A stretch of 64,000 bases of DNA. It comes from Octopus vulgaris. Its lineage: Eukaryota. Made by a program: the position numbers and the translations under genes. The stretch is taken from contig OX597821.1 in the NCBI GenBank assembly GCA_951406725.2, positions 89,776,001-89,840,000 on the forward strand, given 5' to 3'. This document shows positions 1 through 64,000 of this stretch, piece by piece. The stretch's first letter is position 1. Every line of letters starts with the position of its first letter. The notes beneath the pieces are model-generated. The model ran no database searches. It saw only the letters and a list, made by a program, of their open reading frames with translations, and was not told the DNA's origin.

Positions 1-810
1 CTAGAATATTCTGGTGGTGGTGGTGATGATGGAGACTGTTCTCATTGTTTATTTGTTCTAAGATTTATTCTGGAAGAGAGTAATTCTTTTCAATTTTTGT
101 TTATGTTCTTTGAGGACATTTCAATTTTCAGGCAATGTTCTTTTTTGAGTCTTTTTTTTAAAAAAAAAAATACAAAAATAATTTTATGTTGATTATAAAG
201 GTGTTCGGGGTGCGGTTCTTTCTTCCGTTTTAGACAGAACTCAGAAAGTATCTGGCCATTATTGGATGACAAATGACAATTAATTTTTTCGGCTCAGTCC
301 ACAAGTAACACATTAGCTTAGTTTAATAGATATCTCCGATAAAACGAGTCTATTGAACCAGTGCTGCTATATATTGTAATTCATTTTGGCATTTTAATAT
401 GCTGTTAATGTGTGTGGAAGGGAAAACAAAAGCTAAAGATGACTTTTATTGTCTTCTCCAGACGGCTTGCTATCAGAGTTTTTCGCTATATGGGTGTGTC
501 TGACATTATATGTGACATCCTATATCTAAGTCTGTATGTATATGATAATCATATGAACATGTGTGTGTGTGTATGTGTGTGTATACTGTCACTGACATAT
601 AATGGGTGGCTGGTTAGGGTTGTTCTTTGTGTTGTTAGTGGAGAGAAAAGAAGACAAGGAGAAGAATCTGAGAGTAACTTTATTATTATTTCAATTTTTT
701 TGCTTTTTTTTTTATGTATACTTTTTTCTATTTTGTTTTGAATTTAAAAAAATGTAATATGGTACAAATTGATAGCTGAAAAACGATATCACTTTTGAAT
801 AATTTTGTGT

Positions 811-856
<46 letters not shown>

Positions 857-1296
857 GTGTGCATGCGTGTGTGTGTGTACTCACACTCAGATGAATATGG
901 GTGGAGGCATGTGTGTTTTATACATTAATTAATGATTAAAAACAAGTTTATTTTATTAAAAAAATAGCCAAAGAAAATAGGATATAAATATGTTTAATGT
1001 ATACACACACATGCACACACACTCACACACATACATGTGCATACACACACATGCACATATACATACACACCAACCATCCACACATACACACACACTCACA
1101 CATACAAAAACACACAGATAAATACATATAAATATAATTGCATAGATGTCTTAATAGGGCCACTTCCTATTATATTTAGTGATAAAAATACCGAACTAGA
1201 TGAAACAGAATATATTATAATACAACAAATATTTATAATATTTATGGTGTGGGAGGAAAGGCAGTGAAAAGAAAGAAAAAGTATGCAACTTTTGAG

Positions 1297-1344
1297 ATGA
1301 TGGTGACAATGATGGTGGTGGTGATGATGATGATGATGATGATA

Positions 1345-1396
<52 letters not shown>

Positions 1397-1487
1397 CGAC
1401 GATGATGATGATGATGATGATGATGATGGTGGTGATGGTGGTGGTGGTGATGATGATGATGATGATGAGGATGATGATGATGATGAT
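1297..1487. repeat. (ATG/GTG)n trinucleotide microsatellite
   Basis: Directly visible; explains the poly-H, poly-M and poly-I ORFs. Confidence 0.95.
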
Positions 1488-1763
1488 ATACGACACTACA
1501 AAACCCACATGTACTATTGTTGATCATATTTGTTGAGCTGTTTGATTGTGCATTTCTCTTGTGTGGCACAGGTGTTGACTGCAATGGATCAGCAACATTA
1601 ATTAAGCTGGTCGTTGATGATGATAAAGATGATAATGATGACGATGACGATGATGATGATCTATTTCTTCTTTGTTGCAGTGTTTTTATAGAGAATATGA
1701 TACTGATCTTTTCGTTATTGTATCTATCAGTTTCAGTGTTTACACACACACACAAACACACAC

Positions 1764-1964
1764 GGTAACGGAGGACCTCTCCGAAACTCTCAGGTCTGCA
1801 GGTGGTCGGTCTGCACAGATGGAATCATGAATGGCTCGCTATCTCCAGTGACCTCGCACAGGACCGTCGAGCGTGAGCTGCCATGGTTCGTGATGCTGTC
1901 TGGAACAGAGAAGAAGCCGGCTCAACCTGCCCTGGGTGAACACCATCACTAGTACAAGTAAGTA
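1764..1964 (+). mobile_element. RTE-clade LINE 3' end fragment
   Basis: Translates to WLAISSDLAQDRRA*AAMVRDAV, resembling the RTE C-terminal 'DLAQDR..W' motif, and ends in a short CAAGTAAGTA tail. Confidence 0.6.
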
Positions 1965-2029
1965 CACGCACACACACACACATGCACACACAAAAACAAA
2001 CTAACAAACAAACAAATACACTATACATA

Positions 2030-2434
2030 GGCGCAGGAGTGGCTATGTGGTAAGTAGCTTGTCTACCAACCACATGGTTCTGGGTTCAGTCCCACTGCGT
2101 GGCACCTTGGGTAAGTGTCTTCTACTATAGCCTCGGGCCGACCAAAGCCTTGTGAGTGGATTTGGTAGATGGAAACTGAAAGAAGCTCATCCTATACATG
2201 TATATATATATATGCATATGTGTGTTTGTGTGTCCCCCTAGCATTGCTTGACAACCGATGTTGGTGTGTTTATGTCCCCGTCACTTAGCGGTTCGGCAAA
2301 AGAAACCGATAGAATAAGTACTGGGCTTACAAAAGAATAAGTGCCGGGGTCGAGTTGCTCGATTAAAGGCGGTGCTCCAGCATGGCCGCAGTCAAATGAC
2401 TGAAACAAGTAAAAGAGTAAAAGAGAAAAAGAGT
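2030..2434 (+). mobile_element. SINE family A (tRNA-derived head, internal TA/TG microsatellite, (GTAAAAGA)n tail)
   Basis: A-box-like TGGCTATGTGG and B-box-like GGTTCAGTCCC; more than 12 similar copies in the window. Confidence 0.9.
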
Positions 2435-2859
2435 ATTTGTGTGCTTCATTTACTAAAATTGCTATAATTTTTCAAGATGTATGTACCTAGTGCTCATTTC
2501 TCGCAGAAAATTCACCTAGAATTGTTCCACTGAAGCTCACAAGACAATCCCCATTGCAGCTTATCATTTCAGACCACACACCAGTGACCTAAAAATCCTC
2601 ATAGTTCCTACATTCCATTTTAAGGCATTTTGGACACATCGTTGCAAGCATGTAAATCTCTTGTCCATTATTATATATCCTCAATAAGTCATTTTGTTAA
2701 GTATGCTTCTTCACCTTTTTCAGTAAATGAAGGTATAGCGGCTAACCAAAGAGAGAGCCTCTATGCTATTACTCAAACTGATGTACTTGTAAGTAGCAGG
2801 AATATTTATCCGAAAGCATGCTTTGTATCCTAAGAAAGGAAGGACACATTTTACAACAT

Positions 2860-3029
2860 GGAGTGGCTGTGTGGTAAGTAGCTTGCTTACCAGCCACATG
2901 GTTCTGGGTTCAATCTCACTGCGTGGCACCTTGGCCAAGTGTCTTCTACTATAGCCTCGGGCCAACCAAAGTCTTGTGAGTGGATTTGGTAGACAGAAAC
3001 TGAAAGAAGCCCATCTTATATATGTATAT

Positions 3030-3067
<38 letters not shown>

Positions 3068-3281
3068 ACGTGTGTGTATATGTTTGTGTGTTTGTCCCCC
3101 TAACATCACTTGACAACTGATGCTGGCGTGTTTACGTCCACGTAACTTAGCAGTTCGGCAAAAAATACGGATAGAATAAGTACTAGGCTTACAAAGAATA
3201 AGTCCTGGGGTCGATTTGCTCGACTAAAAGGCGATGCTCCAGCATGGCTACAGCCAAAATGACAGAAACAGGTAAAAGAGT
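2860..3281 (+). mobile_element. SINE family A copy
   Basis: Colinear with 2030-2434. Confidence 0.9.
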
Positions 3282-3294
3282 AACCTATATTTGA

Positions 3295-3505
3295 GAATGT
3301 ATCGTGAGTTGATAGTGAGTGACCAAGGTTCCAAGCCTAAAGTGATGTCCTGCATTGCCAAAACAACCGCAGCAATGATCAAATTCATAACATTGTAGAA
3401 AGACAGAAATATCTCACTGAGTTCCAAACAAGCTAATGAGATCACTGGTGATCATAATATTTCTGTATGCTTGTGAGACATGGACACTGAAAGAAACTGA
3501 AAGGG
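3295..3505 (+). pseudogene. RTE/BovB-type LINE reverse transcriptase C-terminal fragment
   Basis: IVSDQGSKPKVMSCIAKTTAAM...DRNISLSSK/LMRSLVIIIFLYACETWTL, with a stop and a frameshift. Confidence 0.8.
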
Positions 3506-4555
3506 TTTTTCTTACGTATAGTCATTTTCTCTTCAGTAAATTCATTTTGTGAAATTTATCCATAATTTCTTTTCTGTGCATCTGTAAAAACAACCATTAG
3601 ATTTCCTTTTCCTTTTTACTTTCTATCCCCAGATAAAAGGCAACCTTCAATTAATTGAGAAGTTTTTGCATGCATCATTTAATACTTAATGAAGCTAGCA
3701 TATTGAGGTTCCCTTGTCTCAAGTGTAACATTATAAAATGTGAAAGGGGTTTAGGCTGTGTTAGGTATTGGTGAGTATGTGCAACTGCTCATGATATGAT
3801 AAACTTGCTACACATTGGATTCAATCAACAAAAACATGTGGAACTTGATATAACGAACTAGGAAGAAGTTAGGAATCACTCTCTCCTCCACAGTGGCTGA
3901 AGAAAATATCGCCAGTGAGTAAAATTTATCAGGTTTAGGCATCCACTACCTGGATCTTATCAATTTTACTTACCCCTCATAATTCTATCCCATATATTTT
4001 GTTAGGTCCGAGACAATCCATTTCCTGGTTTAACATTTATGTACCTTTAGCAGAATCCACTCTGGTGTATGCATTCAAAGCAGCTTTAACTTTAGAGCAC
4101 CCCACTCTTCCCCTATCGTAATTCTCTGACACCCTAAAAAAAGGCCAAGGACACTGTTCTCTCTTCTCAAGGAGTGACAAAAACGTCATAATTTGAGTCA
4201 GGGCCCAAATCCACAATAGCAAGCCGTCCAAATATATTTGGGTGAGTTTTGACAAAGTCTAATTCTACAGTGGTTTCCCCAGTTTTCACAAAAGGAATTA
4301 AAATCAGTATTTTCCATTCTGTTTTCTAATGACTTAGTCCACTTTGTAGAAAATAGATATCAGTGGGTAGAAACAATTGATCTTTCATTGAAAGCTGTGC
4401 CTACTTTGTGACACCTGCTTTCAGCTATGCTGGAGAATCAATAATTTTGGCCATGAATAAAATTATCAGTAGAGAGACAAAAATTCCCAACATTTCATTC
4501 AATTTTCTGGTATTCTAGTAACCAGGCCATCTATGCTCTATATGGCATAGGATAT

Positions 4556-4885
4556 ATAGTATATTTTAGTATAGTATAGTATAGATAGTATTGTAAAGTA
4601 TAGTATAATATAATATAGTATAGATAGCATAGTATAGTATAGATAGTATAGCATAGTATAGTAAACTATAATATAGATTGTATAGTATAGTGTAGATAGT
4701 ATAGTATAGATAGCATACTATAGTATAGTATAGATAGTATTGTATAGTAAGGTTTAATATAGATAGTATAGCATAGTAAAGTATAGTATAAATAGCATAG
4801 TATAGTATAGATAGCATAGTATAGTTTAGTATAGTATAGTATGCTATAGATGGTATTATACAGTACAGAATAGTATACTGCAGTA
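4556..4885. repeat. Degenerate (TATAG)n pentanucleotide satellite
   Basis: Directly visible. Confidence 0.9.
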
Positions 4886-5019
4886 TGGAATAATGCATTA
4901 TGGTTAAATATATAGCATACTATATAAAAGAATGGTACAACATAGTTCTGTATAGTATACTTAAATTTGGGACAATATAGACCAGTATAGTATAATATAC
5001 TTTACTATTCTATAGAATA

Positions 5020-6104
5020 TGAGGGATACCCAAAATTAACTGGAAACGTTCTCTGTGGGACAAACCCATTGTAGTTCAGGATTCTGCTATTAGAAGCCAC
5101 TTGATGTGACACTCAGGCATCAGTCTGCTGATCAGCGTCAACGGGTGAAGTCGTTCTGCCATGTGATGCATCTTTGTTTGGCAGTGCTTCTCCCCTGACC
5201 GTTGATTTTTGCTGGAGAAAACAGCAGCCAAAACAGTTGTCATGCTTCAGACAGCTTACAAGGAAGTTACCATGGACGAAACAAATGTTTATGAGTGGTT
5301 TCCACACTCTAGGAATGGTCAGTTATCGCTTAACCCTTTAGCATTCAAACTGGCCATATCTGGCCAAAATATTTAACCTGTTTTATATTGAAACTGACCA
5401 GATCTCGCCTCTCACCTCAGCCCTACCATGTCATTCTAAAACTCAAAAAAATCACATTACTGAAATCTCTAAACTACAAGATAATGCAGGATTAATTCAA
5501 ACCATTTAAAATAAACAAACATCATATTTGACAGAATAATCTGAACACTAAAGGGTTAAAGACCAACCTCACTCAGGACAACAGTCAACCTCCTGAATGA
5601 ATGAAAACATCATCAAAATTCATGAACTGATCATGGAGGACGATTACTAAACAATTGACGAACTTGTTAACAGAGGACTGGTGAGTCCTGGAACACCTGA
5701 AAACGAATTTTGAGTAAGGAATTGTGAATGAAGGGAGTGGCAGCAAAATTTGTGCCTCGCTTGCTCACAGAAGATTAAAAGCAGTCATGACTGAATACAA
5801 GGTGTGAACTTAAAGAACTGTTCAAATTTGGTCTGGACCTTTTTGTGAAGGTCCAGATCCACTGGTGACAAAAGCTGGTGCTATGAAATTTGCAGGTGTG
5901 GAAGAAGTGAAGACAAACATGACGGAGACGTTAAATGGTATGACTTAGCAAGAGTTCCAGCACTGCTTCGAATAGTGGAAAATGCACCTGGACTAAAACA
6001 TTGCTTCAAATGGAGAATATTTTAAAGGTGATATAAGTGTAAACATGTAAAGCTAAGTGAATAAAATAATATTGCAAAATTCCTGTTTCTTTTGGGTACC
6101 TTCC
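5020..6104 (+). mobile_element. Internally deleted, decayed mariner transposon
   Basis: Remnants EKTAAKTVVMLQTAYKE, VYEWFPHSRNGQLSL, AAKFVPRLLTED and TGDKSWCY; weak inverted termini GAGGGATACCCAAAA / TTTTGGGTACCTTC. Confidence 0.75.
5334..5555. mobile_element. piggyBac-type MITE inserted in the mariner
   Basis: TTAA|CCCTTTAG...CTAAAGGG|TTAA; the mariner reading frame resumes across it. Confidence 0.9.
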
Positions 6105-6204
6105 ACCCTCATACCAAGTCAAATAAAATATTTCACCTTGCCACAAAGTAAAGGAGAATACTTCCATTTGAGGAAGAATCCTTTGATGGACAACATTACC
6201 CAGA

Positions 6205-6529
6205 ATTTACATTATTTGCATTATTCACATTCAACAGATATTTGTCCTCATCTTGTTTGTTGTTAACACAATGTTTCAGCTGGTATACCCTCCAGCCTTC
6301 TTCAGGTGTCATGGGGAAATTTAGAACCTGGATTCTCATTCCTAAGGTATTTTTCAATGTTGTTGTTGTTGTTGTTCTTCTTCTTCTTATCATCATCATC
6401 ATCATCATTATTATTATTATTGTTATGGTTCAGGTCATTGCTTGGAATCGAACTTGGAATCTTGAGGTTAGTAGCCTGCACTCTTAACCACTATGCCATA
6501 TGCCTGTGGGTATATGGCATAGTGGTTAA
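6205..6529 (-). mobile_element. tRNA-headed SINE carrying a hammerhead motif (copy 1)
   Basis: Minus strand: A box TGGCATAGTGG, B box AGTTCGATTCC, (AAT/GAT/AAC)n spacer, hammerhead, TGTAAATAA-like tail; homologous to 40839-41197. Confidence 0.8.
6265..6310 (-). ncRNA. Minimal type I hammerhead ribozyme-like motif
   Basis: GACAC-CTGAAGA-A-GGCTGG agggtata CCAGCT-GAAA-CATT-GTGTT; stem III decayed (CG to CA). Confidence 0.65.
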
Positions 6530-6835
6530 TAATTCTGATCCTTTTGCAAGCATTTTGTATTTACTATTTTCCTTCATGAACCACCAGTCATTCCTTCACA
6601 TTCTTCTGTTTTAAATATTCTCTAGTTGAAGACTTAATCTATCACAAGTCCAGTCCTTTGCTATATTTAGCAGCGTCTACTCTTTTGCAAGCATTCCGGT
6701 CTGGTTTCTAGCAGGAGATTACATTCCTTCCTCTCCATAACTAATTTCAAAAGCCTTGTAAAAGGTCATGGATGTTTCTTTTGTTCATGGTTTAGCGTTT
6801 AAGGCAATGTAAGACAATAGAATAAAACAGAAGCA

Positions 6836-7265
6836 AAGGTGTGGCTGTATGGCTGTGTGGTCATGAAGTTTAGTACTCAACAATGTGGTCTTGGGTTCAG
6901 TCCCGTTGCATGGCACCTTGAGCTAGTGTCTCTTACTGTAGCCATAGACCAACCAAAAACCTTGTCACTGTATTTGCTAGACAGAAATTGAAAGTTGTCC
7001 ATCATGTGTTGTGTGTGTGTGTGTGTATGTGTGTGTGTGTGTGTCTTTGTGCTGTGTTTGTCCTCCACTGGCGCCTGTTAGATAACATCCCCACGACTTA
7101 ACGGTTTGACCAAATAGATTGCTTTTCAAGTGCCAGACTCATGAATAAATGCCGGGGGGGGGGGGCAATTTGTTCAACAAGAAGAAAAAAAAACAAAATT
7201 CAAGAATGCACTCCAGCATGGCCGCAGTCCAGCAAACTGAAACACATAATAGATAAAAGACAAAA
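6836..7265 (+). mobile_element. Diverged SINE family A-related copy
   Basis: Same head, core and tail order with many substitutions. Confidence 0.75.
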
Positions 7266-7667
7266 GGCTATATATGTTTCAGTATAATATTATAGTGTTT
7301 AGACAACGCAGAACAGTCTCAAGCATATAAATTTCAACACTTAGACACTCGATACAGAATGCTTGTCTGCCTTCCTTACTCAACTACTGGAGATGATGAT
7401 GAGGACGACAACGATGACATTGAACTTTCTCCTCCTCCCATCCTAACCTTCCCACTTTAATACAGTTCACAAGTAAACAATCATGGCTGCTAAAGCACTA
7501 GATAATTTGTTCAACAACAATGACAGGATATTCAACGAACCAAGTGTAATGTTTCCACGGATGTTTCTACTAGAGCACGGAAAGATCTAGCTGTAAAATG
7601 TCTGACTGTCTTTTTCTTTTTGCTTTTTTTTTTACAAACACTGCTATTGTTTACTTGAGTTTATTTA

Positions 7668-7799
7668 TCATCGTCATCATCATCGTCATCATCATCGTCA
7701 TCATCATTATCATCATCATCATCATCATCATCATAGTTCTCACCATCATTGTCAAGATTGTCATCATCATCATCATCATCACAGTTCTTACCATCATCG

Positions 7800-7842
<43 letters not shown>

Positions 7843-8140
7843 TATCATTGTCATTGTTATCATCATTGTCATCACCATCATCATCATCATCGTCATCATC
7901 ATCAGCAGCAGCAGTGGCTCTGGTAGCATCATTGTCATCATCATCATCATCATCATTGTCATTCTTATCGTCATTGTCATCACCATCATCATCATCATCT
8001 TCATCATCATCGGCATTGTCATCACACCATCATCATCATCATCATCGTCATCATCATCATGAGCAGCAGTGGCTCTTGTAGCATCATTGTCATCATCAGC
8101 ATCATCATCATCGTCGTCATCATCATCATCATTCTCATCA
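7668..8140. repeat. (CAT)n-rich microsatellite block
   Basis: Directly visible. Confidence 0.95.
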
Positions 8141-8796
8141 TCTTTACCATGACCACTGACATCATCCTCCTCACTTTCAAAAGCGTTGCATCAGTCGGTG
8201 CTTTTATCCTGTATTTTTTTTTTTTATCCATTTTCGTTTGGTTTTGTACGTTTATGTATATTTACCTATTTTACTCATTTATTTTTTTGTCTACATTTAA
8301 ACCACCCACACACAGTCTGATGTATATATATATATGTGTGTGTGTGTGTATTTGTGTGTGTGTGCATATATATGTCAACACGTGTGTAGATTCACTAGTA
8401 TATATTTTTATTTCATCAACCACTGTTTAAGATCTTGCTCTCACTAAATTCTTTACCTTTTTGTTGTTTTCATATTGTTTTAGTTTTGTCGTTGTTTACT
8501 CTTTGGGGAATATTTAGTATTTTGTTCATCTATATATTATTCTAGTTTACATAATGTTGTTTGTTGTTTACGCAGTACCTTTTAGTGTTTACTTATTACT
8601 GTTTGTTATTTACTTGGTATTACGCGTTGTTTATTTACATTATTAAATTACTGATGTATTTATCATCTTCATCATCTGTTTCTCTGCAGTCATTGTATAT
8701 TATCAATATTCATTAATAATGTATTAAGTAAGTAGATCAGTGAATAGAATTGTAAATGAGCAAATGTGTATATATATATATATAAGTGCACAATTA

Positions 8797-9556
8797 ACCC
8801 CTTTAGTAATTAAATCAGCCATATTTGGTCAAAATATTCTACCTGTTCTTCGTTTACACAAATCGGAACTGGTCCCCTCACTGCTACCTTTCATAGTCAT
8901 TCTAAAAGCAAAGAATCACATCACTGAAAGCTTGAAGTTATGAGATATGCATGATGGATTCAAAACTATTTTTATTCTTTTATTGGTGATGGTGCAATGT
9001 AAAGAATTGGTGATGATGCAATGTAAAACATAGTGGTGATTATGCCTCATAAAAAGCACCTACTACGATCTGGTTGATACAAGGAAGGACATCAAACTGT
9101 AGAAACAATTGCCAAATCAGACCACAGAACTTGTTTCAGCCATTTTACTGAGGCCATGCTGGAGCACCACCTTTAGTCAAGCAAATCGACTCCAGGACTT
9201 ATTCTTTGTAAGCCTACTGCTTATTCTATCGGTCTCTTTTGCTGAACCGCTAAGATATGGGGACATAAACACACCAGCATTGGTTGTCATGAGATATTGG
9301 GGGGAAAACACAGACACATACACACACACACACTCACACATATATACCATGGGCTTCTTTTCAGTTTCCGTCTACTAAATCCACTCACAAGGCTTTGGTC
9401 AGCCTGAGGTTATAGTAGAAGACACTTGCCCAAGGTGCCACACAGTGGGACTGAATCTGGAACTATGTGGTTGGTAAGCAAGCTACTTACCACACAGCCG
9501 CTCCTGTGAGTAAATAAACATTACTTTTGACAGAGTAATCTGAATGCTAAAAGCCT
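8797..9556. mobile_element. Second piggyBac-type MITE copy split by nested SINE insertions
   Basis: TTAACCCCTTTAG start homologous to 5334-5500; the 3' part (GACAGAGTAATCTGAATGCTAAA) resumes at about 9510. Confidence 0.7.
9146..9507 (-). mobile_element. SINE family A copy
   Basis: Reverse complement of the family A consensus. Confidence 0.9.
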
Positions 9557-10085
9557 AAGCAAAAGTGAATAATAGAAGTATTTTTTTTATAAACTGAAAA
9601 AACTGCAAGACCCTGAGTCAGTGGTTAAAGATTCTTGCTTAGTTTGTGTGATACACACAGAAGCATCATGTCTCTTTGTCATGCAAAGCTTTAGCTGTTT
9701 TTAGGTCCAGTAAAGGGTGTTTTGTAACTCAGAGCTTCTAAATAAGAACAAGTACTTAGTCTTTATTTCATTTCAGATTACCTCTCAGGTTTGCTATCAC
9801 TAGTCTAGCTGAGTATATGTATATTGCCCATTGTGATCTAGTAATGGAAGTAGCTATGACTGTTTGCAGCTGGCAATAACTACGATGTGCTTTTATGTAC
9901 CACAAAACTGTATGAGAGTTTTTCTATCTTGGATAATATCGTAGTGTTTGTGTGTTCTAACTAAACATCTACTTTTAAGTAGTGAATATTTTACCTTTTG
10001 GTATTAATATTGCTTCTGTCACTCTCTCTCACTCTCACTCTCTCTCTCTCCACACATACACACACATATATATATATATAAAATG

Positions 10086-10358
10086 CAGTGTACATTTAAA
10101 CACATAAGGAATCCACTCATGGGATTCAACATGCTAGAAAGAACAGCTAGGTTCTATAACCACAAAATTAGTGATAAAATTTGACAGGAATGAAATGATA
10201 AAATAAAAACATTTTACCATTAGATGGTAAAATGTTTTTATTTTTTCATTTCGTTCCTGTCGAATTTTATCCTTTATTTTATGGTTATAGAACCTAGCTG
10301 TTCTTTTTAGTGTGTTGAATCCCGAGAGTGGATTCCTTATGTGTTTAAATGTACACTG
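10086..10358. repeat. Long palindrome (about 135-bp arms, 3-nt loop)
   Basis: CAGTGTACATTTAAACACATAAGGAATCC...ATTTTACCAT tag ATGGTAAAAT...GGATTCCTTATGTGTTTAAATGTACACTG. Confidence 0.95.
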
Positions 10359-10552
10359 TATGTTATGACTAATACATAGTCTTTGGACTAAATTTTTACA
10401 TGCTAGGCCACTGGAAATGAAAATTTCTATTAATTTCCATTCCCCTTTGATAAGATTAAATATATATATATATAGAACGCCATGTTGGATTCTTAGCCCC
10501 TACACGCAATTTTTTTCTCTCCTTGTTTTTCTCCTTGTTTCTTTTCTGTGTA

Positions 10553-10590
10553 TCTTTCTGTCGAAGAGCGTAGACTCGAAACGTAAAAGA
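10553..10590 (+). ncRNA. Variant-core hammerhead-like motif in a 210-bp (TA)n-flanked module (10475-10685)
   Basis: TCTTT-CTGTCGA-A-GAG cgtaga CTC-GAAA-CGTA-AAAGA; core A6 replaced by U. Confidence 0.55.
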
Positions 10591-10771
10591 CTTGTTTTAT
10601 TTCTATTCCTGAGCGCCATACTAATACATTGTTTGTTTGTACTCCACCCGCCTTCGTCTTTTGTTTATTTTCGTAAACCTTCCCGTTATATATATATATA
10701 TATATAATTTTTGTTCGTAATGAGATAAAAAACAAAGGCTGTGTAGATTTTAGAACATTTATAGATAGAAA

Positions 10772-10819
10772 GTCTTACAGCTGTTTCCAGGATATTTATT
10801 ATATCCCTTCATCAGAGGC
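10772..10819 (-). ncRNA. Minimal type I hammerhead motif
   Basis: GCCT-CTGATGA-AGGGATAT aataa ATATCCTG-GAAA-CAGCTG-TA-AGAC; palindromic stem III, GUA site. Confidence 0.75.
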
Positions 10820-10922
10820 AGTGTGAGAGGATGGTTAAATAATAGTTCCACCAAACCTGGAACTTAACTATGGTCTATCTATAGCACTACCTGACATTTT
10901 TGGGTCTCAATGACACCATTAC

Positions 10923-10996
<74 letters not shown>

Positions 10997-11089
10997 TTAT
11001 ACATATATATATGTATGCTTATATATGTATATGCATGTATGTATATACATATCTGTGTGTGTGTGTGTGAGTGTGAGGTCATCTCATAA

Positions 11090-12165
11090 GTAGCATCCAG
11101 ATTTTAAATAAGGAAAACAAGTGATTGAATCTTATATTTTAATGAAACTTTATTGTCAGTATAGTTTCCATGATTATCTATGACATATTTCCATCTACTC
11201 ATAAGCTTTTTAATCCCATTAATGAAAAATCTTTTGGTTTCAATGAGAACTCTGAAAAGTCAGTTTCAATTTCCTCAAGTGCTTCAAGAATTAATCCATC
11301 CAAATGATTCTGTAAACTACAGAGAAAATGGTAATCTGAAGGAGTAAGATCTGGAGAGTAAGGTAGATGAGCAATTTTCTCCTAGCCAAGTTCCACGGTC
11401 TTCTTTGACATGATCTTTGCAGTGTGGGGTCTTGCATTGTTCTGATGAAACACTATACTCTTTTGATCCACTAAAGCAGGCCTTTTATTCTTCAGAGTAG
11501 CATTTTTAAATGCTCTAATTGCTGACAGTAGATTTGAGCAGTGATTGCTGCATTAATTGGTAGCAACCCAAAGTGGATGATTTCTTTGCAATCTCACCAA
11601 ACAGAGAGAAGAACCTTCTTTGCATGGAGTTCCCTTTTCAGTTGTGGTTGAGCCTTTTTCCCTTCTCAAACCAATGTCAACAATGCCTAGCATTTTGATT
11701 AGAAAAACCCATTTTTCATCACCGGTCACCAGTCTGTCCAAAAAGGGTGAGATGAGTTCACGAGAACAATGAGAAGAACAGATGTCCACTTAGGATTTGT
11801 GCTTGGCTTCAGAAATATCTCGAGGCACCAATTTTCCAAGTTTTAGGACCTTTCCAAGATGGTGATGATAAGTTGTATGGCTTGAATGAAGCTTGCTTGG
11901 CAATCCTTCAACTGAAACTGCATGATCTTTTTCTAGTTTTGCCAAAAGGAGATTGTCATTGAACTCAATTGGACATCCTGTTTGGACCTCATCTTCAAGA
12001 CTGAAATCTCCTCTTCTGAATTTTACAAACTATCCCCTGAAAGTTCTTTCATTCAGGTACCCTTTTCCATAAGCTGAGAGAATATTTTCAGTCGCTTCAG
12101 CTGCAGAGTTCCGTTTTTAAACTAATAAAGCATCACGTGTCTCAAATGCTCCTTAGACATATACA
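11090..12165 (-). mobile_element. Decayed mariner (DD34D-type) transposase
   Basis: MSKEHLRHVMLY.., PFLDRLVTGDEKWV and HLPYSPDLTPSDYHF motifs with stops and frameshifts. Confidence 0.9.
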
Positions 12166-12193
12166 TATTTATATGTATGTATGTATGTATGTA

Positions 12194-12660
12194 TCATCAT
12201 CATCATCGTTTAACGTCCGTTTTTCCGTGCTAGCATGGGTTGGACGGTTCGACTGGGGTCTGGGAAGCCAGGGGCTGCACCAGGCTCCAGTCTGATCTGG
12301 CAGTGTTTCTACAGCTGGATGCCCTTCCTAACGCCAACCACTCCGCGAGTGTAGTGGGTGCTTTTTACGTGCCACCTGCACAGGTGCCAGGGGGCGTCTG
12401 GCATCGGCCATGATCGGTTGATGCTTTTAACGTGCCACCGGCATGGAAGCCAGCCAAGGCGGTGCTGGCATTGGCCACGTTTGGATGGTGCTTTTAATGT
12501 GCCACCGGCATAGAAGCCAGTCGAGGTGGCGATGGCATCGGCTACGTTCAGATGGTGCTTTTTATGTGCCACCGGCACAGAAGTCAGTCGAGGCAGCGCT
12601 GGCAATGGCCACGTTTGGATGGTGCTTTTTATGTGCCACTGGCACAGGTATCACAGGTAT
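12194..12660 (-). mobile_element. SINE family B ((ATG)n tail, internal ~57-bp tandem units)
   Basis: Shared CATCATCGTTTAACGTCCG...GGATGCCCTTCCTAACGCCAACC body plus about five GGTGCTTTT.AYGTGCCACCGGCA units. Confidence 0.85.
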
Positions 12661-12925
12661 ATATGTATTAATATATATTAATGTTTGTTTTTAGGTTCAG
12701 TTATAATAAAAGCAATTTTACATTAACTTAATGGGTTACTCTATACTTTTTCAGAGTACAAATTTATTATTCTTAAACAGTAATCTCTTTGGCAGTGACT
12801 TCAAATTACAACCACCTAAGCCATCATCAAACAGTGGTGTATTAGAGTTAGACTTGCCTTTTTATAGTCTCTGCTGAGATGATTCTAACTCAACAGAGAC
12901 TATATATATGTGTGTGTGTGTGTGT

Positions 12926-12965
<40 letters not shown>

Positions 12966-13087
12966 TAATAAAAGGAATTCCAACCTTGACTGATTTTCAC
13001 ATTTTATTTACAATCTTATAATGATATAATATAAGATAATATAATATAATAGAAAATAAAATAGTAGAATGTTAAATGTTCATTCTG

Positions 13088-13135
13088 ATTGAACTAGTAC
13101 TTTCATGCATTAAATTATGCAATCTTCAGGTTAAT
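13088..13135 (-). ncRNA. Minimal type I hammerhead motif
   Basis: AAC-CTGAAGA-tTGCAT aattta ATGCAt-GAAA-GTAC-TA-GTT; palindromic stem III. Confidence 0.7.
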
Positions 13136-13260
13136 GTAGTAGTGGTGACAGTCCTGCTTCACAATTTATATATATATTAGAAGAAATAAGATACTCAGAA
13201 ATCTGGATGGTTTTATATTTACAGATTTTTATTAATATGTCACACGTTTTCATAAATCAT

Positions 13261-13301
13261 ATATTAGCGCTTGCATCTACTCTAGTAGAATCTCCAGATT
13301 T
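13261..13301 (-). ncRNA. Degenerate hammerhead-like motif
   Basis: AAT-CTGGAGA-tTCTAC taga GTAGAt-GCAA-GCGC-TA-AT; two core substitutions. Confidence 0.4.
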
Positions 13302-13467
13302 GAATTTTTTTGAGAGGATTCGTCTCTTTTATAGTATTATTGAGTGTGTAGGGGTGATTGTACCTCATAAAAAGCACCTACTATGATCTGGTTGGTAGAA
13401 GGAAGGACATCAAATTGTAGAAACAATGCCGAAACAGACCACAGAACCTGAAGCAATACATCACTCC

Positions 13468-14368
13468 ATTACTCTCTTTTATTTGTTTCAGTCATTTGAT
13501 CGTGGCCATGCTGGAGCATCATCTTTAGTCGAGCAAATCGACCCCAGGACTTATTCTTTGTAAGCCCAGTACTTATTTTATCAGTCTTTTTTGTTAAACG
13601 GCTAGGTTATGGGGATGTAAGCACACCAGCATCGGTTTCAAGCGATGTTGGGGGGGGGGGGACAAAAACAGACACACAAACATACACACACACACACACA
13701 TACATACATGCATACATATTTTTATATATATATATATATACATATATAATATAAATAAGAAAATGGAGAAACAATTTAGTTGGTTCATCAGCTTTCAGAT
13801 AATAGAATGTTGACTTATTTATTTATTTAACAAAAACGAGAACCTTAATAACATACATATATACATTATAATTCAATACATATAAGATAAGAATACAATC
13901 TTAATATAAATTATTGAAATCATTAAAATCACTCTTACAGCTGTTTCAGCCTATGAAAAAAAGTAGTTTTTCAGTGCCTATAGTTGTCAATTATATTGAG
14001 GTTGTAGGCATTTAAAAATAGGGTACTTATATATAACCATAGACCTCGTCAGAGATTATAAAGAACTTTCAAAATATAAATACATGAAACAGGATACACG
14101 TACAATTTAATATATATAAATGTTAACAAATATCCATATTATCACTTAGTGGGTTGGATCCACAACCCCTAACTTACTTGGTGGTATATGTATATATACA
14201 TATATACATATATATGACGGGCTTCTTTCAGTTTCTGTCTACCAAATCCACTCACAAGGCTTTGGTTAGCCCAAGGCTATAGTAGAAGACACTTGCCCAA
14301 GGTGCCATGCAGTGGGACTGAACCCAGAACCATGTGCTTCTTAAGGAAGCTACTTACTACACAGCCAC
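13468..14368 (-). mobile_element. SINE family A copy with a ~440-bp hammerhead module inserted in its internal microsatellite
   Basis: 3' half at 13468-13700, 5' half at 14215-14368. Confidence 0.85.
13931..14057 (-). ncRNA. Type I hammerhead motif with greatly extended stem II
   Basis: TCT-CTGACGA-GGTCTATGG...(about 80 nt incl. TGCCTA/TAGGCA hairpin)...TCATAGGCT-GAAA-CAGCTG-TA-AGA. Confidence 0.7.
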
Positions 14369-14829
14369 TTTTTGTTTTTATATCATGTTGTAATTAAAAC
14401 AAAATAGTTTGTTGGAAAATCTTTATAAGAGATAAAAATAGCAACTATACTAAGAAGTAATGCTTATCACCACATCAATATGGCCTTTCGACATTCCTGT
14501 CATTTTTAACCCCTGGATGAGCCTCCTTCAGCTAGTTATCAATGTAGTCTGTATCAATGTAGTCTGCATCCAGTATATATTGTAAGTAGGTGAGTGAACC
14601 CTGTAATAAAAACAGTTTTACATTAAACTAGGATTATTCAATACCTTTTGCAGAGTATATATTTATTATTCTTTAACAAGAATAATATTGGCATGACTTC
14701 GAAATTTTGGCTGGTTTAAACTTTATTGGACGATAGATATGTGCATGTGCGTGTGTATATACTGGACTATATATGTGAGTATGTTTGTATATGCATGTGT
14801 GTATGTATGTGCGTATGTGCATGTATATC

Positions 14830-15268
14830 TCTCTTTTTATTCTGGTATTTATTTCAGTCATTTGACTGCGGCCATGCTTTAGTCGAACACATAAACCCCA
14901 GGACTTATTCCTTGTAAGCCTAGTACTTATTCTATTGGTCTTTTGCCAAACCACTAAGTTACGGGGACATAAACACACCAGCATCGGTTGTCAAGCGATG
15001 TTGGGGGACAAACACAGATACGTAAACACATGCACACGCATACACACACTCACACACACACACACACCCATATATATATATTTATATATAAATATATATA
15101 TATACGACAGGCTTCTTTCAGCTTCCATCTAACAAATCCACTCACAAGGCTTTGGTTGGCCTGAGGCTTATAGTAGAAGACATTTGCCCAAGGTACCACA
15201 CAGTGGGACTGAACCCGGAACCATGTGGCTGGTAAGCAAGCTACTTACCACACAGCCACTCCTGCACC
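14830..15268 (-). mobile_element. SINE family A copy
   Basis: Reverse complement of the family A consensus. Confidence 0.85.
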
Positions 15269-15387
15269 TATATATACACACTGATATATATATATATGTA
15301 TGTATATATCATCATCATCTTCATCATCATTAAATGCCTGTTTCTATGCTGGTATATCAGGCGCATATATGTGTAATTACTTAAATG

Positions 15388-15423
<36 letters not shown>

Positions 15424-15740
15424 AGGTTTGAATTGTAATTTCTTTGTTTTGAGAGGCTGTGTAAATGTATCTCTTCTATAATACATTAACATGATCCTTC
15501 ACTCACCAAATAGGTTAAAAGTTTAATTCTAAACAACCTAAATAATATAAGGTGTGGCTCCGTTGAACAGCAGGAATGTCAGCATTTGATTGAATTTTCC
15601 GCTTCTTCACAGTATTTTTACACTCAGTTAACTGCAAGCCAAATCACATTTAAGGCATACATAGATATGTAGGTACATAGATACATACATATATATACAT
15701 ATATATATATATACTCTCGCATGTACATACATGCTGGTGT

Positions 15741-15771
<31 letters not shown>

Positions 15772-15952
15772 CATATATATATATACACTATATAAACACA
15801 CACATATATATGCACACAAAGATACACACAGAGGCATATATGTATATTTGAATGCATGTATGTATGCAAGCATGAATGTACATACATATGCATGTATGTA
15901 TGTATATATGTATGTATGTATGTATGTATGTGTGTGTGTGTGTGTGTGTGTG

Positions 15953-16008
<56 letters not shown>

Positions 16009-16029
16009 ATCAGTTATCTTTGCCAACTG

Positions 16030-16600
16030 GCACTTGAGACTGTTAAGTATCATATTCGGGCAACCTTAAGCCTCATTTCGCTGATATTTCCTGATAGCTT
16101 TTGGGATATATCTCAGTTTTCTCTTTCCGCCCTTCTGGGGATTTTGGCATTGATCATTCGCAATGTTGAGCAATTTCATGCCATGGTACAGAAGTGGCTC
16201 TTCACTATATTCTCTAAATTTATTGCTTTTCTTCTGGTTTCTCGTTAAACCGAAGACAAATTATTCCACATAGAGATTCAATTTTAGGAGTGTAAAACTA
16301 TCTTACTGCTTATAGCTTTTGTTTGCCTTGCACCAATAAAATTCTTTAAAATTATTTCCCCCACCACTCATCTCATGACAATTCTATCCTATCAAATCTG
16401 TCTCCATACCAAATGCAATTGCCTTTTCGGCATTAAACACTAAATGCTGTACCTTCTTTTGCAATAGCCTTCTCCTCTGTGAGTTGGAGGTCACACTTGA
16501 TCTAATTCTCTACTGGATATCATCTGTTATCAACCAAACCATTTAAAAATCTGTTCAATTTATTCTTAGTTACACTTATCCTAATTTGACTCTCAATAAA
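16030..16600 (-). pseudogene. Possible highly decayed RTE LINE fragment
   Basis: Weak similarity (TLRMINAKI...LSGNISEMRLKVA) to the RTE 'MLR...I..RRL.FAGH' region. Confidence 0.3.
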
Positions 16601-16726
16601 TTCCACCCCCAATCCTAAACCTCATACATCTGCTTTATTGATTGTGTATGAAGTTAATTTTCTTCTACTTCTACCATCAATCATTACTATCCAAAATTTG
16701 CTTTGTCTAAATAATTCTTAATTGCT

Positions 16727-16727
16727 G

Positions 16728-16765
<38 letters not shown>

Positions 16766-17312
16766 GTCATAGTTTAACGTCCGTTTTCCATGCTAGTATG
16801 GGTTGGACGGTTCAACCAGGGTCTGGGAAGCTAGGAGGCTGCACTAGGCTCCTGTCTGATCTGGCAGTGTTTCTATAGCTGGATGCCCTTCCTAACGCCA
16901 ACCACTCTCTGAGTGTTGTAGATGCTTTGTACATGCTACCGGCACAGGTGCCAGGGGAGGCTGGCAGCAGCCATGATCGGCTAGTGCTTTTTACATGTCA
17001 CCCACACAGAAGCCAGTCAAGGTGGCGCTGGCTTTGGCCAGGTTCGGATGGTGCTTTTTATGTGCCACCGGCAGAAGTATCACAACTAAAATTTTCATTT
17101 GATTTTTATTTTGATGTTGATATACTTGACTCAATAGGTCTCCTCAAGCACAGTAGGTCGCTCTACAATTCAAGGTAAGTACAGCAGGCCGTCCTGTGAT
17201 CAAAGGTACTTTGGATGGGCTGGGGCTGCTATGTGAAACTGGTGCAGGAAACAGCCATGCACTCACATTATTTGACGGGTCTTCGCAGTCACAGCATATC
17301 TCCAGAGATCTC
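16727..17312 (-). mobile_element. SINE family B copy with extended 5' region
   Basis: Same body and tail as 12194-12660. Confidence 0.8.
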
Positions 17313-17579
17313 ATGTGGTTAAGAATTTCACTTCTCAGCCATGTGGCTTAGGGTTCAGCTCCATCGTCTGGCACCTTGGCCTAGTGATTTGATTTGGTAA
17401 CTGGAAACTGATAAAAAGCCCATGGTGTATATATTGAGTCTGACGAGTTACCTGAACAGCTAATCACTATAAAGGTACAAAACCAATGATCACTCTCTGA
17501 CTGGCCATAACTACCTTCTAAATATATATAAGGTTTTTGGTAAGCAGTGTTGATTTTTTACAATTCTGTAAATGAAATT

Positions 17580-17865
17580 GAAATCAAAATCAAATTTGAT
17601 GACTGGCATCCGTGCTGGTGGAGCGCTAAGCGCACCATCCGAATGTGATCATTGCTAGAGCAGCTAAATGGCTTCTGTGCTGGTGGCATGTAAAAAGCAT
17701 CATTCGAGTGTGATCGCTACCAGCATTGCCTTACTGGCACTTGTGCCGGTGGCACGTGGAAAAACATTCGAGTGTGGTCATTGCCAGTGCCACTGGACTG
17801 GCTCCTGTGCAGGTGGCATGTGAAGAATACCATTTGAGCATGGCCATTGCCAGTACTGCCTGGTC
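17580..17865 (+). mobile_element. SINE family B tandem-unit region
   Basis: Repeated GTGCNGGTGGCAYGTAAAAAGCA units; homologous to 41410-41690 (-). Confidence 0.75.
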
Positions 17866-18088
17866 ACCTTCAAATTGCACCTTACTATTCTTTAATCGGC
17901 AAAAGACCTGTTAGTAACTGTAATTTTACACAACCTTAGAAATGCATGATGGTCACTGCTGGGATATCTGTGTTCAGATGTAAGCCAAATAAATCCATGG
18001 ACATGATTGAATAATGGTATAAATTTAGAGAAATGACTTGGACCAAAAATATGACTATCAATCATATATATATATATATATATACATA

Positions 18089-18125
<37 letters not shown>

Positions 18126-18127
<2 letters not shown>

Positions 18128-18398
18128 CAATTGCAGCATGGAAGGTGTTTATAAGCCATTTAAGAAACACATAAAAACTGTTAGATTCACTACAACATTT
18201 AAATTTAATTTGTCATAATATTTTCGTTGCTTTGAGAACGCGACCTGTTCCCGCAGCACAAAGTTTTGTCATTGAACACGTCGCAGTTTCAAAGCAACGA
18301 AATTATTTTGACAAATTAAATTTAAATGTTGAAGTGAATCTAACGGTTTTTGTGTGTTTCTTAAATGGCTTATAAACACCTTTCATGCTGCAATTGTT
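18126..18398. repeat. Long palindrome (about 125-bp arms) within (TA)n
   Basis: AACAATTGCAGCATG...GACCTGTTC spacer GAACACGTC...CATGCTGCAATTGTT. Confidence 0.95.
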
Positions 18399-18476
18399 TT
18401 CATTCCAGCACACGATCTCAGATCAAGTCACTCGCTATGCAATTACATCTCCGTAATTTATATATATATATATATA

Positions 18477-18742
18477 TCATCATCATCATCGTTTAACGTC
18501 CGTTTTCCATGCTAGCATGGGTTGGACGGTTCAACTGGGGTCTGGGAAGCCAGTAGGCTGCGCCAGGCCCAGTCTGATCTGGCAATGTTTCTACAGCTGG
18601 ATGCCCTTCCTAATGCCAACCACTCCGTGAGTGTAGTGGGTGTTTTTTACGTGACACCTGCACAGGTACAAGATGAGGCTGACAAACGGCCACGATCGGA
18701 TGGTGCTTTTTATGTGCCACCGGCACGGGGGCCAGGCGAGGT
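18477..18742 (-). mobile_element. SINE family B copy
   Basis: Same body and tail. Confidence 0.85.
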
Positions 18743-19787
18743 TGATATATATATATATATATATTTCTTTACTACCCACAAGGGGCTAAACACAGAGGGG
18801 ACAAACAAGGACAGACAAAGGGATTAAGTCGACTACATCGACCCCAGTGCGCAACTGGTACTTATATATATATATATATATATAGTTTTATATACATGTG
18901 TGTGTGTGAGTGTATGAATGTGTGTATGTATGTGTATGTGTGTGTGTGCCTGTGTGTGTGTAGATGTTTATGCTGGCTCCCCACGAATTGGCCATGAGTG
19001 TTGGTTTGTTTATGTCATCATAACCTAGTAGCTTAACCAAAGCGACTGACAGAATAAGTCCCAGATTTAAAATGAATATTGTAGTTTATCTGTAAATCGA
19101 ACTCTAAATAGCAGTGCTCCAGCATGGCTACAGTCCAGTGTCTGAAAAACGTAGAAGAGTATACAAGCGTGAATCCACCACCTTAACCACTAAGCTGTAC
19201 TCCTTCACCCTAAGCAACCTTAAATTATTAAAGTATTTTGTAAGACATTTTCACCTTCCTTGATCTTTGAATCTTGTTGCTAACTCACATTAACCCTAAC
19301 ATATTCCAATTCCCTCTGCAGTTACTGACATTGCAATTTACAAAATTTATACCATTATTCATTCATGTCCATGGATTTATTTGGCTTACATATTGACCCA
19401 AAATTTTGAGAAAAAAAAAAGGCCACGCATTAGACATGTGAAGGTAAATGATTGAACAAACTCTTTCAACAGCTCTAGGATTATAATTTATCTTTAAAAG
19501 ATCATATATTCCTTTCATCAGTTAGCTCTTAAAACCTCTAAGATCATAAATTTAACTTTGAAAAAAGCCCTTGCTTCCACAAACTGGCTATTAACAGCTC
19601 TAGGATTATAAAATTAATTTTGAATGAGATCCATTACTTTCGCTAACTGATTTTAAATTCTCTTCTAAAAGTATTGTCTTCATTTTCGAATTTGAACTAG
19701 CTTATGTTATTCAAGATATCACTTTTAAACAATGTGGCGAAAGTGTTAGTCTTCTAAATGTAAAAAATAATCTCACTTAAAAATAAA

Positions 19788-20086
19788 ATAATAATGAAAT
19801 TATTGTATACAGTGCTCAGGTGCACCACAACTTGTCAGAAAGAGCATATAAAGTACATGCAGTAATGTAGAAATGTCTGGAAAGCGAACAATGTATGAGT
19901 CAGATACATGCTTGTGTGTGTATGGAGGGGAGAAAATCAAGTGTAGTGTTGGCGAATCTCAGGAAGCATAGAAGTTTTGAAGGATGCAGTGCTCCGACAA
20001 CTAACAACTGATGCTGGCAGTTTGTTCCATGCTTCAGCAACTCTCAGCGTGAAAAAATGTTTCCTGAAGTCATGGGAGCTGTGCTT
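19788..20086 (-). mobile_element. CR1/L2-group LINE 3' end
   Basis: HSSHDFRKHFFTLRVAEAWNKLPASVVSCRSTASFK followed by a 3' UTR; second UTR copy at 54665-54820 (+). Confidence 0.85.
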
Positions 20087-20406
20087 AATCAAGTTTGTTT
20101 CTTTTTTCAGTGTTCATTGCATTGCAGGCATGAAACTCTGAGTGTTTAATATACAGAACACTCTCCAGAGAAAATTTCTCTCTGTTAATGTTTATTCTCT
20201 CTTCTCCCTGTGTTTTCTACTCCTACTATTGTGGCTTCACTCTTCAGAGTTAGTTGGTTGTGTGCCACTTCAACTCAAGTAGTACTGACTCTTTTCATCT
20301 CTCCTTCTTACATCACACATTTTGTGTCCAATCCCCCAAACCCTCAATTAGACTCTACATGCAAACCTTCCATCCCAGAATGTGATCCTTTCAAATTGTC
20401 TTTGTA

Positions 20407-20618
20407 TACTCTTTACTCTTTTACTTGTTTCAGTCTGTGGACTGCAGCCATGCTGGAGCGCGGCCTTTGGTCGAGCAACTCAACCCCGGAACTTATTCTT
20501 TGTAAGCCTATTACTTATTCCATCGGTCTCTTTTGCCGAACCGCTAAGTGACGGGGACATAAACACACCAGCATCGGTTGTCAAGCAATGCTAGGGGGAC
20601 AAACACAGACACACAAAC

Positions 20619-20653
<35 letters not shown>

Positions 20654-20824
20654 CATATATACGACGGGCTTCTTTCAGTTTCCGTCTACCAAATCCACTC
20701 ACAAGGCTTTGGTCGGCCCGAGGCTATAGTAGAAGACACTTGCCCAAGGTGCCATGCAGTGGGTTTGAACCCGGAACCATGTGGTTGGTAAGTAAGTTAC
20801 TTACCACACAGCCACTCCTGCGCC
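20407..20824 (-). mobile_element. SINE family A copy
   Basis: Full-length reverse complement. Confidence 0.9.
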
Positions 20825-21444
20825 ATATCATTTTTCTATGGGTGACTGAGTGTTTCTTATGGTACCAGCACCAGTTGATGTTGCTATGCTGCTTGCAAGA
20901 CTGATCAGGGCATAGTAGATAGGGAGGTGGCATTATTTTAGAAGATGAGTGGTTAAAGTATGAAAGAAGGGGGCCTGAACAGAACATGTTTCTTGCTTAA
21001 GGGGAGCTACATGGTTACAGATACTAAAAAAGAGAGGGTAGGAGTTACCAGGGGTGGAGCTGAAGTGACAGACAAATTAGTAGTTTTAGTAATAGCTGTC
21101 AGGGAGGACCCTTAAGTTACAAGATGATTAGAAGCAAGTGAGAGCAGAAGTACTGAGATTTTGTATGGGTAGAAGTTGTAAGTGTGTAGGGAGATTATGA
21201 AATGGTTAGAGGCTGGAAATAGGTTTGAGAGTGGTTATAATGAAGAACAGGCATTGAGGAATATTAAGTAGGAAAGGTAGGATAACTGTAGAAGTTAGGT
21301 AAGGTTGAGGGGTTGAATAACTTCAAATCTTTCCTACAAGTCTTGACTTGTAACAATTTAAGCAGACATAATATTTTCAAATTTTGGTATACGATCTGCA
21401 ATTTTAGGGTGTGGATATAATTGATTACATTGACCCCAAGATCT

Positions 21445-21720
21445 TTGGCAAATATGCCGTGCTTGAGAAGATCCATCAAGCCAAGTGAAATCATAGTCAT
21501 GGCAGATACTGGTGTCACACAACTGGACCCATGCCTGTGGAACATAAACGCACCCATTACACTCTTCGAATAGTTGGTGTTAGAAAGGGCAACCAACCAT
21601 AGAAACCATGTCAAATTAGACTGGAGCCTGGTACAGCCCCTCAGCTTACCAGCTGTGATCAAAACATCCAGCCCATGTCAACATGAACAACGGATGTTAA
21701 CTGATGTGGATGATGATGAC
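21445..21720 (+). mobile_element. Diverged SINE family B copy
   Basis: Body plus GATGATGAT tail. Confidence 0.7.
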
Positions 21721-22518
21721 CCCCAGTACATGACTGTTACTTATTTTATCTACCCTGAAAAGATGGAAGTTGACCTCAATTGAATTTGAAATCAATATGT
21801 AACAACCTAGAAAAAGTACTACTAAGCATTTTATTCAACCGGTTTATAATTTTGTCAGCTTACCATTTTAAAGCAATCATATGTGTCTTTAAGATATTGT
21901 GCATTAGCCATGGGCAGTACTCCTTCTCCATATCCAGCAGGTAAGACTAAAAATACTAACAAACCTAAAGTATGCGAGTTGGCACATGGAGAAGTTTGCT
22001 AAGACTTTGAAAAATACTTACAATCATCTAAGGAAGTAGTTAATTAGTGTTAATTTATTATACGTAGACAGAATGGAGAATATTGTATTATTCTGTAGCA
22101 TATTTAATGTAATGCTCTTGAATAATATTGTATTCCATATTTAATGTGGTGAGCATGTACAGTACATTTTATGCAGTTGGCATTTATGATATTGTACATA
22201 TTCTTAGTGAATCACTTGTATATATTCTTCTCACTCCATTGGTAAGTAAGATGAAATCTGTCTTTTTCTTTTTTCTTAAGAGAATATCTAATAAGACCAA
22301 ATTATAACCAGTCTTGTCTCCCATATTTGCCAAAATGATAAAAATAATATCATTCATTGGACAAATTATATATTTTCATCACCAGTTACTTATTTCTAAT
22401 CAAAAATATACTTCATCATCATCATTGGTTTTTAGGATTACTTTTCTCTGCTTGCATGCACCAGAGGTAGTGCATCAAGGCTGATTTGTCTGTGGTTCGA
22501 TGACCATCTTGTTGTTTG

Positions 22519-22819
22519 TTGTTTGTTCCTTCTCGAGCTATGCCTGGCTCATAAGGGCCGGTTTCCCGGTTTCTTGGCGCATAGGTTCCCCACCTGGATG
22601 GGACGCCAGTCCATCGAAGGTGAGCACAAGATGCAGGAGGAAAGAGTGAGAGAAAGTTGTGGTGAAAGCGTCAGCAGAAGTTTGCCATTACCTTCGGCCG
22701 GAGCCGCGTGGAGCTTAGGTGTTTCCCTCATAAACACACACATTGCCCGGTCTGAGATTCGAACCCGCGAACCCTCGACCACGAGTCCGCTACTCTAACC
22801 ACTAGGCCATGTGCCTCCA
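22519..22819 (-). mobile_element. tRNA-derived SINE, family C head with a different 3' tail
   Basis: GGAGGCACATGGCCTAGTGGTTAG...GGTTCGAATC head; (AAC)n-like tail. Confidence 0.8.
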
Positions 22820-23240
22820 CACATGACCATCTTGTCACCAAACCTCACCTGTTTCCAAGTCATACGATATTTCCCCATTGTTGAACATGTTAGAAATGAA
22901 GGAAACTGCTTATATGATGGCAAAAGTTGTTAATTGCTACCACACAAATTCAAAACAAGGGCACACCTGCATTCACACACATACGCCCCACCCACATGCA
23001 CACATGCATATATATATCTTTTATTTGTTTCTATTATAAAACTGTGGCCATGCTGGGGCACTGCCTTGAAGAATTTTTAGTCAATGAATCGACCCCAATA
23101 CTTATATTTTTGTTTAAAACGTAAGTACCAGGGTTGATTCATTCAAATATATAGATATATAATTCATTCATGTATATTCTTATATAGTTCATTCATACAT
23201 ATATATATAATTCATTTATGTATATATACGTATGTAATTC

Positions 23241-23280
<40 letters not shown>

Positions 23281-23289
23281 GTCAGTTCT

Positions 23290-23543
23290 ACAAGACTGGC
23301 TCCCGTGTAGGTAGCATGTAAAAACACCTTTTGAGCGTGGTTGTTACCAGAACTGCCTGATTGGCCCTAAAAAGCACCCACTACACTCTCGGAGTGGTTG
23401 GCATTAGGAAGAGTATCCAGCTGGAGAATCTTTGCCAGATCAGATTGAGCCTGGTGCAGCCGCTGGCTCACCAGTCCTCAGTCAAACTGTCCAATCCATG
23501 CCAGCAAAGCAGACGCTAAACGATGATGATGATGATGATGATG
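23290..23543 (+). mobile_element. SINE family B copy
   Basis: Body plus (GAT)n tail. Confidence 0.8.
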
Positions 23544-24070
23544 AAAATATATATATATATTACACTGACAGAGATAGGTGGGTTTAACTCAAGGTGTTAC
23601 GAGCTGCTAATGAGGATTAAGATGGACTACATCACAACTCAAATTCATGGTCTGGCTATGTATGCTGGAGACTTACCTCCCTTTGTCAGTCACTTAAGAC
23701 AGTATGTCTGTGGCTTTGAGTTAACTTAACTCTTATCTTTAGCAAAAGCAGTGCTAGTCAGTACCCTCTGTCACTTTTGTGACCTATATTAATCTTGCCT
23801 TTAGGTTCTAATTGCTACGACACCCTTTTTAATTTGTTACATATATATATATATATATTAATCAATATAAGGCAAGCAAAAAATTCAACAGAAATTTTTT
23901 TCACCACCAGCGGTCTAGTGAGAAAGAAAAAATAGTCAAAAGACTATATAATATACATTCAACAATAATATTAAGGAATGGCCTTAAAAGGCCATTCAAC
24001 TCACTAAAACGAGCAACTAAACTCAAACCGCTAAATAGTAGTAATTCAGAAATCAAAGGAAAATTTATTG

Positions 24071-24116
<46 letters not shown>

Positions 24117-24127
24117 ATGTATATGTA

Positions 24128-25385
24128 CAGGGGTCAGTCAAAATAATGTAAAAACCTTAAAATTTCAAACAAATTTATCTTAATATGAATTAGGACCACC
24201 TTTGTCACTAGTTACAGCTTAAATTCTATGAGGCATGGACTCGTACAAAGTTTGAATTGTTTCCAAAGGAATTTTGTTCCATTCTTCAGCTAAAACAGTC
24301 TCCAATTCTTGTAGTGATGATGGTGGAGGTTATCAACTTCTTACTTGTTTTTCTAAAGTGCACCATAAATGTTCAATAATATTGAGATCTGGGGACTGTG
24401 GTGGCCAGACAAGATGTTCAACTTCACTAGAATGTTCCTCTTGCTATTCAGTGACAACTATAGCAGTGTGGATTGATGCATTATCATCCTGAAAGATTGT
24501 GTTTCCCTCCAGAAACAGTTCTGCAAATATAGGATGAATTTGATAAGATAAAATGCTTAAAGAGTCTTGACTATTAATTCTGCCATGAGGTGGGGAAACC
24601 ATTGGGCCAGTAAATTTCCAAGATATAGCCCCACCACAAGATCATCACAGATCCTCCTCCGTGTTAAACAGTTGGAAGAAGACAGTCTGGGTTAAATGCT
24701 TCTTTCGGTTGTCACCACATGTATACTTGGCCGATGGATGGAAATAGGGTAAAGGATGACTCGTCCAAGAAAATAACATTCTTCCACTGCTCTAGGGACC
24801 AATTCTGTAGATTTTTACTCCCTTCTAAATGCTTTGCAATGTTTGTTTTTGAATGTTGTCATTTTTTTATTGCAGCCCTCCCATGAACAGTTGTAGTGGG
24901 AGCTGGGTTCTCGAGGTGGTCATTAAGCTCTGACAATAATTCTGAGAGCTGTACATTTGTGATCATTTCTAACAATTTGCATAAGAGTCTGACAGTCCCT
25001 ATCTAAAAGTTTCGGATTTCTTTAGGAGTTTTGATTTGATGAGGAGTTTTTTCCCTCTTTCACAAAGGCTGACATTACTTTCGAGATGGTACTTCTTGAT
25101 ACAGCAAACATTTCAGCTGTTTTCATTATGCAAGTGCTTGCCATAAGAGTACCAACAAGTTGACCTCTTTGAAAAAGTTGAGTGGAAAGATCTGTCAAAT
25201 TAATGAATTTTAATTACGTTTTTCTGATGATGTCTGAAAAGAAACAGGAATTTTAGCTAAACATGAAGCAACACTAATAATAAATCAAAAAGCATAAAAA
25301 TAAACAAGCTTTTGGCAGTTTTATAGCTACTTCAAAATTATGATGCAATGATGCTAGGTGTTTCCATTATTTTGTCCAACCCCTG
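24128..25385 (-). mobile_element. Full-length decayed Tc1-like (DD36E-type) transposon
   Basis: TA-flanked TIRs CAGGGG...; colinear with 42252-43518. Confidence 0.9.
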
Positions 25386-26180
25386 TATGCACACACACAC
25401 ACATATTTAACCCATTCATATATACACATATATTTCATTCTTATCAATACATATCTAAACACACTTCACTACCCGTTTCTCATACACGATTTCAGATGGC
25501 CCAAAGCTATTGTAAAAGACATTTGCTCAAGGTTTCTTACGTGTGGTTGGGAAGCAAACTTCTTAACCACAAAGCCACTTAATTATTTCTTATTAGGTAT
25601 GTATACCTCTCAGCATAACCATTTCCAATTAGCTATATGCAACACTCAATGCATTAAATATCTTAACAACCAACTTAACTATTATTTTTCATACAAAATG
25701 GCATCTCTGAATAATTAATGTCAGGGATTTGGATTAAAAGAAAATATCTATGGATGTAGATTTGAATAAGCAATTTCTTTCATTGATTGGTTGAAATGCA
25801 TGTAATCCCAGCAGTACTAGACAAAATGGTTTGCAGCTTAATGTACCAGGCCATCAGAATGTCTTTATGACAAGCTGTAATGCTTGTACTTAAAACCAGT
25901 CAAGTTATAAATGCTGGAGCCATTACAATTTTGCTGAATATTTGAAAATGGCAAACTAAACATCAAATTATCAAAAATACAAAAACGAAATAGAGATGGA
26001 AAAATCTCTCTTGGATTCCTCCATGTACTTAAATCAATCCCTGATGGGGATTTCAGCTAATATTATTCTTCCATTTATTGAGGATAGTTAGAAAAAATAT
26101 TTACGTTGTATATACCTCCTAACTATAATGTATGTATCTGTATCTGCTTGTAAGGCAGCTGCATGTATATGTGTGTGTCT

Positions 26181-26312
<132 letters not shown>

Positions 26313-26452
26313 CTATATATATATATATATATCCTTAAATCATTATATATATATACACACACAGACATATATATATATATACACATGTATATATGTATAT
26401 GTCATGGACACATACACACACACATATATGCACATGCACACACGTGTTATAC

Positions 26453-26486
<34 letters not shown>

Positions 26487-26505
26487 ATATACACATACAT
26501 ATTTG

Positions 26506-26549
<44 letters not shown>

Positions 26550-26842
26550 GAGACAGAGAGAGACAGAGATTACATAATGTTTAATATTTTCTATAGATTT
26601 CAAGATATTGTGTGCATCTATATTTATATATCTGAATGAATTTATTGGTATGTGTATTTGTGTGATTTTATACATAAATTTTATACAAATGAAGAACTCT
26701 ATGAGTAAATAATGAAGTAAATTCATACAGAGATGTGTATGTATGTATATATGTGTCTATGTATGTAAAAATGTATATGAATACATCCACAAATAGGTAG
26801 ACCTATGGAGTGCATAAAAGGGTTATATATATAAAATACATA

Positions 26843-26903
<61 letters not shown>

Positions 26904-26981
26904 CCATATAAGAACAAGATTTTGCTTATAAGCTCTCAGATCTACATTTCTGTAAGTTACAAAAGATGGAATTTGTGAGTT

Positions 26982-27441
26982 CACATACATTCATACATAC
27001 ATATAGACATACAAACATACATACATGCATACATACATGCATGCATACATACAAGCATGCATACATACATGCATACATACATACATACATTCATTTTTAT
27101 ATAATACATACATACATACATAATACATGCATATAAGCACACATACATACATTCATATACACAAACATACATACATACATAATACTTGCAGACATGCATA
27201 TATACATACATACAGACATAAATAATACATGCATACATACATACATACACACAAACACACATACATGCATACATACATACATACATACATACATACATGC
27301 ATGCATACATACATACATACATACATACATACGTACATACGTACAAACATACATACATACGTACATACATACATACATACATACATACATACATACGTAC
27401 CTACATACATACATACATGCATGCATGCATACATACATACA

Positions 27442-27470
<29 letters not shown>
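26982..27470. repeat. (CATA)n microsatellite block
   Basis: Directly visible; a complementary (TATG)n block lies at 28425-28790. Confidence 0.95.
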
Positions 27471-27472
<2 letters not shown>

Positions 27473-27665
27473 TCAGTGAAAGACTGCTACTTGATTTCAA
27501 TCAAAGTCATCTTTTGATTGTTGTCTTAAAGCAGTATGGTTATTGTATGGTTTTGTTAATCCTGCTCAGGACCTCCTCCACACTCTTGCCCAGATGTGGT
27601 TACAATGTATGCCTCTTGCTGCAACTGTTCAGAGAATTGCCACCCATGATAAAACATGCTAAACA

Positions 27666-27827
27666 GGCGCAGGAGTGGCTGTGTGGTAAGTAGCTTGCTA
27701 ACCAACCACATGGTTCCGGGTTCAGTCCCACTGTGTGGCATCTTGGGCAAGTGTCTTCTGCTATAGCCCCGGGCCGACCAATGCCTTGTGAGTGGATTTG
27801 GTAGACGGAAACTGAAAGAAGCCTGTC

Positions 27828-27923
<96 letters not shown>

Positions 27924-28152
27924 GTGTGTATGTGCGTGTGTTTGTGTGTCTGTGTTTGTCCCCCTAGCATTGCTTGACAACTGATGCTGGTGTGTTTACG
28001 TCCCCGTCACTTAGCGGTTCGGCAAAAAGGGACCAATAGAATAAGTACTGGGCTTACAAAGAATAAGTCCCGGGCTCGATTTGCTCGACTAAAGACGGTC
28101 CTCCAGCATGGCCGCAGTCAAATGACTGAAACAAGTAAAAGAGTAAAAGAGT
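27666..28152 (+). mobile_element. SINE family A copy with expanded internal (TA)n
   Basis: Full length. Confidence 0.9.
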
Positions 28153-28529
28153 ATTATTCTATCAGGTCCACCAATAATATGCAACACATTGAAGAAAAGT
28201 AATAAAAAAATCAGGTGATGTTTGCACTTGGAATTCTTTAAAGCAAGGAAAGGGCCAATCTCAATTTCTAAATGATGTAGGTGTTTTCCTAAAAAAGAAC
28301 ATGTCTACACCATTGGATTCAAATGCAGTCACTGATGTTACTTAAGAGTGCAACTTCTAGACAAATGTCTAAGCAAGAATAAATGGTCTCTTACATACAA
28401 TCATATATGCATACACCCACACACATATGTATGTATGTTTGCATGCATATATGTATGCATGCATGTATGTATGCATGTATATATGTATGCATGTATGTAT
28501 GCATGCATGTATGTATTCATGTATATATG

Positions 28530-28563
<34 letters not shown>

Positions 28564-28699
28564 TGTATGTGTGTGTATGTATGTATGCATGTGTGTGTGT
28601 ACATGTGTGTGTGTATATACATATATGTATAAATATATATATATATATATATTTGTATATATGTATGTGTACATGTGCTTGTGTGTATATACATATATG

Positions 28700-28738
<39 letters not shown>

Positions 28739-29227
28739 TTATATATATATGTGTGTGTGTTTGTATGTATGTATTTGTACATATACCAGGTGTGATATAT
28801 ATATACATTTAACTTCTATTTAAACATTATAATTACCCATTATTCAAACATAAATTGAAACATTCTTATTCACAAAATTAGTTGCAAATGTTGTATAATG
28901 TTTCCTAACATTCTTTTATTTTATTGTTTACCCTTAATTAAAAATGGCAGCTGAAACTAAATGTGAATAAATTATAGCAATGAAAATGGCTTTCATAAAG
29001 AATTGTGAAGTGAAAATTGCTAGTATAATGAATTAAGGACTAGGGTGAAAGCATATGTGGCCATTTCGAATTGTAAATATGTATAAAATATTGTCAATAA
29101 ATATAGCAATCAATCTGTAGACTATTCATTAACCAAGACTTAAATCTTATTTTATGATAACATGAATATTGGATAAACATATATGTCACACCTGGCATAT
29201 GCAGATATATATATCATATTCTTCATT

Positions 29228-29610
29228 ATCATCGTTTAGTGTCCGCTTTTCATGCTAGCATGGGTTGGACAGTTCAACTGGAGTCTGGGAAGCCAGAAGG
29301 CTGCATCAGGCCCGGTCGGATCTGGCAATGTTTCTACAGCTGGATGCCCTTCCTAACGCCAACCACTCTGTGAGTGTAGTGGGTGCTTTTACGTGCCACC
29401 GGCATGAGGGCCAGGGGAGGCTGGCAAACGGCCACGGACGGATGGTGCTTTTTACATGCCACCAGCACGGAGGCCAGGCAAGGCTGGCAATGGCTACAAT
29501 TGGATGGTGCTTTTTATGTGCTACCGGCACGGGGGCCAGGCGAGGCTGGCAAAGGCCATGTTCGGATGGTTTTCTTATGTACCACCGGCACTGGTATCAC
29601 AGCTGCATTT
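29228..29610 (-). mobile_element. SINE family B copy
   Basis: Body plus four tandem units. Confidence 0.85.
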
Positions 29611-29634
29611 TCCATTATATATATATATATATAA

Positions 29635-29933
29635 CTAGCAGTATCACCCAGCGTTGCTCGGGTTTGTAAGGGAAATAACTATATAAGCATTTTTAGAGAG
29701 TTATTTCCCTTATATAATAGCGAAAAAATGCATTAAAAATGGGAAAAAATTATGGTAAATTTTTTTTTAAATTGTAGACTCATCGTAGATACGCGCTAAT
29801 ACCCAGAAGGGCTCGATATGAATCACGACTATAAGATACCCGGTTTTGATTAAACTGCACCACAAAATGTGGGAGTAGTTAGGAATCTAAATCATAGGAG
29901 ACAGACACACAACTTCACTTTTATATATAAAGA
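29635..29933 (-). mobile_element. Non-autonomous Helitron
   Basis: Minus strand begins A|TCTTTATATATAAAAG and ends with hairpin CCCGAGCAACGCTGGG then CTAG|T. Confidence 0.85.
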
Positions 29934-30399
29934 TATCCATATACATACATGCATATATATAGTGTGTGTATGTAATTGTTATCATAATACAAAGATATAC
30001 TTGTATCTATTTATCATTGTATTATATCCATTTTCTAAGCGTGCATGCATCAGACAGGTCAGGTCAGCACAGCGTCTGTCTTGTCATATTTTCTTTGCCA
30101 TCCATTTCCTTTGAATTTAGCCTTTGTGACATCCACTTTCACATGTTCTCTAGTCTTTGTTTCCTGCAGGTTCCTTCTGTTTTGATCAATTGCCACTTCT
30201 TTACCAAACTTACCATCACATGTCTGTATCATCTCGGTCTTCTCTCTTGCACATTGTATCTGATTATTCTTGTACCCCTGTTTTTCTCTCAACTTAGTTC
30301 TGTGTTGTGATTCATACACATTAAATAACGCTGCACATACAGTAGAGCATTCTTGACTCATTCTCACTTTGTTCCAGCTCTCTCATATCTCTCATCTTC

Positions 30400-30722
30400 A
30401 GTCAGTGACCATGTTTTGCCATCAAACAACATGATACCATCAAATAATCTCAGAGAGAATTTCTTTATTGCCAGCAGAATAATAGATCTTTAAACTTTCC
30501 CCACCACATTCTTCCTCTGATAGCTGCTTTTGAAACATCACCTCCACCACCAAATAGGTCACCTAGGTAACAAAGGCTATCAGCTGCATCTTTGGAACAT
30601 TCCAACCATTAGAAATAATTTAGTTTGAGGTCATTTACTTCTAATTTCTCCTGTGAATCTGCTACTCATAAAGTCCTTCACTATTGACATTCCTAAATTG
30701 TCTCCACACCGCTTGTACACAA
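30400..30722 (-). pseudogene. RTE-clade LINE reverse transcriptase fragment
   Basis: VYKRCG..., DSLCYLGDLFGGGGDVSKA...WGKFKDLL. Confidence 0.75.
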
Positions 30723-30739
30723 ATAACTTATATAAGATG

Positions 30740-30904
30740 CAGCGGCTGTGTGGTAAGTAGCTTGTTTACCAACCACACGGTTCTGGGTTCAGTCCCACTG
30801 TGTGGCACCTTGGGCAAGTGTCTTCTGCTATAGCCTCGGGCCGACCAAAGCCTTGTGAGTGGATTTGGTAGACGGAAACTGAAAGAAGCCTGTCCGTCAT
30901 CATC

Positions 30905-30936
<32 letters not shown>

Positions 30937-31150
30937 ATTTGTGTGTCTGTGTTTGTCCCCCTAGCATTGCTTGACAACCAATGCTGGTGTGTTTATGTCC
31001 CTGTTACTTAGCGGTTCAGCAAAAGAGACCGATAGAATAAGTACTGGGCTTACAAAAAGAATAAGTCCCGGGGTCGAGTTGCTCGACTAAAGGCGGTGCT
31101 CCAGCATGGCCGCAGTCAAATGACTGAAACAAGTAAAAGAGTAAAAGAGT
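30740..31150 (+). mobile_element. SINE family A copy
   Basis: Colinear with the consensus. Confidence 0.9.
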
Positions 31151-31409
31151 ATATAAAATTTCAACTTACTCCTTCTCTGAAAATCAAGCATGCCAATTTC
31201 CCAAAATACAAAATCATCACTGCTTGCAGTAAGTTCTTGTAGCACTGTCTCCAGACCACTTTCTTCTTGTCATCAGTGAGATCAAATGCTGTTATATCAT
31301 TGCATAATTACTTTTCCTCAACGATCTTTCCGTTCACCCTGATACCATGTAACCTAGAACACCTCACACCTCTTATCATAATGGTTTCAAATATTTTGCC
31401 ACAGGAGTA

Positions 31410-31575
31410 GCCATTTTGAGGGAGGGGATGAATCGATTACATCGACCCCAGTGTTTCACTGGTATTTAATTTATCGACCCCGAAAGGATGAAAGGCAAAG
31501 TTGAATCAGAATGTAGCGACAAGCGAAATACCACTAAGCATTTCGTTCAGAGCGCAAATGGTTCCGCCACCTTGT
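31410..31575 (-). mobile_element. SINE family D fragment
   Basis: ATCGACCCCAGTG...TATCGACCCCGAAAGGATGAAAGGCAAAG; relatives at 18765-18865, 21720-21870 and 56530-56740. Confidence 0.7.
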
Positions 31576-33000
31576 CACCTTCACACCTCTTAAGGGTTTT
31601 TCCATCCGGGTTGCAGATCCGTGGAATAAGCTGCTGGATGAGATAGTGAAGATGCCAACGACCGTTCGGTTCAAAGTCTCCCTTTACCACAAGTGGCCTG
31701 AACTCTTTACATGAACTCCACCCTGTACATAACTCCATGTCCCCCTACATGGCCTTGCTTTTTGCTTTTTGAGCCAAAAAATTAACTAACTAACTAACTA
31801 ATGCCAGGAAGATTTGTTAATTTATCCTTTCAGTTTCTCTCCTTCCTAAGTATACCTGAGACTATTGGTTGAAATCAGGCTGTCTCTATGATAGTAATGT
31901 ATTTAGAGGGAGTCTTTGTAGTACTTGGTGGCAGAAATGCACTGAATGGTCAGTCCTAATCATTGTCAGGATAGCCTGAGTAGTCATGCATCATGGTTGG
32001 CAAGATGATAGGAGGAATAAAAGATGATACTATCTGTTATCCACTATCCGTATCAATAATTGTGCTTGCTGTAGCATCTCACATCAACTGTGATTATATA
32101 ACTTTAAGACATTAGCAATAATAAAAGCAACAAAAAGGATAACTATTTGGTCTTCTCCAATGGTTTTTCACTGGTTTCACCAACATTGATTGAAACTTCT
32201 GCACTCAGTCTGCAGGATTTTCCTAAGAAACGAGAAGAATATGTCATGCTCAAAAGACAGCAAGTGTTTTATGCATACACACACGCACATACATATATAT
32301 ACATATATACGACGGGCTTCTTTCAGTTTCCACCTACCAAATCCACTCACAAGGCTTTGGTCGGCCTGAGGCTATGGCAGAAGACACTTGCGCAAGATGC
32401 CACACAGTGGGACTGAACCCGGAACCATGTGGTTGGTTAGCAAGCTACTTACCACACAGCCACTCCTGCACCTATATATATATATATACCATACATTTAA
32501 TGTCTGTGTATGCTCGTCTTTAAACACTTAATGTATGTGATAGGTTAGGAAATATAATTTTTCACAGAAATTTCAATACCACAAGACATCATGAAAATAG
32601 TTCTTTTCCCAAAATAAATTCTATTTTGATATTCCTGTAGAATTTCTTCAATTTTTAATAAACTTTTAACTTGTGTACAGACTTATTTCAAGATCTTAGC
32701 CATTACTTCTGTCAATAGAATCTTTATACCGACATCCATTTTGTATTCTGCTCCACACAGCTCCAGTCTAAAATAGCTACATTCTGTGGCTTGTTATTGT
32801 TAATGTTATTATAGTTATTGTTGTTGTAACTGTTATTGTTGTTGTTGTTGTTGTTGCATTGGTGATTTTTAGTTTGGAAATCTTCAATTTTTTTTTTTCC
32901 TTTCTTTGTCTTGAGCGTGTGTGTTTCATGTTATTTTCTTTTTTTAGCCTTTATTTCTTCCTCTGCTTTACAATATCATCTTCATCCCCCTTATCCCAAC

Positions 33001-33290
33001 CTCCTCCTCCTCCTGCTTCTTCTTCTTCTCCTTCTTCTTCTACTACTTCTTTTTCTCCTACTATTTCTTCTTCTTCTTCTTCTTCTTCTTCTTCTTCTTC
33101 TTCTTCTCCTTCTTCTTCTTCTCCTTTTTCTTCTTCTTCTTCTTCTTCTTCTTCTTCTTCTTCTTCTCCTTCTTCTTCTTCTCCTTATTCTTCTTCTTCT
33201 TCTCCTTCTTCTTCTTCTCCTTATTCTTCTTCTTCTTCTTCTTCTTCTTCTTCTCTCCTTCTTCTTCTTCTTATTCTTCTTCTTCTTCTT
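33001..33290. repeat. (CTT/CCT)n polypyrimidine tract
   Basis: Directly visible. Confidence 0.95.
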
Positions 33291-34214
33291 TTCCTCTTTT
33301 TCCTTCACCTTCTCCTCTGCCTCCACCTCTCCTTTTCCTCTTCACCTCTATTTCCTTGTCTCCTCTTCCTAACCTTTTTAGCCTCTTTCTCACCTCCTCA
33401 CACTCTTCGTCTCCTTCTCTCCTTCTTTCTTGCCTTCTTTTCCTTCTTATCCTCCTGTTTTCTTTGTAACTTTTACCATTCCTTATTTCTATTTTATGCT
33501 CTCCATCATCCACCACTTCCCTTCGCTTCTCCCCTACTTCTTCATTCACTTCTTTCTTTCTATCTTCCTCTTCCCCCACCCTTTATTCTACAAACAACCC
33601 CACCTTCTTTCCACAGTACAGATCTATATGTGCAACAGAGGGGCATGTTTAAAGGAAATGCAATTTTTTTTTTCTTTTTAAATCATGCACACAGCCACAT
33701 TCTTCCACTCACACAATCACAAATACAACTCTGCTCATTCATGCACATACAGACACAATCATGCACCTTTATAAACACATGCATAAATTCACAAATGCAC
33801 AGGCAATCATGCATATACACAGATATGCCCTTTGAGATACATGCAATTATACAAATATTCACATATATGCTAGCACATGCTAACTCCCAAATTTTCACAC
33901 AATCGCATACATGCGCATATATATATATATACAATTACACGAAAAAGAAAGATAGCATTTCTCTCACTAACTGTGCATGTGTGGAAGTTAAACTAAATGT
34001 GCAGTAGTTTAACAGAACTGGTTAGACAGTGCAATTAAAGAAGTAAACCCATACCCATTTTCCACCCTTTTCTTTTCTTTAGTTAAATTTTTAGCACAAA
34101 ATTGTGATGTATGTATGTTTGCATGTAGACATATTTGGTATGTGTATTGATATCTATATATATATATGTATTTATATATATATAGATATATATATATATA
34201 TACATATATATACG

Positions 34215-34246
<32 letters not shown>

Positions 34247-34556
34247 AATATAAATATAAATATAAGTATGTATGTATGTATGTATATGCATATATATGTA
34301 TATGCATACACACACACACATGCCTCTAGTGCATTGAATTTTTAGTGTGAAACCCGTTGGTAAGATCTGCCATAATGGATGTATAATAATGTGCATTTCA
34401 ATTAATATATATATATATACATATATGTATTTATGTATGTATATATATGTGTGTGTGTGTGTGTATGCATATATAAATAGATAGATATAGATATATACAT
34501 ACACACATACATTGCTAATGCGTATCTTTATAGTAATTGTTATTGTGGTTTGGGGG

Positions 34557-34760
34557 CATCATCATCATCATCATCGTTTAACATCCGCTTTCCATGGGTT
34601 GGATGGTTTGACTGAAGACTGGTGAGCCAGATGCCTGCACCAGGCTCCAATCTGATCTGGCAGAGTTTCTACAGCTGGATACCCTTCCTAATGCCGAACA
34701 CTCTGAGAGTGTAGTAGGTTCTTTTATGTGCCACCAGTACGAGGGCCAATCAGGTGGTAC
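34557..34760 (-). mobile_element. 5'-truncated SINE family B copy
   Basis: Body and tail. Confidence 0.8.
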
Positions 34761-35515
34761 TGTCTGAAGAATCTGCTACTTGTATACAAATTTTAAATTA
34801 TCTATTGTGCCTGTAAAAATGTGAACTTGCTAACCACCTTATTATTATTGTAAATAACAGTAATAATACTACTTTATATATATATATATATAGATATAGA
34901 TATAGGTATATAAATATATAAATATAAATATATATATGCATGTGAGTATGCCTAAGTAAATGTTGGACCAGATTTTCAGATTTCATTTTAAAACTGGGTA
35001 GACAGTATATACTTCTAGAAGTGAAATGTATCTATCTTATGTTAAAGCTTGCAATCTTCTGGTTAGTGTATTCAACAGTAACATAGCATTTGATATTTTA
35101 ATAAAGGAATGCGTTTCTGACAGGCAAATTTTGTTTGTATTGCTTAAGTTTCTGATAAACTGACACAAATAGAAAGCATTATTCACATGCAACAAGCACA
35201 CATCTTTAGTCCTAGCTTTGCTTCATAAATGTAAAATAAGGAACAGGCGTGATCAGAATGCTTGTTATCATGTGTCTGCTCCATTCCAGTTGGTCTGGAG
35301 TTTCAGCCAGAACAGCAAGAACAATGCATACAGATTACACCAGTAGACATGCAACTTGTTGGAAATAGCTGCCAAATCACTTTCAAGTCACACCCTGTTG
35401 TTTTAAAAAGAAAACATGGAACAATATGCACCAGCTGGTTCAAACTATTTTCTCAAATACATGCACACACTCATCCACATATATGCATGTATATGTGTGT
35501 ATATATATATATATA

Positions 35516-35857
35516 TTACCACCAATACCACCACCAATACCACCAATACCACCACCAATACCACCAATACCACCACCACCACCAATACCACCACCACCAC
35601 CACCACCACCACCAATACCACCACCACCACCAATACCACCACCAATACCACCACCAATACCACCAATACCACCCCCACCACCAATACCACCCCCACCACC
35701 AATACCACCAATACCACCAATACCACCCCCCCACCACCAATACCACCCCCACCACCAATACCACCCCCACCACCAATACCACCCCCCCACCACCAATACC
35801 ACCCCCCCACCACCAATACCACCCCCCACCACCAATACCACCCCCACCACCAATACC
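35516..35857. repeat. C-rich (CCA)nATA minisatellite
   Basis: Units CCACCAATA and CCACCCCCCACCACCAATA. Confidence 0.95.
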
Positions 35858-36359
35858 GGTGAACACTGTTCTCACCATCTACACCGGATACTCCCTCCTC
35901 CTCCCCCACCACCCCTTCCTACCCCTTCTCCTCATATGCTTTCACTGAGAAAAGACAAGCTGCTAGCGTCTCAGCTCATCAACCGCCCTCTGATCTTACG
36001 CTTCCTCCTGTTTTGAATCTGACACTGCCTCAATCCTACTATCTCCTTCCAGTCCCCTCCATGCCTCGTAATATCCTACGTTTTTATTTCTTACAAACCT
36101 GCACCAACCCTTCCTGCCATCGTTCCTCCTTACCCACCCAACCTTCCCCACACCTACCCATATATATATATACACATCCTACGTTTATATTTCTTACGAA
36201 CCTTCACCAACCCTTCCTGCCATCGTTCCTCCTCCCCCAACCTTCCCCACTGGTGCTCCCCTATATTACCTGCACCCCTTTACTATCTCTCCCTCTCTTT
36301 TCACTGGTGAAACCTTTCTCAGCTGGACCCCCCCAACTCAACTCTACCCCGCATCCCGT

Positions 36360-36624
36360 TGCCCCCGTGTCCCTGGCACGTTAAAAGCTCGAACCGATCG
36401 TGACCGATGCCGGACCCCCCGGCCCCTGTGCAGGTGGCACGTAAAAAAGCACCCAATCCACTCACGGAGTGGTTGGTGTTAGGAAGGGCATCCAGCCATA
36501 GAAACTCTGCCAGAATCAGACTGGAGCCTGGAGCGGCCCCTGGCTTCCCAGACCCCGGTCGAACCGTCCAACCCGTGCTAGCGCGGAAAACGGACGTTAA
36601 ACGATGATGATGATGATGATGATG
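36360..36624 (+). mobile_element. SINE family B copy (CpG-rich, probably young)
   Basis: Body plus (GAT)n tail. Confidence 0.85.
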
Positions 36625-36771
36625 ATATATATATATATACACACACATATATATAAGTATGAATATACATAGCTGATGTACACGAAGTACACGAAGTACA
36701 ATTACTGCTATCTTACTGGATAGTAAAATTACTTTTTGTAATATTTATATATTTTTTGTATATATATATAT

Positions 36772-36811
<40 letters not shown>

Positions 36812-37685
36812 GTATTGACTTGACACTGTGTAAACAAATGTCTCTATCATGCAAACAGTATCTTTCATTCCTAATCTTCTGTGAAAACATGGGTAAATAT
36901 TACCTTGGAAACAGCTGAGAGTTTGTGTCAAGAAGGGCATCCGGTTGTAGAAAATTAGAAAATCCACCTGGACGAAATTCTATGTAACCCATGCGAACAT
37001 GGAAAAGCATGTGTTAAAATGATGATTATTATTATTATTATTATACACACTCTCTCTCTCTCTCTCTCACACATACACACATACACCTCTCTCACACGTA
37101 TATATACAGTCATAACATATAAAACACCCAAGTATATTGCAATGTCTACTTTATGTTATTCTTCATATGAAGAACATCTTCCAACTGAAACAGAAGAACA
37201 GAATGTCAACTCAATATAAAATTGGACAAACTGTCTGAAGAATCTGCTACTTGTATACAAAATTAGAAAATGTTAATAATATTGGTATTCTGAGAATTCT
37301 ACCAATTCCAAACATTGGAATTCTCTCCTCACAACAGATGAATATTATAAATATTTTGAACTTTATTAAATTGATTTTTCCTGATGCTATCCTCTCCATC
37401 CTAAATCGTCATGAAATTTAGAATTTAACTCTCTGTGATATCGACTGTTAAGTTAAATAAGTGCAAAAGTCTTTATCCCAGACCTGTCACAGAGGTTATT
37501 CAGATAATATCATTAATATTGATTATGAAGTATCACTTTCAACCTAAGTGTATCATGTGATGGAGTGCTCTTATTAAGTATCTATTTGAAACTTACACTC
37601 AATTTCACATGAAGACTGGATAGGACCCCTCCTGTCTAGGTTCATCAGGTTTTCTTTGTAATTTCTAATTTCTGTGCCAATCATA

Positions 37686-37847
37686 GGCACAGGTGTGGCT
37701 GTGTGGTAAATAGCTTGCTTACTAACAACATGGTTCCGGGTTCAGTCCCACTGCGTGGCACCTTGGGCAAGTGTCTTCTACTATAGCCTCGGGCTGACCA
37801 AAGCCTTGTGAGTGGATTTGGTAGATGGAAACTGAAAGAAGCCCGTC

Positions 37848-37883
<36 letters not shown>

Positions 37884-38172
37884 ATAATAATATTAGGGAG
37901 TAAATCCAAACTTACAGTGGTTTTATCTCTAATTTAATATATATATATATATATCTTTATATATATATTTGTCCCCCCAACATCACTTGACAACCGATGT
38001 TGGTGTGTTTATGTCCCCGTAACTTAGCGGTTTGGCAAAAGAGACTGATAGAATAAGTACTAGGCTTACAAAGAATAAGTCCTGGGGTCGATTTCTTCGA
38101 TTAAAGGCGGTGCTCCAGCATGGCCACTGTCAAATGACTGAAACAAGTAAAAGAGTAAAAGAGAGAAAAGAG
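37686..38172 (+). mobile_element. SINE family A copy with a short insert in the internal (TA)n
   Basis: Insert AGTGGTTTTATCTCTAATTTAATAT is nearly the reverse complement of the terminus of the hammerhead module at about 55628-55655. Confidence 0.85.
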
Positions 38173-38350
38173 AATGTCTTTCCACTCCCATTCTGATGTT
38201 CACATCTTTGTGACTAAGAATAATCGTGTAAATCTTTTCATAATTGTTTGTGGGGATCCATCAGTGTCTGAGTTCTCAGTGATGAGAGTACATGTGATTG
38301 CACAGTCCAAAACTGAAAGCCCACAGGCACTCATAGATATCGCAACAATA

Positions 38351-38738
38351 TATCAAAGCACTCCGTCGGTTACGACGATGAGGGTTCCGGTTTATCCGAA
38401 TCAATGGAACAGCCTGCTCGTGAAATTAACGTGTAAGTGGCTGAGCACTCCACAGACGCGTGCACCCTTAACGTAGTTCTCGGGAATATTCAGCGTGACA
38501 CAGAGAGTGACAAGGCCAGCCCCTTGAAATACAGGTACAACAGAAACAGGAAGTAAGAGTGAGAGAAAGTTGTGGTGAAAGAGTACAGCAGGGATCACCA
38601 CCATCCCCTGCCGGAGCCTTGTGGAGCTTTTTAGGTGTTTTCGCTCAATAAACACTCACAACGCCCGGACTGGGAATCGAAACTGCGATCCTATGACTGT
38701 GAGTTTGCTGCCCTAACCACTGGGCCATTGCACCTCCA
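38351..38738 (-). mobile_element. tRNA-derived SINE family C with 12-bp TSD
   Basis: TSD ATCGCAACAATA at 38339-38350 and 38739-38750; A box TGGCCCAGTGG, B box GTTTCGATTCC. Confidence 0.9.
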
Positions 38739-39372
38739 ATCGCAACAATAGTCTGTTGACTGGATTGAGGTGTATGTTGTCCTGTGTTGTCTTTCTCTGG
38801 CAGCGTGATGCCATTGCTAGTCCTCTTCAAAGGCTGTTGCTGCTCATGAGATGAAAGACCTCCACACTGATCTGTCTGCAGAAGAGTCTTTGAGTTTACG
38901 TAGAATAATGCCATTCCATTTGAGGTTGCTAATAGACATAAAATCAAGTGTTTTGGTCAATCAGTGCCAACCTAGAGCTAAGCAACAAGACAACAAAAAC
39001 AACAAATAATTGGAAGCTGTTTTCAGCTAAAATTCTTCACTGTTCAATTACAGCACACACAAAACAGTGCCAAAACTTCCATATACTTAAAAACAGCAGC
39101 CACAGGTGTCTACTTAAAATTATGTGTCCCATTCTGCTTCTTGTGTGAACAAAAGCCAATAACAAAACACCTGTAGTATATCTCAGTTACCTAAAATACT
39201 TGTTAGATGCTAATAAATAATGTCAATAGTAAACAACTTCAGAATGTATAAAATACAACTCAGACTTGTGTAGTTAAATAGAAATAATCAAAAGCCAATG
39301 TGAGATAGTTATAGAATATAGCAAATGTAACTTATGGATGTATATTAAATTAACAGCATATGATGATGCTAA

Positions 39373-40041
39373 AGAAGAAGAAGAAGAAGAAGGAGAAGAA
39401 GGAGAAGAAGAAGGAGGAGGAGGAGAAGGAGGAGAAAGAGAAGAAGGAGAAGAAGAAGAAGGAGGAGGAGGAGAAGAAGAAGGAGGAGGAGGAGAAGAAG
39501 GAGGAGAAGGAGAAGAAGAAGGAGGAGAAGGAGGAGAAGGAGGAGAAGGAGAAGAAGAAGGAGGAGGAGGAGAAGAAGGAGGAGGAGGAGGAGGAGAAGA
39601 AGAAGAAGGAGAAGAAGGAGAAGGAGAAGAAGAAGAAGAAGAAGAAGAAGCAGAAGAAGAAGAAGAAGAAGAAGGAGAAGAAGAAGGAGAAGAAGAAGAA
39701 GAAGAAGAAGAAGAAAAAGAAGAAGGAGGAGGAAGAGGAGGATAAGGGGAAGAAGGAGGAGGATAAGGGGAAGAAGGAAGAGGATAAGGGGAAGGAGGAG
39801 GATAAGGAGAAGAAGGAGGAGAGGATAAGGAGAAGAAGAAGGAGGAGAAGGAAGAAGAAGAAGAAGGAGGAGAAGGAAGAAGAAGAAGGAGAAACAGAAG
39901 GAGAAGGAGGAGGAGGAGGAGGAGGAGGAGGAGAAGGAGAAGAAGAAAGAGAAGAAGAAGGAGAAGAAGAAGGAGAAGAAGAAGGAGAAGAAGAAGGAGA
40001 AGAAGGAGGATAAGGAGAAGAAGAAGGAGGAGAAGAAGAAG
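39373..40041. repeat. (GAA/GGA)n polypurine tract
   Basis: Directly visible. Confidence 0.95.
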
Positions 40042-40838
40042 AATTGTAGTAGTAGGAGCAAAAGAAGATCTGCTCTTCACTATTACATTTTCAAGCAAAA
40101 TTCAGTAGTATTAATGGTGGAGTCTCCATCAGTTTGTAATGATGAATATTCAGTTGTTAGATCAACTGGATGATCAATTCATTAAATTAATACATATGTG
40201 GCTGAATATCTGACAGACATTTGTACCTTTAAAGCATAATTCTCAAACTGAAATACAATGGTGAAGTCACGACAAAGCTAGAATTTTGATTTACAAATAC
40301 AATCCAATTGGATTTTGCATGCAGTTTCAGTCTCTCTGATTTTACTGACCAATCTTGGGTTGACCTGAAACTATGATAAAATACAATTGATGAAAGTGCC
40401 ACACTTTTGGATTGAACCAGTGTCCATGAGAATGTAAATCAAACTTGTAAAGTACTTGACCATGACAGTTTCCATAGAAGCCAAGAGGAAATATATCGAA
40501 TGCCTCCATCACTAGTGAAAATATGAAGAAAAGCTGATGATATCTGAAGCTTGACTTCTATCACCAAGCATGACTAAGAACATGAACAATATGCATATCT
40601 ATTTCTTACAGTTGAAGATAGCTTGAGGAATCAGAAATAATCTATAGTAAGTAGAATATAAAGTTAATGGTAGTATAAAAGAATCTTACAATATTTCATA
40701 GAATTATCACCAAAATCAAATCGATTTAAGATACAGAGAAATAGCATTTTATAGCGTATATGCGTCATGCACATATATATGCACACACATTGTGTATTTA
40801 TTTATATTATATCATGATTAAGAAACAGTTGTGTAGTT

Positions 40839-40986
40839 CATTATTTACATTATTTACATTCAACAGATATTTGTCCTCATCCTGTTTGTTGTTAACACAA
40901 CGTTTCGGTTGATATACTCTCCAGCCTTCTTCAGGTGTCTTAGGGAAATTTTAAACATGTGTTCTCATTCCTAATGTATTTTTCGA

Positions 40987-41050
<64 letters not shown>

Positions 41051-41197
41051 GTTCAGGTCACTGCTTGTAATCAAACTCGGAATCCTGGGGTTAGTAGCAC
41101 ATGCTCTTAACCACTATGCTATATGCCCCACGGGCATATGGCATAGTGGTTAATGTAAATAATGTACGTAACTCCCCATCTCTTAAATATAGAACTG
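40839..41197 (-). mobile_element. tRNA-headed SINE carrying a hammerhead motif (copy 2), 13-bp TSD
   Basis: TSD CAGTTGTGTAGTT at 40826-40838 and 41198-41210; inverted duplication of the head at 41107-41153. Confidence 0.85.
40894..40939 (-). ncRNA. Minimal type I hammerhead motif
   Basis: GACAC-CTGAAGA-A-GGCTGG agagtata TCAACC-GAAA-CGTT-GTGTT; ACGT palindromic stem III. Confidence 0.7.
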
Positions 41198-41409
41198 CAG
41201 TTGTGTAGTTGGTTAGAAGTTTGTATAGACGAGCATCTTGTTTACTGGATTTCTGAGGGTGTGAGTGACAAAGGAGTATTTGTTACTTGGTGCAGAAAGA
41301 ATATTGCAAAGGACTTCCTTTGAAGAATGCAGCTATTCTGAATTTTGCATCAATATTAATATTTTGCCTTCTTATAAAGTGGTGACAGTATATACACTAG
41401 CTTTTAAGT

Positions 41410-41820
41410 AGACCACGCTCATGTGGTGTTTTTTACGTGCCACTTGCACAGGAGCCAGTCCAGTGGCACTAGCAATGACCTCGCTCGAATGTTTTTCACA
41501 TGCCACTGGCACAACTGCCAGTAAGGTGATGCTGGTAACAATCATGTTTGAATGGTGCTTTTTATGTGCCACCAGCATAGAAGCCAGTCAGCTGCTCTGG
41601 CAGTGATCACATTCGGATGGTGCTCTTAGTGCTCCACTGGCATAGGTGCCAGTCATCGAATTTGTGAATTTGATTTGATTTTGATTTCGCTTGCCTCAGC
41701 AGGTCTTTACAAGCAAAGTATAGTGTCCAATGAAGGAAAGGTAAACATAAGTGAGCTGGTTACAACCCTGGCATAGGCCACAGGTTATGTACACACTTGG
41801 CTTGCCGGGTCTTCTCACGC
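41410..41820 (-). mobile_element. SINE family B tandem-unit and 5' region
   Basis: Homologous to 17580-17865. Confidence 0.75.
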
Positions 41821-41843
41821 AATACAAATAAGATCGTAGATAT

Positions 41844-41903
41844 TCTGGCATCAATTGATTTCACTTTCTGCGTTGAACCTACACTGAAAACTCATCAGCC
41901 AGA
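41844..41903 (-). ncRNA. Type I hammerhead motif, probably inactive (G at cleavage position)
   Basis: TCTGG-CTGATGA-GTTTTC...GAAAGT-GAAA-TCAATTGA-TG-CCAGA. Confidence 0.7.
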
Positions 41904-42206
41904 CATACTTCATAAACTATTTCAAAAAACATATTTACCTCTCCATGTGCATTGTTCAACTAAAGGCCTCCACAACTTTCAACAAACGTTAGTGAGCAAG
42001 AATAAATTTCAAAATTCAAATAAGTTATCATTATCAATAAAAATAATGATAAAGTAGCCAACAAACATTATTGAAATAAGCAAAATACATAATAATAAAA
42101 AGTTAGTCTCCATGCGTGCTTACATATAGTGAGAAATACATGGTTTTGGAGGGTTTTAACTCCTCTTTCAAGCAAACAGGTATTTATTGCACTCTGACTT
42201 TTTATC

Positions 42207-42247
<41 letters not shown>

Positions 42248-42251
42248 TATA

Positions 42252-43518
42252 CAGGGGTTGGACAAAAATAATGGAAATACCTTAACATTTCTAACAAATT
42301 TATCTTAATATGGGGTAGGACCACTTTTGGCAGTAATTACAGCTTGAATTCTATGAGGTATGAACTCGTACAAAGTTTGAATTGTTTCCAAAGGAACTTT
42401 TTTCCATTCTTCAATTAAAACAGTCTCCAGTTCTTGTAGTGATGATGGTGGAGGATATTGACTCCTTACTTGTTTTTCTAAAATGCACCATAAATATTCT
42501 TTAGTATTGAGATCTGGGGACTGTGGTGGCCAGATAAGATGTTCAACTTCACTAGAATGTTCCTTGTACCATTCAGTAACAACTTTAGCTATGTGAATTG
42601 GTGCATTATCATCCTGCAAGATTGTGTTTCCCTCCAGAAACAGTTCCACAACCATAGGATGAATTTGATCAGATAAAATGCTTAAATAGTCTTGACTATT
42701 AATTCTGCCATGAAAGGAAACCATTGGGCTGAGAGATTTCCAAGATATAGCCCCACCAGATCATCACAGATCCTCCTCCATGTTTAACAGTTGGAATAAG
42801 GCAGGCTGAGTCAAATGCTTCTTTTGGTTGTCTCCACACGTATACTCAACCAGTGGTTGGAATTAAGGTAAAAGATAATTTGTCTAAGAAAATAACATTC
42901 TTCTACTGCTCTAGGAACCAATTCTGTAGATTTTTACTCTACTCTAAATGCTTTGCAGCATTTATTTTTGAATGTTGTTATTTTCTGATTGCAGCCCTCC
43001 TGTGAAATCTGGCTTTGTGCAGCTCCCGGTAAACAGTTTTTGAGAAACTGGGTTCCCGAAGTGGTCATTAAGCTCGGCAGGGAGCTGTACTTTTGTGATC
43101 TTTTCTAATAATTCATGTAAGAATTCGACAGTCCCTATTTGAAAGTTTTGGTTTTCTACCAGAGTTTTCTTTTGATGAGGAGCTTTTTCCCTCTTTCTCA
43201 AAGGCTGTCATTATTTTCGAGACAGTACTTCTTGTTACACCAAACATTTCGGCTGTTTTTGTTATGCTAGCACCTACCATAGGAGCACCAACATTTTGAC
43301 CTCTTTGAAAGTCAGATAGCTCTTTCCTTTTAATCAATTTTAATTACATTTTTCTGATGATATCTGAAAAGAAACAGCAATTTTAGCAAAACATATTAAG
43401 CAACACTAATAATAAATAAAAAAAACATAACAATAAACAAACTTTCGACAGTTTTATAGCTACTTCAAAATTATGATGCAATGATGCTAGGTGTTTCCAT
43501 TATTTTGTCCAACCCCTG
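42252..43518 (-). mobile_element. Full-length Tc1-like transposon with frameshifted DD36E transposase
   Basis: TA-flanked ~29-bp TIRs CAGGGGTTGGACAAAATAATGGAAA; ORF pieces ELSDFQRGQ.., GRKPKLS, LQDDNAPIH...WPPQSPDLNTKE. Confidence 0.95.
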
Positions 43519-44709
43519 TATATATACATGATGAGGATGATATATCATAGTAATCTGCTTCATCATTTAACGTCCATTTTCCAGAATGCACTGAGTGCTC
43601 TTTTACATGGCACCATCACCAACGTTATTTATTTAGTCCTTATCATCTACGATGGAAAAATAAAAGGCACCTTAGGCAATGTATTTCATGCTATATTAAA
43701 TCTCAATAATACTAGAGATGTTCAAGCAGGTAAACCTCATGCTTAGACTTGTTGGATCATAGCTGGAATATCAAAAAATTCATTAGCCAGAAATCTCTAT
43801 GAAGGACTCTATACACTCAAGTGACTTGCTAGAAATATTAACCAAATCTCTTTCAAATTGTATTTTGCCACATTGAAAAAATAAACTAAGCAAAGGTAAC
43901 ATTTGTTAGTGTAGACCTATATCCTCCATGTAAAAAAGAACAAAGGAGAGGGTCATGGTCAGAATGCCTGTGATTATAGATAGTTCTGTTCAGTCTCAGG
44001 GCCGACCTGGAGCTAAATAATGCCAATAACTTTGGTTAAGAGAGTTATATAATTGTAGACCAGCAGGAAATAAAGAAGTATGAACTACCTCAAGATATAT
44101 GACATGAAAAGGTGACTAAAAGACATTACAGAACACAAAGTCTATTGTGAATGAAGAACTACATTCGAAAATTAGGAAATTATGAAAGCCATAAAATATA
44201 GCAATTACAGACAGTCTCATATATTACGTTACTCTATGGCTTCTCTTAATAGAACCGAAGTTTACATAACTTACATAATACCCACATACACAAGTACACA
44301 CATGCACACACATATGTACACATGCAGCTAACACAGGCCACATGCTAAAAGCTGCACACTCACATACATACATATGCATGCAACTTACACAAGCCACATG
44401 TTAAAAGGTGCACACATACATACATAAACTCACACATTTTAACCAGTCTAAGTTTTCAAAACTTCAATTTTACTTTTTCTTGTTTTTCTAATTAGTACTA
44501 ATGCATAGCAAACTATATACAAATAGTGTATAGCATATAGACTATACATATGCGTAGAACACAATCTATGCTACACTTTTCATAGTGCACAGTATATAGC
44601 ACATTTCACATAATGAATAATACTTGGTGCGAGTTAGATACTATGCAGTACAAGGTATTGAGTACGCTGTTCATAGTGTATGATAAATACTAGACAGTAC
44701 TAATTGCAG

Positions 44710-44845
44710 GGTTGTTTACTAACCACATGGTTCTGGGTCCAGTCCTACTGCGTGGATCCTTGGGCAAGTGTCTTCTGCTATAGCCTTGGGCTTATCAAAG
44801 CCTTGTGAGTGGATTTGGTAGATGGAGACTGAAAGAAGCCCGTCG

Positions 44846-44888
<43 letters not shown>

Positions 44889-45105
44889 ATGTGCGTGTGT
44901 GTGTGTCTGTGTCTATTCCCCACCATCACTTGACAACTGATGGTGGTGTGTCTATGTCCCAGTAATGCAGCGGTTCAGCAAAAGAGACTGATAGAATAAG
45001 TACTAGGCTTATAAAGAATAAGTCCTGGAGTCGATTTGTTCGACTAAAGGCAGTGCTCCAGCATGGCTGTAGTCAAATGACTGAAACAGATAAAAGAATA
45101 AAAGA
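44710..45105 (+). mobile_element. SINE family A copy
   Basis: Colinear with the consensus. Confidence 0.85.
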
Positions 45106-45454
45106 ACGATATAGTATTGAGTAGATGACCTGCAATGCATGGGTACATATCTGTTAGTGTATTGTATATAGTATATGCTAAATGATGAGATGTTTTCTTT
45201 GGGTAGAAATGAAAGGTTAGTGCCCACCCAGGTGGATACTATATATATAAATTATCTATTCTTTTGTTCTTTTATTCTTTTACTTGTTTCAGACATCTGA
45301 CTGCGGCTATGCACACACACACACACACATGCACACACACATATACATATATAGATATTTATATAAATAAGGATAAGATCATTATTTAAAATACCGATCA
45401 TATCAAGTGGCTAGCATGGGAAATAAAAACCTCATAGGTAATAATTATCATTAG

Positions 45455-45754
45455 AATTATAATTAAGGGTATCTAAAAGATACCATCATGCTAGATATAG
45501 TAGTCAAAACTTGACTCTAAAACCACATCAAATATTCATACAGCACCAGGAGAGAAAACAATGAGACAAAATAAACTAGCAAAAAATTTTTGGATAATTC
45601 TAGATCCCGGATTTCTGGGTTTGCATAAGAAATGCTTTGTCTCATCAGTGTCTTCTATCCTGGTGCTGTATGAATATTTGATGTGGTTTTAGAGTCAAGT
45701 TTTGACTGCTATATCTAGCATGATGGTGTCTTTTAGAAACCCTTAATTATAATT
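45455..45754. repeat. Long inverted repeat (about 115-bp arms, about 65-bp spacer) within (TA)n
   Basis: AATTATAATTAAGGGT...TGAGACAAA / TTTGTCTCA...ACCCTTAATTATAATT. Confidence 0.95.
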
Positions 45755-45755
45755 T

Positions 45756-45809
<54 letters not shown>

Positions 45810-45811
45810 GG

Positions 45812-46254
<443 letters not shown>

Positions 46255-46313
46255 GGCATTATAGATCGTTAGCCACTACACACATTTTTTACTCTCTTTG
46301 TTTTTTCTGTGTC

Positions 46314-46351
46314 CCTTTCTGTAGAAGAGCGTAGGCTCGAAATGTAAAAGA
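46314..46351 (+). ncRNA. Variant-core hammerhead-like motif in a 190-bp (TA)n-flanked module (46251-46441)
   Basis: CTTT-CTGTAGA-A-GAGC gtag GCTC-GAAA-TGTA-AAAG; same family as 10475-10685. Confidence 0.55.
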
Positions 46352-46456
46352 CTTTTTCTATTCCTGAGCGTTATACTAATACATCTGTTTGTCTTGTACA
46401 CCACCTGTCTTCGTCTTTTGTTTTTTTCGTAAACTCTCCCCATATATATATGTATG

Positions 46457-46493
<37 letters not shown>

Positions 46494-46948
46494 GACGGGC
46501 TTCTTTCAGTTTCTGTCAACCGAATCCACTCAAAAGCCCAGTGGAAGGCACTTACCCAAGGTACCACATAGTGAGACTGAACCCAGAATCATATGGTTAG
46601 GAAGTAAGTTTCTTACTATGCAGCCACACCTACACCTATTTGTTTAAAATTTTGGTACAAGGCCAGCAATTCGTGGGAAGGGTTAAGTTGATTACCCCAG
46701 TGCTCAACTGAAATGAATCGTTTTATTGAAGGAAACCTTGCACTACCCATTTCCAAAACAACTTTATGGTAGTGTGTTCTACGCCCTAACAAACTGGCCA
46801 TTACACTCATGAAAAAGGCATAGTAAATAACATGACCAGGTCACAGTTTGTGCAATGGAACATTTGTCACCAAACAAATGCTTAAATGAAATTAAGTCTT
46901 TGTGCGTAATTGAATGGCTAATGTTTCAACATCATCACCACCACCACC

Positions 46949-46982
<34 letters not shown>

Positions 46983-48046
46983 TCATTGTCATCGTCGTCA
47001 TCATCGTCATCATCATCATCATCATCATCATCATTCTCAGCAGCAGCAGCAGTAGTCTGTTTTCCATGCTGGCATAGGTTGGATGGCCTGCACCAGGATA
47101 CCTCGTCTGCATTGGTACGAATTTTACGGCTGGATGCCTTTCCTAACGTTAACCACTTTACAGAGTGTATTAGGTGCTTTTCATATGGCTCCAGCCCCAG
47201 CAGGGTCGCCAAGTACTTGCAAGACTGGGAGAGGAAGTGGTACTGGGGGAGGTGGCTTTTAGTTGGACTCTGCTGGTTAAAATATTACAGAGGAATAGAG
47301 ATAGGATTGCCACTATCTGAATAGGAAAAGGAAAGACAAAAAAGTGAGATAGAATTAGAAAGAAAGAGAGATAGAGAGATAGATAGACTGACAGAGTGAG
47401 GGAGAAAGAAATAGAAGGTGTAGAAATGTATTAGAACATACCCACAAGGTACAGAGGGGGATGAATATAAGAAGCACAGAGGGAATAGCCAGGAAGGTGT
47501 TACATATGAGTGTGAGGGAAGATGTTTAGAGATGGGGAAGAGAAGACTGTAACAAGTGATGGTGTGAGAAATTGAAGTGGATGGTGGTAGGTGGCTATGG
47601 TAGATATGTGAAAGTATGAAGTGTGGGTAGGTGTATGCGGGAGAGTGGAGGGGTGAAAATGGGTGGATTAGAGGGTGTTGGGAAGATGGGTTGTTGGGCA
47701 AGTTTGATGGGAGATGAATTGTATGTGTTGTGGTGGTAGTGGTGGTGGTGGTGGTTGGGGGCGGGCATGGCCACAAAAGGACATACCTGTATGGTCTTGA
47801 TTTTAATTAGCTTGATGTGTCTTCTCAAGTGCAGCAAATCACCAGTTGTGTCAGTTCTTTGTCATCTCTACATAGTAATTGTACAATCTCACATCAAATT
47901 ATTTGCCTGGAAAGTGCACCTCTGAACCATAACACATATTACACAGCCATATACAACCTTATACAACTGACTGTAGAAAGTATATATTATACATCAAATA
48001 TCACAAGCGACTCACTCCACCACTACCCAGCATTTTGTACATATTA

Positions 48047-48286
48047 CAATCGCAGCCAAAAGTTTGGAACACTTTTTTAGAAATTAAAATTATACCCAAG
48101 TGCAATTCAATTCAAATATATACAACATAGAGATATACTTACCTAATAACTACTCCAATGGTCAGTTGGAGGTATTACTACCTAATAACCGATCCAATGG
48201 TCAGTTATATATTAGATATAACTTTGGGTATTTAATACATAAATTTTAATTTTCAGACCTATGTTCTAAACTTTTGGCCACGAATG
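48047..48286. mobile_element. Tc1/mariner-type MITE
   Basis: TA|CAATCGCAGCCAAAAGTTTGGAACA ... TGTTCTAAACTTTTGGCCACGAATG|TA, with an internal ~28-bp duplication. Confidence 0.8.
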
Positions 48287-48499
48287 TACGTATTTCACAA
48301 GAGCCATCATTATTTTTGCACCAACTTTATCATATTGGCATGGGTTGGGCCAAATTGCTTCAGTACATTTTGGCACTTGTTGGAGAGATTAGATAAAACC
48401 TTTGTTTCTTTCTTCAGTAGGCTTTAGGTGACATAGTTAAAGAAATAGCAATAATTACAGAAAATTCCCAGATGATTATTTATTCAGATTTTAAGATTA

Positions 48500-48901
48500 C
48501 AGGAGTGGCTTTGTGGTAAGTAGCTTGCTAACCAGCCACATTGTTCCGGGTTCAGTCCCACTGCGTGGCATCTTGGGCAAGTGTCTTCTGCTATAGCCCC
48601 GGGCCGACCAATGCCTTGTGAGTGGATTTGGTAGACGGAAACTGAAAGAAGCCTGTCGTATATATGTATATATATATATATAAGTGTGTGTGTATATGTT
48701 TGTGTGTCTGTGTTTGTCACCCTAGCATTGCTTGACAACCGATGCTGGTGTGTTTACGTCCCCGTCACTTAGCGGTTCGGCAAAAGAGACTGATAGAATA
48801 AGTACTGGGCTTACAAAAGAATAAGTCCCGGGGTCGATTTGCTCGACTAAAGGCGGTGCTCCAGCATGGCCGCAGTCAAATGACTGAAACAAGTAAAGAG
48901 T
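48500..48901 (+). mobile_element. SINE family A copy
   Basis: Colinear with the consensus. Confidence 0.9.
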
Positions 48902-50479
48902 ATAGGGTCATGTTTGGGATAAAACTGACTACTAATTTAAGCAGACTGGACAACTGCACAGAGCTTCATACGTTGGTATATTGTGGTAGCAATCAACAAA
49001 TTCCTTGTATCTCACTTTGCAACACTGGACTTGTGTGTTGAATTATAAACAGCAGTACACGGTAACAGGAAATATCAAGCCCTGGCCAAGTTCTCTTTCA
49101 CATACACCATTGTAATATATACAGAAACAGATTAAACAATGAAGGGTATATATATACAACATGCCCACACTATCACACTGCATCCCGTACAATTAATCAC
49201 TAGCCTATCTGGAACAATAGATATTGATTTGTGTATTGATCAAAGTCATTCAGCTAACTGTATATGTACTAAAGGTTTTTTATTTCTTTTGTTGTTTATC
49301 ATGGCTGACTTGGGCTACACAACATCAAAATAAGCTCAACAAAATCAGAAACTTGTGACAAAAGAAACTACAAAAGAAGATGTGTACAGAATTAGTAACA
49401 CAAAGTTACTTGAAAGTGATTTGCTTGCCATCACCCAAAACACCACCACCACCACCACCATCACCACCACCACATCATCATCATCATAATCACTATCCAA
49501 TCCCTCATTTCAATGAACCGTGCCAATCCCTCACAAACATACATACACTATACCAGCACACCCATCTACACCCAAATCCATTTCCTTAATGAAATTTGAT
49601 TAGTCAAGCAGAACTACCTAACTCAAAATTTATCTCAATTCCTTGTTGCAATCATTGTTGTTCTTGTTACTGCTTTTTGTAGTTATGTTCTATCTTTTTT
49701 TTTTATTTTTGTACACGTTAGTTGTTGTCGTTTATTTTTCTGCTGTTCTTGTTTCCATTATTACCTGTTTGTTCTCTTTGTTGTTGTTCTTGTTCTTGTT
49801 GCTATTGTTGTTGTGATTGTTGTTCTTATAGTTGTTGTTTTAATGGGTTTTAAAAGGATAAAGTTCTTTTAGCATTATCTAAAGCACAGCTAGAAATCAA
49901 TGGCATTTTCTCAGTGCCATAATCATGCTAAAGTTATATATATTTGCCTTGCCTTACCTCGTCTTCTTTTGCCTTCTGTTGTCTAGTCACACTATTGTTA
50001 TTTTTGCTCTTATTCCGTTGTCTCGATGTTGTAATTTTTGTTGTTCTGCTGTCGGTTCACTGTTGTTGTTGTTTGTAGTTGTTGTTCTTTTAGTTGTTGT
50101 AATAATGCATCAATAAGAAGAATCAGAAAGATATGAATGCAGCCAAGTAAAATTCATAGAAAATCTGAAAAAGTAATGAAAGAAATAACAGGACAGTAAA
50201 GAACAGCAAGAAAAGAAAGAAAATAAATAGAAAAAAAAAAGGAGTAGAAGGTAGAAAATGAAAGCAAGAAAATTACTGTCAAATATGAAAATATCAAACC
50301 AAGACAACAAACAAGCAATCACAGAAGCAATAAGATCAAAAGTGAAACAATAAGAAAAACATAAATGTTGTCTGAGAATATTTTATTGCTGCTGTGTGTG
50401 TGTGTCTGTCTCTATGAATGTGTACCTCAGTATATGTATGTGTGGGTATGTGTGCGGATAGTTGGGTGGATGCATGTGC

Positions 50480-50514
<35 letters not shown>

Positions 50515-50803
50515 TATATATATGCACACACACATACACATGTATTATATTATATACATATATATACATACGTATATACACAGATACACACAAATACACA
50601 CACACACACACACATACAGAGAAACAAAGAGAGAGGGTGAGAGAGGGAGCTATGCATATAAAGAGAGTGGCTGAGATAGATAGACAGCAAAATATATAGA
50701 GGGAAACGAGAAAGAGAGAGAAAGAGAGATGAAAAAGAGAAAGAAGCAGAAAAATTTGTGAGACATGATATAAAGGAAATATACATTTGTGTCTCTGAGT
50801 GTA

Positions 50804-50848
<45 letters not shown>

Positions 50849-52882
50849 CTATCTCCCTTCCTCTCTTTGTGTGTATGCATATATACTCACATGCATATAC
50901 ATACACATGCATACTCACACACTCACATGTAAACTCATGGGTTAAATCGTAATTAGGTGATGACTGAGTACTTTTCACCAAAAGTGATCAAGAAATATTC
51001 ATATAAATTTTGACTAATTTGCTGCTGTAATATAAGTCTACGAAACGAAAGAATAAGTAGAAAGTATTTAAAAAGAAATGTATAGGATCTCATCTTAAGG
51101 TAAGTCTTCTACAATAAAATGTGTTGTTTAGAGAATTACATCATTTAGTGCATTGTCATAGTCTGTTGTGACAAGTAGTGGTGGAGAGTTGAGTATAATA
51201 TTATTCAGAGTGGAGTATTGTGCTAGAAAAGATTTTTTCCTCAACAACATGAAGCTGACTTATAGTAAAAAAACTAACTTAAAGTGCTCAATATGGAGTT
51301 ATATTTCTAGTGGTATATACATATATACATGAATGGTGGGCATGCATTCCCATGCAGGAAAGAATATAGGAGAGTTGGTATAAGGAAAATGAAAATGCAC
51401 CCAAGTCTTAAAACGTGTATTTAAATTTTGTAGCAGTTTTATTAAAATACCGAACCGGTTTCAACTGCTCTTTGTTTTTCAATGGTAAATAAAAAAGGTT
51501 CAGCAGAGATGGAAGGTACAAGGGAAAATTAGGAAAAACATGTTTAAACGATTAAATGCTCATACAAAGTCTAATATTCAATAAGATTCAGAGATAGACA
51601 GTAATGCTTCAAGTTCTGAGTGGTTGTAAAATTTAGTGACGTCACTTGCTTTCTCCATCTATGTTCTAGACAAACATCAAGTTACCAAGGCCTTTGACAA
51701 AAACAAACAACGTAATCAGAAAATCAACTAACCAGAGCACTGGATATTTACTGGTAAAAAGTAGGTGATGAAAAAAGGTCGACAAACAAATAACGTCACC
51801 AGAAAATCAACCAACCAAAATACTGGAGTTCTGTCAAACCAAAATGTGACCAGAACGTTTGTAAAACAAGCAAGATCTTTCAGCAGTCAGCCAGTTAAAA
51901 TACTAGACGATACATGGACAAAAACAAGTGTCGTCATTCAATTTACATCCAATGAGAACTTGAGCATTTACCCCAAAAAATCTATACACAGGTAACTATT
52001 CATGTCACAATATTTACAGTGTTCACAGATCACAGGAGGCAGTTATGATGTTGATATTTTGATACCCATTGCAAATCATCATCATGTAGTTAACTCTTTC
52101 CCAGTATTCTAATGACTCACACTCCTCGATATTGGCTAACATTTTCCGAACTACAATTTTAATCTTTATGCTTTCCGGCACCAATACACTAAGCTGTTAC
52201 TAAAAAAATGGCATAAATTTAACCCATACTTCCTGAAAACATATTTCTGCACGAGATAGGTCATCAAGTATATGTACGCGTGCACATACACATATACATA
52301 TATATATATATATATATATACATACATACATAGGTACATAAATACACAAATAAGGAGTAAGGTGGGTTCTGCACAAACTTGCAAGGTTGATAAGAATTTT
52401 TGCGTGCAGGTTGTTCCGTTATAACATATTTTCTTTGCTAAAGTGCTAGCAGTCATTGTCGTAGTTACGGTATAAAACTCTTCTATGTCATGGAAAAATC
52501 GCCATTTCTATACTTTACTTGTTCAAGAAGGCACAAGGTAGGTGTACAGCTGGTGAGAGCAGTTGTACTCCTTTGGTATCCAAGGTGGTTGCGTCCTGCT
52601 TCCTGTTTCTGAATGCCAATTAATCATTCTCAATAGATTTCGTCATCATCATGTATACGTGTGAGAGCACACATAAACATACATATGTACATACGTATGT
52701 ATATACACAAATACACACATGCATAACTATATACAACACTAAAAGAATTATAGGATTGATTAATGCAATTGATATAAATTGATGAACAATCATGGGGCAA
52801 ATAGTTAAATACAGAAAGGTTTTGTCTCAGCCGGAATGTTGTACATCTTTTCCTACTAACACTAGTATATGAATGGTGGATG

Positions 52883-52914
<32 letters not shown>

Positions 52915-52916
<2 letters not shown>

Positions 52917-53070
52917 CCGGTGGCACGTAAAAGTACCCACTACACTCTCGGGGAGGTTGGCGTTAGGAAGGGCATCCAGCTGTAGAAACTCTGCAGCCAT
53001 CTGGTTCGCCAGACTTCAGTCAAATCGTCCAACCCATGCTAGCATGGAAAGCGGACGTTAAACGAAGATG
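52915..53070 (+). mobile_element. SINE family B fragment
   Basis: Body and tail. Confidence 0.8.
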
Positions 53071-53111
<41 letters not shown>

Positions 53112-53289
53112 CATTAATTGATCACTAGCTTGAAGATTTGCTGATTTGTGTTTTGTTATATCGTATTTTGCTTCATAGCTGAGAATTTGTGTGCTTTTCG
53201 GCAATGCTTCAGAAAAAAAAAATATCGTGTGTGTTTTTTTTATTTTTTCATCTTTGCTTAGAAACACTCTCTCTATACATAGATATAAG

Positions 53290-53522
53290 TAAGGAATATT
53301 GGAAAAGTAAATCAGGTCAAAGAAGGTACTTGTCTATTTCAAAATCATTAATCTCCCTTATTGTTTCAGCAAACTTAATAACCATAAGATGTGTAGGTAT
53401 TGTTATAAATGTAGAGTAATTATTGATTTCGTATCGGATATTCTAGTTAGGCCCTTATTAGGAATGTCCTTAAACCAATCTATCACTATAAAATCCTTAC
53501 TCCACAATGCTAAAATCAATGA
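53290..53522 (-). pseudogene. Penelope-like element reverse transcriptase fragment
   Basis: LWSKDFIVIDWFKDIPNKGLTR/IRYEINNYSTFIT...IKFAETIREINDFEID resembles the PLE pattern 'QW.NT..VI.WF..I.NK....FI.FDI..FYPSI'. Confidence 0.65.
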
Positions 53523-53526
53523 AGTA

Positions 53527-53598
<72 letters not shown>

Positions 53599-54071
53599 AG
53601 CTAGCTAAATATATTACACGTCTATCATATATCTTGTGTGTACAATTCGATTTCTACTGTATGAGCTAGAATTTCACGTAGACTATCATTATCCAGTCAA
53701 CTTCCAGTGTGGCGGTTAGTCTACCACTCTGCTTGGTTGTGTTACTTCTTATGATATACAGGGCAAGTATAGTGGAAAAATTACGATAAACCCCAGTATA
53801 AATCCTACATACGTGTCACTATTGTAGTTTATTTGGAACTCAACATTGGAAGATCCAAGTGCAATTTGATGCCTAACCGCAATAGATCACCAGGAGAGCA
53901 TTTCATTGCATTTTTTTACAGAGATCTAATAGCTATATTCAGTTTCATAGTGAGATAATTTATAAGTAAAATTTATGAGTTCCAAGTAACTGCAATGGTG
54001 AAACGTACGTAGGAACCCAATAGTTATACTGTTGTTTATCTTAATTTTTTACTATATATGATGGATGGAAT

Positions 54072-54450
54072 CACTCCGTCGGTTACGACGATAAGGGTTC
54101 CAGTTGATTCGAATCAACGGAACAGCCTGCTCGTGAAATTAACGTGTAAGTGGCTGAGCACTCCACAGACACGTGTACTCTTAACGTAGTTCTCGGGGAT
54201 ATTCAGCGTGACACAGAGAGTGACAAGGCCAGCCCTTTGAAATACAGGTGCAACAGAAACAGGAAGTAAAAGTGAGAGAAAGTTGTGGTGAAAGAGTACA
54301 GCAGGGATCACCACCATCTCCTGCTGGAGCCTCATGTAGCTTTAGGTGTTTTTCGCTCAATAAACACTCACAACGCCCGGTCTGGGAATCGAAACCGCGA
54401 TCCTATGACCGCGAGTCCGCTGCCCTAACCACTGGGCCATTGCGCCTCCA
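54072..54450 (-). mobile_element. SINE family C copy
   Basis: Colinear with 38351-38738. Confidence 0.9.
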
Positions 54451-54974
54451 CTACTATATATATGATAGATACTATGTGTCTGTGTGTGTGTGTGTGTGTG
54501 AACATTGTTCTGTAATGGATATAAGAATGAGATATATTTTATTAACTACAGGTATAGAATTAGAAAAAAACTGCACGAGATATTAGTTGTTATTGTTTGG
54601 AATGTAATAAGAAATCAGTATCAACTATAATTAAAATCTGTTTTGCATTACACAAGATAAACGTCCTACTCCCGATTTTCTCCCCTCCATGCACACGCAA
54701 GCATGTATCTGACTCATACACTGTTCACTTTCAGACATTTGTACATTACTGCATATGCTTTATACGCACTTTTGACAAGTTGTGGTGCACCTGAGCACTG
54801 TATACAATAATTTCATTATTTATATATTATTTAGAATATATTATAAAATTTTTTTCGGTGATACTGCTAAGTCATAGTATTTCACCACACCTCACATTAT
54901 AACATCTTCGAATGGAGCTGAATTAACGAGTACTGTTCCTACAATAATTTATAATTAAAGTAAGGATACAAGCG

Positions 54975-55335
54975 GCAGTTATGTTAATAAGAATCATTAT
55001 CATTAGATTTGAATTGTCTCACAAGAGATGTGAGAGTTGAATGCACATCAAGAACCCCAAATCATAATAAACCTTAAATAGATTTAACAACCTGCTACCT
55101 TAAATTCAGATATCATATTTACACACAGTCATTTTGAAACCCAGATAGAAAAAAGATAAATTAAAAGACAGAAATATTCCTTATGATATACAGGGAAAAT
55201 TTTTTGGTAAAGGACTGATCTTACCATGGAAACAAGTGACTATAAGATTTATCCAATATTGAAAAACTAGAGATCCTTTTACTCAAGACTTAATTCTTAA
55301 AAGAAATTCGAAGATAATTTCGGTTCGTAAATATC
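54975..55335 (+). pseudogene. Penelope-like element GIY-YIG endonuclease remnant
   Basis: LDLNCLTRDVRVECT...KP*IDLTTCYLKFRYHIYTQSF*N...KLKDRNIPYDIQGK...DLSNIEKLEI matches the 'CL...VVY...YIG.T...FK.RY..H..SF...LKD.NI.Y.I.WK...LC..EKL.I' layout. Confidence 0.75.
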
Positions 55336-55587
55336 CGATTTAATAGACTTAATTACACTACTGTCCTACCATATAAATAATTAAATTAAAGCTACTTATA
55401 AGCATCTCTATACCAAACATACTGTTTCTTCTTTGAAGTTGTGATTCGAGATACCGAAATTATGATGTCAGATTTTGAGATCATATATAAAGAAGTACAT
55501 TTCTGACCTATTACACATATTTCATTAAATAAACTATCCTATTTTGAATTATGATGAAGAGAGACAAATAGAAACGTGCTATATATG

Positions 55588-55632
<45 letters not shown>

Positions 55633-55749
55633 TAAATTAGAGACAAAACCACTATTAGGCAAATCAAACAATGAAAAACTTAATCAATACATAATATTAT
55701 TTAATTTATATTATTTAGAAAAATTATTAAAAAAATATAATTAATATCA

Positions 55750-55813
55750 CACTACGATCGTTTCATGCCTGCTAACATCTTCAAATTTTTGAGTCGCAGT
55801 CATTCATCAGGTG
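55750..55813 (-). ncRNA. Type I hammerhead motif
   Basis: CAC-CTGATGA-ATGaCTGC...GCAGgCAT-GAAA-CGATCG-TA-GTG; palindromic stem III, GUA site. Confidence 0.75.
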
Positions 55814-56855
55814 GTTTAAATATTTAACTTGGCGAGGTTTATATATATATATATATATATCATACAAAGGCGGTGCTCCAGCATGGCCGCAGTCAAATGA
55901 CTGAAACGTGTAAGAGTGTATACTGCTTACTCCTGAAAACAAATACATACACACACACACACACACATATATATATATGAATATATATATATATATAAAG
56001 AGATGGAGATGAGTATGAATGCATATACGTATATGAATAATACGTGTATGTATGTATGCATCTATGTTAAAACTGACACACACACACAGTTATATACCAC
56101 GTGACCATTAGTAATGTATCGAAGCATATATTTTATTTAGCTTATTACCGTATTTATTCAGATATTTATTTTTTTACTTGTATACTATATTTACTTGGTT
56201 GTATAGTCTTATATATCTGTGTGTGATGGTACTGAATCATACACCATGCTACTACATCTGCTTGTCTTCTTCTCAAGATGAAATAACAATCTTTTCTCTA
56301 TTCTTACTTTTACTGTTTGTAATGCCAGTTTTGTTCCCATAGGAATCTAATTTGTTCTATCGCTTTTACTTCCTTTTATTCAATTCTGTTGTGACTGGAA
56401 TCAGTTGAAACGCTGTCTTAAAGGGTTTGAAATATTAGCTTCTGACGAAACTGACAAAAATGTGAAAGAATAGACTATTTATAAAGCATACTAATATATT
56501 ATAAATATTTATATTTTCTCTGAAATCAAAGTGGCAAGTTGGTAGACTCATTAGCCCGCCAGACAATAGTTCTTCGAGGCGTTTCATCTGTTTTTTTACG
56601 TTCTGAGTTCAAATTCTGCTGGGGTCGATTTTACCTTTGTTGGAGTCAATAAAATAAGTAGCATTTGAACACTAGGGGTCAATGTAATCGACTTATCCCC
56701 TCCACCAAAATTGCTAGCGTTGTGTCAAAATTTAAAATGAATATTTTCTCTGCAGTTACCTTTCTATCATAATTTTGATTTCCTTGAACATTATACGAAG
56801 TATGTACATACATCACATACATACAAATACTAAAACACAAATATGTATATACCTT

Positions 56856-56893
<38 letters not shown>

Positions 56894-56901
56894 ATAGAAG
56901 G

Positions 56902-56952
56902 AGCTTCTACAGGACTAGAACTGTTTCATTCAAAAGAAATCATCAGGAAGCT
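56902..56952 (-). ncRNA. Complete type I hammerhead motif (left arm of palindrome 56890-57041)
   Basis: AGCTTC-CTGATGA-tTTC tttt GAAt-GAA-ACAG ttctagtc CTGT-A-GAAGCT. Confidence 0.8.
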
Positions 56953-56979
56953 CCTGATGATTTCAGGAAATCATCAGGA

Positions 56980-57029
56980 AGCTTCCTGATGATTTCTTTT
57001 GAATGAAACAGTTCTAGTCCTGTAGAACT
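56980..57029 (+). ncRNA. Hammerhead motif (right arm of the same palindrome)
   Basis: Same as left arm, with a 1-nt deletion in the stem I 3' strand. Confidence 0.75.
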
Positions 57030-57111
57030 CCTTCTATAAAATAAATTAATTTACTCTGCTATGTATTGAGTACCTTATTTACTGTGGTTAACCCCGACTC
57101 AACCCGGGACC

Positions 57112-57170
<59 letters not shown>

Positions 57171-57194
57171 ATGTATACATACGTACACATACAT

Positions 57195-57434
57195 TTTTTT
57201 CTGGGGAAGGCCAGCTTACAGGATTACCTTGGGTTTATTATCCATAAAGGGTTTAACTTTATGGCGTATCGTCAGACCCCAAAACCTGTTGGCCTGTGAC
57301 CTCTTCAAAAGATATATTTTGAAGAGGTCTTAGGCCGACAGGTTTTGGGGTCTGATGATAAGCCATAAAGTTAAGCCCTTTATGGACGGGAAACCCAAGG
57401 TAAGCCCATAAACCGGCCTTCTCCAGTAAAAAAA
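57195..57434. repeat. Palindrome with a hammerhead motif in each arm
   Basis: Centre CTCTTCAAAAgatataTTTTGAAGAG; arms about 115 bp. Confidence 0.9.
57347..57407 (+). ncRNA. Type I hammerhead motif
   Basis: GGGGT-CTGATGA-taag CCATAAAG ttaagcc CTTTATGG acgg-GAA-ACC caa GGT-A-AGCCC; the mirror copy at about 57220-57280 (-) has lost the G of GAAA. Confidence 0.65.
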
Positions 57435-57607
57435 AATATATACTGCTCAATATCTTAGAGTGTGCTTCTCTGGATTTATGTTTTCTACAAACAATATATA
57501 TATATATATATATTTATATAGTTAATCTAAACAAGAAAGGACAAAAAAACACAACGCGAGGACGTGGAACAAATATAGTATTATTGGACGCTCAGGAAAG
57601 AAGGAGG

Positions 57608-57642
57608 GCTTAACGTTTCGAGCGGAGCTCTTCGTCGGAAAC
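57608..57642 (-). ncRNA. Variant-core hammerhead-like motif
   Basis: GTTT-CCGACGA-A-GAGC tcc GCTC-GAAA-CGTT-AAGC; downstream TTCCTGAGCG shared with the 10475 and 46251 modules. Confidence 0.55.
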
Positions 57643-57736
57643 ATAGGAGAAGGAAAGATCCAGAGAAGGGAAGACATATATCGATATATGCTTCTAAATA
57701 TATATGTGTATGCATATTTGTTTCTATTCATGTATA

Positions 57737-59222
57737 CAGGTGTTGACGAAGTTGTAGAATCACCTAGTGAAAAGTTTTTATTATGTAATATGGAGTTGTT
57801 CCTCCTTTGGCAGCGATCACAGCTTTAATACACCCCGGAATTGATTCGAACTTGTTGTGAAAGGTCGTGAGAAAAATATTGATATGTTCTTGTTATATCG
57901 TCAGTGGCGATATATGATGTGTGTGTGGAACAATATATCAAAATACCAAATACAACCGTATAACAATAAGCAATGTAACAAGAGTTGGTTATCTTATTAT
58001 AAGGGTTCACACAATAAACAATCCAATACTCCAATGCAGAATCAATAATGAGATTAACGCTCTCACAGTTCGCCCTCAACTGTCATCTGGCTCAATCTAT
58101 TTATGACTCGTCCAATTCACTGACAGTCACGTATGGGGGTATCAGGTCAACCCATAACAGTACTTCACATAGAACCTGCTTTAGTTCTTTCAGTGATAGT
58201 CAGCGTGAATTGGTTGCTTACTTGCTGCACTAAAATTCTCAACACATGTTCGATTATTATGAGATCCATTATTTGTCGGGGTTAATCCATGTAGTCTACG
58301 TCCCTTTTGTGCTCTTCATGCCACTTTTGGATAACATTAGCAGTTTCAATTGGTGCATAATCTTCCTAGAATTTGTGCTACCATCAGAGAACAACGTTTG
58401 TATCATCGGATGAAAACGATCTCCAAAATACTCAAATAATCTACAGCGTTAGTCCTGGCATGTAGAACATCTAAAGGGCCAAGAGGATTCTTGGTGATAT
58501 GGCTGCCTTAATTATTACAAACCCATCTCTATGATTTACCATAGGGGCCAAAGAGTTAGGAATAACAGTTTCTTTGAGATGTCTAGAAGCATAAAATCCC
58601 CACAAAATAGGAAAAAAGCATGAATAATGATTCATCAGAGAAGATTACATTGTTCTATTGCGTCCCATACCACTCTTGGTAATCTAGACATCATTTTTAC
58701 TTCATATTGATATTGCTAGGGGACAGGATATTTAGTAATTGCCCTGGGGCTCATAACAAATGGCTTTGGTTGATACTTTAGTTCTTCTGTCATTTTCATT
58801 GTTGTAGTTTGGTACTTTTTAAGAACAATATCTTTCACTATTCTATCCCACTGTGCATTTTGAGTTCTATCCAGAATTATGCATACCAGAGTGGTTTTAC
58901 TTTGGTTTTGGAAAACCAACATAATTTCCAGACACTGCATTTCAAAAACCATTAAACAATGCAGTAATTTCAGCTGATGACTAAAGCTCTAACTATCAGT
59001 ATACCAGCAGTTTGTCCTCTTTGGAAATCACATGGGTCACACATTTTAACTTAAATTTAAATATCTGAGAAAAATATCAGAGAACTATATTATGAAAAGC
59101 GAGGTGTACATAATATGTAGGAACACATATACACAGACCAGAAGAGTTTTGAATTGGTCATATTGCCAATAGAAAATGTAATTAAATAAAAGTGGTGCTT
59201 CCATTATTTTGTTTAAACCTTG
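57737..59222 (-). mobile_element. Older, diverged Tc1-like (DD36E-like) transposon
   Basis: Degenerate TIRs; remnants AVDYLSIL..FHPMIQTLF..EDYAPIETANVIQKWHEEH and ESIPGCIKAVIAAKGGTTPY. Confidence 0.8.
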
Positions 59223-59912
59223 TACATCATGTATATATGTAAGTATGTGCATGAGAGTATGGCTGTGTCTCTGTAAATGTACACATAAATATTTATGGCA
59301 TTATACAACGTTGCACTGGTTATATTTTTCAGGATCATTTTTATGTATCATAATATAGCAGAGGTTGGAAATAAAGATAATATTTACATTTTATAGTATA
59401 ATATAGAATATAGAAATGTAAAGCGATATTTGTATTTCACATTACGATACTGGTTGCAGTATGCAATATTACATTTCTAATATGCTACAGCTGCATATCC
59501 AAGTAGTATTCACATCTCATAAGGAGGTAGAGAATTTGCTTTACAGGAATATCTGCATTTGGTATTATTTTAAAGAATACAGATCCATTATTTCAAAACA
59601 TGACAATAGCTATAGTTTTCAGTGATATTTATAACATATTACATAATAGTACAGATTGACATTTGCATTAAATATTTCCTTTTTCTTCAATATAACATAC
59701 ATTGTAAGATACAGGAAGTTAACCTCATATGTTACTCTGAGACTTGTAAGTGTGCATGAAACTATTCTTTAAGAATAGCATTTGTCTTTTTAAATCTTAA
59801 ACTTTTACTATAGTAATATATCCATAAACTTTAGCTGTCGATGCACTTACTATTGAATGAACTTTATTATAGGCATAAACATTGCTGACTCACCAATATT
59901 TTAGGTATCATT

Positions 59913-59966
<54 letters not shown>

Positions 59967-60066
59967 TAAAAACGGTAAGATAATAAAAGAAAGAAAGAGA
60001 CCTCAATATTATGTAAATAGAGAAAATTTATCTATAAAATAATATGTTACAATTATTCAATAGTCA

Positions 60067-60129
60067 AGATAAAACTCTGAGTTTCGGATGCCGAAGTGGA
60101 AATCCACAACACCATCTCTTCGGTTATCT
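60067..60129 (-). ncRNA. Variant-core type I hammerhead-like motif
   Basis: AGATAA-CCGAAGA-GATG...GTGGA tt TCCAC...CATCc-GAA-ACT cag AGT-T-TTATCT; 6-bp stem I. Confidence 0.6.
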
Positions 60130-60149
60130 GGCCATATATATATATGAAC

Positions 60150-60303
60150 CTTTGACGTTAGGAAGGGCATCCAGCAGTAGAAACACTGCCAAATCTGACT
60201 GGGCCTGATGAAGCCTTCCGGCTTCACAGACCCCAGTTAAACCGTCCAACCCATGCTAGCATGGAAAACGGACGCTAAATGATGATGATGATGATGATGA
60301 TGA

Positions 60304-60306
<3 letters not shown>
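60150..60306 (+). mobile_element. SINE family B fragment
   Basis: Body plus (GAT)n tail. Confidence 0.8.
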
Positions 60307-60341
<35 letters not shown>

Positions 60342-61016
60342 TTTATGAAGGCAGTAGTGTCATGTGAGGTGTGGATGTGCTGAATGTGCCGACTACATAG
60401 AGTGGCCACCTTATATACATGTGTTTGCTGTAGTATAAGGTATATTGTGTTTAAGAAATGGGGCAGCTAGTTTAACTACTGCACAGAATTAACAAAACCC
60501 ACTCTATACCACTGCTGTTATTGTTAGGACTACTTAAAGCCAGTTGACCATGACTAAATACTGGATTTGACAAATGTATTCCAACTACATCAATTGACCA
60601 ACAAAGAGACTTGTTAAGATTTGTAGGAAATGAGGGAATAAATGGAAGCCTTCTCCTTGTCAAAGTAAAGGATAATGTTAAACCATTTAGTGTTAAATTC
60701 ACTCCTCTTCTGCTTCAAGTGGAGATTTCTGCAATGGTGTTATTGATTGCTAAAATCCGGACAACAGATCTAGTATTATTAAGTAGCCATTTTATAGGAT
60801 TAAAGTTATGCATCAAATTTTGATTCAACTAACTTTTAGCTTTAGCTCATGATGAGTGAGTTGATTAAAAAAAATTGATTGAGATTAATTTACAGCTTAC
60901 CCATTTTCAAACTGCAATGATACCTGCACCCTTATATTTTACTGTTTCACTTTATAAGTGATTCAGAACTTTTGGAGTTTAGTCTCATATCATTTTGGGT
61001 TTTGGTTAACTTTATT

Positions 61017-61425
61017 TTCTTACTCTTTTACTTGTTTCAGTCATTTGACTGCGGCCATGCTGGAGCACTGCCTTTAGTCGAGCAAATCGACCCCGGGACT
61101 TATTCTTTGTAAGACCAGTACTTATTCTATCGGTCTCTTTTGCCAAACCGCTAAGTGACGGGGACGTAAACACACCAGCATCGGTTGTCAAGCAATGCTA
61201 GGGGGACAAACACAGACACACAAACGTATACACACACATACATATATATATATACATATATACAACAGGCTTCTTTCAGTTTCCGTCTACCAAATCCACT
61301 CACAAGGCATTGGTCGGCCTGGGGCCATAGTAGAAGACACTTGCCCAAGATGCCATGCAGTGGGACTGAACCCAGAACCATGTGGCTGGTTAGCAAGCTA
61401 CTTACCACACAGCCACTCCTGCGCC
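61017..61425 (-). mobile_element. SINE family A copy
   Basis: Full-length reverse complement. Confidence 0.9.
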
Positions 61426-63316
61426 TTCTTGTAAACTTATTCAAAAGAATTGGTGCTCATTCACAGTCATTAAATTCCTATTATACATTCATTCAAGATG
61501 ATGGTAATATCTGTTGGCACCAATGATTAAATGCAGCACCACCGTGTGAGCTTGCGCAAATAAGAGTTTTCATAATTGGGAGTTTTCATATATGTCCACA
61601 GGGGTGGTTATTTTGTGCAAATTTCATTTAAGCCCATACTGGAGTCTCTCGATACTTCACATTCTCTTTGATAAAGGTTTCAGACCAAAAGTTTAAGTGG
61701 CATATTTTCCCTCATTGTAATTCTCAGTAAAAATATTTAAATTACATATTGCATTCACAGAAAGTATCGGCACATTGTGTATTACCAGCAGAGCAGCCTC
61801 ATTCTAATTACTGAGAATCTTCTAAAGGAATTTTCTTAATTAAAATGATGATACAGGAAGTCATACTGTATCTCATACTATATCTAAAGAATAGTATTTA
61901 CAGTGAATTTCAACCAACTGTGAACTGTCTAGCAATTCCTTAACAAATAAGCAACAATGACAGTTATTGGCATTCCTGCCATCTACATTGCAACATCCTA
62001 AAATTATGTTATATTTTTTTACCCAAATTTCCTGGGCCATTAAGGAATCAGAACCAATACTCCACATCACCATCATCTACGTATTCTATGATGCTGTCAA
62101 AAGGATAACATTGCAGCTCATTTACCTTTGTATAATAACATCTACACAGCAGTATTCTCAGAATGAACTTCATTTTTATCATTACTAAAAATTGGCACAC
62201 ATTCAGTGATTCCTAAGTTATAGCAGCATATAATATAAATAATGAGCATTTGTTGAATGTCATGTAGTGAACTGCTGTATGCTTCTCCATTTGTTTTACC
62301 TTCTGCTTTGAAATCCTGAATAAAGTACTACCGGAACTATTGAAATAGCAGCAGATCACTCAATCTATCTGGACTACTTTTGCAGGCAAACATTTCTTTT
62401 ATTTAGAAGGCATTTTAACTTCAGTCACTTCTTATATACATCAAACCCATTCTTCATCATTATTTAGCAGCCTTGTAAATATTGTGAACATTGCCATTGT
62501 GCAAATGTTCTCAAAGTGTGTAGATTATTTTACATGATATATTAAACTGACATAGAAATTACCGTCTCATTTAGATGTCATGTATGCTTTCCAGAGATTA
62601 TTTCTATTTCCTCTCTGCATTCTCTGTTTCCCTGCTTTTGTTTTCCTTCAATTTCAGAGAAGCTCTTGTGCACTGCAGTCCCATTTAGAATGAACCATGT
62701 TCTGAATGAAGTGCTTCTATTTTTACCACAGTGAACTACTTCTCTGTCACCACTTTCTTGAAAGTAAGCAAGTAAGTCAGCCATGATATACTAGAGGATG
62801 AATCGCCACATATGATCTATTAAACATTTTGTATTCCAGCACCTTTCACACTACTTATGGAGAACTGATGTAATGACTATATATATGTACTGCATTCTTG
62901 CATAATAGGTGAAAACATTGAGTTCTTGTATTTGCATCAGCACACAGCTTTATCCTTTGTCAATATACTTGAAGATGTATTTCACAAAGGGTATGGGAAA
63001 ATGAATGAAAGAGTTGCATTTAAATGAGAGATGTTTGTTGTGAACTTAACATACTAGAATCCTTCTATAGAATGGTTTTCCTTCAACCTCAACTGTTATG
63101 TTGACACTGGAGACTTCAGGAAATTCTTGGTGCATTTACTGTTCTGATTCACTACAATGGGTTTTACTTCAGATCCAAGAATTTAACATTCTGTTTTACA
63201 AGTGTTGTAGAGATTTGGCTCTGTTACTGGGTTAGGAGACCTTGCACACATAAACTAAGCAATATTTGAGAGAGAAACAGAGAGCGAGAGAGAAAATAAA
63301 AGCAAAAGAAAGAATA

Positions 63317-63678
63317 ACCAACCACATGGTTCCGGGTTCAGTCCCACTGCGTGGCATCTTGGGCAAGTGTCTTCTGCTATAGCCCCGGGCCGACCAATGC
63401 CTTGTGAGTGGATTTGGTAGACGGAAACTGAAAGAAGCCTGTCGTATATATGTATATATATATATGTGTATGTGTGTGTGTGTTTGTCCTCCTAGCATTG
63501 CTTGACAACCGATGCTGGTGTGTTTACGTCCCCGTCACTTAGCGGTTCGGCAAAAGAGACTGATAGAATAAGTACTAGGCTTACAAAGAATAAGTCCCGA
63601 GGTCGATTTGCTCGACTAAAGGCGGTGCTACAGCATGGCTGCAGTCAAATGACTGAAACAAGTAAAAGAGTAAAGAGT
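63317..63678 (+). mobile_element. 5'-truncated SINE family A copy
   Basis: Colinear with the consensus. Confidence 0.9.
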
Positions 63679-64000
63679 ATAGTGAGTGAGATGCATTCCA
63701 GTTATGACATCCATATTTTTCCCTATGTGTATGAACACAGGACTACATTATCTAATATGTCCTTCGATAAGACACAAAGGAGGTGAATTAATGAAGACTC
63801 AGCTGATATTTTTTGCCAGTCAAGAATGACATTATAGCTCTACCTATTCAACAAACCTTGTTGATAACAGTAAAGCATTTAATATGATGTTAGAAAAGAC
63901 AAGAAAGTGCTTAAGAATAATTAGCAACTTGTCTATCTGGCTTACAGAAAGGGCACTTGCAGACAGCTTCTTTGCTTTTTTTCCTTATTGAAAAGGTTTT

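Follow-up and report, generated by a model that had tools for sequence, protein, structure and literature searches.

Hammerhead palindromes in Octopus vulgaris as probable insertion footprints of a Hydra-type Penelope-like element

The palindrome in the window

The window, meaning the whole stretch of 64,000 nucleotides of Octopus vulgaris DNA analysed here, contains two hammerhead ribozyme motifs placed back to back in a palindrome. This raises the question of whether such an arrangement is a unit with a function of its own, namely the self-silencing switch proposed in a first-pass annotation, or the trace left by the insertion of a mobile element.

The inverted repeat lies at 56885-57046, with 95% arm identity over 164 columns, and its perfect part consists of 48-nt arms that are 100% complementary with 27 nt between them. 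The folding z-score is -21 and none of 200 shuffled sequences was equally stable. The palindrome had been delimited as 56890..57041; the element goes beyond 57041 and runs on in a tail to about 57119. Since a tail extends past the plus arm and (TA)n, already remarked on as a neighbour, is found on both flanks, the whole insertion measures about 230 bp and comprises the palindrome and a one-sided tail of about 70 bp. In the numbering used below, +1 is the first base of hammerhead stem I, which corresponds to window position 56980 on the plus strand and to 56952 on the minus strand. The features are the following:

56862..56890, no strand: (TA)n target, left side; the same flank is found in most copies
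56888..56952, minus strand: short arm, pLTR/5' UTR from +1 to +65 (the window copy is locus L007)
56902..56952, minus strand: intact type I hammerhead motif, predicted cut between 56908 and 56907
56953..56979, no strand: 27-nt junction insert found once in the genome, an extra C and a small hairpin formed by core sequence
56980..57029, plus strand: hammerhead motif in which the stem I 3' strand is one G short; cut predicted after 57024, not predicted to fold
56980..57119, plus strand: long arm, element +1 to about +141, from arm comparison among loci
57047..57119, plus strand: tail, on one arm only, ending TACATAT; in intact elements it continues towards a start codon at +184
57115..57165, no strand: (TA)n target, right side, from the sequence

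The centre opens with an extra C at the end of the left cDNA; next come 11 nt copied from the core of that cDNA, and then the reverse of this copy. The nested partial core duplications are present as originally described. The extra C is likely to be a copy of the cap or to be templated. The remainder fits a snap-back fill-in, by the reverse transcriptase (RT) or by a host repair polymerase alike. The nested centre has a single match genome-wide at no more than one mismatch. Any target-site duplication would be hidden inside the (TA)n flanks, and the ORF listing, taken alone, gave no clear exon around this copy.

Hammerhead motifs and predicted folding

Both arms have CUGAUGA, GAAA and GUA as well as a stem III of 4 bp capped by an 8-nt loop, and both match the type I hammerhead core (CUGANGA, GAAA, UH). 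The minus-arm motif has a 6-bp stem I, a weak stem II of 3 bp on a U.U pair, a 4-bp stem III and CUAG in the loop. In the plus arm the 3' strand of stem I reads GAACU instead of GAAGCU, one G being missing, and therefore only the minus arm matches in full the pattern that had been noted for both. Thus the back-to-back hammerheads are real and both cores are there, but the arms are not identical. The predicted plus-strand cut after A57024 was correctly placed, and the arm that carries it is the damaged one.

Folding as a monomer through the 4-bp stem III and its 8-nt loop, which the annotation had allowed, may be possible for one arm only. The minus arm alone could fold as a hammerhead, this shape being at -7.3 kcal/mol against -7.6 kcal/mol for the best fold (within 0.3), whereas the plus arm is not predicted to do so (-0.2 kcal/mol, stem I probability 0.00). 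Stem II has a predicted pairing probability of 0.14-0.17, and two minus-arm copies could pair through the CUAG of loop III (predicted -25.2 kcal/mol). A ribozyme and its antisense copy would indeed share one transcript, as had been pointed out: an RNA reading through the whole palindrome would, by prediction, fold at about -134 kcal/mol and bury both ribozymes. In the natural 200-nt 5' UTR of locus L162 (L162:4589-4790) the hammerhead is likewise predicted to be masked, here by another hairpin, with a stem I probability of 0.001. The G10.1-C11.1 pair is absent and replaced by U.U, which is invariant in 190 arms. Subfamily variation sits in N7 and both loops and spares the stems. An Rfam scan of the whole window gave no match at the gathering score. 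The hammerhead of the stub would be a passenger.

The variant of stem I without the G has 34 exact matches in the genome compared with 1,277 for the form with G. It is commoner outside promoter-bearing arms (32/947 stub arms versus 2/364, p = 0.003) and may be a mutation or an assembly or consensus error. The appearance that half of the copies carry one G-less arm, suggestive of a flip-flop signal, was dismissed as query bias in view of the genome-wide counts.

A family of stubs with variable centres

The 2.8-Gb genome contains 1,643 exact matches to a 26-nt core of the motif and none to the reversed control. The junction counts given here come from the first 100 listed matches, on one contig and in one subfamily, while variant counts at +61 and +18 also take in 30 loci ranked by BLAST. 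Among these first 100 matches, divergent core pairs lie from a few bases to several kb apart. Of 33 short palindromes, 31 carry the tail on one arm only and none carries it on both. Their centres are 1-38 nt long; perfect joins centred on AGCT are common, and nested centres also occur in L075, L086 and L095 (3/33). Since centres differ among copies and the centre in the window is unique, the palindromes have not been copied as units, and each was likely made anew at its insertion. Lacking a promoter, a stub is likely a dead end.

The two arms also have characteristic limits. In 59/73 pairs the short arm stops between +65 and +68, and long arms stop near +140, both ends being AT-rich and merging with the target. 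At the other end, it is the short arm that extends further 5', by 5 nt or more, in 13/52 unbiased pairs and the long arm in 12/52; in L122, for instance, the long arm begins at +70 and the short arm at +1. The arms of a copy agree at the variable site +61 in 56/57 cases (shuffled mean 42.5; 0/20,000) and at +18 in 60/61. Moreover, single arms joined to unrelated DNA at +1/+2 were found in L083, L109, L117, L144 and L160.

The 5' end of the element

The 100 core-bearing arms examined begin at +1 in 34 cases, at +2 in 15 (including one mis-scored long copy) and at +3 to +7 in 23. No arm begins in the 6 nt upstream of +1, and the other 28 run further upstream. Counted by locus, the furthest reach is +1/+2 in 34/41 palindromes. 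A TATAAA begins 29 nt before +1 in seven of eight upstream variants, the eighth being duplicated. From the sequence we infer that the TATA box of the pLTR starts transcription at +1 and that the RNA is capped.

A G precedes 14/24 of the junctions not explained by the partner arm, against a background of 25/120. After removal by hand of five doubtful rows (three A and two G, resembling mismatched partner sequence) the extra G remains in 12/19, p = 0.0015 against 0.28, and it occurs at junctions of short arms too. Rather than being a copy of the cap, the extra G may have been templated by the 3' strand of stem I, where the next base would place a G ahead of +1; three clear cases of G before +2 are not explained in this way. 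The AGCT at +1, itself a 4-nt palindrome, favours joining there. A splice acceptor at +1/+2 was considered and rejected, since apart from one G no constant exon precedes the junction.

Of 30 tailed copies, 10 start at +1 and none at +46, the position of the cut. These copies were chosen by a motif just after the cut site, and two seeming late starts are indels in arms that continue. The absence of starts at +46 says nothing on the cleavage of RNAs that go uncopied. Contigs of four putative RNA runs have loose ends at +1, at the short end and at the tail end, which shows boundaries rather than transcription.

The parent element

Between the cores of long pairs lie the remains of an RT/GIY-YIG-type ORF and a 3' UTR rich in microsatellites; the inverted arms of these copies measure 100-1,400 bp, and there is a continuum from short stubs to inverted copies of several kb. 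Of 11 loci retrieved for their long open frames, two (L162 and L163) are pLTR-ORF-pLTR tandems, in which a TATA box is followed in order by the hammerhead, the tail, the ORF beginning with its start codon and, downstream, a pLTR. In L162, which measures 4,782 bp from tail to tail, the frame begins at +184 and encodes 713 aa. The protein contains RWR (38), DKT (116), the RT motif YRDD (347), a CxCX5C linker (567), a C-terminal endonuclease (EN) of the GIY-YIG type with YIGMT (603), and CxxC (667) and CxH (695) around the end of the EN, whereas GxKF/Y is absent. Pfam gave no RT or GIY-YIG match in this protein; by eye it aligns with Hydra PLE proteins in the supplement of PMC8557442. It has 1,116 database relatives at E <= 1e-20, the best mostly near 40% identity. 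Insertions of the family are in (TA)n, and the parent element is present in 20 of the 24 listed sequencing runs (10 studies, four organism labels). Judged by its sequence, the parent is a Hydra-type EN+ Penelope-like retrotransposon, intact in the Octopus vulgaris genome.

The search with GIY-YIG also gave a family of 781-aa proteins, which was discarded as it is without the hammerhead of the window; a weak 33-bp match inside its ORF was taken as chance. This is a young RT + GIY-YIG PLE family with many intact frames (L061:906-4587, L062, L065, L066), a separate upstream ORF of 330-480 aa and no canonical hammerhead by pattern search.

Proposed mechanism and alternative explanations

We therefore return to the origin of the palindrome. 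With a probability of about 70%, we propose that it is a minimal insertion of the Hydra-type PLE, made of head-to-head copies of the 5' part of the transcript (65 + 141 bases) for which one capped, uncleaved RNA was reverse-transcribed from both cut ends of (TA)n. In this scheme transcription from the pLTR promoter would give a capped RNA whose first base, +1, is also that of the hammerhead, and the GIY-YIG endonuclease would cut both strands of (TA)n. Each target 3' end would anneal to an AT-rich internal site of the RNA, one at about +66 and the other at about +140, and both cDNAs would be extended on the same uncleaved RNA up to the cap. Their ends would be joined via AGCT microhomology or short templated fill-ins, the join of the window copy being the 27-nt snap-back patch. 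Stubs would result when priming takes place in the 5' pLTR, and long copies with extended inverted arms when it takes place in the 3' pLTR. In L1 twin priming two cDNAs copy different parts of the RNA. The octopus stub would resemble it in having two primings on one RNA, with the difference that the octopus cDNAs overlap and thus give a palindrome.

The agreement of both arms at +61 and +18 indicates one RNA as template, the absence of starts at +46 in 30 tailed copies indicates that it was uncleaved, and the fact that either arm may reach further 5' indicates two primings. On the other hand, gene conversion, or synthesis of one arm on the other, could likewise make the arms agree, and later deletions at palindrome centres could mimic the asymmetry in 5' reach.

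The same parent could also have produced the palindrome from one tail-primed cDNA that reaches the 5' end of the RNA, snaps back and copies itself into the short arm, later deletions blurring the centre. Variants shared between arms, the common perfect joins centred on AGCT and the nested centres, which in the window copy and in 3/33 others read as snap-back synthesis, would all be expected. We nevertheless consider it unlikely, as the short arm would then have to start downstream of the 5' reach of the long arm, while the reverse is seen in 13/52 pairs such as L122, and the extra G is found at short-arm junctions as well. The suggestion of the first-pass annotation that fold-back during reverse transcription made the nested centre is accordingly retained as far as reverse transcription and a snap-back centre are concerned, but fold-back of a single cDNA cannot explain those 13 copies. 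Self-priming on an antisense PLE transcript, the published proposal for rotifer Penelope palindromes (PMC3846280), accounts for the head-to-head polarity; it predicts neither junctions 29 nt after a sense TATA box nor the extra G, nor the single arms joined to unrelated DNA at +1/+2, and we hold it to be very unlikely.

It is also highly improbable that the palindrome is a non-autonomous element, MITE-like or retrozyme-like, which moves as a unit and whose antisense arm silences the ribozyme. Simple AGCT-centred copies do look alike and the whole RNA is predicted to be a very stable hairpin, but centres vary and that of the window is unique, no TATA box is kept, the arms are inverted without the direct tandem repeats of a non-LTR retrozyme, no fixed internal sequence common to copies of the kind shared by MITEs was found, and stubs grade into inverted copies of several kb. 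The lost TATA box together with the unique and variable centres likewise speaks against a self-silencing switch as function. The chance of an assembly artefact is close to negligible: although none of the contigs from four runs spans the centre of the window copy, and the enrichment of the missing G in stub arms is maybe a consensus error, contigs from these other public runs pass from the antisense into the sense arm, at centres that vary, and the anatomy is consistent over dozens of loci. The palindrome of the window is thus real and not a stand-alone switch, and its hairpin is a by-product of insertion; taken singly it is an ordinary insertion scar, yet a useful mechanistic footprint.

If the proposed double priming is extended beyond this family, the inverted ends of PLEs in general would arise on capped, uncleaved sense RNA, stubs would be full-length 5' copies, and the hammerhead would sit exactly at the transcription start, where its cleavage would turn the message off; we give this wider proposal even odds. 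Were it true, cleavage would remove the cap and 45 bases and be a possible off-switch. In the literature consulted no statement of double priming for Penelope-like elements was found.

Comparison with known elements

The shape of the stub is already known, inverted pLTRs, palindromic junctions and one-sided tails being in print (PMC3846280, PMC8557442); what the stubs give are testable clues to PLE insertion. According to Craig et al. 2021 (PMC8557442) the Hydra clade groups C-terminal EN+ PLEs, including Hydra-1_Obim, with units generally under 3 kb. The octopus parent resembles it in RWR (RWK in print), DKT, the lack of GxKF/Y, the CxCX5C linker, the CxxC and CxH around the EN end, the (TA)n target and a hammerhead in the pLTR, and the U.U at the base of stem II is shared with several listed Hydra hammerheads (PMC8557442). 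By eye, the protein and hammerhead of Hydra-1_Obim differ from those of the octopus parent, and the loop of stem III has 8 nt compared to 1-3 nt in the Hydra rows compared (PMC8557442). The octopus unit, of about 4.8 kb, exceeds the 3 kb that is a tendency of the clade because of its long microsatellite-rich 3' UTR.

A head-to-head inverted 5' copy, a palindromic junction and a tail on one end were also described by Arkhipova et al. 2013 (PMC3846280). The octopus stub differs in consisting of two ends only and in having a longer tail (about 70 nt against 30-40), and where that paper favoured antisense self-priming, the octopus junctions map to a likely capped sense start. The formation of tandem and inverted PLE ends is described as open in PMC3846280, PMC8557442 and PMC11167929. 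In vitro, the anole Poseidon element PAc cuts and extends both strands of an AT-rich target, its RT starts at two internal sites bounding the tail, and unprocessed RNA is used without need of the hammerhead (Frangieh et al. 2024, PMC11167929). PAc belongs to another clade and its ORF starts inside the hammerhead, whereas the octopus ORF starts at +184. An untemplated G at the 5' ends of full-length L1 and SVA has been attributed to copying of the cap (PMC3287187). The promoter of Drosophila Penelope is internal and TATA-less (PMC2377424), unlike our reading of a TATA box upstream of +1.

Type I motifs in pLTRs were reported by Cervera and de la Pena 2014 (PMC4209133), including opposite-strand pairs 100-700 bp apart in Schistosoma. 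In comparison with these minimal PLE hammerheads the octopus motif has a longer stem III, could fold alone and is without the G10.1-C11.1 pair.

With over a thousand ends and intact parents, this young family offers predictions at base level (a start at +1, a cap G, priming at about +66 and +140, and an uncleaved template), which are testable with the existing in vitro assay (PMC11167929). Moreover, the stubs seed hundreds of perfect hairpins in the genome, a possible source of dsRNA when read through.

Other features

A second, older family of hammerhead palindromes is represented in the same (TA)n tract at 57194-57433, with a tail to about 57495 and 85% arm identity; a first look gave 1,363 candidates. 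Its centres precede the core by 16-43 nt, and by 34-38 nt in 4/8 palindromes, which indicates that the junction follows a fixed upstream point and not the edge of the ribozyme. A third hammerhead motif is found at about 13090-13140 on the minus strand of the window, and also at L034:2377 and L068:5721. Its stem II has U.U at the base, its stem III is a palindromic GTAC, and similar copies lie downstream of a GIY-YIG match.

Palindromes of 270-310 bp with 82-89% arm identity and without a canonical hammerhead core occupy 10078-10366, 18126-18398 and 45452-45757 of the window. The long insertion in L103 (G000:C1:22942000-22947200) has about 295 bp of its host flank present in inverted orientation on either side. 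Tail matches at G000:C1:57292188, 57300271 and 57308409, about 8.1 kb apart, suggest a segmental tandem duplication carrying a stub. Finally, a 151-aa frame at 42305-42760 on the minus strand of the window looks by eye like a fragment of a Tc1/mariner transposase.
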